IMG/VR virus record: IMGVR_UViG_3300020581_000010 | Coordinates: 11,253-75,252 of that record | Length of the DNA stretch: 64,000 nt | Direction: 5' to 3' (one strand) | DNA from: a virus | Part shown: positions 1-64,000 of the stretch, piece by piece | Layout of the letters: each line of letters begins with the position of its first letter | Numbering within the stretch: the stretch's first letter is position 1 | The notes under the pieces: generated by a model | Database searches by the model: none | The model's input: the letters and a program-made list of their open reading frames with translations, nothing else | Told to the model about the DNA's origin: nothing | Position numbers and translations under genes: made by a program

Positions 1-136
1 GCTGCTGGAACCCGCTGGTGAAGTTGTTCACCGGGACCAGCTTCGCCTTGTAGGACAGCTTCCATTTGGCGAAAGCATACGTCAAAGTCCCTAAAAGCGT
101 TGATCCTTGCTTACCAGCGATGGGATTAAAAGCCAT
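1..136 (-). CDS. Probable tail tube/major tail protein, 5' part (runs off window)
   Basis: Manually read ATG at 136: MAFNPIAGKQGSTLLGTLTYAFAKWSCPTKAKLVPVNNFTSGFQQ; follows neck genes. Confidence 0.5.
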   Translation of the reverse strand, partial: MAFNPIAGKQGSTLLGTLTYAFAKWKLSYKAKLVPVNNFTSGFQQ

Positions 137-162
137 GTTTTATTCCGGCTTTAGGCCGCTCC

Positions 163-672
163 TTACGTTGTTGATCCGAATACGATTACCGTGAGGACTC
201 CCGTGCTGCCGCCGTTGTTCGTCACCCGCAGAGTCCGGTGGGTCGCGTCTACCACTATGCCCGTCACCGTGTTGTTCTCCGCGTGCATCTCCATTGCTCC
301 GGGATTCACCGTCACGCCGGCGGCCGGGAGGAACCACGCCGCGAGTCCGTTCGTCGTTCCGGGTGCCAAGAGAAACTGACCGGGATTTGCAGCGGCGGCT
401 ATCACGAGGATTGCGAACACGTGGGCGAACCCGGTCGCGTTCCCTACTTGGTCCGTGAACGAGAACAGGTCGAACTCATTGTGGGCACCGGCCGCGAGAG
501 AGAACTGCTGGGCGAATGCGTCGTTGGGGATGCCGACCCCGGTCCCCTGCCAGTTGTAGTTGTTCTGCGAGGGTCCGAGCGTGGCGGGTCCAAACGGGCT
601 GGCCGGGTTCGTCAGCGTGAAGTTCACGGCCGCCTGTAGTGAAATCGAATTCGCGGCTACGTTTCCTGCCAT
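163..672 (-). CDS. Putative virion structural protein (beta-rich)
   Basis: 169 aa G/A/T/N-rich ORF within the structural operon. Confidence 0.6.
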   Translation of the reverse strand: MAGNVAANSISLQAAVNFTLTNPASPFGPATLGPSQNNYNWQGTGVGIPNDAFAQQFSLAAGAHNEFDLFSFTDQVGNATGFAHVFAILVIAAAANPGQFLLAPGTTNGLAAWFLPAAGVTVNPGAMEMHAENNTVTGIVVDATHRTLRVTNNGGSTGVLTVIVFGSTT

Positions 673-682
673 GCGTCCCCCC

Positions 683-1171
683 TCACGTAGTGCGGGTCTC
701 GGCTACGTCGTAGTTGACTACCAGCCCTGTCAGGTCGTAGGTCGTGTTGCTCCACGCCGCCTCGCTGATAACGTCGTCCATGTCTATGCTCACGTCCCAA
801 GGCCCCTTGCTGATCCCGTTCGGCAGCACAATCGGGTTCACCTGATAAATCTGGTTGCGGATCGTCTGCCGCACGAACATCACCTGCTGCAAGTCGCTCA
901 AGAGGTAAGCGTTCCCGGCACTGACGATGCCGATCACTATCGGGTACGACCAGACGATGTTGTATTGCCCGTCGTTGCCGGGAAACGTCTGACCCGCCCC
1001 GCCCTTCCTTATCTTCTCTCCGGACTTGCCCGGTGCAAGGATGACCATCGGCAGCAAGTCCTGGTCCAGCACGATTACTTTCTTGCGGACGACCACCTGC
1101 ATCTGCGGGAGCACGCTTCCGAGCGTGTTCTCAAGCGAGACTAGTAGCCCCTCGTAGTTCGACAGGATCAC
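683..1171 (-). CDS. Putative tail terminator/tail completion protein
   Basis: 162 aa; size and position after head-closure gene. Confidence 0.5.
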   Translation of the reverse strand: MILSNYEGLLVSLENTLGSVLPQMQVVVRKKVIVLDQDLLPMVILAPGKSGEKIRKGGAGQTFPGNDGQYNIVWSYPIVIGIVSAGNAYLLSDLQQVMFVRQTIRNQIYQVNPIVLPNGISKGPWDVSIDMDDVISEAAWSNTTYDLTGLVVNYDVAETRTT

Positions 1172-1575
1172 GGTGTCGTCACCTCGACGGGTTTCCAGCC
1201 GGTGAACTTCTGCACCTCGCAGGAGAACTCCGCTTCCGCGAACTCGCTAGTCACGTCCACGATCAGCCAGCCGACGCCGTTCATGTCCTGGATGTAGTTC
1301 TGCTCTTGCGGACGGGGTGCTCCGCTCATCTGCAAGTTCTGCAAGTCGATGTCGAACTTCGAGGTAGTCTGCACCAGCGACGACCCGTCAGCCCCCTGCC
1401 TGACCTGCTTGGTCTCATACTTCCGTGCTCGCGGGATGAAGTAGGACACGAACTTATCCACCGTCCCGTTCGGCGAGCCGGCCTGCGTGTTCCGCACCAA
1501 GAGCCACACCGGCCTGACCTGCCCCTGCAAGTCGAGCAAGTTCCCGAGTTGGCCAGCGAGCGTGAAGTCGATCAT
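1168..1575 (-). CDS. Putative head-closure (stopper) protein
   Basis: Start MIDFTLAG at 1575 overlaps upstream stop (ATGA); C-terminal 'GVGWLIVDV' strand pattern; synteny. Confidence 0.5.
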   Translation of the reverse strand: MIDFTLAGQLGNLLDLQGQVRPVWLLVRNTQAGSPNGTVDKFVSYFIPRARKYETKQVRQGADGSSLVQTTSKFDIDLQNLQMSGAPRPQEQNYIQDMNGVGWLIVDVTSEFAEAEFSCEVQKFTGWKPVEVTTP

Positions 1576-2255
1576 ATCGCTATCCTCTTGGTCCGCTCCC
1601 GTGCCAAGGTGGACGCGATCTCCCGATTGAACAACCCCAGCCATTCCGAGTCCGGTACGCTGACGCTGACACCGCTCTTGCTCACGCTCGTAGGGTGCTG
1701 GCCGAATAGAGCTATCTGCCGCATCTTGCTCACCATCAGCTCGCACGCCTGCACGACCGACAGCGGCGGCGACTGCCCTGCCGTGTAGCTGACCTTGATA
1801 TTCCCCGCCGGCGGTCCCGGATAGGACAGGACCAATCCCTGCACCCACTCGGCCGGTCGTGCCCAGTACGTCCCCAGCCGCGTCAGCTTGCCCGTAGTGC
1901 TCTGGCTTCCCGGCCCGTTGTCCCAGTCGAGGCAGAAGTCAACGCCCTGGGTCAAGAGCGTGGTGGACGCGAACGACCCGCTGGTGTCCCCCGACGCCGC
2001 CGTGTCGTCCTCGTAGCACGACGTGATGGACAGGACGGGCGTAACCGATAGCCAGATGAACGGCGTGTTGCACCCGCTCAGAATCTCGTTGCTCACCGTC
2101 TGCACGCTGTAGTCCGCGACGCCGATGTAGTCGAGGATGAGCGACGTAGCCCGTGCGATCCAGAGCCCTAGCTGGGCGTCGAACGTCGTGTCCTGAACGG
2201 TGAGACCCAGCAGGGTCTTCATGTTCTCGACAGACGTGAGTTGAGTCTGGCTCAC
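1572..2255 (-). CDS. Head-tail connector/adaptor (gp6/gp15-like)
   Basis: LTSVENMKTLLG..D.QL..WI..AT..I..YIG, PVLSITS, NIKVSYTAG..P..VVQAC motifs; GTG start at 2255 with GAGGGG RBS (the track's ATG at 2279 lies in a terminator). Confidence 0.75.
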   Translation of the reverse strand: MSQTQLTSVENMKTLLGLTVQDTTFDAQLGLWIARATSLILDYIGVADYSVQTVSNEILSGCNTPFIWLSVTPVLSITSCYEDDTAASGDTSGSFASTTLLTQGVDFCLDWDNGPGSQSTTGKLTRLGTYWARPAEWVQGLVLSYPGPPAGNIKVSYTAGQSPPLSVVQACELMVSKMRQIALFGQHPTSVSKSGVSVSVPDSEWLGLFNREIASTLARERTKRIAI

Positions 2256-2265
2256 TTGCCCCTCA

Positions 2266-2304
2266 AAGAAAAATGCCATGCCAGGTGAAGGACTGGCATG
2301 GCAT
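2266..2304 (-). terminator. Rho-independent terminator after the capsid genes
   Basis: Perfect 12-bp inverted repeat ATGCCATGCCAG (2273-2284)/CTGGCATGGCAT (2293-2304) followed by a T-run on the minus strand. Confidence 0.8.
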
Positions 2305-2336
2305 ACCTGGCGTAGCCGACCGTGCAGAAAGATCGC

Positions 2337-2894
2337 TTACAGTGTGTTCGGCAGACGGCTGTAACCGGCCGTCGTGTCCGACATCTTGGCCTGCTCGATG
2401 ATGATGCCGGCAGTCACGAACACGGGCGACGTGCCGGCAGTCGTCGTCATGTTCAGCCGGGCGTACCGCAGCACCCGGTTGCCGATCAAGCTGATGTACT
2501 GGTTGCTCGTGGTGACGCTGAACGTGGTGTTGCCAGCGATCACGGTGAAGGTGCCGTTGGTGGTGGCACACTCTTCGAGCTGCCCCGTCAACGAGGGTGA
2601 CGTGCCGGTGACGGCCCCGATGATGACCACGGCGTTCGTCAAGTTCTCGGCCATGCTCATGTCGATGGCCGTGCCCGTGGTCGCGGTCGTGATGCCGGCC
2701 GTCGTCGGCTGGATGCTCGTGCCTTGGATGCACTGCGAGAGGTCCACGACGATGGACGCTTCGTGCTCGGGGAACTCGGCTTCCTTCTCCCAGTTGTAGA
2801 GCACTTGCTCCAACTGCGGGGCGAGTTTCCGCGTGAGCGGCTTGCCGTCGAAGTCGAGTCCGGTGAGCCGGGGACGTTGGTCCAAAACGTGCAT
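2337..2894 (-). CDS. Putative capsid decoration/cement protein
   Basis: Directly after MCP; Thr/Gly-rich beta protein ending 'RYARLNMT', Bbp16-like pattern. Confidence 0.55.
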   Translation of the reverse strand: MHVLDQRPRLTGLDFDGKPLTRKLAPQLEQVLYNWEKEAEFPEHEASIVVDLSQCIQGTSIQPTTAGITTATTGTAIDMSMAENLTNAVVIIGAVTGTSPSLTGQLEECATTNGTFTVIAGNTTFSVTTSNQYISLIGNRVLRYARLNMTTTAGTSPVFVTAGIIIEQAKMSDTTAGYSRLPNTL

Positions 2895-2933
2895 TGCTGA
2901 GTCCTCTTGTGAGTCTTCGGACTTCGCGTCCGC

Positions 2934-4484
2934 TTAGTTTCCAATCGTGGTCGGCAGCAACTGGTCCGCGTAGATGAACGCACCCGGATTCAGCGGTGCC
3001 CCATCGGCGGTCATGATCGCCCGCACGGCCGTCTGGTCGGCCTGGAAGATCGCACCCTGGTTCGCCATTGCAAATTCGATGCTGCCGAACATGCCGATTC
3101 GCATGTTGCTCCACATCCCGCCGAAAAGCACTGTGAGGTTCGTGCCCGAAGACTTCACCCGGCCGTTCGGGACGTTGGAGCTGTTGACCACCTTGAAGCC
3201 GGCGAGGTAGTCGATCTGCTTCCCGTCCTCGAACCCGCGAGTCAGGTCGAACAGGAACAGACCGCCAGAGTCACCGACAGCGGCCACACCGGCACGCTTC
3301 GCCTGCATCGACCGGAGCAAGGTCGGGTAGATCAGCCAGCCCTCGAACTTCGCGTTGGCGGCCTCAACGTTGCCAATCATGGTGTACGGGTCGCCGGGGG
3401 CGAGCGTGTAACCGTTCGTGGTCGTGGCCGAACCCGTGCCGTTGAACGACTGGACGCCGGAGTAGCCGACGAGTCCCTGCGTGACGTTCTCGCTACCAGC
3501 ACCGACCATCAGGTTCTGGTCGAACAGCAACGAGATCGAAATCATCATGTCGTTGCGGAACAACTGCTCGACGATGGGTCCGCCGAAGCGGAGAAGCTCG
3601 TTGTTCGTGACGATGTACGCCCCGATCTTCTTGCCAGCGATTTCAATCTGGCCGGTGCCGACAGAGGACTGCGTGGTGTTCGCACCTTCGCCGACGTTGT
3701 AGGCGGTCGTCGGGGTCGTCTGCCGGGGGAACGTGATGCGGCCGGACGGAGGCAAGGGGAAGATCACCGCACCAGACGCGAGTACGGCCGAGTTGTTACG
3801 CAGCAAAGGGACCAGCGGCCCGAACTCAGGGAACGGCACCAAGGCACCGCCCAGGTTTTCTTGCAGGAAGCTCTGGGTCGAGCCGCCAACCTTTTGGGTG
3901 AAGCCCTGGTCGTTCCACTGCTGGTTCGTCTTCGTCACCAGAGCCGGATTGACCAGTCCCTTCTGCACCATCCAAGAGGCGTATTCCGGGTCGTAGGCCG
4001 GCTGCGTGTCGAGCAGGCTCTTGACCTCGAAGGCCAGTTCCTTGTCGATGCACGACAGGCGTGAGTCTTCCGAGTACAGGAAGTTCATCCCGAGCGGGCT
4101 GACGATGGTCTCTTTGTTGGTGTTGATCCCGTCCCGTTCGGTCGCCTCACGCCAGCCGCCCTTGTGGTCGCGGAAGGATTTCTTGAGCCTGTCCGACATG
4201 TTGAATTCGAGCTGGGCGTCTTCGGGCCGGATGGCTCCATTTGCAAGGCCAGCCGCCTTGTGGAACATGTATCCACGGCTGCCCATCGTGTCTTCACCAG
4301 CACGGGCTGCCGGGGCCTGGTTCTGGCCGAGGATGCGGCTCTTTGCCGTGGCTACCGAGCCGCGTCCGGCGACCAGTTGCCTTTCTGGCAACGCCTCTCG
4401 CCGTGCGGCCGCGATTCGCTTGCGGGCCTTCTGCAAGAGGGCCAACTCTTCTTTGAGTGCCTGTGTCTTCGCGGTGATTGCCAT
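2934..4484 (-). CDS. Major capsid protein (HK97 fold) with N-terminal delta/scaffold domain
   Basis: GGALVP, ITFPRQT...AYNVGEG, KKIGAY..TNNELL, YLAGFKVV.SSNVP, FQADQTAVRAI..D...P.AF motifs. Confidence 0.92.
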   Translation of the reverse strand: MAITAKTQALKEELALLQKARKRIAAARREALPERQLVAGRGSVATAKSRILGQNQAPAARAGEDTMGSRGYMFHKAAGLANGAIRPEDAQLEFNMSDRLKKSFRDHKGGWREATERDGINTNKETIVSPLGMNFLYSEDSRLSCIDKELAFEVKSLLDTQPAYDPEYASWMVQKGLVNPALVTKTNQQWNDQGFTQKVGGSTQSFLQENLGGALVPFPEFGPLVPLLRNNSAVLASGAVIFPLPPSGRITFPRQTTPTTAYNVGEGANTTQSSVGTGQIEIAGKKIGAYIVTNNELLRFGGPIVEQLFRNDMMISISLLFDQNLMVGAGSENVTQGLVGYSGVQSFNGTGSATTTNGYTLAPGDPYTMIGNVEAANAKFEGWLIYPTLLRSMQAKRAGVAAVGDSGGLFLFDLTRGFEDGKQIDYLAGFKVVNSSNVPNGRVKSSGTNLTVLFGGMWSNMRIGMFGSIEFAMANQGAIFQADQTAVRAIMTADGAPLNPGAFIYADQLLPTTIGN

Positions 4485-4531
4485 TGCAGTCAGTCTCGTT
4501 AGGAAAAGTTCTGGCCCTGAAAAATCAGAGG

Positions 4532-5044
4532 TTATCGGGAAAGGCGTTCGATCTCTGCGAGTTCCCGCTGGATCGAACGACGCAATTGCTCTTCCGTGTC
4601 CGACCCGAGGCCGAGCGACTTCGCCGTCTCGGTCTCCATGTCCGTGCCGCCCTCGCCTGCTTCGTGTTCGTCGTCGAACGTCTCTTCCGTCTCGCCACCC
4701 TCCATGTCGTAGACCGGAAGGTCCTTGTAGGACTTGTGCTTGCCGTAGTTCTTCTCGTGGTGGGTGCGGAAGTGCGAGTCGAGCTTGTCCATGATGGACT
4801 TCGCGTCGTCGATGGGCTTCCGCATCGGCCCCTCGACGTGGTCGTGGGCACCGATCACGTCTTTCAGCCCGTGCAGTCCCGCCATGATCCGGTGAGCGGC
4901 TTTTGCCCCTTCGGGCATGCCTTCGAGCGGGTCTTCCTCGCCGGCGATGTTCTCTTCGGTCTCTTCTTCGTGTGCGAGGTGTTCGGACCTGTCGGGGATG
5001 TCGCCGGGCTTGCGGGCGGGTTCGTCAACGACGTGTGCTGGCAT
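4532..5044 (-). CDS. Acidic head-operon protein (possible scaffold/internal protein)
   Basis: 170 aa Glu/His-rich, just upstream of MCP. Confidence 0.55.
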   Translation of the reverse strand: MPAHVVDEPARKPGDIPDRSEHLAHEEETEENIAGEEDPLEGMPEGAKAAHRIMAGLHGLKDVIGAHDHVEGPMRKPIDDAKSIMDKLDSHFRTHHEKNYGKHKSYKDLPVYDMEGGETEETFDDEHEAGEGGTDMETETAKSLGLGSDTEEQLRRSIQRELAEIERLSR

Positions 5045-5122
5045 GACTTGCTCTCCACGGTGGATGCGACTACATGCTGTCCATCGTGCGAGAATCGTCT
5101 GGCGGGTTCAATCGCCGATTCA

Positions 5123-5455
5123 CTACTGAGAATTGACCTTGACCGCCCACGGCCCGGAAGTGACGTGCCCCGAGTCGTCCATGAACTCCTCGCGGACCAC
5201 GGCGACGGGGCGTCCCCTGTGGTCGGTCCAACGCCCCTCGCGGACGAACTTCACCCCACCGTCAGCGTTGCCGAGTTCCGTGGTGGCTGACTTGGCACGC
5301 ACTTCAGCGTCTGGGACAGTGCCGTCAAATTTGTCGTCGGCGACAATTTTGGCTGGCTCTTTCAGTGCCGCGAATGTATCGTCCGTCTGCTTGGTCCAGT
5401 CGGCGTTCTCGTCTGTAGCGTCAGGCGAAGGGAACTCACTTGTGGAACTGCTCAT
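5123..5455 (-). CDS. Small acidic protein overlapping the ART gene end (candidate partner/inhibitor)
   Basis: MSSSTSEF start with GGAGGG RBS, 20-nt overlap with the 1572-aa gene. Confidence 0.55.
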   Translation of the reverse strand: MSSSTSEFPSPDATDENADWTKQTDDTFAALKEPAKIVADDKFDGTVPDAEVRAKSATTELGNADGGVKFVREGRWTDHRGRPVAVVREEFMDDSGHVTSGPWAVKVNSQ

Positions 5456-8400
5456 AGGTCGGCCCTCCACTCTGTGATCCGGCAAAAGTGTTCGTGGCGA
5501 GATCAATCTTCGGTGCGATGTGAGTCCACGCTGCCGTGTTGCACTTGATTTTTCCGCCGAGTACGACGCACTCGGCTTCGGTCAGGCACCCTGCCCCTGT
5601 TAAGGCTGTTGAGAACACTCTTTCGATTGGAACCCGCACGGCGATCATCATGCAGTTTTTCTTGGAGTTGTTCCTTGAACTGTCCGCGAAATAATGGGCC
5701 GTGTCGAAACTCGTGCTGAATGACGACAGCGGTTGCAACGCTGTCTCAGCACCATCTTGCGATGTCCACTTCTCCTCAATCTTTCCGCCCTCAAGCTTCA
5801 TGCCGCGATATAGGACTAGTTCCTTGATGCCTGCCTTCTTGAAAAACTCCTGCGTGTTCTCGTAAGTCGCTTCGAGATAAGCGTGGATGATGCCGCTGTA
5901 CTTCTCACGCATCTCTTCCGTCTTGTCTTGCAACGCGATTTCCTTTTTGCTGCCGCTCGGCCCGACGTAATTGAAACTGTCCTTGACGTTGAAAAATTCC
6001 TTGGCTCCGCCTTGAATAGCACGCGACAAGGCATTGTGATCGTTGGACGATTCCGCCCAGTTGTTGACGAGTACGGCGACGGCACCTTTGAGAGCGTCTT
6101 CTTCGTCTACCACGTCTTCCCAATGCTCCTCGTTGTACTCTTCGACAAGGGCTTCCGCTTCGGCCTCTACCGGAGTGCCAGCGTACTTTTTGCTGAGGAT
6201 TTCAGCGATCTGCTGCGTCAGATTTGCTTTAGCGTGTGCTCTCATCCCATGCGTTGCTTCAATGTTGCCCTTCGCGTCCACGGTGGATTCGTGGTCCCCT
6301 TCGTCTCTGGCGAATTTCTTGAACCACTCGCCCATGATCCGGTTCATCCCACCGTTAGACGATTGCTCTTTCAGTGATTGCAGGAAGGAAGCGTTCGTGT
6401 CGGGACTGCCTTCCGCCTTTTTTTTTTCGCTCGCCTCTTCCTTCTCCCCTCCCTTGCCTTGCTGCCGAGTCCAGATTTTGCCGCCCTTTGGGCCTTCGCC
6501 TGAGTAGGTCCAGCCTTCGCCGGGTGGAGTGGGGCCGTGGTACTCTTCGGCCTTGAGGGTGAAGCCGGCAGCTGATTTGTTGCTGGATTCGGTCCCGCGA
6601 AAAGCACCCTTATCTCTTTTCAGAATCCTAGCCGCGACAGAATCCTTGTCTCTCCAGTCCGAGACCCCGACATCTTTAGCCAGCTTCTCGCGTACACCCT
6701 TGGGTTGCGTGTCCAAGAGTTTGACAATCTGTGCATGCACGTCGGCGTCAGGCTCGCCCTTCTTCATGTCGTACTTGATGAAATCGTGCAGTGCCGTCCA
6801 AGTTTCCGGTAGCTTGCGAGGTGCGGGCGGTTGTTCGCGTTGTGGTGAAGGCTCAGGTTCCTTCTGTGCAATCTTGTTCCCGTGTTTGTCGTAGCCTTCT
6901 CCGAACGGATTGAATTCCTCTCGTTTGGTTCCGATGCCGTTTCTGCCCATGAACTCGGCAGCAGCTTTACCGATAGACTCGGCGTTTGCCCCGCGTCCGA
7001 TCATGACTGTCCCGTATGTGTTCTCTTTGTCGGACGGACTCATTTCCCGATGAACGTCCGACATGTTGCGGACTTCGTTCCACACCTTCAATTCGATTTG
7101 CTTCTGGTTAGCGAGAGAAATCAGGAGGCTTTTGAATTCCGTTGGCTTCATGTCGGGAGCAATCTTTCGCTTGAGTTCGGCATACAGATGGTCCGTCCTT
7201 GCCAGACCGTCACCGTGAACGTCTGACGCTGCGAATGCTCCGACTATTGATCGTCCTAAACTTTCGGCATCGTGAGGCTGGCCCTGTGATTGCTTTTTCT
7301 CGCCACTATGTTCGGCGGGTCCGCTTTCCGGCTCTCCCTGATGCTGCCAAATTTTGCCGCCTTTTGGGCCTTCACCCGTCTGCACCCATCCTTCGCCGGG
7401 CGGATTAGGCCCATGATACTCCGCTGCCTTCCACCCCTTCCGCACCTCGACAGGCTTCCGCGAGTCCATGCTGATCGTGCTGCCGTTCGACAAGTGCAGG
7501 ATGATCGTGTTCTGCTTGCGTTCCCGCTGCGTCACCTTGGCGAACTCGCCCGTCTTCGGGTCTTTCACGTCGTTCCCCGCCCGCACGTTGTTGATGTGCG
7601 TGGACACCGGCCTCGGCTTCGGAGTCACTGAAGAAGTCTGCGGCAACGGCGGAACGGCTGTCGGTTCAGGCGTCTTCGCCGTGCCGGGCATGGCTGCTTG
7701 CTGCCTCTCGGCGACGGCCTTGTCCCGCTTGGCCTTGAGGGCTTTCTGCAAGAGGTCGCGGTTCAGGGAAGTGTTCGCCACCTGATTGCTGCCCCACGAG
7801 TGCGGGTTGCTCTCCCTCAGCGTCACGCCTAAACGCTTGGCGAACTGGTTGAACTCGCCGTGGCTCAGTCCTTCCGAACTCTTGACGATGCCGTCGATGT
7901 CATGGTCCGTCACCTGAGACGGTCGTGCCGCCAGCTTGTTCCGCAGTGCGTCCGCATGGTCAATGGCGAATGGCACAGGAGAGTCATTGCGTCTCAGCGG
8001 CGCCTTCTGCCAGTCGTGCCGCTGCCTCAAGTGTGGGTACTTGTTGAGGATCGCGTCGGGGACGGGGATGCCTTCCTTGACCGCCTCATACGCTGAAATT
8101 TTCTCGGCCTGAATGTCTATCTCACGCTGAGTCGGGGGATGGTCGTAGGTCGCTACCCTGACATTGCCACGCATAAGCACGTTAGGCTTGTCGGGGTTGA
8201 CCGATAGGCCGATCTGATGCGGCGACTTGAGCCACGGTTTCACCGGCGGCGGGTGCTCCTGCTCGCGGGCCTGCTCCTCAGGTGTGCCGGTGGGAACCTG
8301 TCGTTCCCGCTCGTAGAGATTGGATTCGGGGTCTTGCGGTGGCTCTGGCAACGGCACGCGGGGTCCGCCGCCGCCGTACTTGGCAGCATTCGGGTGCGTG

Positions 8401-10154
8401 TGCAGCAACGCACGTGGGGCGGGTTCTCTCTCTGGTTCAGGCGTGCCTAGCGGCCTGTCCCCTGCTTCGCGTGCCCGCTCGTCTTCCTGACGCTGCCGCT
8501 GCTCTTGGAACTTCCTTTCGGCCTCCGGGTCTTCCTTGACGGGATTGAGTTCCAGCCGACGCCTGCCGAGTTCGTTGTTCACGATGTCGCGTGCGGTCAG
8601 GACGACGTTCTGGTCCTTATCGTTGCCGTACCACCCCTCGACGCCTAACTCCCTGCCGGCCTTCTGGAGGGCGTCTCCCGACAGTCCCCTGAGAGCGGCT
8701 TGCACCTTGACCTGCAACTCGCGGATGGTGCCGCTTATCAGCCCTTCCTCCGTCCCCTTGTTAGCTGAGAGTATGCCCCGCACGTCCTCCGCGACGCCGG
8801 GGACGGTCTTGGTCGGTGCCGCTGGCTTCTCGCCTTGTGGTTGCCCGCTGTGCCGCCACAGCTTGCCGCCTCGCGGTCCCTCTCCAGCGAATTCCCATCC
8901 TTCGCCGGGGGATTCGGGCTGGTGCCTCACTTCGTCCTTGAGTGTGAAGGACTTCGCCGTGATACCTTCGCTCCCTTGCTCCCACTCCGCGAGCAAGTCC
9001 TTGACTAGCTGCTCGGCCAACTCGTTGATCTGTGCGTCCGTCAGTCGGTCGAATCCCTTGGTAGACATCGACTCGCGGGCACGCTTGTAGACTTCGGCGA
9101 TCACGATGAACGGGACGGCCGTCAGTGCAGTTTGACCAGGCACCCATACGGGCACGCCGAACGCTGCACCTACTCCGGTCACTCCCCACGACAGGATGTT
9201 AGCCGCCCCGAAGATTCCGAGAGCTTGGCGACGACCATAACGAGCCTCCAGCCTCTTGAACATGCCAGCCGATACTGACCGCATCTTGCGTCCTGCCGCA
9301 CCGGCCGCACGCATGGTCTTCTTGCCGCCCTCGACTATCTTCGCGGCGATGTCGTCCGCGTGGTGCATAGCGTTGCGGATGCGTGGAGAGCGGCGGATAG
9401 CTGACGCCATGCTCCACTGGTGCTTGCCGTTGCTCTTGGGTTGTTTGCCGGGGGACCAGATTTTCCCGCCGCGTGGTCCTTCGCTCACGAGGTGCCAGTT
9501 GTCGCCCGGCGGCTTGGGTCCGTGGTACTCGGCAGACTTCGCGGTGAAGGATTTTGCAGTCTTCCGCTGTCTCTTTACGGCAGTCCACTTGCCCCACTCG
9601 TTGTTCCACGCGAGTTGGAACTTACTCCCGTCGTCCGCCATCTCCTTGTTAGCGACCGCGATGTCTTCGGCAGTGTAGTCCCTGAATTCAGGGTCGTTGA
9701 ATGTCTGGACATAGGATGCCGAGATGGTGTCACCTACCATCTTGCGGGCCTGCTCAAAGTATTCACGGTCGCCCATGTCGGGCTTTCCCGTCAGAGGGTT
9801 CGTGACCAGCACTGACCGTTCGCCGACGAGACTTCCGAGGTCTCGCAAGTGCATCGCGTTCCAGCCACCCTTGCCATCGGGAACAAGGCGGAATTTGCTG
9901 CCGTCGTCGCGGAGTTTCTGGTTCGCCTCGCGGGCGTCCTTAGCTGTTGCCATCGGGTTCTTGCGGAAGGATTCGACAGCAGCATTAACCGGATCATCTG
10001 CGGGTGGCTTTTTGAGCGTCGGCTCGCCGCCGGGGATAGAATCTGTCCGTTTCCAAATCTTGCCGCCCTTCGGTCCTTCCCCAGACAATACCCATCCCTC
10101 ACCAGGCGGGGTCGGCCCGTGATACTCGGCAGCTTTTTCGATAGTTGCGAGCAC
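5436..10154 (-). CDS. Large modular head-associated polyprotein with five repeated tags and a C-terminal ADP-ribosyltransferase domain
   Basis: Five ~28-aa repeats; C-terminal LYRG / LSSFSTS / EAE (R-S-E) motifs; between protease and MCP. Confidence 0.8.
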   Translation of the reverse strand: MLATIEKAAEYHGPTPPGEGWVLSGEGPKGGKIWKRTDSIPGGEPTLKKPPADDPVNAAVESFRKNPMATAKDAREANQKLRDDGSKFRLVPDGKGGWNAMHLRDLGSLVGERSVLVTNPLTGKPDMGDREYFEQARKMVGDTISASYVQTFNDPEFRDYTAEDIAVANKEMADDGSKFQLAWNNEWGKWTAVKRQRKTAKSFTAKSAEYHGPKPPGDNWHLVSEGPRGGKIWSPGKQPKSNGKHQWSMASAIRRSPRIRNAMHHADDIAAKIVEGGKKTMRAAGAAGRKMRSVSAGMFKRLEARYGRRQALGIFGAANILSWGVTGVGAAFGVPVWVPGQTALTAVPFIVIAEVYKRARESMSTKGFDRLTDAQINELAEQLVKDLLAEWEQGSEGITAKSFTLKDEVRHQPESPGEGWEFAGEGPRGGKLWRHSGQPQGEKPAAPTKTVPGVAEDVRGILSANKGTEEGLISGTIRELQVKVQAALRGLSGDALQKAGRELGVEGWYGNDKDQNVVLTARDIVNNELGRRRLELNPVKEDPEAERKFQEQRQRQEDERAREAGDRPLGTPEPEREPAPRALLHTHPNAAKYGGGGPRVPLPEPPQDPESNLYERERQVPTGTPEEQAREQEHPPPVKPWLKSPHQIGLSVNPDKPNVLMRGNVRVATYDHPPTQREIDIQAEKISAYEAVKEGIPVPDAILNKYPHLRQRHDWQKAPLRRNDSPVPFAIDHADALRNKLAARPSQVTDHDIDGIVKSSEGLSHGEFNQFAKRLGVTLRESNPHSWGSNQVANTSLNRDLLQKALKAKRDKAVAERQQAAMPGTAKTPEPTAVPPLPQTSSVTPKPRPVSTHINNVRAGNDVKDPKTGEFAKVTQRERKQNTIILHLSNGSTISMDSRKPVEVRKGWKAAEYHGPNPPGEGWVQTGEGPKGGKIWQHQGEPESGPAEHSGEKKQSQGQPHDAESLGRSIVGAFAASDVHGDGLARTDHLYAELKRKIAPDMKPTEFKSLLISLANQKQIELKVWNEVRNMSDVHREMSPSDKENTYGTVMIGRGANAESIGKAAAEFMGRNGIGTKREEFNPFGEGYDKHGNKIAQKEPEPSPQREQPPAPRKLPETWTALHDFIKYDMKKGEPDADVHAQIVKLLDTQPKGVREKLAKDVGVSDWRDKDSVAARILKRDKGAFRGTESSNKSAAGFTLKAEEYHGPTPPGEGWTYSGEGPKGGKIWTRQQGKGGEKEEASEKKKAEGSPDTNASFLQSLKEQSSNGGMNRIMGEWFKKFARDEGDHESTVDAKGNIEATHGMRAHAKANLTQQIAEILSKKYAGTPVEAEAEALVEEYNEEHWEDVVDEEDALKGAVAVLVNNWAESSNDHNALSRAIQGGAKEFFNVKDSFNYVGPSGSKKEIALQDKTEEMREKYSGIIHAYLEATYENTQEFFKKAGIKELVLYRGMKLEGGKIEEKWTSQDGAETALQPLSSFSTSFDTAHYFADSSRNNSKKNCMMIAVRVPIERVFSTALTGAGCLTEAECVVLGGKIKCNTAAWTHIAPKIDLATNTFAGSQSGGPTYEQFHK
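6471..10135 (-). repeat. Five dispersed copies of an ~85-nt (28-aa) coding repeat
   Basis: Copies at about 10050-10135, 9456-9540, 8855-8940, 7345-7430 and 6471-6555; consensus K-[AS]-x-EYHGP-x-PPGEGW-xxx-GEGP[KR]GGKIW. Confidence 0.92.
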
Positions 10155-10155
10155 G

Positions 10156-11784
10156 TTACACCGTCAGACTGGATTCAGCTTCGGTGAGAAAATCCGCCGC
10201 CTTCGCCGTGATTGCTTCGTGTACCTTCCCCTTGCCGTCGTCACGTACCACGTCACCCTCTTTGTTACCGTGGTTCACCCCGCAACCCGCGAGCGTTGAC
10301 CTTGCCCACACGTAGAGCCGGTGCTGGCGGTAGGGGGTAACGAGCGTCTGCCGTCCGTCGTCCGCGACGTGCAGGAAGTGGTGGTGTTTCTTCTCGGCGT
10401 CGGTCAGTTCCAACGCCCCTTCAAGTGCGACCGTCGCGGGTTTCTGCTCCTTGCTGGTGATGGACTTCTCTTGCTTGGGAAGTTCCGCGATGTTGGCGGT
10501 CAGCGGGTAGGTGAGGACTTCGTTGCCGTCCCACTTCGCGGGCTTCGTCTTGTCCCACGGGTAGGGGAACGAGAACTTGCCGGCAGCGGTCTGGATGTCC
10601 AAGACCCCAGCTTTCTTGTCGCGGCTGACGACTTGGATTTCCTGCGGCTGGAGGGACGTGTTGCCGCCCATCCACAGTTGCAAATTGTCGTAGTCCCAGT
10701 TCTCGCGGGGTCGGACAACGAGAACCACCTTGTCTCCGAAGTGTCCGCAATACTCGGCCTGCATGTCGTCCGGCAGTCCGTCAATGGAGAACTGTCCCGC
10801 GATGTTCACTTGGGGGATGCTGTTGCGTGGGACGCCGTTGCGGGCACGCGGCATGTCTCCGGAGGGGCCGGCAGCTCCCATGCTGCGGTCGAGGGAGTCG
10901 CGTGCGAGGTCGATGGTGCGGTTCGGGTTCGATGGTTCCATTGGGATGCTCTTTTGGGTGATACCTGGGACTGAGACGGATACGGGGCGGTTCAGGTGGT
11001 AGCCGAGCTGCTCGAAGGACTTTCGGATCACGGGGTCGAGCGGGTCGCCCTCAAGTTTCTTGCGGCCCAGCAGAGTCAGCACGGCGTCAGGGTTCATGCC
11101 TGCCGGAACCCACGATCCCTCGACCATCGCACATCGCTCGATGAACCGGCCCGGCTTCGGCAGCCCGGCGTCCGGTTCGGGCGGCAGCTTGCGGACGATC
11201 AAGTCCTTGAAGGCGATGCTGTTCGCCCTGAGTACGCGGGCCTTGACCAGCGAGTAGCACTGCACGGCGAACGCGGTCTTGTTGTGGAAAAAAGTCTTCT
11301 GCGTGATGACCTGGGAATCGACATCCTTCCAGACGCAGTACTTGCCGTCCGGCGATTCGCTGACCCCCACTGGGAACGGGGACCACTTGCCGTGGTCGTA
11401 CAGGATGATCGGGTTACTCTGATGTTCGGTGGTGACGACCCCGCCAACGTCTACCACGTCGCCCACCCAATCGCGGCGGTTCGTGCAGAGGATGCCGATG
11501 GCGGACATCTCCCCGTCGTCGGTGGACACGTCCATGAGGTCGCTGTTGAGGCTGACCAGCCCGTCTACTTCCGACTCTTCGGAGGTGTTGTAGAGCTTGT
11601 AGGTGTAGGCCTTGACCGACTGAACGTCGTGGCACCCGCAGGCCGACTTGGCGGTGACGGAGGCGAGTCCCCATAACTGGTTGCACAGGGCTGTGCGGTC
11701 CTCTGCCGACAGTCCAGCGAGTTCAGGATGCAATTGGCACCTCGACAAAAACTGGTGCGGAGTCTCATCGGGCAATCGCTGCAT
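10156..11784 (-). CDS. Prohead (maturation) protease, HK97/U35-like, with long C-terminal extension
   Basis: RDWVGDVV..GG, NPIILYDHG, LRANSIAF, EGSWVPAGMNPDA motifs; N-terminal P.ET..QF.SRC. Confidence 0.85.
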   Translation of the reverse strand: MQRLPDETPHQFLSRCQLHPELAGLSAEDRTALCNQLWGLASVTAKSACGCHDVQSVKAYTYKLYNTSEESEVDGLVSLNSDLMDVSTDDGEMSAIGILCTNRRDWVGDVVDVGGVVTTEHQSNPIILYDHGKWSPFPVGVSESPDGKYCVWKDVDSQVITQKTFFHNKTAFAVQCYSLVKARVLRANSIAFKDLIVRKLPPEPDAGLPKPGRFIERCAMVEGSWVPAGMNPDAVLTLLGRKKLEGDPLDPVIRKSFEQLGYHLNRPVSVSVPGITQKSIPMEPSNPNRTIDLARDSLDRSMGAAGPSGDMPRARNGVPRNSIPQVNIAGQFSIDGLPDDMQAEYCGHFGDKVVLVVRPRENWDYDNLQLWMGGNTSLQPQEIQVVSRDKKAGVLDIQTAAGKFSFPYPWDKTKPAKWDGNEVLTYPLTANIAELPKQEKSITSKEQKPATVALEGALELTDAEKKHHHFLHVADDGRQTLVTPYRQHRLYVWARSTLAGCGVNHGNKEGDVVRDDGKGKVHEAITAKAADFLTEAESSLTV

Positions 11785-12001
11785 GTCGCCTCCGCTGTGG
11801 AAAGATGCAATCGGCGAAATGATCGGCAGACACGCCTAGGGCCTTGGCTATTCTCAGTCCGATTGACAGGCTCGGGGCCTTGCTCCCCATTTCGAGGTAG
11901 CACAGGTGCGAGCGGGAGCAGCCTGCCAGCCGTGCGAGGTCTTTCTGCTGGAGGCCACGGTCTTCGCGTAACTTGCGGAGTTTCGCACAATAGGCAATCA
12001 T
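11765..12001 (-). CDS. XRE-family HTH regulator
   Basis: KLRKLREDRGLQQKDLARLAGCSRSHLCYLEMG..PSL...IAKALGV. Confidence 0.85.
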   Translation of the reverse strand: MIAYCAKLRKLREDRGLQQKDLARLAGCSRSHLCYLEMGSKAPSLSIGLRIAKALGVSADHFADCIFPQRRRHAAIAR

Positions 12002-12103
12002 TCCCGAAGCCTATCGCAAACGGCAGCGGAATTCCAGCATGATCAGAAGATAGCCAACACTAACATAACTTTGACAATTCCGCAAGAATCCTTGTGGGCA
12101 CGC

Positions 12104-12132
12104 TTGACTATATGGACAACCTAGTCTATATT
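12104..12132 (+). promoter_or_regulatory. Sigma70-type promoter
   Basis: TTGACT-17 bp-TATATT upstream of the plus-strand island. Confidence 0.7.
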
Positions 12133-12177
12133 TGAGTGTGTGAGGGGAACGATACTCAAACGCGAAGGGGATGGACG

Positions 12178-12411
12178 ATGCAAACGCTGATGCCACCAAT
12201 CGGAACTTCTGTTCAATGCTGGTTCGGGTCGCACACCTATCGCGGCGTGGTCAGCAAGAATGGGAAGGTCGCACCGCATGTCAGATTCAAACTCAAGAAT
12301 GGACGTGTAATCGAAGGCAGGGCGACAATTTTACCTCACGGTGCTGCGACCGGAGTTGCCTACCGTGGCTATTTGGCCCAAATGTATCATCCGACCTCTT
12401 ACGGAAAGTAG
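12178..12411 (+). CDS. Hypothetical protein
   Basis: ATG after AAGGGG; first gene after the promoter. Confidence 0.55.
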   Translation: MQTLMPPIGTSVQCWFGSHTYRGVVSKNGKVAPHVRFKLKNGRVIEGRATILPHGAATGVAYRGYLAQMYHPTSYGK

Positions 12412-12417
12412 AACCCA

Positions 12418-12633
12418 ATGCCCGAATCCATCGGCCAGCGTCTCAAGCGACTGCGGCTCGCGTCCAAGCTGAGTCAGGCTAAGGTGGCCAAGGCGTCCGG
12501 CCTGTGCCTCAAGACCCTGTGCCGCATCGAACGAGATGAGAACGTCCCCACCATCTACTCGGCACGAGCGATTGCTGGGGTGCTGGGGATCGGACTTGAG
12601 GAATTTGTTGGAGAGCGTGAACTGGTGCAGTAG
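12418..12633 (+). CDS. XRE-family HTH regulator
   Basis: IGQRLKRLRLASKLSQAKVAKASGL...RIERDENVP. Confidence 0.85.
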   Translation: MPESIGQRLKRLRLASKLSQAKVAKASGLCLKTLCRIERDENVPTIYSARAIAGVLGIGLEEFVGERELVQ

Positions 12634-12647
12634 TCAGGAGTCTACCC

Positions 12648-13349
12648 ATGATCGCTATCGAACGCCGTCGCAACATGAAAGCCGAGAGCTGTAGGGCTTG
12701 CGGGAAATTCTGCGAAGCTGGCGATGGATTCCTTTACAGGGACACCCATACGCATCGTCGCAATCGCTACACCGGACGCTTTCTTTGGTTCGTCAAGTGC
12801 GTGGATTGCCATGAAGGCAACAAGACCAAGGGAATCGTTGCGGCCGAAAAATATGCGGCCGCTCACGCGAGCGACCCGGTCGTTCGTCCGTGGTCATTGT
12901 CCCAAGTTAGGAAGTGGAGCGTGGAGCGAATTGAACACAAAGACGATGTTGCCATACGAATTGAATCAGCGACTTTTGCCGGGATCATCAGCTATCGGGA
13001 CCGGATCAACAGCAGCTTTCGTGCCCCGACTGGCTACGCGATGGAGCAATACGAATTCGCTGGAAAGCCTCTTTCCCGCAATGCGGCTGACGAGTTGACG
13101 AATCGCGTCCTTCCGATCATCAACGCGGTCAACAGTGAGGAGCGGGCGTCCGGAGAAATCGCCGCCGCGAAACTGGTTGCTGCTGGTGCCGTAGTTTCCA
13201 AGCATTGCTGCGGATTTTGCTGGAACGTCGAATTCAAGGGCGGAAGATTTACCCTTTGGGGGTGCGTCAACGGCAACAACAAAATGTCTGGGATCATCAA
13301 CGGCAAATGGGTCGAAACGACGGCCGAAAATCTGATTAGGGTTGAATAG
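12648..13349 (+). CDS. Hypothetical protein with N-terminal Zn-binding motif
   Basis: AGGAG RBS; CRACG...CVDC. Confidence 0.65.
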   Translation: MIAIERRRNMKAESCRACGKFCEAGDGFLYRDTHTHRRNRYTGRFLWFVKCVDCHEGNKTKGIVAAEKYAAAHASDPVVRPWSLSQVRKWSVERIEHKDDVAIRIESATFAGIISYRDRINSSFRAPTGYAMEQYEFAGKPLSRNAADELTNRVLPIINAVNSEERASGEIAAAKLVAAGAVVSKHCCGFCWNVEFKGGRFTLWGCVNGNNKMSGIINGKWVETTAENLIRVE

Positions 13350-13362
13350 TCCGGTCACTTAA

Positions 13363-13404
13363 ACAAAACAGCCCCCGGTTTATCCGCCAAGACTCACCGG
13401 GGGC
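13363..13404 (-). terminator. Hairpin/terminator
   Basis: GCCCCCGGT...ACCGGGGGC stem followed by TGTTTTGTTT on the minus strand. Confidence 0.5.
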
Positions 13405-13423
13405 CTAACAGGAGTGTCACGAG

Positions 13424-13591
13424 ATGTCATTATGCAAGCACAACTACTCCGAAGCAATCGAAAACCAGCCTGCCGATGAAACTGTCGACGCCGAGTGGCA
13501 AGCGTTCCAGCAGCAGCAGGCGGAAGAGATGTTCGCGGACGCGGCGTATGTCGAGGAGATGGAACGGCACTTTAACAAGATTGGATGGTGA
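13424..13591 (+). CDS. Small acidic hypothetical protein (55 aa, not in ORF track)
   Basis: AGGAG RBS; MSLCKHNYSEAIENQPADETVDAEWQAFQQQQAEEMF... Confidence 0.55.
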   Translation: MSLCKHNYSEAIENQPADETVDAEWQAFQQQQAEEMFADAAYVEEMERHFNKIGW

Positions 13592-13594
13592 ACC

Positions 13595-13981
13595 GTGGCC
13601 GAACGAAACCCGATGCAACCGATTGTCGTGAGCAATGACGTTGTTCGCTTCAAGGCAAACCGGATCGTGCGGAAGTTGTTGGATGTCGCAACCAGAGCCG
13701 GCGTATACGACCTGAACCACATCGCGGCGGACAGGGAGTTCTCGCAAGACGACCGGGCTCAATTCGCCCAGCTGATCGGCTACAGTGTGACCGGCTACCA
13801 CGAACTTAGTCACATCAGCGACCAACATTGCAAGGAAGCGACTGACGCCGCACAAGCTAAATGGCCCGGCTTCAAGGCGTGCCGAGACATGGGGTGCAAA
13901 ATCCACTGCGGCGTTGAACTTGAGGTCCGTGGAAGCGTGATTGAGCCATCGAAAATGTTACTCGGCGAATGCGACGATTGA
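13595..13981 (+). CDS. Hypothetical phage protein
   Basis: 128 aa, contiguous with upstream ORF; RFKAN.IV..LLD...DLN...QFAQLIGYSV.GY.EL. Confidence 0.65.
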   Translation: MAERNPMQPIVVSNDVVRFKANRIVRKLLDVATRAGVYDLNHIAADREFSQDDRAQFAQLIGYSVTGYHELSHISDQHCKEATDAAQAKWPGFKACRDMGCKIHCGVELEVRGSVIEPSKMLLGECDD

Positions 13982-13986
13982 TCCCG

Positions 13987-14148
13987 TCACTTCTTCTTCG
14001 GCGGTGGCGGGTTCTTCCCGCCGCCTGCCGAACGTCTCGCCTGACTGTACGCGATGGCTGCCGCGACATCCGGCCTTTTCCCAGCCGCGATTTCACGTCT
14101 GATGTTCTCGCTGATCGTGTCCCTGCTCTTGCCAGGTTTCAATGGCAT
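13987..14148 (-). CDS. Small basic phage protein (MPLK-G-S...ISENI...AAAIAY type, 53 aa, not in ORF track)
   Basis: MPLKPGKSRDTISENIRREIAAGKRPDVAAAIAYSQARR...; GAGG RBS; resembles a common small head-region family. Confidence 0.7.
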   Translation of the reverse strand: MPLKPGKSRDTISENIRREIAAGKRPDVAAAIAYSQARRSAGGGKNPPPPKKK

Positions 14149-14157
14149 GGCCTCACC

Positions 14158-14376
14158 TCACAGTTTGATACCCCGTTCGTTCACCAGCATGGTAAACAAC
14201 TCTTGAGCCACGGCGGACGACTCCAGCCCCTCCACCTTCGCCAGCACTTCGTCGGCCGTGAGTGAGCCTCCCCACACCGCGTTGACTCCCCTGATGAAAG
14301 AGGCGGTCCCCTTGGACATGGCGGCGATGTCGCCTTCGGATTGGGTGGCCGGAACGGGTGCGACTGCTAACGGCAT
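14158..14376 (-). CDS. Hypothetical protein
   Basis: GGAG RBS; 72 aa. Confidence 0.5.
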   Translation of the reverse strand: MPLAVAPVPATQSEGDIAAMSKGTASFIRGVNAVWGGSLTADEVLAKVEGLESSAVAQELFTMLVNERGIKL

Positions 14377-14432
14377 GGGGACTCCAGAAAAATTCGGTTC
14401 GCTATTGACACGTCTGCGGCTATTCTAGCGGT

Positions 14433-14900
14433 ATGGACGCCACGGACGCAATAACCCTTTCAGACGAAGCCCTGCAATCGCTCACGACGAACTACCGCGA
14501 CCACCACGCGGGGCCGTACCATGACCGCGAAATGGCGTGGGTGCTGCTCGGCACAGGGCATCACGTCGTGAGGGCGTTCCCAGACTGGTCATACCAGAGC
14601 GAAAAGACGCGGTTCAAGTTCGGGAAGACGGTCGGGACTGCCATTGCCAAGCTGATCGCTGATGATCCGGCGAGGTGCGTTCTCGGCACGGTCCACACCC
14701 ACCCGCGAGGGCCGAACATCCTCAGCCCGTTCGACCAACGCGAGTGCGGCGAGTGGGTGGCACGACAGGAGATGTTTGAAGGACTGTTCGGGATCGTGTC
14801 CCGCGTGCAGGGCGGCATAGCGATAGGCGGTGGGGCGTGGTGTCAGTTCTTTTGGGTCAACCGGGTCGGCTACTTCCGGCCTGCGGAGGTCCGCTCATGA
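14433..14900 (+). CDS. JAB/MPN+ (JAMM) metalloprotease
   Basis: Catalytic Glu (REMAWVLLG) plus HTHP-x5-S-xx-D (GTVHTHPRGPNILSPFD). Confidence 0.8.
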   Translation: MDATDAITLSDEALQSLTTNYRDHHAGPYHDREMAWVLLGTGHHVVRAFPDWSYQSEKTRFKFGKTVGTAIAKLIADDPARCVLGTVHTHPRGPNILSPFDQRECGEWVARQEMFEGLFGIVSRVQGGIAIGGGAWCQFFWVNRVGYFRPAEVRS

Positions 14901-15400
14901 GTCCCCGCCCTGACTTCGTGTCACCCGTCGAGGCGTCCGACATACTCGGCGTCAGCGTCATGGAAGTGAGGGACTTGGTCTCTTCGGGACTCATCGCCAG
15001 GGACGCCCGCTACGTCCGCCGCTTCAAGGTCTCTCTGTTCGGCCTGTACCGCTACGCCCGTGCGAACCACCTCTCCATCCAGTCGCCGTGGCCTCAGCTC
15101 TACCCCGTGCTCGCCGTGGGGTTCCCCGCAGCGTTCATCGAGCAGCTAGACGACGCGGTGGGCAGTGAGCAACTGAGGTTGTTCGACGCATCGGTGGTGA
15201 ACTTCCGCGAGGTGTTCGAGGAGCACGCCCCCTTAGCCGTGGTGGTTGACACCAGCGTCAGGGGGCTATCGTTGCAAGAGGCGAGGATGGTGGCGGCTCA
15301 ACTGGACTTCTGGCAGGCCGAGCCGGCGAGGACGGTGCGGACGGTCGGCGAAGTGATAAGCGACATGTACTCGCGGTGGCCTGGGAGCAATGGGGACTAG
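14897..15400 (+). CDS. Excisionase-type HTH fused to a degenerate receiver-like domain
   Basis: VSPVEASDILGVSVMEVRDLVSSGLI HTH; C-terminal VLAVG...EEHAPLAVVVD; ATGA overlap with JAB. Confidence 0.55.
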   Translation: MSPRPDFVSPVEASDILGVSVMEVRDLVSSGLIARDARYVRRFKVSLFGLYRYARANHLSIQSPWPQLYPVLAVGFPAAFIEQLDDAVGSEQLRLFDASVVNFREVFEEHAPLAVVVDTSVRGLSLQEARMVAAQLDFWQAEPARTVRTVGEVISDMYSRWPGSNGD

Positions 15401-15645
15401 TTGGCTTCGATTTGATCCTTCACGTCTTTGTCGATCATGGTCTTCAATCTCTCTTCGTGTTCTTTGTGCCCCTCTTTTTCTTTTTCGGAATACGGCCCGT
15501 GAGCCTCATCGTATTCCTTGACCTTGTCGTCGATGAACTTCTTGCAGTCCTTGCAAAACGCTAAGTGGTCGGCAAATGTCAGCCTCTCTGCGGACGACAT
15601 TTCTTCCGGCCATCGCAAATTCGATCGGAACTCTTCGCATGTCAT
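15397..15645 (-). CDS. zf-HC2 (anti-sigma-like zinc finger) protein
   Basis: MTCEEF...HLAFCKDC (C...HxxxCxxC). Confidence 0.7.
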   Translation of the reverse strand: MTCEEFRSNLRWPEEMSSAERLTFADHLAFCKDCKKFIDDKVKEYDEAHGPYSEKEKEGHKEHEERLKTMIDKDVKDQIEAN

Positions 15646-17246
15646 TTTCCGTTTGCCGTTGCCGACACCCTCCCATTCGCATGGACTTCTTTTGCACGCC
15701 CACGCCTCTTGAGAATTTCCAGCACTTCCTCAATTGTCTCGCCATCGGTCCAAGCCTTCTTGGTGTGGCTTTTCAATCCGAGATCGGCAGGTCCAACTTG
15801 TGCCGCTTCCTTGTCACCTTGGCCAAGTGCTGCCGTCATCGGGTCGGACGGCACCATTGCCCCACCGCCCGTGCCCGGTTGCTGGCCGGTTCCGCCGATC
15901 CATTCCTTGTCCCTGTCCGACGGCTTCAGCCCGACAAGCTGTCTGAATTCGCCGACCGTAATTACGCCCGGTTTCGACGCTGCCGCGTTCGCTCGTTCGA
16001 GATCGAACTTCTCATCGCTCGGCTTCTTGCCGTGCAAGTGCAGATGAACGTCTTCGCTGTACCACGGATGAATCAGACCGACTGTCAACGCACTTGCGAA
16101 CTTCGCCAACATTGGGTCTAAGCTGCTGTAATGGAAGCTCATGATCGAAGCGTGGTCGGTCGCAAAGTTGTCGTGGCCAGAAAGGCCGGCAATCGCTTTG
16201 TTCAGGCCGAATGCCGCGAGCGTGAATTCTAACAACTGATCCCAAGATTTTTCCCAGCCCATTTCTGCCGGGCTGTTCGTGAACGGGGTCAGTTTGCTGA
16301 ACGGCGGGGCGACGAACGGGATTCCAGAATTCTCTGCCCCACCGTAGATGTTGACCAACTGCTCCCTCAGCCTCTCCATGTCCTTCGCCGATGGCTGAAA
16401 CGCCAAACTGTCGAAACTCAACATAAACCGCTGTTTCAGCCCCTGCTTCATCTCGTTCGCCCGGCTCAAATCCATCTGCCTCACCACGTCCGTCTGTGCA
16501 GCAATCGCAAAGAGGCAGGCATATCCCGTCCACCGGAAGAACGGGTGAGGGTCTTTGACCATCACGATCTGCTCGGCGGGGACCACCGTCCCGACCCCCT
16601 GCTGGACTGGAATCTGTGCGTATGGTCCTGCGGGTAGCCACGGCTGCACCAGCCATGCCCCGTTAGGCCACAGGGGGCTGATGGGCTGCGGGATCAACGA
16701 CGCAGTGGAGAGGACGTAGGCTTCCTGCGGGCGGTCCCATTCGATGTCCAGTTCCCAAGGCGTCCAGATGGGGGCCATGCCAGTGAGGCACTTCTGCAAG
16801 TTTCCCTGTTCAAGGATGTCAGCCAGCGTTTCCTTGGGGTTCGGATGGCTGAGGAATTCGACCACCTCGTCCTTGGGGTAGACGGGGATTCGCCTGTCGG
16901 GTTCTCGCGGGTCCAATTCGTAGAACTCGGCCTCAGCCTGGTAGAAATGGCGGTTCAGCGTGTTGATGGCCAAGAACACTTGAGAGAAGTACTGCCGGCT
17001 GAGCTGGAACCAATTCTGATCGGCGTAGCCTGGGGCGTTGACCCTCTGGGCAGACCAGAAGAATCGGTAGGCATCGAACGTGCTGAGGACGTTCTGGCTG
17101 CCATAGTCGGCGATGTCCGTGAGCGGCTGGACGCGATTCGGTGGGCCGGTGTCCCTCCACCGTCGCCACCACGCCGAGCTGTTGCTGGACATGCTCGGAG
17201 CTGCGAGCGATTGGGCTTTCTGGTTAGCGGAGCAAGTGTAGGGCAT
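15642..17246 (-). CDS. Portal protein (start may be 17192)
   Basis: LSHPNP.ET, LTGMA.IW, PAEQIV.VKDPHP, YGG.ENSG.P, LAAFG, ITVGEFRQLVGLKP motifs. Confidence 0.88.
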   Translation of the reverse strand: MPYTCSANQKAQSLAAPSMSSNSSAWWRRWRDTGPPNRVQPLTDIADYGSQNVLSTFDAYRFFWSAQRVNAPGYADQNWFQLSRQYFSQVFLAINTLNRHFYQAEAEFYELDPREPDRRIPVYPKDEVVEFLSHPNPKETLADILEQGNLQKCLTGMAPIWTPWELDIEWDRPQEAYVLSTASLIPQPISPLWPNGAWLVQPWLPAGPYAQIPVQQGVGTVVPAEQIVMVKDPHPFFRWTGYACLFAIAAQTDVVRQMDLSRANEMKQGLKQRFMLSFDSLAFQPSAKDMERLREQLVNIYGGAENSGIPFVAPPFSKLTPFTNSPAEMGWEKSWDQLLEFTLAAFGLNKAIAGLSGHDNFATDHASIMSFHYSSLDPMLAKFASALTVGLIHPWYSEDVHLHLHGKKPSDEKFDLERANAAASKPGVITVGEFRQLVGLKPSDRDKEWIGGTGQQPGTGGGAMVPSDPMTAALGQGDKEAAQVGPADLGLKSHTKKAWTDGETIEEVLEILKRRGRAKEVHANGRVSATANGK

Positions 17247-17674
17247 TAAGCCACCTTGACAGATTCATTCTTGACGAAAACGCCGTCCTTCATGGTCCCG
17301 ATGGGTTCCGCCTTGTACTTGCTAGCCAAGTAGACGTTGTTGTCCTCATCTGCCACGATGGCGTCCGCCCGGAAAGGCAAGCCACGGAGTGGATATTCCC
17401 CGTCCTCAATCTTGCCCCAGTCTGGGCTTTCGAGGTACAGGAGGATGGTTTTGCCCGCGTCCCACGGTTGCCATTCGACTACCTTGGCATTCTTGAAGTG
17501 GTCGCACCACAACGTCCCGACGCTGAGTTTCTTGTTGCTGAGGCTTACGAACAAGTCGAGGACCAGCTCGGGAGTGATGACGAATCCCTGCACGCTTCGC
17601 CCGACGAATCTCTTCGCATGGGCAATCTCCTCAGGTGTCATCTGGGAAACAATCGCTGCTAGTTCATCTGTCAT
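17246..17674 (-). CDS. Hypothetical protein
   Basis: GAGGA RBS; abuts portal. Confidence 0.65.
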   Translation of the reverse strand: MTDELAAIVSQMTPEEIAHAKRFVGRSVQGFVITPELVLDLFVSLSNKKLSVGTLWCDHFKNAKVVEWQPWDAGKTILLYLESPDWGKIEDGEYPLRGLPFRADAIVADEDNNVYLASKYKAEPIGTMKDGVFVKNESVKVA

Positions 17675-17742
17675 TGTCTGTCCTCAAAGTGGCCCGCCGG
17701 GCCGTTTTCAATCTAAATTGAAACATGCCCCAGGGGCAGATT

Positions 17743-18189
17743 TCACTTCCCCGCCTTCGCCAGTTCCTTCTTCGGTTCTGCCTTGGGTTCGACTTTCGGT
17801 TCCGGCAACAGCCCCATCCTGATCTTGTTGTCGCGGATCGTGGTGACGACTTTCTGAGTCTGGAACCACTTCCGCATCTCGGCTTCCACCGCCTGCTTGT
17901 GCTCCGGCTTCAGCAGAGACAGCTTGGCCTGGGCGTTCTGCTCGTTGCCCTTCGGTCGCTCGATGCTCTCGATCCGTGCTGCGGACTCCGGCAGGTCGGC
18001 GTGCAGGTAGAACAGGATTAAGGCGTACGCAGCGTGGGCCATCGTGGGGAACGTCGGGGCGTTCTCAAGCATCTCCCCGTTGTCGAACTCCGGCAGCGGC
18101 TGGAAGGCACGGTGCGGGGCGAAGTATTTCACCCCCGGAAAGAAGATGGATTGCCCATTGACGACGTGCGGCGGTTTCTCGTTCGGCAT
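17743..18189 (-). CDS. Hypothetical protein
   Basis: MPNEKPPH start with GGAG RBS. Confidence 0.6.
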   Translation of the reverse strand: MPNEKPPHVVNGQSIFFPGVKYFAPHRAFQPLPEFDNGEMLENAPTFPTMAHAAYALILFYLHADLPESAARIESIERPKGNEQNAQAKLSLLKPEHKQAVEAEMRKWFQTQKVVTTIRDNKIRMGLLPEPKVEPKAEPKKELAKAGK

Positions 18190-18287
18190 GACTCGCTCCA
18201 GGTTTGCAGTTGCAATCTCTCGCTTTAAAGAATACGCTTTCTGATGGACACGTACAAGCGTTATCACTCCAATGGAGGGTTTCTGCC

Positions 18288-18983
18288 ATGTCTACCGCCG
18301 TCGTTGAACCTGTCGAACCGAAAGCGAAGCCCATCGACCCGGCACCGCCCGCCGATCCGCTTTTCGCAAGGATCGTTGCCAAGTACACCACGGCCTACCG
18401 TGCCCTGTCCGCCAAGGTCAGGGCCGGTACGAAGGAAGTGTTCGGAGACCTGTGGAGCCTTGAGCAAGAGGCGTCCGCAGCGATCAGGGCAATGAGTCCT
18501 GCTGCCTACTACGACTTCGTGTCTGAAGCGAACATCGAACCCCACCACGACAGCAACCGACCGATCACCCCAGCGATGATCGACAAGGCGTCCGAGATAT
18601 GCCAGGCCCGCATCGACTCGCTGACCCGCGTCGTCGGCGGCACGGTCGAGAAGAAAAAGACTGTCGTCAAGCCCGAAGACTACGAGGTCAACACCACCAT
18701 CGTCGCACCGACCCTGACCGGCGTGCAGGCCGTGAAGCCCGCGAAGATGGACGGCATCAAGGTAGCCAGTTCGGTTGACGTTGACCTCGACTCCCCTGAC
18801 TGGGAGCGGGTGACGCCCACCATCGTTGACCCGCTGACGGGCACGTTCACCGCGAGGTTCTTCAAGGAGCACAAGGCGGGTGCCAAGCTGACGCGGGTGA
18901 AGGTGGCGGCACCGCACGAGGCAGTGATCGAGGACCCGAACGCGAAGCCGCTTGAGAAAACTGGCGAACCGAAACCCGTTTAA
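18288..18983 (+). CDS. Hypothetical protein
   Basis: GGAGGG RBS; phage-like codon usage; heads the terminase operon. Confidence 0.7.
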   Translation: MSTAVVEPVEPKAKPIDPAPPADPLFARIVAKYTTAYRALSAKVRAGTKEVFGDLWSLEQEASAAIRAMSPAAYYDFVSEANIEPHHDSNRPITPAMIDKASEICQARIDSLTRVVGGTVEKKKTVVKPEDYEVNTTIVAPTLTGVQAVKPAKMDGIKVASSVDVDLDSPDWERVTPTIVDPLTGTFTARFFKEHKAGAKLTRVKVAAPHEAVIEDPNAKPLEKTGEPKPV

Positions 18984-19010
18984 CCCGTTTTTTGACGGCT
19001 GGAAAACGGA

Positions 19011-19619
19011 ATGAGCGAGCGAACAGAGAAGGGGACATTCGCGGCCGGCAACAAGGGCGGACCCGGCAGGCCACGCAAGAAGGACGACGAACGCAAGAGG
19101 TACATCGAAGCCTTCCGCGAGACCGTCACCGTAGACGACTGGATCGCCATCGTCCAGCAAGCCGTGACCCACGCCAAGAGCGACGACGCCAAGGAAGCCC
19201 ACCAAGCCCGCGAGTGGCTGGCGAACTACCTCATCGGCAAAGACCCGTTCACCGTGATCGACCTCGCCGAGAAGATCGAAGGACTCGAAGAGGTGATCGC
19301 CAGCATCCAGAACAAGCCAATAGGTGCAAATGGACAGGCGGAATTTCCTGACAGTGACGACGGGGGCGATAACCCTCCACCAGCTGGGCCAGAGGGCCCA
19401 GGGCCTGTACCAGTGGCTCCCGCAACCGGCGAACCCGGTGGTCGAGCAAATCCGCCAGAGGCCCGAAGCGGTGATGACGCTGGCAGGGATGAAACCGGAC
19501 CCGTGGCAGGTGAACCTGCTCCGCTCCAAGGCCGAGACGGTGTACGCCAACACGACACGCCAAGGCGGGAAAAGCCTGGTAGCTGGGGCGGTCGCCCTCC
19601 AGGTGGCATTGACTTCTGA
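19011..19619 (+). CDS. terS: Terminase small subunit (DUF5681-like)
   Basis: GTFAAGNKGGPGRP N-terminus, helical core; directly before TerL. Confidence 0.75.
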   Translation: MSERTEKGTFAAGNKGGPGRPRKKDDERKRYIEAFRETVTVDDWIAIVQQAVTHAKSDDAKEAHQAREWLANYLIGKDPFTVIDLAEKIEGLEEVIASIQNKPIGANGQAEFPDSDDGGDNPPPAGPEGPGPVPVAPATGEPGGRANPPEARSGDDAGRDETGPVAGEPAPLQGRDGVRQHDTPRREKPGSWGGRPPGGIDF

Positions 19620-20199
19620 CGGCTCAACAACGCTCATCGTCAGCCCCTCGGAACGCCAGTCAATCGAACTGCTCCAAGAGAAGATTCTCCCTCTCTACCG
19701 CAAGCTGGGCCGACCCCTGGGTCTCCTCCGCGACAGCCAGACCTCCGTGCGGTTCGGCAACGGCTCACGCATCGTGGCCCTGCCCGGCAAGGAAGAGACC
19801 ATCCGGTCCTTCTCGGCCGTTTCCTTGCTCATCCTTGACGAAGCCGCACGCATACCGGACCCGCTGTTCTACTCAGTCGGTGCGTTCCTCGCGGTGAGTC
19901 ACGGGCGGATGCTGGCGATGTCCACCCCTTTCGGGCAGCGGGGATGGTTCTACGAGGAGTGGAGGGGGGCAGGTGCGTACGAGCGGTTCGAGGTTCCGGC
20001 GTCGATGTGCCCACGCATCCCCGCGAAGTTCCTTGAGGAAGAGCGTAGGAAGATGGGGCCGCGATGGTTCGCTCAGGAGTACGGCAATTCCTTTGAGGCA
20101 GCGACGGGCAGTGTGTTCAACCCCGAAGACGTGGACGCCATGTTCGACTTGGACGACCTGCCTGAAGGCGTGAGCCCTGAACAACTCGCCGGGGTGTAG
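19330..20199 (+). CDS. terL: Terminase large subunit, ATPase part
   Basis: PDPWQ Q-motif, RQGGKS Walker A, LLILDEAA Walker B, STPFG.RGWFY. Confidence 0.9.
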   Translation: MDRRNFLTVTTGAITLHQLGQRAQGLYQWLPQPANPVVEQIRQRPEAVMTLAGMKPDPWQVNLLRSKAETVYANTTRQGGKSLVAGAVALQVALTSDGSTTLIVSPSERQSIELLQEKILPLYRKLGRPLGLLRDSQTSVRFGNGSRIVALPGKEETIRSFSAVSLLILDEAARIPDPLFYSVGAFLAVSHGRMLAMSTPFGQRGWFYEEWRGAGAYERFEVPASMCPRIPAKFLEEERRKMGPRWFAQEYGNSFEAATGSVFNPEDVDAMFDLDDLPEGVSPEQLAGV

Positions 20200-20201
20200 C
20201 C

Positions 20202-21137
20202 GTGGAGTGGATCGTCAGCATCGACCTGGGGAAGATCAACGACTACACCGCGTTCATCTGTGCGAGGAAGGCCGAGACGAACCCGCCTATCTACCTTGTC
20301 GAACACATCGAGCGGTTTGAAATTGGTCTGCCCACACTCTACCCCTCAGTCGTTCGTCGCATGAGGAAGGTACTCGGCAGCGAGAAGATGGAGGGAGCGA
20401 GGTTCATCGCGGACGGCACCGGCGTAGGCATGGCCGTGGTGGACATGTTCCGCGAGCACCAAGAGACACGCGGCGTCATCCCCATCAGTATCACTTGCGG
20501 CAAGCATGCTACTTGGAACCAAGAGGGCAACGCCTGGCATGTCCCAAAGCTGGAACTCATCTCCGTGATGCAATCGCTACTGCCGAGCAAGCGAGTGAAG
20601 ATCAACGACGGCTCTGGTAGGACTGACAAGGCACACCCTGACGTGGACCTCGGCCCGGTGCTGGCAAAGGAGATGAAGAGCTTTGACTGGACCCGCAAGC
20701 ACAAGACCGACGACAGCCAAATGACTCTGGAGTTGTGGCGAGAAAAGACGAACGATGACACCGTCCTCGCACTGGCCATGCTCCTGTGGTACGGCGAACG
20801 CGGCCGTGGCATCAACTACAACCTCGAACTAATTGGCGAGCGAATAGCCGCTGCGACCGACGAAGTGGTCAAGTACCCGTTCATCCGATTCTTCCGGCCC
20901 CACAAGACGTTCCAGCCCGTGCCAAAGGTCAACGGCCAGGAAGTACTCGGATGCCTTGGATACGACACCCAAGAGGAGGCGTTGCTGTTCTCCCTCGAAC
21001 TGCTCAAGAGGGCAGGGGAACGGGTGAAGTTTGAGGCACCTGAGGACGTGCGGGAACTGGACGAACGGAAAAGGGCGAAGGTACTGGAGGACGTGGTCAG
21101 GATGATGGGGCAGAGGGGGATTGCGGTGAGGCGTTAG
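20202..21137 (+). CDS. Terminase large subunit, RNase H-like nuclease part (separate gene)
   Basis: IDLGKINDYTA, DGTGVG.AVVD, NDDTVLALAM. Confidence 0.85.
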   Translation: MEWIVSIDLGKINDYTAFICARKAETNPPIYLVEHIERFEIGLPTLYPSVVRRMRKVLGSEKMEGARFIADGTGVGMAVVDMFREHQETRGVIPISITCGKHATWNQEGNAWHVPKLELISVMQSLLPSKRVKINDGSGRTDKAHPDVDLGPVLAKEMKSFDWTRKHKTDDSQMTLELWREKTNDDTVLALAMLLWYGERGRGINYNLELIGERIAAATDEVVKYPFIRFFRPHKTFQPVPKVNGQEVLGCLGYDTQEEALLFSLELLKRAGERVKFEAPEDVRELDERKRAKVLEDVVRMMGQRGIAVRR

Positions 21138-22329
21138 ATTCTGCTCTCTCCACATCGCGTTTGCATTCAGCAATTACGGCGTCTATCACGTCTAGAGGCT
21201 TGGCCGTGCTCTCCAAAAGGTGAACGCTTATCTGCCGACGCGTTCCGAAACTGTCATGCCAGAACCTAACGTCGATGACGTAGTTTTGTGGATCAAACGG
21301 GTCATTGGGTGACACCTGCACGTCTTGTACGGTGGCCAAAGTATTCCAGCCAGGACATGCCGTCCGCATCCGTTTGTTGATGGTATCTGCCCAAGCGACG
21401 GGGTTCATTGCTTGCCCTTTCCTACACTGACATTCCCCTTCTCATCGACCGTCAGGCATTCGTCAGCCTTGACCTCTTGGATTGCTAATTGAGCGTGGCC
21501 TAGTTCGCGTACCACTTCGGCAACCTTCTCCAGTCCGTCCTTCTCAGGGAATAGCTGGACGTAGGCCGTGACGACGCTGCCGCAAGAAATGTCGAGCACG
21601 ATGCGATGGACTCCATCAGCTTTCAGGCCGAGAGCCTCAGCGATTTTCCGGCAGGAATTGTCCCAGCCGCCGACTGGCAGGAACGCCATCACTCGCCCTC
21701 CACGATGATCGGTTGCGGGTCGTCCACGTCGGCATATTCAAGCGTCACTTTGTCGACGCCGAACGCTTTGTAAACGAAGTCCATGAGATTGCACCACTTA
21801 TCGATCCATCTTTGCTTCTCTTCCTTCGTCATTCCCTTGACGGGCTTGATCGTCACGCCCGGTGTCGGCTTGAACGTGAACAGCATGGGTTTGCCGTAGA
21901 TCGCCTTGCCTTCCTCGTGGAGCTGCCTGATACGTTCGGCGATATTGCCGGGAACAAGAATGCCGCCATCCGATGAGCGAAGCAACGGAAACGGTTCGCC
22001 GTGTTCTATCATCGTCTTTTGACCATCCCTTCCTGCATGGCCTTCTGTTGTGCCAATCCGTACTTGTCCACGATAGCACACGCCGCCTTCATGGAGGCTT
22101 CCATCGCCGGCCCACGGAAGTATTCTACGCCCTGCGTGACGCCCTCAGACAGCAAGAAAACAGCGATCCCTTCCTCTGTCCCCACTTCCTTGAGGAAGCA
22201 CTGTACGCTGTCCCTGACCTTGCCCCGCCAGAGGCAGTCTTCGAGCGTGGCCAGGTCATCGTCTGGAACGCCGTCGATTGCGAGACCGAAGACTTGGGTG
22301 CAGAGGGGGAACTTGTGGTGGTCGGTCAT
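21097..22329 (-). other. Four coupled hypothetical genes (21097-21408, 21405-21692, 21689-22012, 22009-22329)
   Basis: ATGA-type overlapping stop/start junctions. Confidence 0.6.
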
Positions 22330-22553
22330 GAATCGTTCCTCTCTTCCGTCCACGGATTCTTCAAGTGCTCCCATGCGTCATCAAACTTCCGCATGGCTTC
22401 GTCGGCGGTCTCGCCCTGTGCGTAAATGTCTCCATATCGTGCGTGCCAAAATGCTTTCGCTCCTTCGTGCGATGACGATAGCCGCAATTCCGGCCTGAAC
22501 AAGACGCTCGGCCTGCATCGCTGGGATTCGGCGTAGGCGTTGGAATCGGTCAT
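22326..22553 (-). CDS. HicB-like small protein
   Basis: IYAQGETADEAMRKF motif. Confidence 0.45.
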   Translation of the reverse strand: MTDSNAYAESQRCRPSVLFRPELRLSSSHEGAKAFWHARYGDIYAQGETADEAMRKFDDAWEHLKNPWTEERNDS

Positions 22554-23287
22554 CTCCCATTCCTCTGTGCCACCAGCCCGTCCAGAAACGCCCGCCCCTT
22601 CTCGTCGTTCAGCATCCACCGCCCCGCAATCGCTGCCAGGGCCTCCGGGAACTCATCCGTCTGCAACTCAGGCTTGTTGATCGTCCGCCCCTTCCAGTGC
22701 CCTGACCAGTGGTCCCAGTCGCACCAGAGGGCCAGCCCTGCCTCGTGGCACTTCTGGTGGAACACCGTATCCTCTCCGCCTTCGAGCTGCGTCCCGCGGT
22801 CATTGTACACGTAGTGGAACCACGGCGGTGACATCCTCTTGAAGACTGACGGGTGGTAGGCAACGGTGTGGGTGCCGATGTTGCCGATCCGCGTCAGGCC
22901 GGTCATCGTCGCGGCCTGGGCCTCTGTGTAACGCTTGGCGTCAACGTCCCACACGCAGGGGTTCTCGTTCGATGCGAGGTAGGGGAAGCCGAGAATGTCG
23001 GCCCTCCTAATGTGTTGCGTGGGATAGAACATCAGACAGACATTCTCTATCGTCCCCACCGCCGGCACCGCGTCGTCGTCCACCATGATCAGCGGCACGT
23101 CCAGAGTCAGGCAAGCGTCCGCGAGCTGGTTCCGGGCCTGCGGTGTGTTCCGATGCGGCACGGGCATCACCAAGAGCCTGCCCCAGCCGTGGATGGACGC
23201 AAGCTCCTCAGCGAGCCACTTGAGCTGGTCAGTGCGGGACCATCCTGAGTAGGTAGGTAGGCCGAGAATGGCGAAAGGTTTGGTCAT
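22550..23287 (-). CDS. GT-A fold (GT2-like) glycosyltransferase
   Basis: ARNQL, MVDDD, PPWF, GEDTVFHQKC...WCDWD...GH. Confidence 0.8.
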   Translation of the reverse strand: MTKPFAILGLPTYSGWSRTDQLKWLAEELASIHGWGRLLVMPVPHRNTPQARNQLADACLTLDVPLIMVDDDAVPAVGTIENVCLMFYPTQHIRRADILGFPYLASNENPCVWDVDAKRYTEAQAATMTGLTRIGNIGTHTVAYHPSVFKRMSPPWFHYVYNDRGTQLEGGEDTVFHQKCHEAGLALWCDWDHWSGHWKGRTINKPELQTDEFPEALAAIAGRWMLNDEKGRAFLDGLVAQRNGR

Positions 23288-23472
23288 TCCTCTTTCCGCT
23301 CCACAAGATCGTAGCTCTCAAGCAACCACGAGACGAAATACCCCATCGGCGTCTTCCAGGAATCGACCGTCTCAAGCATGGCCTTGAAAACGTCCGGCAG
23401 TTCCTTCTTGGCGAACCCGTGGAACTTCTCCATGAGTTCCTGCGATGCAACCTCGAATTCTTCGTCGCTCAT
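23284..23472 (-). CDS. Hypothetical protein
   Basis: MSDEEFEV, coupled to both neighbours. Confidence 0.5.
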   Translation of the reverse strand: MSDEEFEVASQELMEKFHGFAKKELPDVFKAMLETVDSWKTPMGYFVSWLLESYDLVERKEE

Positions 23473-24086
23473 CAAAACTCCGGCACCCAAGGTTTCACAT
23501 CCGGCAGCGGTGGAACAGCCAACTGCTCCGCCCGTGCCCGTTTCGCCGCGAAGTACACTTCCTTGCACGCCACCACGTCAGCCATCGCGTCGTGGGCTCC
23601 TGTCAACGCTTTGCCGCAGATCATCTCGTATGCCTCTGCCAGCTTCGGCCACTTGTAGCCATATTTGCCCGGCAGCTTGCATATCGGGGTGGCCATCTCC
23701 ATGACGCAAACCTGCACCGGGGGATAGGTCAACGACATGCCCGCTAGCGTAGCCTCTCGGATGAGTAGGTTGCGGTCGAATGAGAGGTTGTAGACGGCCA
23801 AGGTTCCTGACGCTGGCATCATGCTCTGGAGATGCTTCAAGGCATCGGCCATCGGTATGCCGTCTTGCTCGCACTTCTCCGTGGTGATGCCGTGGACCGC
23901 AGTCGCTTCCGGTGGGATGGTCCAGCCATCGGGCTTGATGAACAGCTTGCACGATCCGACCGGTTCACCCTCGCCGTCAACCAGCATTGCCGCGAGCTGG
24001 ACGATGCGAGGCTGGTGCGGTGCGTCGTCAGGGGAGTGATAGTCCCATAGGGATGTCGTTTCTGTGTCCACGAAAGTCGTGCTCAT
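23472..24086 (-). CDS. DEDDh 3'-5' exonuclease (DnaQ-like)
   Basis: VDTETT, VHGIT, YNLSFD, AHDAMAD. Confidence 0.9.
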   Translation of the reverse strand: MSTTFVDTETTSLWDYHSPDDAPHQPRIVQLAAMLVDGEGEPVGSCKLFIKPDGWTIPPEATAVHGITTEKCEQDGIPMADALKHLQSMMPASGTLAVYNLSFDRNLLIREATLAGMSLTYPPVQVCVMEMATPICKLPGKYGYKWPKLAEAYEMICGKALTGAHDAMADVVACKEVYFAAKRARAEQLAVPPLPDVKPWVPEF

Positions 24087-25105
24087 GCTGCACCTCTTCG
24101 CCCAAGAGAATCACCATCCTCGGAGCAACGCCGTCGCTGTCTAGAACCCCAAGGAAGTAGTCACGCCACGCCGAACTGTCCACCATTATCCCATCGACCT
24201 TGTACGTCTTGCCGTCCTTGCACTTCATTGTCTTCGGGAGGCATTCCGTCTTGACCACCCGCATCCCGAGTACCGAATCCCTGGTTGCTTCCTTCAGCTT
24301 GCCCATCGCGTTCAGGATTTCCGGAACGTTCGGCGGTGGCATGTTTATGCTAGCACAGTACGTGTGCGGGTCGTTCAGCCAGCTCATTTGATGGTCAACT
24401 CCTCAGTAGTCCCCAATAGCTTTCCGCCGCAGTAGATTTTCGCTGGCCCTAAAACGACAGGCTTCCCGCCGAGCATGGCCTTGTCCCTCCTGATCTTGTC
24501 TGACAGCCACCTATCGGACTCTGCCTTCTGCGGTGGGGAGAGCAGAGATAGCTGGCAATCGTATGACCACAGAGGCAAGCCAGCGAAGATTACCGGCCTT
24601 CCTCGTGCGTCGGCAAGCAACCGTGCGTCGCGTTTGTCGCTCATCACTCCCTCGCTTCCACGATCACGGGTTTCAGTTCGCACGTCGTTACTTCCTCCAT
24701 GTCAATCCAAGTGCGGATGTCCAACGCTTGCGGATGGCTCCACCACAACAATGCCGTATGCCACTTGCCGTCGTCTGGTACGTCTCGGGCCTTCACGAAC
24801 ATTTTGGTGACTGAACTTTTAAAGGCCTCTGGCGGAAGCATGCCCGATCCGATGGCAGTGTCAAAAAACGTCTTTGGCCTCGCCTTTTCTTTCTCGTCGT
24901 AGGTCGTGACAATCTCTTGTCCGACTCGTTTGACTTGGGATGAAACCGTGCGTCCTCGATCTATCAGCAGTTCTTTCAGTCGCTCTTGTTCCTTGGCTTC
25001 CTCAAGAGCGGTGTCCCAAATCCTCCTCAGGTTCGCCACGTGGTCGCTTGTTAGCCGTGACACGCAAGGGTGCACCTCGGCCAAGCATTCCTCAAACGTC
25101 TTCAT
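24028..25105 (-). other. Three hypothetical genes (24028-24387, 24384-24644, 24644-25105)
   Basis: Overlapping stop/start junctions. Confidence 0.55.
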
Positions 25106-25109
25106 GCTA

Positions 25110-27131
25110 TCACCCCTTCGGCTTCCGCCACACCCAGCAATCTCCCCTGACCGCCGCTGGCGTATCCCTGAACGTCCCGTCCACCGCCTCCACCACACCG
25201 GGGAACGCTGCCGTGTAGTCGTGCCCCGCAAGGATGCCGCCCGGCTTCACCTTCGGAAGCCACGCCTGGATGTCCTGCACGACAGACTGGTAGTCGTGCG
25301 ATGCGTCGATGAACACGAAGTCCAGGCAGTTGTCGAGGATAGCCCCGGCAACGTCCGCACTCTTCCCTTCCTTGACCTGCACCAGCTTTGACACCCCGGC
25401 CCGGCGTAGGTTCTCGTCGAACGCCTGACGCAATGTCTTGCCCCCGAGCTTGCTGATGATCTCCCGGTGGACCTGCTCATCCGATCCCTGGAAGTGGTCC
25501 ACGGCATACAGGAACCAGTGCTGTTTTGGGTACTGCTGCGTGGCCCTGGCGAGTACGGTGATTCCCTGGCCAAGCAGACTGCCCACCTCGACCAGCGACC
25601 CGCCACCGCTGACGGCCAAGTCCCTGACTACCTCGTGGTACAGCTCCCGCATGGGCTTGGTGCAGTAGCCGAACGGTTCCCAAAAGGGGTCGGGCTTAGC
25701 ATACGGTTCGACGATTGCCCGTTGTGATTCGGTCAGGTGGTGCTTCTCGCCTGTCGATTCTAACGGCTCTCGTGATGGTAGCCCGAGATGATTCGGCCTC
25801 GACTGCTCTGGAACATTCTGGCTTTTCTTCATCGCTTCAACGGCGGTGAGTCTTTCCCACACGGTGACACCGCCATTGATAGCCCTTGTCTCGTATTTCT
25901 TCGGAACCGGAAACAGCACGTCCGGTATGCTCTCAATCGTGAAATGGTTCGTGAAAACGGCATTGATGCGGGATTCCTCAGCCGACTTGTGGAAGCATCC
26001 GACGCCGTTCCTTGTGAACCACACCGGAGCATCCACCTTCACCCATTCGGCACGCTCGAAGGACGCTGCGATCCGGTTCGCCGCCGGCCTCAGTGCCTCC
26101 GTGGCCTCAGCAATGGCCGCTGTGCCCTTGCTGGCCACTGACGCCGCAACGTCCTGCATCGTGTCGAACGTCGCCTCTGCTGGCGGTCCTGCCGCGACTC
26201 CGCACCCTTGCGTGAGGGATTCGGCCAAATCCGTAAGTCCCGGAATGTGAATCCTTTCCGGTTTCAAATCGGACGCTGCGTCCGTTTTGGCCACCCCATT
26301 CTTCGCCGTCCGCTCCTTCTCCTCTCGCATCCTCAGAATCGAGTACATCTTCTCCCTGAACGTGTCCACCTGAGAGGGGTGCAGTATCTTCGGCTGAGTG
26401 ATCTCCCCCACCTTGAAGTGGCTCGACCAGTTGTCGAAGTCGGCGAAGATGTGGACGTTCGCCGCCCTCATCTGCTGGTGGCAGAAGATGTCCTCGCTGG
26501 CCTTCATGATCGTGTGTGCATCGTCTGCCCACATGAACTCGTAGTACGGCTTCTTGATCAGCGAGAATGCCCGCATGTCGTAGGCTATGCACCCCGGCCC
26601 GACGTTCTCCACCTCGACCAGCCCCCTCTCTGCCGCCGCTTCCTCGCGGGTGTAGCGGGACATCTGGAAGCCGCTGTTCTCGTAGTTGTTCTTGTTGGTG
26701 CGGTATCGGAACACCAGCGGGTCTTCCTTCTCTCCCCCGGTGCAGTAGGGGGAAGCGATCACGATGGGGGGCCTGCCCTTCTGCAAGTTCAGCCAGATTT
26801 CCTTGACCGCCTCGTCGAACCACCGCGTGACCGGACCCATGTCGTCGTCGAGCATCACCAGCACGTCCGCCCCCCGCTGCTGGGCTTCGTCCACGGCGAT
26901 GTTCCGGGCTGCCGAGTGCGGGACCACGTTGCCGAACACGGCGATGCTCGTGACCAGTCCCTTGATGCCAGCGAGGCACGGACCACCAGCTAGGGCGATT
27001 GCACCCATGCTCTGGACGTGGGCCTGGAAGCCGACCAGCTCTTGGCGGACCATGCCGCTAGCCGTGATGATCGCACTAAGGACTTTGAACGGCCTTGGTG
27101 GCGTCTCGCTCTGACTCTGTTGCGGCTGCAC
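25110..27131 (-). CDS. GT2-like glycosyltransferase fused to a class I SAM methyltransferase (Methyltransf_24-like)
   Basis: N-term ARNIAV, MLDDD, SEDIFC; C-term VEVGSLLG, VFIDASHDY.SV..DI.AWLPKVKPGGILAGHDY. Confidence 0.88.
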   Translation of the reverse strand: MQPQQSQSETPPRPFKVLSAIITASGMVRQELVGFQAHVQSMGAIALAGGPCLAGIKGLVTSIAVFGNVVPHSAARNIAVDEAQQRGADVLVMLDDDMGPVTRWFDEAVKEIWLNLQKGRPPIVIASPYCTGGEKEDPLVFRYRTNKNNYENSGFQMSRYTREEAAAERGLVEVENVGPGCIAYDMRAFSLIKKPYYEFMWADDAHTIMKASEDIFCHQQMRAANVHIFADFDNWSSHFKVGEITQPKILHPSQVDTFREKMYSILRMREEKERTAKNGVAKTDAASDLKPERIHIPGLTDLAESLTQGCGVAAGPPAEATFDTMQDVAASVASKGTAAIAEATEALRPAANRIAASFERAEWVKVDAPVWFTRNGVGCFHKSAEESRINAVFTNHFTIESIPDVLFPVPKKYETRAINGGVTVWERLTAVEAMKKSQNVPEQSRPNHLGLPSREPLESTGEKHHLTESQRAIVEPYAKPDPFWEPFGYCTKPMRELYHEVVRDLAVSGGGSLVEVGSLLGQGITVLARATQQYPKQHWFLYAVDHFQGSDEQVHREIISKLGGKTLRQAFDENLRRAGVSKLVQVKEGKSADVAGAILDNCLDFVFIDASHDYQSVVQDIQAWLPKVKPGGILAGHDYTAAFPGVVEAVDGTFRDTPAAVRGDCWVWRKPKG

Positions 27132-27828
27132 GGTGTTCCTCCGTTATGGGGATGGTGGTGAATGTCTGGCGGTCGCTGCCGGTCATGGAAATCAATCTGG
27201 CCGTGGCGTTCGCACGGGCAGTCACGAGTCCGTCGATTGCGTGACACGTCTCTTGCCGCCATGCTTGAAGGGCCCTGGTTTCGCGTTCAATCCGGCCGCT
27301 TTCAGCGACTTTCTTTGCCAGATTGGAATTCGCGTCTTTGAGCACGGCCACCTCGGCCTCAAGTGCCGTCACTTCGTGTTCGCATTGCTCGTACATCCCA
27401 CGCAGGTCAGCGTTCACTTCCTCAAGCGTCTTGATTGCTTCGCCCCTCCGTCCTACCTCGTCGGCCAGCTTGGCGTTCTCGGCGAGGGCCTCGGCCAATT
27501 GCTTTGGCCCGGCGTTTTCTTCACGCCGCTTCAGGTCGAGGAGTTCTCCTGCCATCCGGTCCCGCTCGGCAAGCAAGTTGGTGTAGGTGTCCAACAGAGT
27601 TTTGCTTTCAGCTACCAGCCTGTTGCAAGAATGCTGAAGGAATGCACAAACCTGTTTGCTCCACAACTCGAAAGCAAGCATATCCTCCACGGTTTTGGTG
27701 GAGCCGCACAGCTTGCAGTGGAATTGATACTTCGTAGGTCCGAGTCCGAACCACGGCCGGACAGCGTCCCGATAACCCCATTGATGCTCGCACGTCCTCA
27801 CGTCCCTGCCGCTGCCGTTATCCGCCAT
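27076..27828 (-). CDS. Coiled-coil protein with N-terminal Zn ribbon
   Basis: CEH...CKLCG then heptad-rich region. Confidence 0.6.
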   Translation of the reverse strand: MADNGSGRDVRTCEHQWGYRDAVRPWFGLGPTKYQFHCKLCGSTKTVEDMLAFELWSKQVCAFLQHSCNRLVAESKTLLDTYTNLLAERDRMAGELLDLKRREENAGPKQLAEALAENAKLADEVGRRGEAIKTLEEVNADLRGMYEQCEHEVTALEAEVAVLKDANSNLAKKVAESGRIERETRALQAWRQETCHAIDGLVTARANATARLISMTGSDRQTFTTIPITEEHRAAATESERDATKAVQSP

Positions 27829-28433
27829 TGGAATACGCTCCCTTGGTTGTTCTCTGCCCCGTCCCGCCTGTACCGATGCAGCTTGATAACCGCTATCGCC
27901 GACTCGTTCAGTTCGACCACCTTCTCAAGCATCGCCACTTGCTGCTGTGCGGCGTGGACATGCTGCTCGGCTACCATCTTCAAGAGGTTCGCCCCATCGT
28001 CCGTCTCGAACCGTGCCGCGATGTCCCGCATCTCTTCGAGGTTCCGCTTGACCGTGGCCATCTGCTGCTTGGCGTCCCTGACCGTCACTTCGATGGCCTG
28101 TATCATCTCCCGCACCACGTCGTTCCGCTTCGTGCCCCTGCCAGTCACGGTGAGCAGCTGCACGACTTGAAGGAACGCCTGCGAGATGATCGCAAGTTCC
28201 TGCCCGTTGTCCTTCTCGGGTGCCTTCTCCCACTCGCCCGTCTCGTCGTACTTCGCTCGCCTCGCGGGGTCGCTGAGCACGTCCCAGGCCAGCTTGACCC
28301 GCTCGAACTCCTCCTGTGATCCACCACGGTCAGGATGGGTTGCGAGGGACCGCTTGCGGAACGCTGCCTTGATGGCCTCAGCGGTCGCGGTCTTGCGGAC
28401 CTTCAACACTTTGTAGGGGTCAAACGGCTTCAT
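27798..28433 (-). CDS. J-domain (DnaJ-like) protein
   Basis: DPYKVL...IKAAFRK...HPDRGG...LSDP.RR.KYD. Confidence 0.92.
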   Translation of the reverse strand: MKPFDPYKVLKVRKTATAEAIKAAFRKRSLATHPDRGGSQEEFERVKLAWDVLSDPARRAKYDETGEWEKAPEKDNGQELAIISQAFLQVVQLLTVTGRGTKRNDVVREMIQAIEVTVRDAKQQMATVKRNLEEMRDIAARFETDDGANLLKMVAEQHVHAAQQQVAMLEKVVELNESAIAVIKLHRYRRDGAENNQGSVFQWRITAAAGT

Positions 28434-28693
28434 TGTCTGGCCCTTATCAGCATGTTCAAGATTTCCGTCGCTGCATCACCATCGTAATCGGCGTCCTCGA
28501 CCTTGCGAACTACTGACACCTTGACACCGATCAGCTTTGCCGACTGCCTTTGGGATAGATTGCCTCTCATGCGGATGTCATAAAACTGCTGGGCGATGTT
28601 GGCCTTGCGTTCTTCCTCAGCGACCGCCTTGACCAATTCCTGGTCGGCCTCAAGCTGTCGCCTGATAACATCGGCAAAGTTCTTGGTTTTCAT
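28430..28693 (-). CDS. HigA-like XRE HTH protein
   Basis: IAQQFYDIR...LSQRQ.AKLIG...VV.KVEDADYDG. Confidence 0.65.
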   Translation of the reverse strand: MKTKNFADVIRRQLEADQELVKAVAEEERKANIAQQFYDIRMRGNLSQRQSAKLIGVKVSVVRKVEDADYDGDAATEILNMLIRARQ

Positions 28694-28974
28694 GGAAGCA
28701 TCCTTGGGACAGCGTCCCTGTTCATCGGTAACGCTTGCCACGACTTTTCTACCGGCACCTTGTCACCCTTCTCCAGATTACACCCCTCGCACGCCAGCTT
28801 CCGGTTCTCCGGCGTATCGTCACCGCCCCTTGACAATGGAACCACGTGGTCGATAGTCGCGGAGTCGAACGTGAGCCGTTTTTGGCAGATGTAGCACTTG
28901 TTATCCTCCCTGAGCATGGCCCGCACGATGAAGTGCCGGTGGTTGTTGAAATTGAACTTCCGCTTGCGTTTCAT
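28690..28974 (-). CDS. HNH endonuclease
   Basis: CYIC, TIDHVVPLSRGG...N...ACEGCN.EKG. Confidence 0.9.
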   Translation of the reverse strand: MKRKRKFNFNNHRHFIVRAMLREDNKCYICQKRLTFDSATIDHVVPLSRGGDDTPENRKLACEGCNLEKGDKVPVEKSWQALPMNRDAVPRMLP

Positions 28975-31355
28975 GGGTTGCGGCCCTCGCTGATCATCAC
29001 GCCATACCTCTCTGCGATGAACGACTGGATTTGCCCAACATAGTTTGGATTGCTAGACACCAGATCGGCATCGTGGCAAATCATGGTAACCACTTTCCCT
29101 TTAGGGAAATCTTTAACCCATCGGATCAGGTCACGCCACTGCCGCCGCTCGTCGCGTGCCTTGCGTCGTTTTCTGGCCTGTCGGTTGTCACGGCATTTAG
29201 GCATGGTCTGAACCCTCGCCTCTCGGTCGGTTGTCCAGCTTGCACCCTTCCGTCTTGCAGTTCTGGCACAGGAACCACCAGTAGGGAGGCTCGTCGCCAT
29301 CAGCCATCGCATACCCGAAAGAGATGTTAGTCCCGCTGCACTTCGGGCAAGCATGATTTTCTGACCAAGACTCCCAGCGTTCTTGCTGATTCACGGCTTG
29401 CGGCCCTCGCTGTCCTTTTTGGTGAACCCGTCCGTCGTCTGCTCCTCTTGCTGAAGGAACTTGCTCAACAGCACCTTGACGTTGTGGGCTGACACCATGC
29501 GGCCATCGCCCGCGATGTTGTATCCGTAGGACATGTCGATTGCGGTGCAAATCTGCTCATACTCTTGCGGGGTCAGCATTACGGGTCTTTCGGTTTGAGG
29601 TATTCCCTGCACTGTCTCGTAAGCGTGGCCTCAATCTGCCACCCGTCCCCGTCATCGACTTCCGCCACCACGTCCATGAGCACCGATCCCCACAGCTTGT
29701 CGATGTGGGAGCGGATCGTGCGTAGCTGCTGCTCCGGTATGGCGTCGTAGACCGCAACCCGCTCAACGTCGGTGTAGCGGACTGACCGCTCCTCGGCACC
29801 CTTGCGGCCTTTCAGCGTCAGGAGAATCGAGGTGTTCATCTCGGCCTCGCAATCTCCACCGGCCACCACTCTGCCGAATCCCTGCACTGGTCTAGAGGGA
29901 ACTCCACCCCGTCCGGTGCCGCGAACATCAGTTGCACGCATCCCCGGAAGTAGCTGGCCACTACCTTGACGATTGCCCCGCCCTGACACCACTCGTCCCT
30001 GTACCAATAGTACCCTGCCCCAATCGGGGGCTCCGTTGACCAGTGGCGGTCAGCTATGAGGACGTAGGGGATGGTGTTGCCGTTAGTGTGCATTGCCGAT
30101 GCTCTCCAACGCTGCCGCCTCGGTCATGACCTTGCCGTCCGCCTTGCGTCTCCACGTCGCCTCACCCTTGCCCCTGGCGTGAATCTCGAACCCCATCTTG
30201 CGGAGCGTGGCGTCCTTGCTGTGCCGCCTGGTGTGGTCCTGAGAGCGGTGGGCTGATTCAGCTTTCGCTTGCGGGCTGATGTTGGCCATCGTTCGCCCTC
30301 CGTTTCGCTTCCTTGACATCTTCAAGAAACCTTAGCGAACGCACTATTTCTACTGCACCGCTGCCATAGAATGGAGGGTACTGGTTCGGGTGGTCGTATC
30401 TGTCGCCCTTCTTCCAGTACAGGTGTTCTCCGCTGCCAGAAGGTATCGGTTGCCACCCATCGACGACCATCTGGACCATGCGGTCATAGACCAACTCGCG
30501 ATGCGTCATTTCCCTGCCCTCTCCGTCGGCCCCATCGCTTCCCACTTCAACCGTGCGAGTACGGGGTCGAGGTGTTCGCCGATCCCGGCACGGATGGACT
30601 TCGCTTCGATCCACGCTTCGTGTTCGCTCCTGTCGGTCACTTCGTCAAGGTTCCTGGCACACGCCTCCAGCCATCCCTTGAGGGCAAGTAGGTGCTGCTC
30701 GTTTGTCATCGTCGTGGATGCTGGCTTGACGGTCATCGCTTCGCACCTTTCGCATTGCGGACGGCCTTCCTTTCTTTCCTCAAGTACGAGTCAAAGTAGG
30801 TCGCTTCGGCACACTTGCGACCGCCAATGTCTGCCGCGTCATTTTGAGCATTTGACATGCAGTGAACGGCACCGATCAGTGCCTCTAAAATCTCATCGGC
30901 GTAGTGGTGCAACGGGCACCAGTGAATTCCATCGTCGGACGTGGTGTAGTGGCACCCGCAGTCACGGAATATCCCTTCCGTCGTCGGCTTCTCGTTAGCG
31001 TACCTTGAGTAGAATTTCTGCTCGCTCATCCCCAAATCTCCTCTATCGCCGCAGGCACCATCTCCTGCGGCAGTGAGTCCCACCCACGCATGAAAGCCGT
31101 CACCGCCGCTTGCTGGCACACCCCGCCCGCGAACTGCTGCCACAGCCTGGGACGCTGGCTGATAGACCGCTTGTGCAGGCCCATCGCACACACCCAGCAC
31201 TCCTCGAATGGCGTGCCCCTGTCAGTGTCGTGGTGCGTCCACCGTGGGAGCGTTGTGGACCCGTCGAACTTGCACAGGGCAGGAACCTCAGGCTTCCGCA
31301 CTTCACGACGTAGGACAGCGACAACGGGTTCGGCTGAGGGTGGGAAGATGCTCAC
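28971..31355 (-). other. String of about ten small hypothetical genes (28971-29204, 29197-29394 Zn finger, 29391-29579, 29579-29839, 29836-30093, 30083-30290, 30258-30509, 30506-30736, 30733-31029, 31026-31355)
   Basis: Contiguous overlapping ORFs typical of a phage accessory region. Confidence 0.55.
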
Positions 31356-31948
31356 GCCATCACCACCTTCATCCTGATTGCCTTGCCGGACCTGACCGCC
31401 TTCAAGATCACTCGCGGGTCTTGCATGTATTCCATGAACCATTCGAGGATGCTGGAAATCGTTTCTGGTTCCTCGGCATCACAGTAGGACGCCACTTGCT
31501 TTGCCAAGATGAACGCCGCACGGGACAGGCCGCACTTGTACATCCTCTTCATGAGCGGACGGCCGATGGTATCCTCCATGATCTTGAAATTACTTCCGGT
31601 TCTCGGCATCACGGCCCGCTCGTTCTGAAGCCAGACCCCAAGGGCGTCGTTGCCTGACATCGGCCGCATGGTGACGTTGACTGACGCATAAATCTGTGCG
31701 AGGTCAGTGTCAGCCGGGAAGACATTAGCCTCAATTTCCTTCCAGCCGAGTTGTTTGGCTGCCGCCCATCGGCGGTGCCCTTCGATGATCGTGTAGTCCT
31801 CCATGATCGAAATCGGCTGGAGCAATCCAAACGCCTCCATCGAATCGGCCAGCTTAGAAATGTTGGCCTTGTCGGTTCGTCGTGGAGGATTGTGCGGTGC
31901 CGGCTTGAGTCTGGACAGCGGTACGATACGACGGTCTTTCAGTTGCAT
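31352..31948 (-). CDS. ParB/Srx N-terminal domain protein
   Basis: LKPAPHNP, LADSM..FGLLQPI, IIEGHRRW.AAK.LG. Confidence 0.88.
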   Translation of the reverse strand: MQLKDRRIVPLSRLKPAPHNPPRRTDKANISKLADSMEAFGLLQPISIMEDYTIIEGHRRWAAAKQLGWKEIEANVFPADTDLAQIYASVNVTMRPMSGNDALGVWLQNERAVMPRTGSNFKIMEDTIGRPLMKRMYKCGLSRAAFILAKQVASYCDAEEPETISSILEWFMEYMQDPRVILKAVRSGKAIRMKVVMA

Positions 31949-32424
31949 GGTCTTTTCTCCCTCACCGTAGGCTGAATCTTTATCAGGCACGAGTGCGGCA
32001 CCCTTCGTCCGCCCATCCTCAGAATCTTCTCCACCTGCTTGTCGTCAGCGTGCCACGCCGTGCTTGCCCTCCGTGTGGAGCAGAGGCCGAGCAGGACAGC
32101 TACGCCGCCACCAAGTAGTACGGGCATGACCTCGATTGCCAGAGCGGTTAGAAGGGACATGGGGTTCCTCCGTGAAGGCTAGATGCTGTAATCGAAAGCC
32201 GGTTCGGACTTCTCCAAAGCCGCGTATCTGAATTTCTGGCACGATTTGACGGTGAAGATTCGTCCCGTGACGACATTGAGACACCGCCATGCCGTCCACC
32301 CGGTGCAGGAGTTTCCATTGAACTCCTCAGTAGCGGACAGCACTTTAACTTGAATGGTGTCGCCGTTCCATCTCAGCCAATACGCCTTTCCGACCTGAAT
32401 ATCCCTGGCTTTCATCTCTTGCAC
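31939..32424 (-). other. Two hypothetical genes (31939-32160 with TM segment; 32179-32424)
   Basis: RBS-preceded ORFs downstream of the promoter at 32486. Confidence 0.55.
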
Positions 32425-32457
32425 CTTTCAGTTAGACTCGTTGCCTCACTCCCTTAA

Positions 32458-32486
32458 TCTATACCCCACGGGTAATAGTTTGGCAA
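32458..32486 (-). promoter_or_regulatory. Sigma70 promoter with operator in spacer
   Basis: TTGCCA-17-TATAGA; shares GGGTAATAGTTTG with 33069-33081. Confidence 0.7.
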
Positions 32487-32511
32487 TCTCAATCTGGCGG
32501 AATTTCCCAAG

Positions 32512-32817
32512 TTAGCGTACGCTATCGTTTGCCGGGCTCATATCGGCTTCCCGTTCGTCACCGCCTGCCAGCACCGCCGTCATTCGCGTGCGTTCAGTGC
32601 CATCCTTGTTCATCTGGATTCCGCCGTCTTCGTCCAAGATGTTGATGCACTTGATACTGATGTCCTCTACCGGAAGAATCACGGCTCCGTCGCTTTCGAG
32701 TGCGTGCGAGAACGATACCTTGTTGACGCACACCGGCTCCCTGCCGTGGCCTTCAGCGATCAGTTTTCCGATGATGCGATACAGCCTATTAAGCGTCATG
32801 GTCTTCGGCTTACTCAT
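32512..32817 (-). CDS. Hypothetical protein
   Basis: Coupled to the HTH gene. Confidence 0.6.
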   Translation of the reverse strand: MSKPKTMTLNRLYRIIGKLIAEGHGREPVCVNKVSFSHALESDGAVILPVEDISIKCINILDEDGGIQMNKDGTERTRMTAVLAGGDEREADMSPANDSVR

Positions 32818-33032
32818 GTTTTTGCCTTTCGTTTCGGCCTGCCCGTCGGCCTCACCCTGACCGCCTCAAGGTCGCCTGGTGCAATCCGCCACGCCTTGCC
32901 CCTCGGGTACTCAGACAGCACAGCGAGCAACCGACCTGACTTGATGAGCTGCCGTACGCGGTGGACGCTGACGCCCAGCTCGCGTGCCGCCTCTGCGGTG
33001 CCTATCGTGCCATTTTCTTTCCGCCGACTCAT
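32814..33032 (-). CDS. Excisionase-type (HTH_17) DNA-binding protein with GRP tail
   Basis: GTAEAARELGVSVHRVRQLIKSGRL...VRVRPTGRPKR. Confidence 0.85.
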   Translation of the reverse strand: MSRRKENGTIGTAEAARELGVSVHRVRQLIKSGRLLAVLSEYPRGKAWRIAPGDLEAVRVRPTGRPKRKAKT

Positions 33033-33056
33033 TGCTTTTCCGTCCCCTTCCGTGAT

Positions 33057-33085
33057 ACTATAACCGATGGGTAATAGTTTGACAA
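33057..33085 (-). promoter_or_regulatory. Sigma70 promoter with operator in spacer
   Basis: TTGTCA-17-TATAGT. Confidence 0.7.
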
Positions 33086-33103
33086 GACAGGAGGGCAACA
33101 CGC

Positions 33104-33575
33104 ATGAGCAAGAAATGGCTAGTCCCCTGCAACGTGAAGCAAGCAACTGGAATCCAATGGTGGGAAGTTGTTGCCGACACCGCCGCAATGGCTCTTTCTA
33201 AGTTGAAGCAGGGGGAAGGCACCTGCACGAATGAGGAGATCGAGGTTGTCGATCTCGGCTATCCCAGAGTGGACGAAGTGACGCAAGTCGAGGAGTGAAC
33301 CCATGCCGACCCCAACCGACACCGTGACTCCGCTGGTCTGCGAACGCCTCATGGTATGCCTGGTTGACATGCTCGGCATATCCCTATCGGTCGCCTACTG
33401 TGGAACCCCACCGCAAGAGGAGCATGGGCCGAACGTGCAGTTCTTCAAGAATCTCGAAGACAACGTGCAGGGCAACCGTGGCAACGGGCTGGATTTGTCG
33501 CACTTGACGTGGGGCGATGCGAAACTCTTGCTTGAGGCAACCATGAAGAAGGCACAGGAGATTTTGGACAAATGA
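33104..33575 (+). other. Two hypothetical genes (33104-33298, 33303-33575)
   Basis: GGAGG/GGAG RBS, contiguous. Confidence 0.6.
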
Positions 33576-33805
33576 CCGCCATCCGCCAGACCCGCCTCCG
33601 CATCCTGGGCGTCTTCCTGAGTCGCCGTATGCAGGGCAAGCCTCCTCCGTCAGTCCGCGACCTGTGCAAGATGCTGGGCCACTGGCCTAACAGCGTCCAC
33701 GGCCACATCCGAGCGTTGCAGCGTGATGGGTTGATAGACGTGGGGACGGCAAGCAGCAGGGCGGTGGAGACGAAGTGCAGGTTCATTCCTGTGGAGGCGT
33801 TGTGA
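33572..33805 (+). CDS. LexA-type winged-helix DNA-binding domain (no peptidase domain)
   Basis: PPSVRDLC..LG...NSVHGHIRALQRDGLI. Confidence 0.8.
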   Translation: MTAIRQTRLRILGVFLSRRMQGKPPPSVRDLCKMLGHWPNSVHGHIRALQRDGLIDVGTASSRAVETKCRFIPVEAL

Positions 33806-33993
33806 CCGAATCCCAGCTCCACATCCTCTCAAACCTCTTCTCAGGCCGTGAAGCCCTGTCAGGGTTCGACCGATGGAAACACGGTGGCCTCACTCGCACG
33901 CTGAGGATGATGGAGCAGCGTGGCTGGCTCAAGGAAGGTGCGATCACGGCAGAGGGGCGGAAGGCGTTGGCAGTGGCAGGCAACCCAGAATAG
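33802..33993 (+). CDS. Small hypothetical (wHTH-like) protein
   Basis: GTG start overlapping upstream stop; ITAEGRKAL. Confidence 0.45.
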   Translation: MTESQLHILSNLFSGREALSGFDRWKHGGLTRTLRMMEQRGWLKEGAITAEGRKALAVAGNPE

Positions 33994-34002
33994 GGAGCGA
34001 CC

Positions 34003-34611
34003 ATGTACGAGCGATTTACCGACCGGGCACGCAAGGTCATGCAACTTGCGAATCAGGAATGTCAACGGTTTAACCACGAGTACATCGGCACGGAGCACCT
34101 GTTGATCGGTCTAGCCAAAGAGGGTTCTGGTGTTGCGTCGAACGTCCTGAAAAACATGGGCGTGAGTCTCGCTGCCGCGAGGGTGGAAGTCGAGAAGATC
34201 ATCATCGCGGGACCGCAAGGGCAGATGATGATGGGCAAGATTCCTCATTCGCCACGACTCAAGAAAGTCATCGAATACGCCATTGACGAGGCCAAACTGC
34301 TGAACCACAACTACGTCGGCACAGAGCACCTTCTTCTCGGCCTCGTCCGCGAGAAGGAAGGCGTAGCCGCTCAAGTGCTGTTCAATCTCGGCGTCAAGCT
34401 GGAGGATGTGCGGCAAGCGATCCTCGACTTGCTCAATCCGAAAAAGGACGAAGCCGACAAGCTGGAGGACGCACGAGATGAAGCGATCCAGGTGGCGGCA
34501 AATGCCCTGATGATGGCACGCCTAGCAATCGACAGTTGCTTGCGGGTTCTTGGCGTCAGCGAGCGACAAGTGGCAGAGTGGGCGGTGAAGCTGGAAGTGA
34601 AGAAGGACTAG
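34003..34611 (+). CDS. Stand-alone Clp N-terminal (ClpC repeat) domain protein
   Basis: MYERFTDRARKVMQLANQE, two H.Y.GTEHLL.GL repeats, no AAA+ domain. Confidence 0.92.
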   Translation: MYERFTDRARKVMQLANQECQRFNHEYIGTEHLLIGLAKEGSGVASNVLKNMGVSLAAARVEVEKIIIAGPQGQMMMGKIPHSPRLKKVIEYAIDEAKLLNHNYVGTEHLLLGLVREKEGVAAQVLFNLGVKLEDVRQAILDLLNPKKDEADKLEDARDEAIQVAANALMMARLAIDSCLRVLGVSERQVAEWAVKLEVKKD

Positions 34612-34686
34612 CCCCTCACCGATTTAGCCAGGGCCTCGAAGCCCTCGCTTTCGAGCCAGTCGGCAAAGGCAAATTCATCTTAGTCT

Positions 34687-35784
34687 TCATTCCCCGGAAC
34701 CTTCATCAAACAAACCATGCTCAATTGGTGCCGCAACCGTCTCATCGGCTTCCGACCAGCCACGCGGATACACCTTATCTTCCCAGCACTTCCTGATGAA
34801 TGCTTCGTCCTCCGGCGTCACCAGGACAATGCCTGCCCGACGCTGAATGTCCATGATGCGGTCGAACATTCTTTTGCGGGCTTCAAGTTTGATCGGCCCG
34901 TAGCCGTCTTTTTTGCCTTTGCCCTTAGCCTGCCCAGAGCGGAAGCAGCGATTGATTCGGCGGCGGGACTCAAACCAAACGTCGTAAAGCTCGTTCAGCG
35001 GAGATTCCTTGCCGTATCGCTTTGAGACCGCTTTCGGGGCGTGTGCTTTAGATTGGATCGCCGGGCAACCGATGCAACCGAACCTTGCTGCCGTCACGAC
35101 AGGATCAGACCATTCAAAAACGTCCTTGTCTACCTGCACATCGTAGATGTCAGCGAGCCTCTTGGTGATTGCGAAAACATCCTGCATCTTGTCGGCCACG
35201 ATGGGCCTGACGTGCCCGCAGAGCCAGTCAATGACGTGACAGGTCCGCCAGTGCAGAATCGGGCTGTAAGTGCGATCCGACGGATCAGGTATGCCGCATT
35301 CTCCCCCTGCCGAGCAGCCCTTGCGTTTGATCTTGCCGTCACGCATTGCCGACTCGCCGAGCCTCAAGCCAGTCAGAGTCACCCCTATCGAATTCTTCTC
35401 TCGCCACCGCTCCATCGGGTCGATCTTCGTCGCCCGCGTACACCACCGCATTGATCGGACGCCTGGGTGTATCGGAGAGACGCCGATGCCCAAAATGCGG
35501 TTGTACAGCTTCTCATTGATTCGCGGCTCAACAACAGCACAATCCCACCCGCACGTTCGCAACAGGACCATCATGTCGCGGGAGATTGCCTGCAACTGGG
35601 GATATTCGACGGTAGTGTCCGACTGGACAAGCTGTGGCCGTTCGACGGTAATCCATCCGGTTCGTCGCATCCATTCAATCCACGTCACAAGCGAAGTCGA
35701 ATCCTTGCCGCCGCTGAACGAGGCACACCACGGACCTTGCAAGCGTTCGAGGTGCTCAGCTGTCGGTTCATAGAATGATGCCAT
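34687..35784 (-). CDS. PAPS reductase family / DndC-like protein
   Basis: SFSGGKDS PP-loop, SDT.VE.P, RWCT..TKIDP, G.R..ES..R, RFGCIGC. Confidence 0.85.
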   Translation of the reverse strand: MASFYEPTAEHLERLQGPWCASFSGGKDSTSLVTWIEWMRRTGWITVERPQLVQSDTTVEYPQLQAISRDMMVLLRTCGWDCAVVEPRINEKLYNRILGIGVSPIHPGVRSMRWCTRATKIDPMERWREKNSIGVTLTGLRLGESAMRDGKIKRKGCSAGGECGIPDPSDRTYSPILHWRTCHVIDWLCGHVRPIVADKMQDVFAITKRLADIYDVQVDKDVFEWSDPVVTAARFGCIGCPAIQSKAHAPKAVSKRYGKESPLNELYDVWFESRRRINRCFRSGQAKGKGKKDGYGPIKLEARKRMFDRIMDIQRRAGIVLVTPEDEAFIRKCWEDKVYPRGWSEADETVAAPIEHGLFDEGSGE

Positions 35785-35800
35785 TCCTCACCCCTTTCCG

Positions 35801-36784
35801 CTAAGACTCTCCGCCGATGTCGGTGTAAAGGGCCTCGATTTCAGCTTCACGCTGGGCAATCTCCAACAAATACCAGCGGGCTTTGTTCCTTACAGTCCAG
35901 GTGTATTTGTACCACCAAGGCCAGAGCAGATAGGAGCGATAAGCTTGCGGCAATCGGCGAATCAGGTTCCACCAATTCACTGTCGGTCCTCCTTTGACAG
36001 CTCTTTTACAAGCCGATCACATTCGGCCTTTTGGCGTTGCAGGGATTTCACAACCGGCAAGTGGAATGACTTCTGTATGTATCCTGGGTCGTTCATTAGC
36101 CGTAGTCTTCGCGTGAGGCGGAATCTGTATCGCTTGAGCATTTCAATAGCCGTCTCCGTGCTGTCTATGCCATCCACCAGGAAAAGCAATTCTCTTGCTT
36201 GGTCAAGTGGACTCAAAACGCTGTCAGCCATTTTCGGTCCTCAGTTACTCTTGCGGGGCGTGGGTTAGATGAAAAACTCTTTCCCACACCTTCGTAATGC
36301 GGCATGTCAATCTCCCTTCATGGCGGACGACTTTTTGTGTTTTGGATGCACGCGATAGAGCCCGCGTATTCTCTTGCGACATTCCCCGCAAATATTGAGC
36401 AGCCTAGTTTCACGATCCCCGTAAGCATTCGTTCCTGTGATGAGGACAGAGGCAAGATCGTCAACGCGAGGCGTATTTTTTGTCGGCCTGCTTTGTCGGC
36501 TTTTCAATCGCCTATCTTCGGTGTCGCCGGAACAATAATCGCAGGTGCCGGAAAAGAGGTTTTTCACTCGTCTTATCCCTTCATGGCGGACAGGATGGCG
36601 CGGCACTCCCAAGAATTCAGCGTTACGCAATGCTCCTCATTGGCCTGGAACAGATGTTTGTTCTGGACCTGTTTTTTCACCGGCTCCAGCGCTCCTCTCA
36701 GGGCAGCGTTTTCCGCTCGCAGGCGGTCTAGCTCGATGTCTGCTTCCGCTTTCAAGGCACCACCGTTTCTTGCTTGCACATCAA
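35801..36784 (-). other. Small hypothetical genes (about 35801-35980, 35977-36231, 36307-36567, 36573-36784)
   Basis: Contiguous short ORFs. Confidence 0.45.
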
Positions 36785-37026
36785 ACCGACCTCCAAAGAA
36801 TCTCCGGCCCATTCCGAATACCTTCGGCCAGGCCCATCTTGCCGAGTGCCGTCAGGAGGTTGTTTGCCGTCGATGCCTTAATCCCCAGCAGTCTGGCAAG
36901 CCTTGTCCCGCTGATCGGCTGGTTGCGTTTGAGTACCGAAAGCGTCTCATCGCACTTCAGCGTCAGCGGCTCTTTTCCGGTCCCAGCACACTTTCGGCAC
37001 TTGCGAGTAGTCCGCATGTCTTTCAT
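36781..37026 (-). CDS. Zn-knuckle plus HTH protein
   Basis: CRKCAGTG then ISGTRLARLLGIKASTANNLLTAL..MGL. Confidence 0.6.
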   Translation of the reverse strand: MKDMRTTRKCRKCAGTGKEPLTLKCDETLSVLKRNQPISGTRLARLLGIKASTANNLLTALGKMGLAEGIRNGPEILWRSV

Positions 37027-37029
37027 GCT

Positions 37030-37595
37030 AGCACGTGAAAGGCCGAAGTCTGGCTTATCCCCCCGCTGGTTGTTTAGCGTGTCCGCAAAGTTCCCCCGGA
37101 AAATCCGGTTCCTCAACACGTCTCAACTGATTGCTCGTTGCGTGGCGATGCTCGACCGCCGACCCCGAGCCACGAAGGGAATGGTGACGGTTTTTGAGGC
37201 TTCCCGCACTGGACGATTGCAGGAATCCAGCCTGTGCCTTACCCCTTTAGGTTCAGCTCGACTCACTCGCCGAACTGCCCCGGCCCGCTGTCAGGCGGTT
37301 TGGCCTGGAAGCCCCGGTAATCTCCCTCTGCCCTGGGCGGCTTGTGGAGCGGAGCCCCGTACCTGTCGGATTTAGCCCGAGGACCGTTCTCGGACGTTGT
37401 ACACTGGCCGTGTCCGTCTTGTGTTTCGGGGGACACTTACCGCCGCGAAGAGAAGCTCACGTGATTCGGTGATAATGACTTGTTCCACAGAGGTGCATTC
37501 TGATATGATGCCTCTATGGATACTTGTTTGGACGGGGGCCTCTCTTCGCGGGGACGGCCCTCTTCCATTTCCACAGCGTAGCCGAATCGGTTCTG
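37030..37595 (-). other. ~570-nt non-coding, hairpin-rich interval (candidate structured RNA or origin)
   Basis: No credible ORF; nested inverted repeats. Confidence 0.4.
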
Positions 37596-37599
37596 CTGG

Positions 37600-38001
37600 T
37601 CAAGAACGACCTGAAAATGCCCTCTTGAGCAAAGCAAACACCGCCCCGCTCTTCACGTCGTCTGGCGTGCAGTGGAACACGCGGTATCCCATCAAGACAG
37701 CCTCATTCCTCTTGTGCTGGTCCTCGATGAATCCCTTCCCTCGCGTGTGCCTGCCTTGCGTCCAGGCTCCTCCGTCGATCTCCAAGGCTATGGGAATTGC
37801 AAGATGCGGCCAGCACACGTCAAATTTCCACTCCCTCGTATCGTGGAACTCGTGCTCGAAGATCGGCGTCGGCAGGCCGTGCCCTACGCACATTGCCACG
37901 AACAGCTCGCGGTTGAACTTGCCCCGCTTGACCTTGGCTGTCCGCTTTTGGGGTGGGGTGACGATGCCGAGTGCATTGGCGTCTTTGGAGGAGAGTTTCA
38001 C
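37600..38001 (-). CDS. PD-(D/E)XK / DUF559-Vsr-like endonuclease
   Basis: EHEFH..REWKFD..WP...ALEIDGG.W..GRH...D..KRN.A...GYRV. Confidence 0.8.
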   Translation of the reverse strand: MKLSSKDANALGIVTPPQKRTAKVKRGKFNRELFVAMCVGHGLPTPIFEHEFHDTREWKFDVCWPHLAIPIALEIDGGAWTQGRHTRGKGFIEDQHKRNEAVLMGYRVFHCTPDDVKSGAVFALLKRAFSGRS

Positions 38002-38402
38002 GGCCTGGCCTCGTTAGTTGCGTTGTCGCCGCTTGTTTCGTGGCTCTCGGTGTGTTCTGGGTAGCCGTAATGACACGCTTCGCACCATTGCTCATCGCTG
38101 CCATCCTGCTTGTAGGCATGAAAGCATCCGTCAGGTTTCGGCCCGTCGATCCGCCGCCGCTTGCAGTTCTCGCAGATGTCGGCCCCTTGGAACCAACGCC
38201 CTTGCGATACGCCGTCGCTCATGACCTTGACCCGAACTTCGACCTTGCGTTGCCAGAGCATCTTGAGCCAGTCCCACAGGCTCCACTCGATGATGACGGT
38301 CGTGTGGTGGAACGGGTCTTCGACAGGGATTTCACTCGTGGTCTTGTTGTCGATTTGCGTCCTGATTGACAGGTGCCGCTTCATGTGTTCAGTGTCTCGC
38401 AT
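37998..38402 (-). CDS. Hypothetical protein
   Basis: Coupled ORF with CxxC pairs. Confidence 0.55.
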   Translation of the reverse strand: MRDTEHMKRHLSIRTQIDNKTTSEIPVEDPFHHTTVIIEWSLWDWLKMLWQRKVEVRVKVMSDGVSQGRWFQGADICENCKRRRIDGPKPDGCFHAYKQDGSDEQWCEACHYGYPEHTESHETSGDNATNEARP

Positions 38403-38773
38403 GTCGCTCTCCTCTCAAGAATCTCCCTCAGTTGCCCCATCGCCCACGTCCGCTCATCCGTCAACGCTGACCGTCCCCCGATGCCGTGCCTGCGTACCAA
38501 GTGGACCAGCTCGGTTATGTCCTCTGGCGTCACCCGCTCGCGTGCGGCGGCTTTGGCCAAGAGCTGGTCTACAGATGGCTCGTTGCCATCATGCTGCGAT
38601 TGGTGGCACAGCCGGCACAGACCAATCAGGTTTGCCGGGTGGTCCACTTGGCCGCTCCCCTTGGCGTGGATGTGGCAGCACTCGGCCGGCACAAAGAGGA
38701 ATTGCGTGCGGCACCACTCGCACCGTGGACGAATGCGGACAGCCTGGCGTGCGTCTGGATCGTCAAGGATCAC
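38381..38773 (-). CDS. HNH-like nuclease
   Basis: CEWC, HIHAKG.G..D...NLIGLCRLCH..QH. Confidence 0.75.
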   Translation of the reverse strand: MILDDPDARQAVRIRPRCEWCRTQFLFVPAECCHIHAKGSGQVDHPANLIGLCRLCHQSQHDGNEPSVDQLLAKAAARERVTPEDITELVHLVRRHGIGGRSALTDERTWAMGQLREILERRATCETLNT

Positions 38774-39486
38774 TGGTCGCCCTCAACGAAGCCGATTAAT
38801 TGTCGCCCAACGAATTCAGTGTACGCTGGCGGGATTGCCTGGCTAAGTTCATCGCGGCTCATCCAATCAATGCCCATTGCCTTCCTGCCCATGTCCGTGC
38901 CAACGTGTTTTCTGTGGATGATCGGTTCGCCTTTGGCTGTCGTCCCAATTTGCTTTCCCCTCTCAAGAACCGTGTGTCCAAATACTAAAAGCCAGTCACC
39001 CTTGTGAGTTCTCGGGCAAGTAGTCCCGAACAGGAATCGGTTGCTTTCAAAAAGCCGGTGCCTTTTTACTCCGCAGCCAAGAGCTAGCCCGCATACCAAA
39101 GCTGGGCATTCGAGCGGAGCTCCTGGGACGTTTTCGATCACCCACGGTTTTCCGGTTTTGTGCAACAATTCCCTTGTTCGAACGATCAAGTCGGGATGAT
39201 CGGTGCGGCCGTGGATGTTGTTGGCCTGGCTATACGCTTGGCATGGTGGGCTGGCGTGAATGGCCGCAATGTCCTCAAGCCAGTAATTCGGCCCACTCGG
39301 AGCAATGTGGAACTTGCCGCCACGGAGCAAGCATTCGAGCAGTTCAAGGGCATCGCCTTCGACGAACGGAAACGGATAGTTTTTCTGAGGCTTGATGTCG
39401 CACCCAACCACGTCGAACCCGGCACGGTTGTACCCGACCGAACAGCCGCCAGCACCGCAAAACAGGTCTAGCAAAAGCGGCCTCAC
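38770..39486 (-). CDS. DNA (cytosine-5) methyltransferase
   Basis: LDLFCGAGG, ASPPCQ, IENV, R.HR.F motifs. Confidence 0.9.
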   Translation of the reverse strand: MRPLLLDLFCGAGGCSVGYNRAGFDVVGCDIKPQKNYPFPFVEGDALELLECLLRGGKFHIAPSGPNYWLEDIAAIHASPPCQAYSQANNIHGRTDHPDLIVRTRELLHKTGKPWVIENVPGAPLECPALVCGLALGCGVKRHRLFESNRFLFGTTCPRTHKGDWLLVFGHTVLERGKQIGTTAKGEPIIHRKHVGTDMGRKAMGIDWMSRDELSQAIPPAYTEFVGRQLIGFVEGDQ

Positions 39487-39674
39487 TTCTTCTCCCTCCC
39501 GCTGGCAATCTGCCTCAGCTTCGCCACGCTCACCTTGTCCAGCCTGTCCCGGCACTTGTCACACAAGCCCACCAATCCGCCCTCGAATTCGACTACGTTG
39601 AGCAAGAGAATCTGCGGCTTGAGGCATAGCTCGCAGTTCAGCAGACAGCGGATGGTCGAGGGGTCGGAGGTCAT
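39483..39674 (-). CDS. Small Zn-finger protein
   Basis: CELC...CDKC. Confidence 0.5.
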   Translation of the reverse strand: MTSDPSTIRCLLNCELCLKPQILLLNVVEFEGGLVGLCDKCRDRLDKVSVAKLRQIASGREKK

Positions 39675-40207
39675 GGCTTCACGGTCTCTTCCAACGCTCC
39701 TGCAAGGTACGGCACCGCCTCAATCCCCCGGTTCGTGTTCCACGGTCTCGGCACCAGTATCGCCTGACCGCCAGCGTCTCGGAAGGCGTCCACGTTCTTG
39801 TCGTAGTCGTCAACCAGCACCGCGTCAGGTCGTGCGAAAAACTGCTTGGCTGACCCGATGAAAAACCGCCGACGGTAATTTGGCAGGCACGCCGCTATCC
39901 AGGCGTGCTTTGCTGACGAACACTGCGGGTCTCTTGCCGGCGAGGTTAGGATGCAGACGTTCTCGCGGCCGAAAGCCGATTCGACGTGCAGCAAGATTTC
40001 GTGGGCGTCCGGCATCCTTGCGAGCTGTGCCCAGAAGTGGTAGTCCATCGGTGCCCAAAACTGCTCCGGCGTCATGCCCCAGATTTTGTCCATGTCGAAC
40101 TCTTTTGCTGGCGTCGGCCCGGCGTAAGGGTTCGGCCGCTTGTGGGCTTTGCACGCACCCCCTACGAAGTCCGCAATCACTCCGTCGAGGTCAAGGAAGC
40201 ATTTCAT
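39671..40207 (-). CDS. HAD-family 5'(3')-deoxyribonucleotidase-like
   Basis: FLDLDGVIADF, ILTSP, K..W, LVDD. Confidence 0.85.
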   Translation of the reverse strand: MKCFLDLDGVIADFVGGACKAHKRPNPYAGPTPAKEFDMDKIWGMTPEQFWAPMDYHFWAQLARMPDAHEILLHVESAFGRENVCILTSPARDPQCSSAKHAWIAACLPNYRRRFFIGSAKQFFARPDAVLVDDYDKNVDAFRDAGGQAILVPRPWNTNRGIEAVPYLAGALEETVKP

Positions 40208-40458
40208 TCGTCCATCTCCTCAGCCATCTCGTAGGGCAACTCCTCTTCGTCAAGGTAGTCGCCGCGTGCCATCTTCTCCACGGTTTCCTTGAGGTTGCGG
40301 ACGGACTGCCGAAAGTAGCTCGACTTGAGTTCAACGCCCACGCCTTTCCGACCGTTCAGGACGGCCCCAGCTACTTCACTGCCGACACCGCAGAACGGAG
40401 TCAATACTGTCTCGCCTGGGTTCGACCAGAGGTCCGCCGTGGAAGTGCAACAATTCAA
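40204..40458 (-). pseudogene. C-terminal remnant of an N4/N6 DNA methyltransferase
   Basis: WSNPGETVLTPFCGVGS...GVELKSSYF (SAM-binding motif) with no catalytic [SD]PPY/F motif. Confidence 0.7.
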
Positions 40459-40649
40459 ACCCCCTTCCTGTCAGGCACGAGCATCAGGAAGAACGCCACG
40501 CTGAACCCGCAGAAGAACCACCCGATTGCGGACGGCGGCTGCCAGAGGACGGGATTCTCCACAGGAAACGCTGCCCCGTATCCGAGCACGATTGCCGCCG
40601 ACAGGTGATACCACCACCGCGTTATGAGCCACAAAAGACGCTCATTCAT
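40455..40649 (-). CDS. Small two-TM membrane protein
   Basis: MNERLLWLITRWW...; two hydrophobic stretches. Confidence 0.55.
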   Translation of the reverse strand: MNERLLWLITRWWYHLSAAIVLGYGAAFPVENPVLWQPPSAIGWFFCGFSVAFFLMLVPDRKGV

Positions 40650-41149
40650 CACTTCACCCCATTCGCCTTCGGCCTGTCCAAGAACCCGTACCGTTTTAGC
40701 TGTGCCTCTACCGCCGCCGTCGTTGACCTGATTGCCGCTATCCGCTTGCCGATGCTTTCCTCTAAGGCCCTGACGTATTTGTTCGCCTTGCCCATCCGAG
40801 AGGCCAGCTTGGTCAGCGTCTTGTTCAGCTCCGCAGACTGCCACGCCATGTCGGCCAGTAGCCCCTCGACCTTGCGGGCCTCGTCGTACAGGGCCGAGAC
40901 CTTGGCCGACGCCTTGGCCGACGCCTCCGCTTGCTGCTCCCAGATTCGCGTGAGGACGATCATCTGACGCTTGCCGCATTCGTCGATGGCCGAGAGGTCG
41001 AACACCTTCCCAAGGGCCTCCCTGACCCGCTCGGGGTGGTACTCGCAGGCGTGCTCGATGTCTCTTGCCAGGCGGTCGGCGGAGTCTCGGTCGCGGGCCT
41101 TGATGGCCGCTTCGCGGCGGTCTTCAGGAGTGAAGGGGTCGTCAGGCAT
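40649..41149 (-). CDS. Coiled-coil hypothetical protein
   Basis: MPDDPFT start; helical. Confidence 0.6.
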   Translation of the reverse strand: MPDDPFTPEDRREAAIKARDRDSADRLARDIEHACEYHPERVREALGKVFDLSAIDECGKRQMIVLTRIWEQQAEASAKASAKVSALYDEARKVEGLLADMAWQSAELNKTLTKLASRMGKANKYVRALEESIGKRIAAIRSTTAAVEAQLKRYGFLDRPKANGVK

Positions 41150-41268
41150 GGGCAGCTCAAAAGGGGATGGCTTCACTCGGATCATCGGCGAATCCGTAAG
41201 GCACGCAGGCGTCTTTCTCATCTAGCGTGTCGAAAACACTTCCTGCCGGCGGAGGAATTTTCGGCGGC

Positions 41269-42888
41269 TCACGCCTGCACCTTCTTTCGATTCTTTGCGA
41301 CGTACTGCGGGAACAGTTCGGCCACTGGCAGGGACCACAACTGTTCCCCTCTGGCTGGCATGTTCGGCATGTCTTGGAACTCCCACGGCCCCTTGCCGTT
41401 CATCTCACGCTTGAACCTTCCAGCCGCTGCTCCGGCGGTCCTTCCGGTGTTCGCCGCCCACCCCAGGCACGCTTTCCACTTCCGCACGGCCGACTCGTTT
41501 TGCGTGCCGTTCGTCGCCAGCGGATCGTCGATTTCAATGAGGATGCCGTTTTCCTGGTTGATGTTCTTCGGCTGTGCCGCTTCAGGCTTCGTACTGTGTC
41601 CGCACGCCGGGCACACGCTGCCGCTGTAGAGTGCGTGGCACTTCGGGCAGTGGAGGATAGACGGTGCGTCCGGCTTCACCTTGTCTTGAATCGTTTCGCC
41701 AGGTTTGAGCTGCCAGTCGATGTCCCAGTTAGGCATATGTTTGAAGAAGTGCACGCAGCCCGCATGGTCAATGAGGATAGCTTCTTTCTTTCCCTCTGCC
41801 GGCCTCATGACGCGACCGATCATCTGCATGAACTGCACGAAGGATTGCGTCGGTTTGGCTAGGATACACACCTCGGCGTCGGGACAATCGAACCCTGCGG
41901 TGAGCACGTTGCAGTTCGTGAGTACAAGCGTCTCGCCCCGCTGGAACCGGCACAGCATCCCGTCCCGCACATCGTCTTCCGTCGTTCCGTCGAGGTGTTC
42001 GCACTTCACCCCAGCCGCCTGGAACTGTTCAAGGATGGCCATGCTGTGGGACACACCGGACGCGAACACGATGGTCTTCTTGCCTTCCGCCAGTCGCTTC
42101 CAGTGGTCCACGATGTCGCCTACGAGTTTCGGCTTGTTCATCCGCTTTTCGAGTTCTTCCCTTACGTACTCGCCTGTTTCTGGATTGACCCTCATTCCCG
42201 CGAGGTCCGGCTGATATGGGCCGAACACGCGAGTATGCACGAGGAACCCGTCGGCGATGAGCTGCGAGGTCTTCACGGCCTGGATCATCCCGTTGAAGTC
42301 GCCTCCCAAAGTCTGCCCGTTGCCCTTCGCCGGGGTCGCGGTCAGGCCGACTACTACGGCATTGGGGAACATGCGGATGAGCATCTTCCACGTCGGAGCA
42401 GTAGACAGATGCGCCTCGTCAGGCACAATTAGGTGGAATTCTGGCAACTCAAGGGCCATCTCCCGCCAGCGTTCGATGTTCTTGTGAGCCCGTGCTGAGT
42501 CCTGCATCGACAGAGTGCCTGAGTCCAGCCTCGCCTGCCACTCCCTGATTTTCTTCGGGATGTTGATCACGCGGGATAGGAGCGTGTCTTTGGTTGCGAC
42601 TTGGACCGGGTGTTCGAGGTCGTAGCCGCGACCAGACATGATGATGCCGTGTGGAACGTCGAGCCGCCGCAGCTTGTCGCTGCACTGCGTCACCAGTTCT
42701 CGGGATGGTGCGAGGAACAGGCAGCGTTTCTGCTTGGCGACGAGTCCGTGGATGATGTGTGCCGCCATGATCGTCTTGCCGGCCCCGCAGCTCGCCTGCA
42801 AGATTGCCCGCCGTTCTCCGGCTGGCATTTCCGAGAGCAGTTTGCGTAGCCTGTCCACGGCGTCAACTTGATATGGCCTGAGTTCCAT
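41269..42888 (-). CDS. SF2 DEAH-box helicase with C-terminal Zn ribbon
   Basis: LRPYQ, GAGKT, DEAH, TATP, LTAGFD.P, QMIGR..R, CPKC..CPACG. Confidence 0.95.
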   Translation of the reverse strand: MELRPYQVDAVDRLRKLLSEMPAGERRAILQASCGAGKTIMAAHIIHGLVAKQKRCLFLAPSRELVTQCSDKLRRLDVPHGIIMSGRGYDLEHPVQVATKDTLLSRVINIPKKIREWQARLDSGTLSMQDSARAHKNIERWREMALELPEFHLIVPDEAHLSTAPTWKMLIRMFPNAVVVGLTATPAKGNGQTLGGDFNGMIQAVKTSQLIADGFLVHTRVFGPYQPDLAGMRVNPETGEYVREELEKRMNKPKLVGDIVDHWKRLAEGKKTIVFASGVSHSMAILEQFQAAGVKCEHLDGTTEDDVRDGMLCRFQRGETLVLTNCNVLTAGFDCPDAEVCILAKPTQSFVQFMQMIGRVMRPAEGKKEAILIDHAGCVHFFKHMPNWDIDWQLKPGETIQDKVKPDAPSILHCPKCHALYSGSVCPACGHSTKPEAAQPKNINQENGILIEIDDPLATNGTQNESAVRKWKACLGWAANTGRTAGAAAGRFKREMNGKGPWEFQDMPNMPARGEQLWSLPVAELFPQYVAKNRKKVQA

Positions 42889-43895
42889 TACGGCTGATTC
42901 TCCAGTTCGACCTTACGCCACTTGGTTATCCACCCGGTCCCACGGCATTCCGAGCACCCCTTGCCGTCGCAATCGCGGTGGACGATGTAGGGCTTGCCGA
43001 ATTCGACGTGCTTGCACGCTTCCTCAAGGGCGGGAACGATGAGAGATAGGTTCGTCCACGGATAGAGCGTCTGGTTGTTCTTGAGGTGCTTGACGATGCC
43101 TTTGAGGGCCGCTGCGGAGTCTGACAGGAATGTGTCGCCGAACGTGTCGCGGAGCTTCTTGGGGACCACGTAGCCTTCGCCGTCTCGCGGGACTTTGGCG
43201 TCCTTCTCGGCAGCCTTCTCAGAATCGCTAGGAGGCTCCCAGGCGTCACCGGCGTCTGGCGGTGGCGTGTCGGCCTTCTTCGGCTTCCCGTTGCCGCTGT
43301 GAGCCTTGCCATTGCTTTCGTGGACCTTGCTGCCGTGACTTGTGCCGTTGGCCGATGGGGTCGGGATGTCGTCCTCGTCGTCTTCTTCGTCGGGGTCGGT
43401 CTTGGATGTTCCTGCCGCGATCTGAATAGCTGGTGCTGGCATGGGAGGAGCAGCGTTGCTCTTTTTTCGTTCGCCTTGGATCGTCGCACAGGCATTGCAT
43501 CCCTTGACGGCTGGTGCTGGACGAAGGTTGTTGCACTTGTTGCAACGGATGTCGTCTGATTGGGCTTCGTCTTCGTCCGGAACGTCAGGACCATCATGGA
43601 TTCGCTGCCAAAGAGCAATGAGTTCATCCTTCAAAATGGCCCCCGGGGCCATTTTGGCAAGCTGCATGTACTTACGGGACTGGCGGTAAGAGCAAGGCAT
43701 GGCCTTTTCCGCGAGGGCCTTAAACTGGCCGTGAGGGCAACCAGATTTGGCAACCAAGAGCCACTTTCCAGATTCGAGAGCGTTGTTTGCTCTGGCGAAT
43801 TCGCTCAGCTGCGACTTGTTGTGGAACCCAGCGGCTTTTTTGAATGCTGCCTTGACATCCACGTTCGCCTTGACGATTGCCGATGCTGCCTGCAT
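42888..43895 (-). CDS. DUF3102-like N-terminal domain protein (replication region)
   Basis: G.WLL.AK...PHGQF......SYRQ..KYMQLA. Confidence 0.6.
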   Translation of the reverse strand: MQAASAIVKANVDVKAAFKKAAGFHNKSQLSEFARANNALESGKWLLVAKSGCPHGQFKALAEKAMPCSYRQSRKYMQLAKMAPGAILKDELIALWQRIHDGPDVPDEDEAQSDDIRCNKCNNLRPAPAVKGCNACATIQGERKKSNAAPPMPAPAIQIAAGTSKTDPDEEDDEDDIPTPSANGTSHGSKVHESNGKAHSGNGKPKKADTPPPDAGDAWEPPSDSEKAAEKDAKVPRDGEGYVVPKKLRDTFGDTFLSDSAAALKGIVKHLKNNQTLYPWTNLSLIVPALEEACKHVEFGKPYIVHRDCDGKGCSECRGTGWITKWRKVELENQP

Positions 43896-43913
43896 TGCTG
43901 ACTCCTAAAAGGG

Positions 43914-44240
43914 TTATTTCTTGGAGAGACCTTCCAAAAGGAACTTGTGGACCTCGTTGCACCGTGCTTCGCCGTATATCCTTTTGAACCTGGTGAAAAG
44001 CAAGATGAAGTCGATTTTGCAATTGCCGCAATAATCGGCGTGCATCCTTATGGCTTCCCGTTCGGCAATGGACAAACGGCGATGGGATTTGCGGAGTTTC
44101 TTGACTTGTTCGCAGTTGAGAGTGCCACCGGCTTTGAGGTAGCGAACCCTGGCCTTGGCTTCCGATAGCTCAATTTTCTTGAAAATCTTGTTGAGTTCAG
44201 CGAATTGGGCTTCAAGAGCGGGAGATATTTCGGGCTCCAT
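43914..44240 (-). CDS. Hypothetical protein
   Basis: First ORF after the structured leader. Confidence 0.55.
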   Translation of the reverse strand: MEPEISPALEAQFAELNKIFKKIELSEAKARVRYLKAGGTLNCEQVKKLRKSHRRLSIAEREAIRMHADYCGNCKIDFILLFTRFKRIYGEARCNEVHKFLLEGLSKK

Positions 44241-44249
44241 GCTTCACCA

Positions 44250-44395
44250 GAAAAGGCCAGCCGTCTCGGTCAGGGTTTGTATTCACCTGCCACAGCGAAA
44301 TGTTCCCTGGCGAGACGGCGTGGATCAAATTGTTTTTGGTGTCACTTGTGGCAGGTGACTCCAGATAAGGATACTGTCACGGCGTGACGTGTCAA
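44250..44395 (-). promoter_or_regulatory. Promoter plus two-hairpin leader with complementary loops
   Basis: TTGACA-16-TATCCT with GTCAC-N3-GTGAC in spacer; 12-nt complementarity 44347-44358/44283-44294; stem 44260-44268/44311-44319. Confidence 0.65.
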
Positions 44396-44685
44396 GCGGG
44401 ATTCTTGGTCTTTTTCGGCTTTGAGAATCGCATGTTGAGTTTCTCAATGAGCGTGCTTTCGATCAGTTCCATCGGCCACCCTTGCTTGATGCAGTAGTGG
44501 ATCAGAATGCCCATGATGTCCGCAAGTTCATAGCAGTCGTCGGGGTACTCTTTGAGTTCATTCAGCTCGTCTTGTGCGTGGCCAAGAATGAAGGGCGGCT
44601 GAACCTCCGACAAGTTGAAGTGTTTGCGATTGTGGACGTAGCCCTCGCGGACCATGCGTTCGATTTTCTTCCATGCCTTTTTCAT
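44392..44685 (-). CDS. MazG-like/DUF550-type nucleotide pyrophosphohydrolase
   Basis: H..DELNEL...PDD.YELADI. Confidence 0.55.
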   Translation of the reverse strand: MKKAWKKIERMVREGYVHNRKHFNLSEVQPPFILGHAQDELNELKEYPDDCYELADIMGILIHYCIKQGWPMELIESTLIEKLNMRFSKPKKTKNPA

Positions 44686-45340
44686 GATGCGTCCTTTTCT
44701 ACCGTCTTCTCGGCCAGCTTTTCCAGCACCCTCTTTGCGACGTACAGATAGCGGTCTATCGACCATTTCGGGAGATCGTCCCACGAGTCTCGCATCCGCC
44801 GCTTTGTTTGCAAGCCGTCCCATTCGAGGGCGGATTCGTGCAGGAATCGGGCGAGCTGTTCGGCGGTCATCGCCATACGTTCCCCCACATGTCTGCCAGG
44901 TATCCGTTCGTCACCAGTTCTGGGAACATGATGCGAGCCTTTTTCCAGTAACGCTTGGTTTCCTTCCGGTCGCTGTTACTCAGGGATTCGATCAGTTCGC
45001 CAAGCATGGGACGACTTTCATTGCGACCGCAACCGGCCTCGATCTCTGCGGCCTCGATTGCCTGCAAAAACTTGTGGCAATCTAGGCAGGTGTTTTCTTC
45101 GTAGGTTTCGCCGATCGACGGTTCCTCACACTTGCAGCATTCGTCCGTGTCGCAGCACTGGCACTCCGACTGCTCGCAGTCGCGGCAGAATTCCCACTCC
45201 TGCATGTAGGTGTGAGCGTATGGCGTGCCCGGAAAAATCTTGGTGCAGCACTCGTTGCAGGTTTTCGTTTTGGCGGAAGCAACAATTCTTACTTCGTATA
45301 CGCTCGCTCGCCAGTCGCAATCGCCTTGGTAAAAGCACAT
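44682..45340 (-). other. Two hypothetical genes (44682-44888; 44867-45340 Cys-rich)
   Basis: Overlapping ORFs. Confidence 0.55.
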
Positions 45341-45341
45341 A

Positions 45342-45590
45342 TCATGCCTCCGGGTCAATGGTCCACGCAATCACCATCTTCTCCCACAAAATGCCCCTGG
45401 TGTGAGCCCGCTCGGGTTCGGTTGCTCCGGAGGACACCAATTCGTCAACAGCTTGTGCCGTCATCCATTCCCGGCACGCATCGCATGAGCTGTAGTGCTT
45501 TGCCCCAGCGAGCAGTTCAGAGCCGGAAACCTGGTCGGCTTGGCGGGAGCACAGGCTGATGGTCTGATCGTGGAATTCTTGGCAGGTCAT
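45342..45590 (-). CDS. zf-HC2-like protein
   Basis: MTCQEF...HYSSCDAC; GGAGG RBS. Confidence 0.55.
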   Translation of the reverse strand: MTCQEFHDQTISLCSRQADQVSGSELLAGAKHYSSCDACREWMTAQAVDELVSSGATEPERAHTRGILWEKMVIAWTIDPEA

Positions 45591-45886
45591 GTCGCCTCCG
45601 GGTCGGTCGCAATGAATTCGTCGATCTTCCTGCGGATCGGTGCGGCTTTCGCTTCCTCGCGTTCGAGCGTTTCCCTGTCGAACCGGGTAAAACTCCGTCC
45701 AAAACCAGCACGCAGGGCACGTCCCGTTGTGGTTGCGGCAAGCTGCCAGTTCGGTCATTGAAATGTCTCCGGTGCTTTGCCGCTGATGACCATGAGGCGA
45801 TAGTCGTGGCAGGTCATTGCATCACCTCAAAAGCACCATGCGGGACTGGCCTCTCCAAACCAGCCCGCACGGTGCGACGAAAGGGA

Positions 45887-46288
45887 TCACTTGAGCCACG
45901 TACTGTCAGACGCCAGGTCGAACAACCCGAACTTCTCAGCGAACGCCGCATCGTGGCACGCTGCACACCGGAGAACGCGGGCGTCGAATTGTTTGCCGTC
46001 TGGGGGAACGGCTGGCAGGCTCTTGGGGACGTAGGGCACATGCTCGGCTACCTCCATGATCTGTTCGGGGGCGTCCTTCGGATTGCGGTTTTGCTTGACC
46101 ATCTCGGCTTGAGACTTCGCTACAGCGTCGGCCCGCTCAAAGAGCTTGTCCAGCCTGTCGTGCATTTCCTCGCGGTCTCTATTCAGACGCGAGGTGTCGA
46201 ATTGAATCGAGACGACGACTATCGCAAGCAGCATTGCGTACACACCAGAGGCCACTTTGAAGAAACTGGGCACGTCGTCGTCTCTCAT
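45887..46288 (-). CDS. Membrane-anchored protein with CxxCH heme-binding motif
   Basis: N-terminal TM helix, C-terminal RCAACH. Confidence 0.55.
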   Translation of the reverse strand: MRDDDVPSFFKVASGVYAMLLAIVVVSIQFDTSRLNRDREEMHDRLDKLFERADAVAKSQAEMVKQNRNPKDAPEQIMEVAEHVPYVPKSLPAVPPDGKQFDARVLRCAACHDAAFAEKFGLFDLASDSTWLK

Positions 46289-46356
46289 GCTCTCCCCCTT
46301 GAAGAAACGCCGCACGGGGCAGCCCCTCCCGAAACCACCCCGCACGGCAACGAGAT

Positions 46357-47280
46357 TTAGACACCAGCCGCGACGGGCGGCAGCTTGACGAACCGCTTCA
46401 AGTCCTTGTCCCATGGGAAGCCCTCAGCCCGCCCCACCGACTGAAAGAAGTTGCCGATCTCCTTGCGGATTTCCTTCTCGCTCACCGCGACCCTGACTTC
46501 CTCCCACAGGGCGGTCAGGTTGTCAGCGTTCAGCTTGCCGTCCTTCTTGAGACCGTCCACGCGAAGCCCCCACGCCTTTAGGACGGACACAGGAGCGGCG
46601 GGTTCCGGCTTCGGCGGTGCTGTTTGCTCTTCTTCCGGTGGCGAGTCCTGATACTCAACCTCGCGTGTCGGTTCGGCGTCACGCGGCGGATCGACCTGTG
46701 GTGCCCGATTGTCCGCTTGACCCATCTCGTCGCTGGTGTAGAGCCCGCTGAGTTCCTGTGGGAACGCCTTGCGGAGTGCGAGGGCTTCGGCGGTCTTCGA
46801 CAGCATCAACGCTGGCATCTTCGCCCACATAAAGGACGTGTTGCCTTGCTTGTCGAGCTGGACGTACTCCGACCAGAGGGCGACGGCCGACAGCGGCTTG
46901 TCGAAGTCCTTGCGGAGCACGCGGACCTTGGCAGCGGCGGGCGGTTCCTTCTCAAGCCACACGTCCCGCCACACGCCGTCTTCCCCGCACCACTGCGGCT
47001 CATCTTGCCCGGCGTACTTCTGGCTCCGATCAGCAATGAGCCGGAAGCCGTCGATGCTGGTCTGGATAATCATCACCTCGCGGCGTTGCTGTGAGTTCCA
47101 CCGCTTGACCGGGTAGATTTGCCTGGCAAACGGGTCAAGGCCGGTCCTCTCGCATTGCCAGAGGAACATCGTCAGCTCGTCAGGCGTGGCCCCGGCACAG
47201 AGCGTCCGCCGAATCACGTCGATCTGCGATTCGGTGAACTTGTTGTGCTGAACCGTCACCAATTCTCCGTTGGTCGTCAT
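46357..47280 (-). CDS. bet: Phage recombination protein Bet (RecT/Redbeta family)
   Basis: [52 protein letters not shown]. Confidence 0.93.
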
Positions 47281-47467
47281 CGTTCGTCCCTTTCGTAAAG
47301 TTTGTCCCTTAGTGTCGCTGCCACAATGGAGAGGACAGCGAGCCACAACGCGAATTCAAGCCAGTCCGTGGCGGACATCGTGCCTCCGTGAAAAATGCGG
47401 CAGGCTGGTAGGCACTTTCGATGGTTCTGATGGTACACCGCCAGTTCCTGCCGCTATCGCATCTCGC

Positions 47468-48103
47468 TCACTTGCCGGACATCGACCGGACTTCTTCGGG
47501 AGTGTATTCGTTGCTCACGCTCTGGCCTGTCAGTCCGCAAGCCCGCATCCGGCTTACATTGCCAGCCGCCGCTGCGAAAGCCGACTTCGCGGTCGTCGGA
47601 GTGTAATTGGCCGCTGCCCCCTTGATGCCAAGACCGCCGGCTTCGGCGAATGCGTCCTGATTAGCACCGAGGAAAGTGAATTGCCACTTGTAAACGTCCT
47701 GCTGGTGCTGGATCATCGCCTTGATCCGCTCCTTGGTGAACTCCTTGCTGGAGTTCTCATAGCCATCCGTGATGATGACGAACACCACCAAGCCGGGACG
47801 GTCCTTTTCGTCCATCTTGCTGAGCCGGTCGCCTGTCTCGGCAATACCGCGTCCGACCGCGTCCAAGAGGGCCGTCATTCCGCGAGGCACCAGAGGACAG
47901 TGCGGGACTTCGCCGATGGGTTTCGCACGGTGGACGAACTCGTATTCGGTGTCGAACTGAATCAGCGTGAAAAGTGCACGTCCGGGCTGTTTCTTCTGCT
48001 GTTCAATGAAACTGTTCAAACCGCCCTCAGCGTCGGTCTTGCACGAAGACATCGAGCCGCTGCGGTCAAGGACGATGACGATTTCAGAAAGGTCTTGCTG
48101 CAC
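47468..48103 (-). CDS. vWA domain protein
   Basis: MIDAS DRSGS, TALLDA, ITDGYENSS. Confidence 0.9.
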   Translation of the reverse strand: MQQDLSEIVIVLDRSGSMSSCKTDAEGGLNSFIEQQKKQPGRALFTLIQFDTEYEFVHRAKPIGEVPHCPLVPRGMTALLDAVGRGIAETGDRLSKMDEKDRPGLVVFVIITDGYENSSKEFTKERIKAMIQHQQDVYKWQFTFLGANQDAFAEAGGLGIKGAAANYTPTTAKSAFAAAAGNVSRMRACGLTGQSVSNEYTPEEVRSMSGK

Positions 48104-48136
48104 GGAAAAACTCCTTGGAATAGGGCGAATGATTGG

Positions 48137-48307
48137 CTACTGCACCTGGCTCACAAACGAGCAGATGTACGCTGACACCCTCCGCTTCGCAGCTTCGTCG
48201 AGGGATTCCAGTTCCCAGATTATCCTTTGCATCACGCGGAGTTCCGGGTGCTGCTTGCGGCGTTCGGTCTGCTCGGTCTCTTCCGGTTCGGTCGGTTGTG
48301 CGGACAT
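48137..48307 (-). CDS. Small hypothetical protein
   Basis: AAGGAG RBS; first ORF after the 48.5-kb promoter. Confidence 0.6.
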   Translation of the reverse strand: MSAQPTEPEETEQTERRKQHPELRVMQRIIWELESLDEAAKRRVSAYICSFVSQVQ

Positions 48308-48494
48308 GGTGTGGCTCCTTAAAAGTGCCCGTCTCTCCGGGCTGTCCCGACAGCGTATCGGTAGCAGGAAGTGGTGCGATTCGTGCGTCACCGCTGGTCG
48401 CATTCCAAAAGTCGGCTGCTTACCCTGGTCACGGCGTCAGATGGTGCCTGACAACACCGCCGCCCTATGCTCTCTCGTGTTTCCTCATGACATA

Positions 48495-48523
48495 ATCCTA
48501 CGCTTCGGCGAAGCATTTGTCAA
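48495..48523 (-). promoter_or_regulatory. Strong sigma70 promoter with palindromic operator
   Basis: TTGACA-17-TAGGAT; GCTTCG-G-CGAAGC palindrome at 48502-48514. Confidence 0.8.
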
Positions 48524-48532
48524 CAAGAAAAA

Positions 48533-48730
48533 CTAGACCCGCGTGCGAGGTCGCCCCTTCGGCCTGACCCGCACGCTCTCAAGGTCCGTGCGTCGAATGG
48601 CGTAGTCGTGGCCGAATCGTTCGTGCCTTAGCTTGCCGGTCTTGCACAGGAGCTGCACGCTTCGCCGCGTCAGGCCGAGTTCGTCGGCGGCTTGCTGTGT
48701 CGTCAATATGCCGTTGAGTTTTTGAGCCAT
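48533..48730 (-). CDS. Excisionase-type HTH repressor with GRP tail (probably leaderless)
   Basis: LTTQQAADELGLTRRSVQLLCKTGKL...VRVRPKGRPR. Confidence 0.85.
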   Translation of the reverse strand: MAQKLNGILTTQQAADELGLTRRSVQLLCKTGKLRHERFGHDYAIRRTDLESVRVRPKGRPRTRV

Positions 48731-48736
48731 GCCGAA

Positions 48737-48765
48737 ATGATACGCTTCGGCGAAATGCCAGTCAA
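48737..48765 (-). promoter_or_regulatory. Sigma70 promoter with the same operator
   Basis: TTGACT-17-TATCAT, 6 nt before ATG; TACGCTTCGGCGAA identical to 48499-48512. Confidence 0.75.
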
Positions 48766-48855
48766 TCCTTCTCCCTCGACTGCAACCACTTCACAAGAGC
48801 CCCAAGTGCGGCAATGGTAGCGATCCAGATGAGGATAAATATGGTGGGGTGCATG

Positions 48856-49236
48856 TCAGCCCCCGGTCTCGCCTGACAGGCTGTTCTTGATGCTCTCCTT
48901 CTCACGCTCCCGCATCGTGGCACAGTCATCAACGACGTACGGGTTCCACCCCTTCCAATGCCAGTTGTGCCCGAACGTGAGGTGGCAGTTTTTCGACGGG
49001 TGCTCGCAGAGGGTCACGAGATTGGCGTCTACCAGCTCCAGCTCGGGATGCGTGTGGTAGGGAAGCTTGTGGTGGACCTGCAAATCCTCAGTCCCGCCGC
49101 ACGCCTGGCAAACCGGCTCTTTCAGTAGGTGGGCTTTCCTGACAGCTGGCCAGTGCGGAGAGCGTGCCTTGCCGTTGACCGTGGCAGGAGCGGCATTGGG
49201 ATTGGCAGAGAACAAGGCAAGGATGCGGTCGAGCAT
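48856..49236 (-). CDS. HNH endonuclease
   Basis: RSPHWPAVRKAHL, CQACG, VHH..P, NLVTLC...CHL.FGH. Confidence 0.88.
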   Translation of the reverse strand: MLDRILALFSANPNAAPATVNGKARSPHWPAVRKAHLLKEPVCQACGGTEDLQVHHKLPYHTHPELELVDANLVTLCEHPSKNCHLTFGHNWHWKGWNPYVVDDCATMREREKESIKNSLSGETGG

Positions 49237-49332
49237 GTCGGCCTCTCTGAAAGATTCCCCCGCCACTGGCAGCGTTTGCCCATCGCTCCGTCATTCGCAA
49301 GCCAGCCGACGGGGGAAGTCCTCTGTCAAAGG

Positions 49333-50592
49333 TCACTCGGCAGAAACGTCGTGCACGTCAGCCGACGCGGGCACGAGCGGGTTCAACGCCCACTTGCCAG
49401 CCTGCATCGGTCGCGGTGCCCCGAATGACACCCTGCCGCCCGTTGGGATCGGCCTTGAAAGCGTCAGGATGATGTACGGAAGCGTCGGAACCGGGGTCGG
49501 CGTGGGAGTAGGTGTCGGGGTAGGCGTTGGAACCGGAGTCGGCACCGTGCCCTGCCCCTGAATGACCGCCGCGACAAACTTCGCATTGCACACGCCTAGG
49601 CCGGTACATTCGTCCCAGCCCGGCCTCGCCGTGTACGCTCCGTTGCTTCCGCTGGTGATGTCCGTGAGGTCATTCAGGGCATAGACGAGCGATTGCGTGA
49701 ATGCGATCTTCTTACCGACCTCAGCGTCGATCAATGCCTTGAGTGCCGCCCACATCGGGCTCACTGCCGATGTCCCGCCGAACGTCTGAGACTGCCCCGC
49801 GATGAGCACCGCGTAGCCGGTATTGGCGTCCGCATCCGCACTCACGTCAGGCACGCCACGCTGAGCGTTCGTGTTGCCTGCCTGCCAGGTCGGCTTGGTG
49901 AAGAGTTTCGAGTAACCGCCCCCGCCGTAGCTCCAAGCCGTCTCAACGCTCGCGGACGGGCAGCTCGTGCCACCGCAGCCGAATATGTACGGACTGCTCG
50001 CGGGGAAGTCCGTGTTGTTGCCCGTGCCGCCGTCAGTCGATCCGTCGTCACCGCTGGACGCGAAGCAAGCCATGTTCGCGGCTACGCACGCCTGGATGCC
50101 ATCGTTCGTTGCGGACACGCTGGCAGCGTCCCAGCCGGCCTCATTCTGTCCCCACGAAACGCTCACGGCACTCGCCCTGCCGTCCGCCGCTGCCGCCTTG
50201 AACCCGTCCGCGATGCCCGTGGCGTCGTTCGGTGCCCAGATCATCAGTAGCCCGATGTTTCCCCCGGTTGCCCCAGCGATCACCTGCATGTCGAGGGCCA
50301 CTTCCCCATCGGCACTTGACGGGTCGCCGGTGTAGCTGTTCGTCGCCCCTCGAACGCTGATCTCAGCGATAGGTGGGACCGGGATGCCGAGCTGAGAGCA
50401 GTAGGCTTGCATGTCGGCCAGAGAATAACCGCCACCGAGTTCGATGACGGCTATCCACAGCTTGGTAGGCCCGCTGAGGACAGGGTAGCCGTATCGCTTG
50501 GCGAGTTGGGCTGACGTGTAGGTCTGCTGAAGCCTCGCGGCATTCGGGCGGCGAATTCTCAGGACGCAAGATGATTTGGCGAATCCTGACAT
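49333..50592 (-). CDS. S53 (sedolisin/kumamolisin-like) serine-carboxyl peptidase, no prodomain, with PT linker
   Basis: IELGGG, EVALD (Glu/Asp), SSGDDG (oxyanion Asp), GGTSAVSP (Ser), GWD.CTGLG Ca site. Confidence 0.93.
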   Translation of the reverse strand: MSGFAKSSCVLRIRRPNAARLQQTYTSAQLAKRYGYPVLSGPTKLWIAVIELGGGYSLADMQAYCSQLGIPVPPIAEISVRGATNSYTGDPSSADGEVALDMQVIAGATGGNIGLLMIWAPNDATGIADGFKAAAADGRASAVSVSWGQNEAGWDAASVSATNDGIQACVAANMACFASSGDDGSTDGGTGNNTDFPASSPYIFGCGGTSCPSASVETAWSYGGGGYSKLFTKPTWQAGNTNAQRGVPDVSADADANTGYAVLIAGQSQTFGGTSAVSPMWAALKALIDAEVGKKIAFTQSLVYALNDLTDITSGSNGAYTARPGWDECTGLGVCNAKFVAAVIQGQGTVPTPVPTPTPTPTPTPTPVPTLPYIILTLSRPIPTGGRVSFGAPRPMQAGKWALNPLVPASADVHDVSAE

Positions 50593-50620
50593 GGGTACTC
50601 CGATGGGTGAGAGGCGGAAG

Positions 50621-50860
50621 TTACTTGGAATTGACGATGAGACTCCATAGGGCTTCGTCTGCTGGCGGACTCAGCTTGCCTGGCAGTTCGTCCAAGAGGG
50701 CTTGGAGTTGGGCGACTTCGCTTCGTTTCCTGCGGATCAGTTGTTTCAGGGAATTCTTAGCAGACATTCGTCCGCAGCAATCGTCCGACGTGTCTTTTTC
50801 TGGGCTTCCTTTTAGCTCGTGGTAGACGCGACCGCCTGAAGGTTTGTCAGTTTCTGGCAT
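50621..50860 (-). CDS. Hypothetical protein
   Basis: Short ORF ending 'ADEALWSL'. Confidence 0.5.
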   Translation of the reverse strand: MPETDKPSGGRVYHELKGSPEKDTSDDCCGRMSAKNSLKQLIRRKRSEVAQLQALLDELPGKLSPPADEALWSLIVNSK

Positions 50861-50920
50861 TGCTTCGCCTTCGTCGTATCCTTCCGTTTCACGGTCTCTA
50901 TCGCTGTGCATGTCTTCTCC

Positions 50921-50959
50921 AAGAAAAAAGGGCGGTGCTGGTGTAAGCAGACACCGCCC
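50921..50959 (-). terminator. Rho-independent terminator
   Basis: GGGCGGTG/CACCGCCC stem then TTTTTTCTT on the minus strand. Confidence 0.7.
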
Positions 50960-50989
50960 CCGCGTTGGGGAAAGCGACGGACAGGAGAA

Positions 50990-51367
50990 TCAAGAGCCGG
51001 CACCACCGACCCCGCCGATGACCGGGCCGAGTCCTTGGAGGATGCCGAGAATCAACTGTACCCACTGCAACCACGACATGCCTGCCGGCACAGCCGAAGC
51101 GTGAGCCGTGGCCAGACCCTTCGCACCGATCATCTTGCGGCACACGTCGGCCGCTTGGGCGTGAGTCATTGCTGGTCCTGAATGCGGTGAGCCAGCAGCT
51201 AAGACGCCGGTCGCCGGGTCAGGGAATGCCTGGCCGAGACCGAACGCCACGCCGTCTTCGAGGCAGTGGATTGAATGGGCGTCGGGCTTCTTTGCCCCCT
51301 CGATCACGGCCAGCATTTCCTGCCAGATTGCCATGTCGAGTGAAGTTGGATATGGACGGAGAGCCAT
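50990..51367 (-). CDS. Hypothetical protein with amphipathic C-terminus
   Basis: AAAGG RBS; SWLQWVQLILGILQGL. Confidence 0.6.
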   Translation of the reverse strand: MALRPYPTSLDMAIWQEMLAVIEGAKKPDAHSIHCLEDGVAFGLGQAFPDPATGVLAAGSPHSGPAMTHAQAADVCRKMIGAKGLATAHASAVPAGMSWLQWVQLILGILQGLGPVIGGVGGAGS

Positions 51368-51461
51368 GTTGAACCTTTCAGAGTGAGAGAGAAAATCCGC
51401 CGCCCCCTTGAACATTCCCAGTGCTACCTAAGTGTCGGGGGACGGCGGTAAGAGACCACGA

Positions 51462-51866
51462 TCAACGACGACGCCCACCGACGAAGAATCTGCCGCCCCC
51501 GAAGCCTACGCCCCGGAAGCCGACACCGATCCCGCCAAAGCCGATGCCACCGAAACCGACGCGAGAACCGAAGAACCCGCCCCGGAAGCCGACGGTGTTG
51601 AACCCGAAGCCACCGAAATAGGGATTGACAGCCAGCGAGTTGAACGCGAGGCCGTTCACGCCGCAACCACCTGCCGCATAGCCGCTGAAAGCAGGTGCGA
51701 AGTTGGCGACGACACCGCCACCGCACGTCGGGGCCGCTGCGAACATCTGCACTTGCGGCTGGGCAATGACGGTCGTGGTCTGCTGGGAAAAGTACTGTGC
51801 CTGTGACGTGCTGGCGAGGGCCAGAATCACGGCGATTGATGCGATGAACTTCTTCAAGGAAATCAC
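51462..51866 (-). CDS. Secreted Gly/Phe-rich low-complexity protein
   Basis: Signal peptide ending SQA|Q; GFGG/GFRG repeats; RRR terminus. Confidence 0.7.
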   Translation of the reverse strand: MISLKKFIASIAVILALASTSQAQYFSQQTTTVIAQPQVQMFAAAPTCGGGVVANFAPAFSGYAAGGCGVNGLAFNSLAVNPYFGGFGFNTVGFRGGFFGSRVGFGGIGFGGIGVGFRGVGFGGGRFFVGGRRR

Positions 51867-51913
51867 CTAACCTTTCAAGTTAGAGAATCAGGGTTTCCCC
51901 TGTCATTGTACGC

Positions 51914-52615
51914 CTACGGGCGAGTTATTGGCGTCCCCGGCTTGATGACAATTCCGACTGCGGGTCCGCCAGTCACGTCGCACGGTAGCACGAACGAGAA
52001 CGGTCCCGGCACCGTCTGGGCGGGAACCGGGTTCCACGTCGCGGTCGCCGTGATCTGCACCGGCGTCCCCGGCACGCTCGGCTTCAGACCGTGCATCTTG
52101 AACGTCATGCCCACGGGCGGGTCAAGCGAGATGGTCGAGGGGTCCGAAGATGTCGGCACGGGCGTCAGCGTGGCGACGGAGCTGATGTCCACGGTCGCAC
52201 CGCCAGCGTCGATGCCCATGACGGTGACGGTGTCATCTTCGTTGTCAACGAACACGAAGTCACTGACGGACTTCGAGCCGGCCGCTTTGGCTGTCATCTT
52301 GCCGAGAGCGGATTTCTTGGTGAGCCGAATGGTCGGAGTCGTCATTGAAGACATAGTGGTCTCCTTTCGGGGGACGGGCGATGAAGTTTCTGCTGTGATC
52401 CCTGTTATTCTACGGTTTGCGTCGAGGAGTTCCTGCATTCCGGCGAGAAGAGCGTCCAGTTTACACTCGATCCGCTCTTTCCATTGCCTGAATTCTTCGT
52501 CAGCGAATAGGTTGCCGCTCATGTCATGCACCGCCGATACTAAGAGAGCGAACAAGCCGAGTAGGGTTAGGGCGAATCCGCAGAGGTACAGGGCGATTGC
52601 GGGGGCCTCATTCAT
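51914..52615 (-). CDS. Membrane-anchored protein with Ig-like C-terminal region (possible internal start at 52354)
   Basis: N-terminal TM, coiled coil, then beta-rich domain; AAGGAG before MSSMTT. Confidence 0.55.
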   Translation of the reverse strand: MNEAPAIALYLCGFALTLLGLFALLVSAVHDMSGNLFADEEFRQWKERIECKLDALLAGMQELLDANRRITGITAETSSPVPRKETTMSSMTTPTIRLTKKSALGKMTAKAAGSKSVSDFVFVDNEDDTVTVMGIDAGGATVDISSVATLTPVPTSSDPSTISLDPPVGMTFKMHGLKPSVPGTPVQITATATWNPVPAQTVPGPFSFVLPCDVTGGPAVGIVIKPGTPITRP

Positions 52616-53666
52616 TCCATCCCTTGCCCGCCGGTGCTACTTCCGGTATCGGCCTGACCTGCTCCGGTCCCGTCACCTGGTGCCACAGTTGGAGCGTAGC
52701 CGCGTCCAGCGGTGGGCCTGCCTTGCCGTCCGCCGTGCGGGGCATTCGGAAGTTCTCGGCAGCGTTCGGGTCGATGCGAGGATACACCCGCTTCTGCCGC
52801 TCGCTCTCGGGCATTGACGGGTAGGTCTCAAGGTCGAACTTCCCCTTCGCGTCAGGCCCGAGGTGGCACTGGGCACAGCTCTGCTTGGCGGATGCCACCC
52901 ACAGCGATAGCGTCTGTGCCCGCACGTCGGAAGCCGTGACGCCACCGCTGCCGGTCCCCTGCTGCCCACCCTGGACGGGGTTGACCTGCCACTGCACGCC
53001 CGACTTGATCTGCTTGGGGTCGCTGAGGGCCTGGTTGAACGCTATCAGGGCGTCCCGCCTGGCGTTGATCTCGGCAATCCTCGCGGCCCCAGTCTGTGCC
53101 TGTGCCACGTTGCTGCTGAACAGCCCGTTGGCCTCACTGAACAACCTCGCCGCCTGCCCCACGGCCTGGGACTGGAGCAAGTAGAGGGAGTTCAGATTAG
53201 TGTCCCCGTACAACGCCGAGTTGCTGTTGTAGGTGTTCAGGCTCAGTGGCGTCACGACTTGGTAGGCGTGGCCGGTGAGCGAGTAGGCACCGTTGTAGCC
53301 AGCGGCCTGAGGTTGCAGTAGGGCGGTCACTTGCTGGGGAGTGAAGTTGCTGAGGTTGATCCCCACCGCCCTCAGCTTGGCTACCTTCGCGTCTTCCTCT
53401 TTGCTCGCCGCGACGATTTCCAAGAGGCGGTCGTCGAACGTCTTCGCGGCGGGGGGCGTGTAGGTGGGGGCGACGTAATTGGCTACGGGGTAGTAGGTGT
53501 AGTACGAGGGATACGCCCGGCCGCAGCTGTAGTACGCCGGCGTGTACGTCCGCGTGTAGGCGGTGCTGTAGCCCGTAAAATACCAGTAAGAGTCTGAGGC
53601 TTGGTACTGTGCCTCAGCCGTGCCAGCGAGGGCAAGGAATGCTGCTATTGCTACCAAAGTCTTCAT
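52608..53666 (-). CDS. Secreted c-type cytochrome domain protein
   Basis: Signal peptide AEA|Q; SCAQCH...GKFDL...RMP (distal Met). Confidence 0.75.
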   Translation of the reverse strand: MKTLVAIAAFLALAGTAEAQYQASDSYWYFTGYSTAYTRTYTPAYYSCGRAYPSYYTYYPVANYVAPTYTPPAAKTFDDRLLEIVAASKEEDAKVAKLRAVGINLSNFTPQQVTALLQPQAAGYNGAYSLTGHAYQVVTPLSLNTYNSNSALYGDTNLNSLYLLQSQAVGQAARLFSEANGLFSSNVAQAQTGAARIAEINARRDALIAFNQALSDPKQIKSGVQWQVNPVQGGQQGTGSGGVTASDVRAQTLSLWVASAKQSCAQCHLGPDAKGKFDLETYPSMPESERQKRVYPRIDPNAAENFRMPRTADGKAGPPLDAATLQLWHQVTGPEQVRPIPEVAPAGKGWNE

Positions 53667-53692
53667 GCCTGATTTTCCTTTCGGTTGATTGT

Positions 53693-54129
53693 TTACGCCC
53701 CACTTGAACTACCGCACCTGAATATCTTGCCCTTGCTCACCACCGCTGGCTCAGGCGTCCCCCTCGCCTTCCTCAGTTCCGCCACCAGTTGGGGAATCTG
53801 TGCCTTGAACCTGTCAGCCGTGGCCGGGAGCTTGACAGCGATTACCGGCACCACCACGGCAACGTCGAGGAGTAGCTGGGACAGTTCGGCTTCGGTGAGG
53901 GGGATGGTCATACGCCCTCGTCGATGATAAACGGCGGACTTTCAACACGCTTGAAATTCGGTTTGTCAACCTCGTTCGCCAATTGGAACGGCCACCACGA
54001 AAATACCCACCCTAGGCCGAAAAAGAGTGCAGCAATTCCGTAATCGCCTTTGTGGAAATGCGGCATGGACATTCCCATCATGCAGCCAGCGAACAGCGAG
54101 AGAACATAAAGTTTGCGTCCGGCTTTCAC
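53693..54129 (-). other. Two small genes (53693-53911; 53908-54129 two-TM)
   Basis: ATGA-coupled with neighbours. Confidence 0.55.
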
Positions 54130-56078
54130 TTCACCGCCCTCTTCGCCGCATGTCTTGCCGCCACGAACGAGAACCGCAAATCGTAGTCGCTCCGCTCAAT
54201 CCCAAGCCCGCGATACAACGCCGCAATCACCGGGTCTTCCGGCACAGGAACCGCTTCGCCACCATGCAAAGGGTAAATCCACACCGTGTTGCCCTGGACC
54301 GCGTTCTGGTCCTTCGTTGTCACTTCCTGCAAGCGTTTCCCTGCCTTTATCGCGTCGGTCCCTTCCCACACTTCCCCGAGGTCTCGCAGGGCGTCGATTG
54401 CCGTCAGCTTGCGGTAGAAATAGCCGTTGAAGATTGCCGCGAGGTCGCTGGACCGAATCTGTGCCAGGTCAACCCCATTTTCTCCGTCTTCCTGCCCGGT
54501 GGCAAGCTGAATCGCCCGCGTGTAATCGTCCCTTGCACGGGGGAGCATCGTCATCTCCGCATCGGCCGTGTAGAGCCCGGTCAACCGCTGGATGGCCTCG
54601 TTGCGTGAGAACTCCCGCTTCGCCCCGACCAGCCCACGCCGCTTGGTGCCGCTGATGTCGTCGAGGATGTCGAGCAACGCCGCTGGCCTGTCCTTTCCCT
54701 TCTGCGTCAGAAGGGCCACGTCGTTCGTCACGGTCTGCCATCCTCTTCCCTTGGCGTGGCATCGGATACACCCGATAGCGGGTTCGAGAACATTTCCGTA
54801 GGGTGCAGGAATCGTGGAGTCAGCAGCGACATCATCAGTCGCCTGATCAAGTAAGTCACCGTTGCCGTTAAAGAGGACAAACTCGTTGAGGCCATTGGTG
54901 ATCTCCCTGATGAGTTCCTTCGCGTCGAACTTGACCCGCGAGAACGGGTCGAGGTTGAAGAGCGGGTGCTGGTCGATGTCGATGCTGCCGCGTTTCAGGT
55001 CTTGGGTGATTGACAGGAGGGACGTGTTGAAAGCGACGTGGCCAGAGAGAGTCCGCAGAAAGTCGATCCGCCGTGGGCGACCCGTGACGCCAGACACGAA
55101 AACTGCCGCCCGTGCGTCGGACTGTTGAGCGTTGAAAACGTCAGCCGCCTTGACTCTCCCCCCAGCCTCGCCCACACCGACACCCGCGAAGTATGTGTCC
55201 TCATCCGTGCCTTTCTTCGCCTTTGCGATCCCCCGGAACCGATAGTACAACCCCCCGTACAAGTCCTGCCAGAGCGTCCCCTTGTCCTGCACCTGCCTCA
55301 TCCCGCGTGCGACCAGATACCCCAGAGAGACCACCGGGGCCTGGCTGTGCGTCCCGTCAACGAGTGCCGCAACTGCATCCAAGGGCAGGTGCGGTGCGAC
55401 CTGCCGGACCACGTTCGTCTTCTCGCTGAGGGCGTCCACTTCCTCCGTGGTGGTCACTTCCCGCTTCACTCGCTTGTGGGTGTACCTCGCCCCGTCCGTG
55501 TGGATGTAGCCGCCGGGCACCTCAACGATCTCCTCCACCGTTTTCGTGACCTGCCGCTTCACCTTCGGCAGCTTGATCCCCGTTGCGAATTCGAGCGTGG
55601 CCTTAGTCAGCAAGAGGTTGAACCGTGGATCGAACGCCAGCTCCTCCCACGTCTCTGTCAGGTCGTGCAGGACCGCGTCCGTGTTCGCGTACTGGCGTAG
55701 GTCGCACCGTTGGAGCAAGATGGGCACGTCGGCCTTGCCGGCACGCTTGGCGACGGCCTGCACTGGCGTAGGGCGTGCGATAGTCGTCCCACGGCTCAAG
55801 AGGTTGATGGTGAAGCTGGCGGTGCGGGCGTCCCTGAACTTCCCCGAAGCGATCCAGACGTACCGCATGTAGAGCCGGTCGAACTCAGGCACCATCGCCA
55901 AATCGGCAGCGGCAGCGATCAGGGCTTCGCCTTCCGTGGCCTGCACGGTTGGCAATTGCTTCGGTTGTGGTTGTGCGAAGGCTACCATCTGAGGCTCTGC
56001 CTGCTGCCAGTCAACGCCTGCCGCCGCGAGGGTCAGCGTACTGAGGCCAGCGAACGCGATGAAAAGGCGGTGGGTCAA
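54126..56078 (-). CDS. Secreted 650-aa protein with CxxCH heme motif
   Basis: Signal peptide; FDAKELI...NGL..F.LFNGNG...A.D...IGCIRCH. Confidence 0.7.
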   Translation of the reverse strand: MTHRLFIAFAGLSTLTLAAAGVDWQQAEPQMVAFAQPQPKQLPTVQATEGEALIAAAADLAMVPEFDRLYMRYVWIASGKFRDARTASFTINLLSRGTTIARPTPVQAVAKRAGKADVPILLQRCDLRQYANTDAVLHDLTETWEELAFDPRFNLLLTKATLEFATGIKLPKVKRQVTKTVEEIVEVPGGYIHTDGARYTHKRVKREVTTTEEVDALSEKTNVVRQVAPHLPLDAVAALVDGTHSQAPVVSLGYLVARGMRQVQDKGTLWQDLYGGLYYRFRGIAKAKKGTDEDTYFAGVGVGEAGGRVKAADVFNAQQSDARAAVFVSGVTGRPRRIDFLRTLSGHVAFNTSLLSITQDLKRGSIDIDQHPLFNLDPFSRVKFDAKELIREITNGLNEFVLFNGNGDLLDQATDDVAADSTIPAPYGNVLEPAIGCIRCHAKGRGWQTVTNDVALLTQKGKDRPAALLDILDDISGTKRRGLVGAKREFSRNEAIQRLTGLYTADAEMTMLPRARDDYTRAIQLATGQEDGENGVDLAQIRSSDLAAIFNGYFYRKLTAIDALRDLGEVWEGTDAIKAGKRLQEVTTKDQNAVQGNTVWIYPLHGGEAVPVPEDPVIAALYRGLGIERSDYDLRFSFVAARHAAKRAVK

Positions 56079-56080
56079 GG

Positions 56081-56290
56081 TCAGCCCTCCGCTGTCTTGA
56101 CGCCGGCTTCCTCTGCCGCCAGATACAACCCCCGCCTCGCAACGTCCGTCTGGTCCACGGTGACGCCAGGCGAAGCTGCCTGTTTAGCCGCAATCGTGTC
56201 CTGCACCATCCGGTATTCGTCTTCGCTGATGCGGAAGCTGATCGTGCGATTGCGTTGGACCTTGCCGCCTTTGAGTGATCGCTTCGCCAT
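56081..56290 (-). CDS. Ribbon-helix-helix DNA-binding protein
   Basis: RNRTISFRISEDEY. Confidence 0.6.
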   Translation of the reverse strand: MAKRSLKGGKVQRNRTISFRISEDEYRMVQDTIAAKQAASPGVTVDQTDVARRGLYLAAEEAGVKTAEG

Positions 56291-56402
56291 GTATTGCAGC
56301 GTATCGCGGTGTCTTACGCTGTCAAGTGCAGAAGTACAAACGAAAATGCGGCCGGGTGGTGAGCCCGACCGCACTATGGAAAACGGCAGCGGAACTGATT
56401 CG

Positions 56403-56636
56403 TCAGCCAGCGACTAGATGGGCTAAGAACAAAATTGCAGCGATACAGACCGCCGCTACTACAACGATCCAGAAGACCCTGACAAATACTGGCGGCACCT
56501 GGACGCCGAAATAATTCAGGGCCGTTATGACAATCGCCACCACAGCGGCAGCGAGCACGATGAAGCAAGCCCAGTCGATGAACCCCCATGAGTGCATCCC
56601 GCCCTGCCAGATTGCGAGCGTTGTTGCTGCGAACAT
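56403..56636 (-). CDS. Two-TM membrane protein (holin-like)
   Basis: Two hydrophobic helices around GVQVPP. Confidence 0.6.
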   Translation of the reverse strand: MFAATTLAIWQGGMHSWGFIDWACFIVLAAAVVAIVITALNYFGVQVPPVFVRVFWIVVVAAVCIAAILFLAHLVAG

Positions 56637-56649
56637 CTTTAGCCGCCTT

Positions 56650-57351
56650 TCATTTGCTGTTGTGTTGTGTCAGCAAAGTCACGCCGATGCTAACAGCAAT
56701 AGCAATCCCCGCCATTATTATGCCTATCACCCACTGGTTGACCTGCCGCCCCTCGCCCCGCTGCTCGTCTCGCCCACCGATCTCGTATTTCGACCGTTCC
56801 AGGAGCGTTAGCCTGTCCTCAAGCGTTTTCCGAGTCGTTGCGTTCTGATCATCAAAGGTTTTTCGCATCGCCTCCATTTGTGCGGAAGTCGCCGCAGCCG
56901 TCAAGGCAACTTGCGCCCGCAAGGTCTCGGCCGAAGTCGCCACTTGCGTTGCCAGGGTAGCCGCAGTGCTTGCCGTCTTTTCGTTGGCCAATGCCACGTC
57001 GGCCTTTTGGGCAGCAAGCAAAGCGTCAAGCCGCCTGGATTCTGCAAGGGCGAGGGCATCGACGCGCTTGGTTTCGGCGGCTACCAGTTTCTCTTGACAC
57101 TGCATTCTTTCTAAAGCAAGTTCGTGAGCGTGGCCTTCCCGTGCCTTTGCCAATTCGTTCTGCCATTTACTTTCGCATTCCCTCAAGTCGTCTTGCCGTT
57201 TTAGCCCTGCACTGACTAACTGGAGGACGTTGGCAGTCGGGTCGATCAGCGGTATCTTTTCTGGCGGCGAGTCCATCCGTGGGTTGCTGCCTTCATTCCG
57301 GATAGCAGCCAGTTGTGCCAGAATCTCCTTGTACTGGGCGTCGTTGGTCAT
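56650..57351 (-). CDS. Coiled-coil protein with C-terminal TM anchor
   Basis: Long Ala-rich heptads, C-terminal WVIGIIMAGIAIAVSIGV. Confidence 0.7.
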   Translation of the reverse strand: MTNDAQYKEILAQLAAIRNEGSNPRMDSPPEKIPLIDPTANVLQLVSAGLKRQDDLRECESKWQNELAKAREGHAHELALERMQCQEKLVAAETKRVDALALAESRRLDALLAAQKADVALANEKTASTAATLATQVATSAETLRAQVALTAAATSAQMEAMRKTFDDQNATTRKTLEDRLTLLERSKYEIGGRDEQRGEGRQVNQWVIGIIMAGIAIAVSIGVTLLTQHNSK

Positions 57352-57485
57352 ATCGGCCCGTTCTCCTTATTCGACGACCAGTCCGCTGGTGGCGGTCCTT
57401 TCTTCCTCCGTCGCCGCCAAACGACAAGGGCGACCGCGATTCCGAGCACGACGACTGCTAGGGCGATTGCACCGGGTGCGTCCAT
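57348..57485 (-). CDS. 45-aa single-TM protein (not in ORF track)
   Basis: MDAPGAIALAVVVLGIAVALVVWRRRRK; GAGG RBS. Confidence 0.55.
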   Translation of the reverse strand: MDAPGAIALAVVVLGIAVALVVWRRRRKKGPPPADWSSNKENGPI

Positions 57486-57494
57486 GCGTGAACC

Positions 57495-57848
57495 TCACTG
57501 GCTGTCAGGAGAAGGCACCGCTTGCTGTGCCGCCGCTGACGCCTGCTGTGCGGCAGCTTCCGCAGTCCTCGCCGATGCTAAGGCTTCCTCTGCCGCTTGC
57601 AGGGCAGCCTGTGCATTGACGTAGGCCGTCCACGCCGCCGCGATGGCGTTCTGGTCATTCCCGGCCATTGCGATGTTGTAGGTGTTCAGGGCGTTCGCGT
57701 CGGTCGCCAGAGCTTCGTCCCTGGTCTCGATTGCGAGTTCCGTGTTCGCCACGGCGGTTATGTACGCGAGTTTCAGCGAATACGCTTGGACCCCGGCGTT
57801 CTGCGGGTTGTCTTTCGGAGCCGGCTTGACGCGAGTTCTCATGCTCAA
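57495..57848 (-). CDS. Ala-rich helical hypothetical protein
   Basis: Coupled ORF. Confidence 0.55.
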   Translation of the reverse strand: MSMRTRVKPAPKDNPQNAGVQAYSLKLAYITAVANTELAIETRDEALATDANALNTYNIAMAGNDQNAIAAAWTAYVNAQAALQAAEEALASARTAEAAAQQASAAAQQAVPSPDSQ

Positions 57849-58673
57849 TCCTTAATGAGTGTCTTGATCTTGGCCTCTAGTTGCTCGATCATCTTCAGGC
57901 ATTCGGCCTGACGCTGAAGCAGCTTCCCCTCGTTATCGACCTGCCGCTTGCGGATCAAATCCCACTTGACGATCTCCGCCGCGTCTTCTTTCCGCCTGCC
58001 GTCTATCCTGTCGATGACCTCTTCCGACCGCCTCACGGCCCGGCTCATCTCCGGCAGCACCCAGCAGTAGTTTACCGCCGTTAGGAACAGCATCCCCACA
58101 AGAATGCCGGGGAAGACGACGAACTCGGCGATGCGGCTGCGTCGTTGGTCGGCGAGGTCTTCGAGGGTGGTAACGCGGTTGCTCAAAGATGGACAATCCT
58201 CCGCTCTGGATGATGCTGCGTGCCGTTCGGGTGGGGCGTCTCGGCCAAGTCCTTCAACTCCGAAGACGGCGGCTTCGGTGGAGGGATGTCCTTTTTCTTC
58301 TCGCGGACCACGCGTCGCCGAATCCAGAGGAGCACGCCGCCGCACACCAGAGCGTAGAAGACAGCACATCCGATCCATGTCCAGCTCATTCCTGCACCCC
58401 CCGGTCTGGCGATTTGACCTCTCTGAGATACCGGGCGATTATCCTGGTCGCTCGCTTCGGTTCGTCCTCAAGGTACTCGACATGTTTCTGACGTTCGGCA
58501 GCGATAGCGGCTTCGAGGGCGGCTTCGCGTCGGTCGTGGCGGAGTTCCATCCACTTGATGAACTTGATGAACGCCCCGACGATGCCAGCGACAGCGACAA
58601 GGAAAGGAACGTGGTTGAGCAAGTCGTCTTGACCACCATTTTCGGCCGCAGCTATCAGTAATGCGAAAAGCAT
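57845..58673 (-). other. Three coupled single-TM proteins (57845-58186, 58183-58389, 58386-58673), holin-like
   Basis: Each has one hydrophobic helix plus a charged tail. Confidence 0.55.
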
Positions 58674-58711
58674 ACCAGTTGCCCCCTCAAAATCCTACTG
58701 ATTTCGCTGCT

Positions 58712-59194
58712 TCACCGCCACAACGGAACGGGTGGCATCTCTTCCCCCCGGTCCCGCCGCCACAATCTTTCCTGATCGCAGAGCATTTCGATCAGCCCCC
58801 TGACCGGCCTACGTCGGCACACCTGCACGATCAGCCAGTTCTCTGCCGCCTCCCGCCACTGTAGCCAGTCCTGCTCTCCCTGCCAGCGTCCGGGCCTTTG
58901 AGCGGCGTTGACCCATGCCAGGTAGTCGTCGCAGGCGTAGAGGCAAATCCACGGCACGCGGTCCCAGTTCGTCGGCAATTCTCTGGCCAGTATCTCGCGG
59001 GCGTGATCGCGGAGCCACTTGTCGGTCAGGGGGCGGACCCGTGCGGCAATCTCGGGATCGGCAGACTTCTCAGCAATGAACAGCACGTCGGGGCAGTAGT
59101 CGGCGATGCGTGCGAGGGCGCCGTTAGCGGCTTCGCGGACTGACCAGCGGGTGTGGCCTAGCAGGGCGACGAGCAAGAGGGCGAGCAGCGTCAT
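58712..59194 (-). CDS. HEAT-like repeat protein with hydrophobic N-terminus
   Basis: LG..RWSVREAA..AL, S.DPEI..R. Confidence 0.55.
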   Translation of the reverse strand: MTLLALLLVALLGHTRWSVREAANGALARIADYCPDVLFIAEKSADPEIAARVRPLTDKWLRDHAREILARELPTNWDRVPWICLYACDDYLAWVNAAQRPGRWQGEQDWLQWREAAENWLIVQVCRRRPVRGLIEMLCDQERLWRRDRGEEMPPVPLWR

Positions 59195-59694
59195 TCCTTC
59201 GACTCCCACAGAAAGTTCAATACCCCTTCGTCCCCCATGCCGGGCATCCCGTAGACGATGGGCAACCGGCACTTGAACCCGTTCGCCTTGAAGAACATGC
59301 ACCCGCCCGTGTTCCGCTCCGGCACCTGCACCTCGACCGTCTCGACGCCGGGCGACTCCTGCAAGTGCCGCACCATCTCGGAGCCGATCTGCTTCCGCTG
59401 GAAGTTCACGTCTACCCCGATGCTGTGCACGAAGACTGACTGGCCGCACCGGGCAAACGTGCAGTAGCCGACCGCAGCGTTCCGGTTGCTGACCGTGGCG
59501 ACTACACCGCAGTTGCCGTGGTTCTCCATGTCGGCGAGGAACTCGACCAGCTCCTCCATCGTGTCGGGCGTGTCGCCGTGGACGGCTTTTGAGATTTGAG
59601 AGCACCTGCCGACGTGGTTGCGATTGAGGGGAGAGACCCACACCTTGTAGGCGGGCTTAGAGTTCTGGACGATGGCGAGATGCGGAGGCACCAT
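59191..59694 (-). CDS. GNAT acetyltransferase (RimI-like)
   Basis: VGYC, IGV...FQRKQIGS.MV, V.ERN....FFK.NGF. Confidence 0.8.
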   Translation of the reverse strand: MVPPHLAIVQNSKPAYKVWVSPLNRNHVGRCSQISKAVHGDTPDTMEELVEFLADMENHGNCGVVATVSNRNAAVGYCTFARCGQSVFVHSIGVDVNFQRKQIGSEMVRHLQESPGVETVEVQVPERNTGGCMFFKANGFKCRLPIVYGMPGMGDEGVLNFLWESKE

Positions 59695-59968
59695 GTCGGG
59701 GCTCCCTGAAGCAAAGGCTGTTCTTCGGCTTCGGCACGTGCTGCGTCGTGACGACACCGTGCCGGACAAGGGCTACGTGCCAGAGGTCGTTGGCTAGTGG
59801 CCACTCGCCATCGTTGATGGCGTAACCTAGCTTGCCCGGTTCTATCTTCTCTTGAGCCGCTATCTGACGCAAGTACACGTAGACCTCTTCGAGGGTCTCG
59901 TAGCCTTGCGGCCTGCCGATTTGACTCCAGCCCTTTAGAGTGGTCATGACGTGAACCCCTCTTGTCAA
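59657..59968 (-). CDS. Hypothetical protein
   Basis: Coupled to the large upstream gene. Confidence 0.45.
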   Translation of the reverse strand: MTRGVHVMTTLKGWSQIGRPQGYETLEEVYVYLRQIAAQEKIEPGKLGYAINDGEWPLANDLWHVALVRHGVVTTQHVPKPKNSLCFREPRHGASASRHRPEL

Positions 59969-62900
59969 TAGATGCTGTAGATCGAGTCGAAGTACGTGTG
60001 AAGACTTGACCAGCTTACCACACTCGGATACGCCACGGCGGTCAGCAAGTCCCCGATGAAGTTGAACCCGCCCCCACTGTTGCCGCCGATCGTGGACAGC
60101 GTGAGGGCGGTGTTAGACGCCAATGTCTGAGTAGTCCCCTGCTGTGCCCCGTTGACGTAGAAGCTGACCGACGTGCCATTGCGGACGACGCTGATGATGT
60201 AGGCCGTGCTCGCGGACGGGGTGAAGCTGACGCTGACGCTGTTGCCGGCCCCGGCCGAGTATTGGAGTGTCCCGCTGTTGTAGTAGAGCGAGTTCGACCC
60301 CGCCGCACCGCCGAGCACAATGCCCGCCGACCAGTTGTAGAGGACGTGCGTGATCGTGTGTACGGTGCCGAGATTGACCGAACTGCCGTAGTTGTACAGG
60401 ACCGGGCTGCCGATGAACTTCAAGGCCGGCAGACTGTTGACGACGGACAACTGGTACTGAGAGCGGTCAGGTGCAATAGCCTGAGTCGCGTTGTCAGCGT
60501 TCAGCGACAAATCGCCGATGCTGGTCGTCGGGTCCCCTGCATAGAACGGCAGGCTGGACGCCACACCAGCTACCAGCGGGCAAGGCCCATTCGTCTCAGC
60601 TAGTGCCGTACTGAGGATTCGCCCTACCCTGCTCGTGCCGCCCTGTGCGAACAGGTCCCACCACTCGTACAGGTTCGCCGCCGCTGATGGTGGAAGGTTG
60701 TGGTAGTTGACCCCGGCCCCGGCAGCATACAGGCTCGTGATCTGCCCAGCAGTAGAAGCAGCGTTGTAGAGGCCGACAGAGGCGATTGCTCCGGTGATGT
60801 AGCCGCCGAACGCGGTACCAGCCGCCCCGAGGAAGAGGTTGGCCAAGACGCTCGTACCGCCCGAGAAGGCCCCGAGCGTCCCGGACGTGACGAACGCCCC
60901 GTTTATGTACAGACTGGCCGTCGTTCCAGAAACGCCGACCGCGACGTGGGTCCATGTTCCAGACGGACAGGCCGTGCTCGCACTGGCCGTGGTGATCACG
61001 GTGCCGGTATTCTGGCCTATGAAGAGCTGATTCGTGGCGTTGAACGACAGGTAGAGACTCAGGTTGCTGACGCCAGTGAACAGGGCCAGCGGGACAGAAC
61101 CGTTGCCCTGTGTTCCCGTCGGCTTGATCCACATCGAGAAGCCGCACCCGGTCGTAGGCAAAGGAGTCCCGAGTGCTCCGCTGATGAACTGGCTGCTACC
61201 TGCCGCGACCGACACCGCCCCATCAGTAGACAGGACCGACAGGTCGGTGCGGTAGTAGATCGACGGACTGCTCTTCTGCGGACTGAAGAATGCGTTCGAG
61301 TCTCGTGCCCCGGCGTCACTGCGGACCGCAAAGATAGTGCCTGTATAGTCCGCAGCGTTAGCCTGCACGGCAGCAATGTCGATGACTGGACTACCGGCTT
61401 GGACGGCGTAGTTCGATGCAGAGTTCAGGCCGACGCTAGCTGAGTTCACGCTGCTTCTAACGTACCCTGCCGCCGTCATGTCTGTGTAGGCGTAGTTCGC
61501 CGTTGTGTTGCCGTTGTAGTAGTTGATCAGCAAGAGCGGGTTGGTATACCCGAGTACGGCACAGTTGTTGAATGCGAAAGTTCCGACATTATCGGTCCTG
61601 CCGTTGCCGTTCCAGATACATGCAAGCGTGGCGGAAGCGTTCGCTATGATCGCACAGTTATTGTAGGTCTGCGTGGACGAAATCCCGCCAGCTTTCGCAC
61701 CGTACAGGGCGTTGCCATTCACTCCGAACGCGAACGTGCTGAGGTCGATAGTGCAGGAGTTGAAGACGTATGTCCCGCTCGCCTGCCCCTCTCCGCCGCC
61801 GACCACTCCGCCCCAGTTAAGGCCGAGTTTGTCCACAAAGATGCAGTTCGTCGCCGTGAATGATGCCCCGACCCCTGAAGTCACTATCGGGCAATTGAAC
61901 GTGCACTGCGTTGCCGTCACGCCGACAGTCCCACTGATGCCCAACGCTCCCATTGTTGAGTTACTATAGACGGTGCTGTTGTTGGCGATCAAGAATGGCG
62001 ACGTAACGCCAACAAGATTGCAGTTGACGTATTCAAACCCGCAGCAGATGTTGGACGCCGTGCCGCCAGAGTGCATGAGCTGGAATACTTTGGTCTGATC
62101 GTCCGACGGTGCCGAACCCGGATTGAAGAACGCCGCCCCAGGCGTTGTAGTGCAGGTGTCCCAGATGCAGAACAGAGTGGCCGAGCCGGACGCGAGCCCG
62201 CAAAATGGTACGTCTGTGCTCCAGTCCCCGCCGACGGTGTTGCCGTTCTTGAACGTGATATTCCACCGGGCGAAGAATCCGGTCGCACCGATAGAAAGTT
62301 GAGCTACGCTGTGCTTGGTGCCACCATCCAGCGTGAGGTTTGACAGAACGGCAACACTATCGCCACTGAAGATTAAATACTGTGCCGTGTCCGTGCCGAC
62401 ATTGCCCGTCGGCATCCAGCAACATGGCCCTGCGGAAATCGTGCCGCCGCCGAACGCTTGCCCGTCCGTGATCTGGAATATGCTGCCGACTGTTCCAGCA
62501 CCAGCGGCGGAAACACGCACCCCGCAGTAGCGGGCGAGACCGTCTGAATTCGGGTTGCCGCCTGCGAGCGTGTGGATGTATACTCCGGCCGCGTCCGCGT
62601 AACAACTGCCGGCCGTGGTATTCAGCGTTGGCTCGGCCGCCGCCAAATTCGCTGCCGCGACAGGCGTGAGCATGATTCCATTTTCGACGGTGATAGAATC
62701 TTCTAGGTTAGTTCCTGTATACTGCCAAACATTCGGGTAGGTTCCCGCGTTCGGCCTTGTCCACACCGCTCCCGTGAGAACGAGCGTTGCCGCGACATTG
62801 CTTCCGGGAGCAATGAAGATACTTCCGCCGGGAGGCATGGAGATCAATGATGTCAAGCCAGCATTGGCTGCCGGCAATACATACGTTGTCCCGTTGATGA

Positions 62901-63969
62901 AATTCAACTGGTCCCCGCGAGGCGTCACCGTCCCAGACTTGATCTTGCCCCACAAAGTATCGCCGAGTGCTTTCGTGGTGATAGACGCTGCGGTCTGCTG
63001 CGTGTTCGTCTGGTCTGACCACAGGAGGTAAGAGCCGAGTGCCGTTCCATTAGCGACTTCTGTTGCTGCTTTAGCGAAAGTCTGCCAGGCACTCGACGAA
63101 CTATACCCGCTGTTGGAGTCGTTACCGTTGACAGGATCGACGAACCAGTTGTTCGTCCCCTCTGCCGGGGTCGTGATGTCGTTGGGGTAGACTGCGGCAT
63201 GGGCCAATGTATCGACTGCGTACAGGGACGGGTCGCCTACGGCCCCCCACCACGAGCTAGTCTGGTGGGTTGTGACGCGGCACGAACCCATAGCCGTGAT
63301 AGCGGACGCCGTGGTCCCGGTGCCGACGAGCGTGTATGTCCCACCGAGTGGCTGGACGTAGATGCTGAAGGTCTTGGTCCCGGAACCGGGCACGTTCCAA
63401 ACTAACTGCACCCAAATCCACTGGTTCAGGTTGCCGATAGTTTGACTTCCGGTCCCGTAGGTGTCCTGCCCGGTGAACGTGAGGGTGCTCGCCCCAGAGG
63501 AAGTCAATTGCACTGCCGCACTGAGGACAAGAGTGGGACCGGTGTCGTAGAGTTCGAGGCACCGCATAGGGGAAGTCGAACCGTTGGAGCCCGCGAATCT
63601 GAACCACGCTCCCCAAGTCCCGCAAGTCTGAGTAGGTGCCGACGTGTGGAAGTCGTAGGCCCCGTAGACGATGGTGGAGCCGATGTCTTGTACGCTGACC
63701 CGCCCAGACCACCCACCGTTAGCCCAGCTCGCCGCACTGGCCGGGCCGACGCGAGGTCCAGCGGGGCGAGCGTACATATTCCCACTCATAGAGGAGAACT
63801 GGTCAAGGTTGCCGGAGTTCAACGTCCCTAGCGTCGAGAACGTCTCCCGCATGGTGAGTGTCATGCCGGTAGACGGTGGCTGGGGCAGTGAGGCACCGCT
63901 GCCGATGGAGACTCCCATCCCCATCGCTATGCCGAGACTACCGCGACGTTTTCGCCGACTTATCCGCAC
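59965..63969 (-). CDS. Large virion/receptor-binding protein with beta-helix and LamG (ConA-like) domains
   Basis: WFVDPVNGNDSNSG.S..AWQT; repeated NC-xx-strands; WIKP...WTHVAV...LYING...I.SVGLYN LamG signature. Confidence 0.75.
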   Translation of the reverse strand: MRISRRKRRGSLGIAMGMGVSIGSGASLPQPPSTGMTLTMRETFSTLGTLNSGNLDQFSSMSGNMYARPAGPRVGPASAASWANGGWSGRVSVQDIGSTIVYGAYDFHTSAPTQTCGTWGAWFRFAGSNGSTSPMRCLELYDTGPTLVLSAAVQLTSSGASTLTFTGQDTYGTGSQTIGNLNQWIWVQLVWNVPGSGTKTFSIYVQPLGGTYTLVGTGTTASAITAMGSCRVTTHQTSSWWGAVGDPSLYAVDTLAHAAVYPNDITTPAEGTNNWFVDPVNGNDSNSGYSSSSAWQTFAKAATEVANGTALGSYLLWSDQTNTQQTAASITTKALGDTLWGKIKSGTVTPRGDQLNFINGTTYVLPAANAGLTSLISMPPGGSIFIAPGSNVAATLVLTGAVWTRPNAGTYPNVWQYTGTNLEDSITVENGIMLTPVAAANLAAAEPTLNTTAGSCYADAAGVYIHTLAGGNPNSDGLARYCGVRVSAAGAGTVGSIFQITDGQAFGGGTISAGPCCWMPTGNVGTDTAQYLIFSGDSVAVLSNLTLDGGTKHSVAQLSIGATGFFARWNITFKNGNTVGGDWSTDVPFCGLASGSATLFCIWDTCTTTPGAAFFNPGSAPSDDQTKVFQLMHSGGTASNICCGFEYVNCNLVGVTSPFLIANNSTVYSNSTMGALGISGTVGVTATQCTFNCPIVTSGVGASFTATNCIFVDKLGLNWGGVVGGGEGQASGTYVFNSCTIDLSTFAFGVNGNALYGAKAGGISSTQTYNNCAIIANASATLACIWNGNGRTDNVGTFAFNNCAVLGYTNPLLLINYYNGNTTANYAYTDMTAAGYVRSSVNSASVGLNSASNYAVQAGSPVIDIAAVQANAADYTGTIFAVRSDAGARDSNAFFSPQKSSPSIYYRTDLSVLSTDGAVSVAAGSSQFISGALGTPLPTTGCGFSMWIKPTGTQGNGSVPLALFTGVSNLSLYLSFNATNQLFIGQNTGTVITTASASTACPSGTWTHVAVGVSGTTASLYINGAFVTSGTLGAFSGGTSVLANLFLGAAGTAFGGYITGAIASVGLYNAASTAGQITSLYAAGAGVNYHNLPPSAAANLYEWWDLFAQGGTSRVGRILSTALAETNGPCPLVAGVASSLPFYAGDPTTSIGDLSLNADNATQAIAPDRSQYQLSVVNSLPALKFIGSPVLYNYGSSVNLGTVHTITHVLYNWSAGIVLGGAAGSNSLYYNSGTLQYSAGAGNSVSVSFTPSASTAYIISVVRNGTSVSFYVNGAQQGTTQTLASNTALTLSTIGGNSGGGFNFIGDLLTAVAYPSVVSWSSLHTYFDSIYSIY

Positions 63970-64000
63970 GCTCTCACCGTTAGTAGTAGCCCAAGATGCC

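Follow-up and report, generated by a model that had tools for sequence, protein, structure and literature searches.

Why would a phage encode, among its head genes, a 1572-aa protein in which the same short sequence occurs five times, each copy followed by a different stretch of polypeptide? The ORF, P0001, lies on the minus strand of the window (the whole stretch of viral DNA analysed here, 64,000 nucleotides) at 5436-10154, from a GTG start at 10152-10154 to a stop at 5436-5438. An earlier note on this DNA had described an ORF with five copies of a Gly/Pro/Trp motif, placed between the prohead protease and the capsid gene, and had read it as a payload array. The ORF and its repeats are real, at the positions given there and on the minus strand, and the interpretation built on them is partly supported. 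The minus-strand order is the portal gene (15642-17246; Pfam Phage_portal), a plus-strand insert, a 542-aa ORF (10156-11784), P0001, two small ORFs of 127 aa (5123-5506) and 170 aa (4532-5044), and the major capsid protein gene (2934-4484; Pfam Phage_capsid over aa 223-505). The 170-aa ORF is acidic and scaffold-like in sequence. Plus-strand accessory-looking genes break up this head block, and P0001 might be something other than capsid cargo, for instance a cytoplasmic multi-enzyme protein or a tail or ejection component lying among head genes. However, it is on the same strand as the protease-like 542-aa ORF, whose stop codon is 1 nt before the P0001 GTG; its repeat belongs to a family tied to MuF and portal fusions; and it has a motif, TAKS, in common with the capsid protein. 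We regard a non-cargo role as very unlikely.

The repeat, here called the tag, is 28 aa long and contains the core EGP[KR]GGK[IL]W, found at aa 26, 225, 425, 928 and 1220. Tag 1 (aa 7-34; 10053-10136) is preceded by M-L-A-T-I-E-K, tag 2 (aa 206-233; 9456-9539) directly by K-T-A-K-S-F-T-A-K, tag 3 (aa 406-433; 8856-8939) by I-T-A-K-S-F-T-L-K, tag 4 (aa 909-936; 7347-7430) by R-K-G-W-K, and tag 5 (aa 1201-1228; 6471-6554) by G-F-T-L-K. All five are on the minus strand. Thirteen of 40 aligned columns are invariant among them. When scored with a profile made from 96 tags in other proteins, the five tags reach 48-64 bits (i-E 1e-14 to 1e-19), and the next-best ORF in the whole 75-kb genome reaches 6.8 bits.

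One proposal in the earlier note was that the repeats act as recombination anchors for swapping modules, which at the level of DNA would mean swaps or deletions by homologous recombination. Modules have indeed been shuffled at tag borders between phages. However, DNA identity among the five copies is only 56-74%, the longest exact stretches that copies have in common measure 8-16 nt, and the peptide is conserved despite scrambled synonymous positions. Such a pattern points to selection acting on the protein, and if anything recombination between the copies appears to be avoided; a function as DNA anchors is highly improbable.

The segments between the tags measure 171, 172, 475, 264 and 344 aa and, as the earlier note had claimed, they are dissimilar: self-BLAST finds no likeness among the five. 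Module 1 (aa 35-205; 9540-10052, minus strand, as are the other four) contains an internal ATAK/D at aa 70-73 and is 38% identical to aa 526-725 of P0023, where it is likewise headed by a tag. Module 2 (aa 234-405; 8940-9455) carries the hydrophobic hairpin noticed earlier, now located at aa 311-355 (9090-9224); this is a membrane hairpin, and the module has homologues in seven other tag carriers (P0004, P0008, P0009, P0010, P0014, P0031 and P0034). Module 3 (aa 434-908; 7431-8855) has Pro/Glu-rich stretches, a GTAK/T at aa 825-828 and a small C-terminal unit at aa 850-908, and is without a family match. In module 4 (aa 937-1200; 6555-7346), which had no usable match in the ESM Atlas, the C-terminal part at aa 1109-1185 shares 39-45% identity with stretches of P0013, of P0045 and of the MuF protein from contig L009. 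Module 5 (aa 1229-1572; 5439-6470) is ADP-ribosyltransferase-like: it has a weak DRAT/ART match in Pfam (E 1.3e-4; 21.7 bits, under the curated cut-off of 25 bits), the motifs YRG (1449-1451), S-T-S (1480-1482) and E-x-E (1526-1528), all conserved in P0010, and 32% identity to P0010 aa 578-899 (E 1e-43). It had no match among PDB sequences. Searches of the modules and neighbouring ORFs in Pfam, PHROGs and NCBIfam returned nothing for the modules beyond the weak DRAT match; no named polyvalent signature domain was found in P0001, and PF18760 (ART-PolyVal) is absent from the genome.

Modules 1, 2, 4 and 5 have homologues behind tags elsewhere, in other combinations. P0003 and P0005, apparently from a sister phage whose protease is 47% identical, share only the tags with P0001, and module content is therefore variable rather than invariant. 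With the same tag heading different modules in other phages, the earlier description of a modular payload array is supported, and the array lies in the head-gene block.

The tag proved to be a family in its own right. When the profile search that the earlier note had recommended was run on 1.84 billion proteins, it gave 75 matches, of which 71 protein clusters are true carriers, with 98 tags preceding variable domains. Most carriers have one tag (52), 14 have two, three have three, one has four, and P0001 with five has the highest copy number of the 71. A tag always stands ahead of a module and never at a protein end: the distance to the C-terminus is at least 55 aa for all 98 tags and mostly at least 160 aa, and four tags begin no more than 20 aa from the N-terminus. 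The 25 residues downstream of tags are rich in P, Q, K and G. The inter-tag segments merged into one large component on single-linkage clustering. Almost all carriers come from uncultured phage contigs.

A Pfam search of 61 carriers found Phage_Mu_F in 20 and Portal_Mu in 7, and because of these the carriers are taken to be phage-type polyvalent head proteins. Other Pfam domains in the 61 are PI3_PI4_kinase, Amino_oxidase, ART-PolyVal (five carriers), 2H phosphoesterase, DUF3626, ADPrib_exo_Tox, RelA_SpoT and Acb1; Zeta_toxin, Topoisom_I (Topo IB), an intein and ParB-like domains occur as well. In two IMG/VR contigs, L009 and L013, a Mu-type portal gene is immediately followed by a MuF gene that encodes the tag protein, and in a third, L010, the tag protein is fused to the portal. 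P0001 itself has neither a MuF nor a portal domain, and a Pfam search for PF04233 (MuF) drew a blank throughout the 75-kb record. When the 542-aa ORF (A3), A1, P0003 and P0010 were used as queries in viral contigs, and P0077, the protease of the apparent sister phage, in metagenome contigs, no related loci were found.

Phage-type polyvalent proteins, as described by Iyer et al. (2017, PMC5512222), are long chains in which conflict effectors of unrelated kinds (ART, ParB-like, Zeta toxin, kinases, peptidases) follow one another. Their genes lie with MuF or portal genes or are fused to them, and the products are predicted to be packaged and injected. Processing is ascribed there to embedded metallopeptidases, and term searches of the paper brought up no conserved junction mini-domain like the tag. 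P0001 resembles such proteins in having five dissimilar modules, one ART-like and one with a membrane hairpin, among head genes. It differs in being without their named domains and MuF, and its candidate processor is the prohead protease. The MuF polymorphic toxins of temperate phages are head-module proteins with a toxin domain, for example an ART, at the C-terminal end (Jamet et al. 2017, PMC5576092); a term search of that paper found no mention of a linker, cleavage or conserved motif. About one-third of tag carriers have MuF. P0001 has none, and it has five modules rather than one toxin.

If P0001 is cut in the prohead, the enzyme would probably be encoded directly upstream. The N-terminal half of the 542-aa ORF is probably an HK97-type (S78-like) prohead protease with His131 and Ser189 as putative catalytic residues. 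Read by eye, it has, in order, D..GD, LYDH(131)GKW..PVG and ANS(189)IAF, for which the counterparts in HK97 gp4 are FFNH(65)KTWELPVG and GMS(114)VGF; the blocks are kept in the 47% identical P0077. As a lead only, the ten closest ESM Atlas clusters that have a family assignment all belong to Peptidase_S78 (score 0.91). As in HK97, the gene is upstream of the capsid gene, and the blocks read by eye would be those around the catalytic His and Ser. In contrast to gp4, it is more than twice as long and fails every profile test: there was no match in Pfam (S78 and S78_2 included), NCBIfam, PHROGs or PDB, and hhalign against gp4 gave a probability of 0.1. An AlphaFold model of the protease half from two sequences was unusable (pLDDT 33), and the C-terminal ~280 aa beyond it have no family assignment. 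Of the interval claimed in the earlier note, then, the capsid side stands on a Pfam match, and the protease side stands on leads and signature blocks rather than a family model. HK97 is not known to have a cargo polyprotein.

A motif common to the head proteins points to where such a protease might cut. The tripeptide TAK, which was picked by eye first and then counted against expectation, occurs 10 times in four head proteins (0.65 expected) versus 4 times in the other ~100 ORFs. The longer form TAKS occurs six times in the genome (0.046 expected), always in the same four adjacent products: the capsid protein, the 170-aa scaffold-like ORF, the 542-aa protease-like ORF and P0001. The capsid protein has I-T-A-K-T at aa 3-7 and A-T-A-K-S at aa 45-49, the scaffold-like ORF has E-T-A-K-S ~30 aa from its C-terminus, and the 542-aa ORF has TAK sites at aa 44-47 and 526-529. 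In P0001, TAKS lies just upstream of tags 2 and 3, which suggests a cut-then-tag arrangement, and the confinement of TAKS to these four proteins gives indirect support to processing by the protease. Canonical TAK precedes tags 2 and 3 only; T-L-K is found before tags 3 and 5, G-W-K before tag 4 and I-E-K before tag 1. The HK97 capsid protein is cut between residues 103 and 104, and its record reads AKTFNK/SLGSD, which resembles TAKSFTAK/SAEY of P0001. The site appears to belong to this lineage: of 97 tags, 10 have Lys at position -5, and nine of these belong to this phage and to P0003 and P0005, whose phage apparently has the same protease type. The larger tag subfamily reads FGMVGDEWHGP..., and its upstream residues are found within tags only. 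The upstream FGMVG stretch is not shared with neighbouring ORFs and no shared cut site was seen; because of this, the argument for a cut site is not general.

On balance we lean towards reading P0001, from its sequence and setting, as a phage-type polyvalent cargo protein that is cut in the prohead and whose modules are delivered with the DNA, the tags being retained as headers. In this model the chain of effector modules would be made with the head proteins and enclosed in the prohead, cut there, and its pieces would enter the host with the DNA. Each module would be headed by a folded tag followed by a flexible Pro/Gln/Lys/Gly linker. The Lys site of this lineage would be T-x-K followed by S, A, G or D, immediately ahead of the tag, with TAKS as its strongest form, which the capsid protein, the scaffold-like ORF and the protease itself also have close to their ends. 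The S78-like protease encoded just upstream would cut after such lysines to give products of approximately aa 1-72, 73-201, 207-401, 407-827, 828-1201 and 1202-1572. Of these, the ones that begin at 207, 407 and 1202 would carry a tag as an N-terminal cap. Between the putative Lys sites and the first strand of the modelled tag downstream there are 3-5 residues, and a cut at such a site would leave the tag on the module that it releases.

The AlphaFold model of the tag, from 33 sequences, has strands at model residues 18-21, 29-34 and 40-44 with core pLDDT ~90, so that the tag is predicted to be a three-stranded beta mini-domain of ~30 residues that folds independently. The earlier note had allowed that the repeat might match a characterised non-targeting domain, and none turned up: there is no Pfam match, Foldseek with the model gave nothing at E 0.001 or better, and the sole match of the profile in the PDB was a chance 20-residue hairpin in thaumatin (E 0.06). 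Motif strings from the tag matched no phage paper in the full-text literature, and the tag itself appears to be undescribed. It resembles the WW domain, a three-stranded antiparallel sheet of ~30-40 residues with two conserved Trp and a conserved Pro, and its start, P-G-x-G-W, recalls L-P-x-G-W. The assignment was rejected; the Trp-Trp spacing is 13 versus ~20-22, the Pfam and Foldseek searches gave no such match, and the likeness is one of resemblance only.

A small fold of this type might be a structural spacer, a rigid mini-domain plus linker that allows neighbouring modules to fold independently in a giant protein left uncut. The conserved Gly, Pro and three aromatic residues are those expected for a tiny fold, and the larger subfamily showed no shared cut site. 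There is also a precedent, since the N4 virion RNA polymerase is packaged unprocessed according to Iyer et al. (PMC5512222). However, a near-invariant His (90 of 96 tags) and conserved basic residues exceed the needs of a fold, a spacer would be of no use in single-module proteins or at aa 7 of P0001, and it would not be explained why TAKS is enriched in four head proteins or why this lineage in particular has Lys at -5. A spacer in an uncut chain is a decidedly poor candidate compared with retained headers on cut cargo.

Alternatively, the tag could be a capsid-targeting or docking peptide that binds the prohead interior (capsid, scaffold or portal) and loads each module. Models for such a peptide are the T4 capsid targeting sequence, the first 30 residues of P1 DarB and encapsulin cargo-loading peptides. 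The strict header position agrees with docking, as do the tag near the N-terminus of small one-module proteins and the first tag of P0001 at aa 7 in a protein that has no MuF or portal anchor. In L013, moreover, a separate amine-oxidase gene after the MuF gene opens with a degenerate tag-like stretch (10.6 bits). According to PMC9024508, N-terminal targeting is established for the T4 internal proteins and Alt and, through its first 30 residues, for P1 DarB (Mullaney and Black 1996, cited there). The likeness to T4 and P1 consists in a short N-terminal address on unrelated cargo, which in T4 is ejected as an early anti-host effector, and in a cleavage motif common to cargo and shell or scaffold proteins, for which P0001 offers TAKS as a sequence motif. 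Against docking, an uncut chain needs no internal copies for loading, and many carriers already have a MuF or portal domain. Unlike a peptide co-evolving with a shell surface, the tags remain 50-65% identical even in phages in which BLAST finds no match between the capsid, portal and protease genes and those of the P0001 phage. The T4 sequence (~10-20 residues) is upstream of the cut and removed, whereas the P0001 tag, a predicted fold of ~30 residues, is downstream of the putative cut and would be left on the cargo; it also occurs several times in a single chain, and its sequence is unlike the T4 and P1 signals. A docking peptide of the T4 kind is, on these grounds, unlikely.

If the tags are instead headers that stay on cut cargo, they would be portable and recognised by some component that very different phages have in common. 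Their role may then be that of a handle coupling the freed module to the DNA or the exit path for ejection, which we put forward tentatively; a loading or docking address is a somewhat weaker candidate, a passive fold-insulating spacer is doubtful, and some other role more doubtful still. A bolder version would make the tag a universal portable address that, placed after a protease site, suffices for any protein to be carried in an HK97-fold capsid and to enter the host with the DNA, whichever phage supplies the head proteins; it would be one sequence family of a broader, undescribed mode of cut-then-tag cargo loading. We hold little expectation that this is so.

Polyvalent head proteins are thought to be the route by which many phages inject ready-made counter-defence enzymes, but the way in which the modules are marked off from one another, set free and delivered is, to our knowledge, not established. 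The P0001 locus offers a testable order: a Lys cut site common to head proteins, then a folded header, then the module. In a small family, one header precedes toxins, kinases, oxidases, a topoisomerase, a membrane hairpin and an anti-CBASS-like phosphoesterase. A header serving as a loading or ejection address would explain the exchange of modules between unrelated phages and, if so, the tag could be used for packing foreign proteins into capsids and for engineering phage-delivered proteins.

Two further observations concern the spread of the tag and its surroundings. A strict degenerate DNA pattern for the tag, run on contigs of the genomes of 185,579 species, gave 13 matches, of which one was a true tag. 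The 127-aa ORF, which overlaps the 3' end of P0001, is 33% identical to P0005 aa 85-144, the stretch that lies ahead of the first tag of P0005.

The 1572-aa cargo polyprotein P0001 is encoded on the minus strand (5436-10154; GTG start at 10152-10154) of a linear 75,252-bp IMG/VR virus record that CheckV rates as 68% complete. Its five 28-aa tags occupy aa 7-34, 206-233, 406-433, 909-936, and 1201-1228, in agreement with the positions in the earlier note, and the EGP[KR]GGK[IL]W core falls at aa 26, 225, 425, 928, and 1220. Alignment of the five copies gives 13 invariant columns out of 40. Against a profile made from other proteins' tags they score 48-64 bits, and the runner-up ORF in all six frames of the whole genome scores 6.8 bits. 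The segments between the tags show no similarity when compared with one another. The DNA of the tag copies is only 56-74% identical and their longest shared exact runs are 8-16 nt; conservation is at the level of the peptide, not the DNA.

The five copies were turned into a profile, which was searched, as the earlier note had proposed, against 1.84 billion representative proteins (E <= 1e-3). It retrieved 75 proteins; 4 are low-complexity false matches and the remaining 71 carry 98 tags. There is one tag in 52 proteins, two in 14, three in 3, four in 1, and five, the highest count in the family, in P0001. The consensus is roughly [FL]G[ML]VGDE[WY]-HGP-x-PPG-[PE]-GW-V-x-x-G-x-GP-[KR]-GGK-[IV]-W, and P, Q, K, and G are enriched across the 25 residues downstream. 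No tag lies less than 55 aa from a C-terminus and most are at least 160 aa away, whereas four lie within 20 aa of an N-terminus; thus the tag heads the module that follows it and does not trail the preceding one. Additional copies were sought with a degenerate DNA pattern, which recovered seven true loci in IMG/VR, 21 true loci among 27 matches in JGI metagenome contigs, but only one true tag, on a 5.7-kb contig binned into a MAG, in the contigs of 185,579 species genomes. The family therefore resides almost entirely in uncultured phage contigs.

The tag carriers correspond to what Iyer et al. 2017 (PMC5512222) call phage-type polyvalent proteins; as a protein type, polyvalent head proteins such as P0001 are already known. 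Pfam domains among 61 carriers include Phage_Mu_F (20), Portal_Mu (7), PI3_PI4_kinase (6), Amino_oxidase (5), ART-PolyVal (5), DUF3626 (3), 2H phosphoesterase (3), and ADPrib_exo_Tox (2), as well as RelA_SpoT, Acb1, an anthrax-LF-like peptidase, SAP, and an intein. A further set of seven carriers was scanned one by one, with architectures that include MuF followed by four tags heading zincin-like, membrane hairpin, ParB-like, and PI3/4-kinase-like modules (P0004); tag, MuF, two tags, and an ART exoenzyme (P0006); Mu portal, two tags, and topoisomerase IB (P0007); and two tags, a hairpin, a tag, and Zeta toxin (P0008). The MuF domain of P0004 (2126 aa) is split by an intein at aa 553-846. Among complete or long IMG/VR contigs, L009 and L013 encode the tag protein as a MuF gene directly 3' of a Mu-type portal gene, and L010 encodes it fused to the portal in a protein of 1935 aa. 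In L009 and L013, which are unrelated phages, a flavin amine oxidase gene lies directly 3' of the MuF-tag gene (L009:6817-8748; L013:8639-10222); the start of the L013 oxidase, S-P-G-K-G-W-V-S-A-G-E-G-R-W, resembles a degenerate tag, and an Amino_oxidase domain is present in five further tag carriers. An oxidase would be unusual as capsid cargo.

The modules of P0001 recur behind the tags of other proteins in different combinations. Module 1 is 38% identical to aa 526-725 of P0023; the hairpin module has homologues in P0004, P0008, P0009, P0010, P0014, P0031, and P0034; part of module 4 has counterparts in P0013, P0045, and the MuF protein of L009; and the ART module matches aa 578-899 of P0010 (E 1e-43). 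P0077, the sole homologue of the 542-aa protease-like ORF encoded 5' of P0001, comes from a 75,991-bp JGI contig, and for P0003 (three tags) and P0005 (two tags) the one source contig of each has this same length. These three proteins likely derive from one phage. If so, the view that module content varies between relatives is borne out, as the tags are the only part that P0003 and P0005 share with P0001: sister phages would retain the protease and tags and swap the payloads.

The minus-strand gene order is portal (15642-17246; Pfam Phage_portal, E 3.5e-23), 542-aa ORF (10156-11784), P0001, a 127-aa ORF (5123-5506), an acidic scaffold-like 170-aa ORF (4532-5044), and major capsid protein (2934-4484; Phage_capsid, E 1e-22). 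A plus-strand block at about 12136-15400 lies between the portal gene on one side and the protease and cargo genes on the other. The 127-aa ORF overlaps the 3' end of P0001 and shares 33% identity (E 2e-6) with P0005 aa 85-144, a region that precedes the first tag of that protein. In the capsid protein, about 170 residues (aa 49-222) between a putative 48-aa leader and the Pfam capsid domain have no match and may form an extra domain. A single base separates the stop codon of the 542-aa ORF from the GTG of P0001 (TAA-C-GTG; 10150-10160), a spacing that suggests translational coupling of the two; no clear ribosome-binding site was seen by eye before the GTG. A +1 shift at this stop would join the two frames.

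The 542-aa ORF is probably an S78-like prohead protease. No protease model was matched in Pfam, NCBIfam, PHROGs, PDB, or by hhalign against HK97 gp4, nor did the Pfam S78 and S78_2 models match across the genome, and an AlphaFold model from two sequences was unusable (pLDDT 33). The ten nearest ESM Atlas clusters with a family assignment all belong to Peptidase_S78 (score 0.91), which is a lead only. By eye, three HK97 gp4-like blocks are found in the same order: D..GD; a His block, LYDH131GKW..PVG (FFNH65KTWELPVG in gp4); and a Ser block, ANS189IAF (GMS114VGF in gp4). P0077 is 47% identical across the N-terminal 63% and keeps all three. The C-terminal half has no assigned function, its last ~280 aa (10156-11000) having no match, and is replaced in P0077 by an unrelated 2H phosphoesterase (PF13563, "2'-5' RNA ligase"); the protease itself thus seems to carry an exchangeable cargo domain.

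A candidate cut site, T-A-K, was spotted by reading the head proteins and tested afterwards. A crude collection of 106 non-overlapping ORFs contains 13 TAK, nine in the capsid protein, protease ORF, and P0001 and four elsewhere. With the 170-aa ORF added, the four head proteins contain 10 versus 0.65 expected. TAK is the top-ranked tripeptide common to all four, and TAKS is the only tetrapeptide in all four (six occurrences versus 0.046 expected; none in other ORFs). The sites lie at aa 4-6 and 46-48 of the capsid protein, ahead of the end of the coiled-coil-like 48-residue leader; at aa 44-46 and 13 residues from the C-terminus of the protease ORF; about 30 residues from the end of the 170-aa ORF; and at aa 70, 199, 204, 399, and 825 of P0001. 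Such places are those expected of maturation cuts. Two of the P0001 sites adjoin tags 2 and 3, K-T-A-K-S-F-T-A-K/S and I-T-A-K-S-F-T-L-K/D (slash, putative cut); the remaining tags are preceded by F-T-L-K/A (tag 5), G-W-K/A (tag 4), and T-I-E-K/A (tag 1). The HK97 capsid protein is cut at residues 103/104 in a similar context, G-A-K-T-F-N-K then S-L-G-S-D. The P0077 counterpart of the N-terminal TAK site is T-E-K-S. Lysine occupies position -5 of 10 of 97 tags, nine of them in P0001, P0003, and P0005, which would form a lineage with a common protease type if P0003, P0005, and P0077 are indeed from one phage. For the larger FGMVGDEWHGP subfamily, the upstream residues have no occurrence outside tags, so the cut-site inference is confined to the P0001 lineage.

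These features fit a scheme to which we give slightly better than even credence. P0001 would be produced alongside the head proteins, enclosed in the prohead, and cleaved by the S78-like protease after T-x-K lysines into about six pieces; those starting at 207, 407, and 1202 would retain the tag as an N-terminal cap, and the pieces, including the membrane hairpin and ART, would exit with the DNA. The T4 capsid targeting sequence with gp21 is a functional precedent for tag-plus-protease processing, and the first 30 residues of P1 DarB are established as targeting (PMC9024508). Simple docking of modules on the shell is disfavoured on three counts: i) the tag is conserved between carriers far better than any head protein, and this phage's capsid, portal, and protease have no BLAST match in other tag loci; ii) an uncut chain could load without internal tag copies; and iii) a MuF or portal anchor is already present in many carriers. 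These points incline us slightly to a function that all freed modules would require, that of coupling them to DNA or the exit path. A part in loading is kept alive because P0001 itself has no MuF or portal domain and opens with a tag.

No junction element like the tag turned up in term searches of the polyvalent-protein paper (PMC5512222) or the MuF-toxin paper (PMC5576092), and a literature full-text search for the motif strings found no phage paper with them. The folded header appears to be undescribed, as do its strict placement at the head of modules and a cut-then-tag order with the tag staying on the cargo. In an AlphaFold prediction from a 33-sequence tag alignment, the tag has three short antiparallel strands (model residues 18-21, 29-34, and 40-44; pLDDT ~90 in the core, <50 in the flanks), corresponding to E-Y-H-G, a strand beginning at the first Trp, and K-I-W-T-R. 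In this model the conserved Gly and Pro map to loops and three aromatics could build a tiny core. Searches of PDB by sequence and fold found no relative. The predicted fold is reminiscent of the WW domain, but its Trp residues are spaced by 13 versus about 21 in WW and there is no family match.

Helix-extended-helix, SAP-like stretches lie behind several tags, including, by eye only, P0001 aa ~480-520 and ~1140-1185. Should these prove genuine, they could let some modules tether cargo to DNA. The sole stretch reaching Pfam SAP (E 7e-5) is aa 509-542 of the protein encoded at 9067-12162 of phage contig L012.
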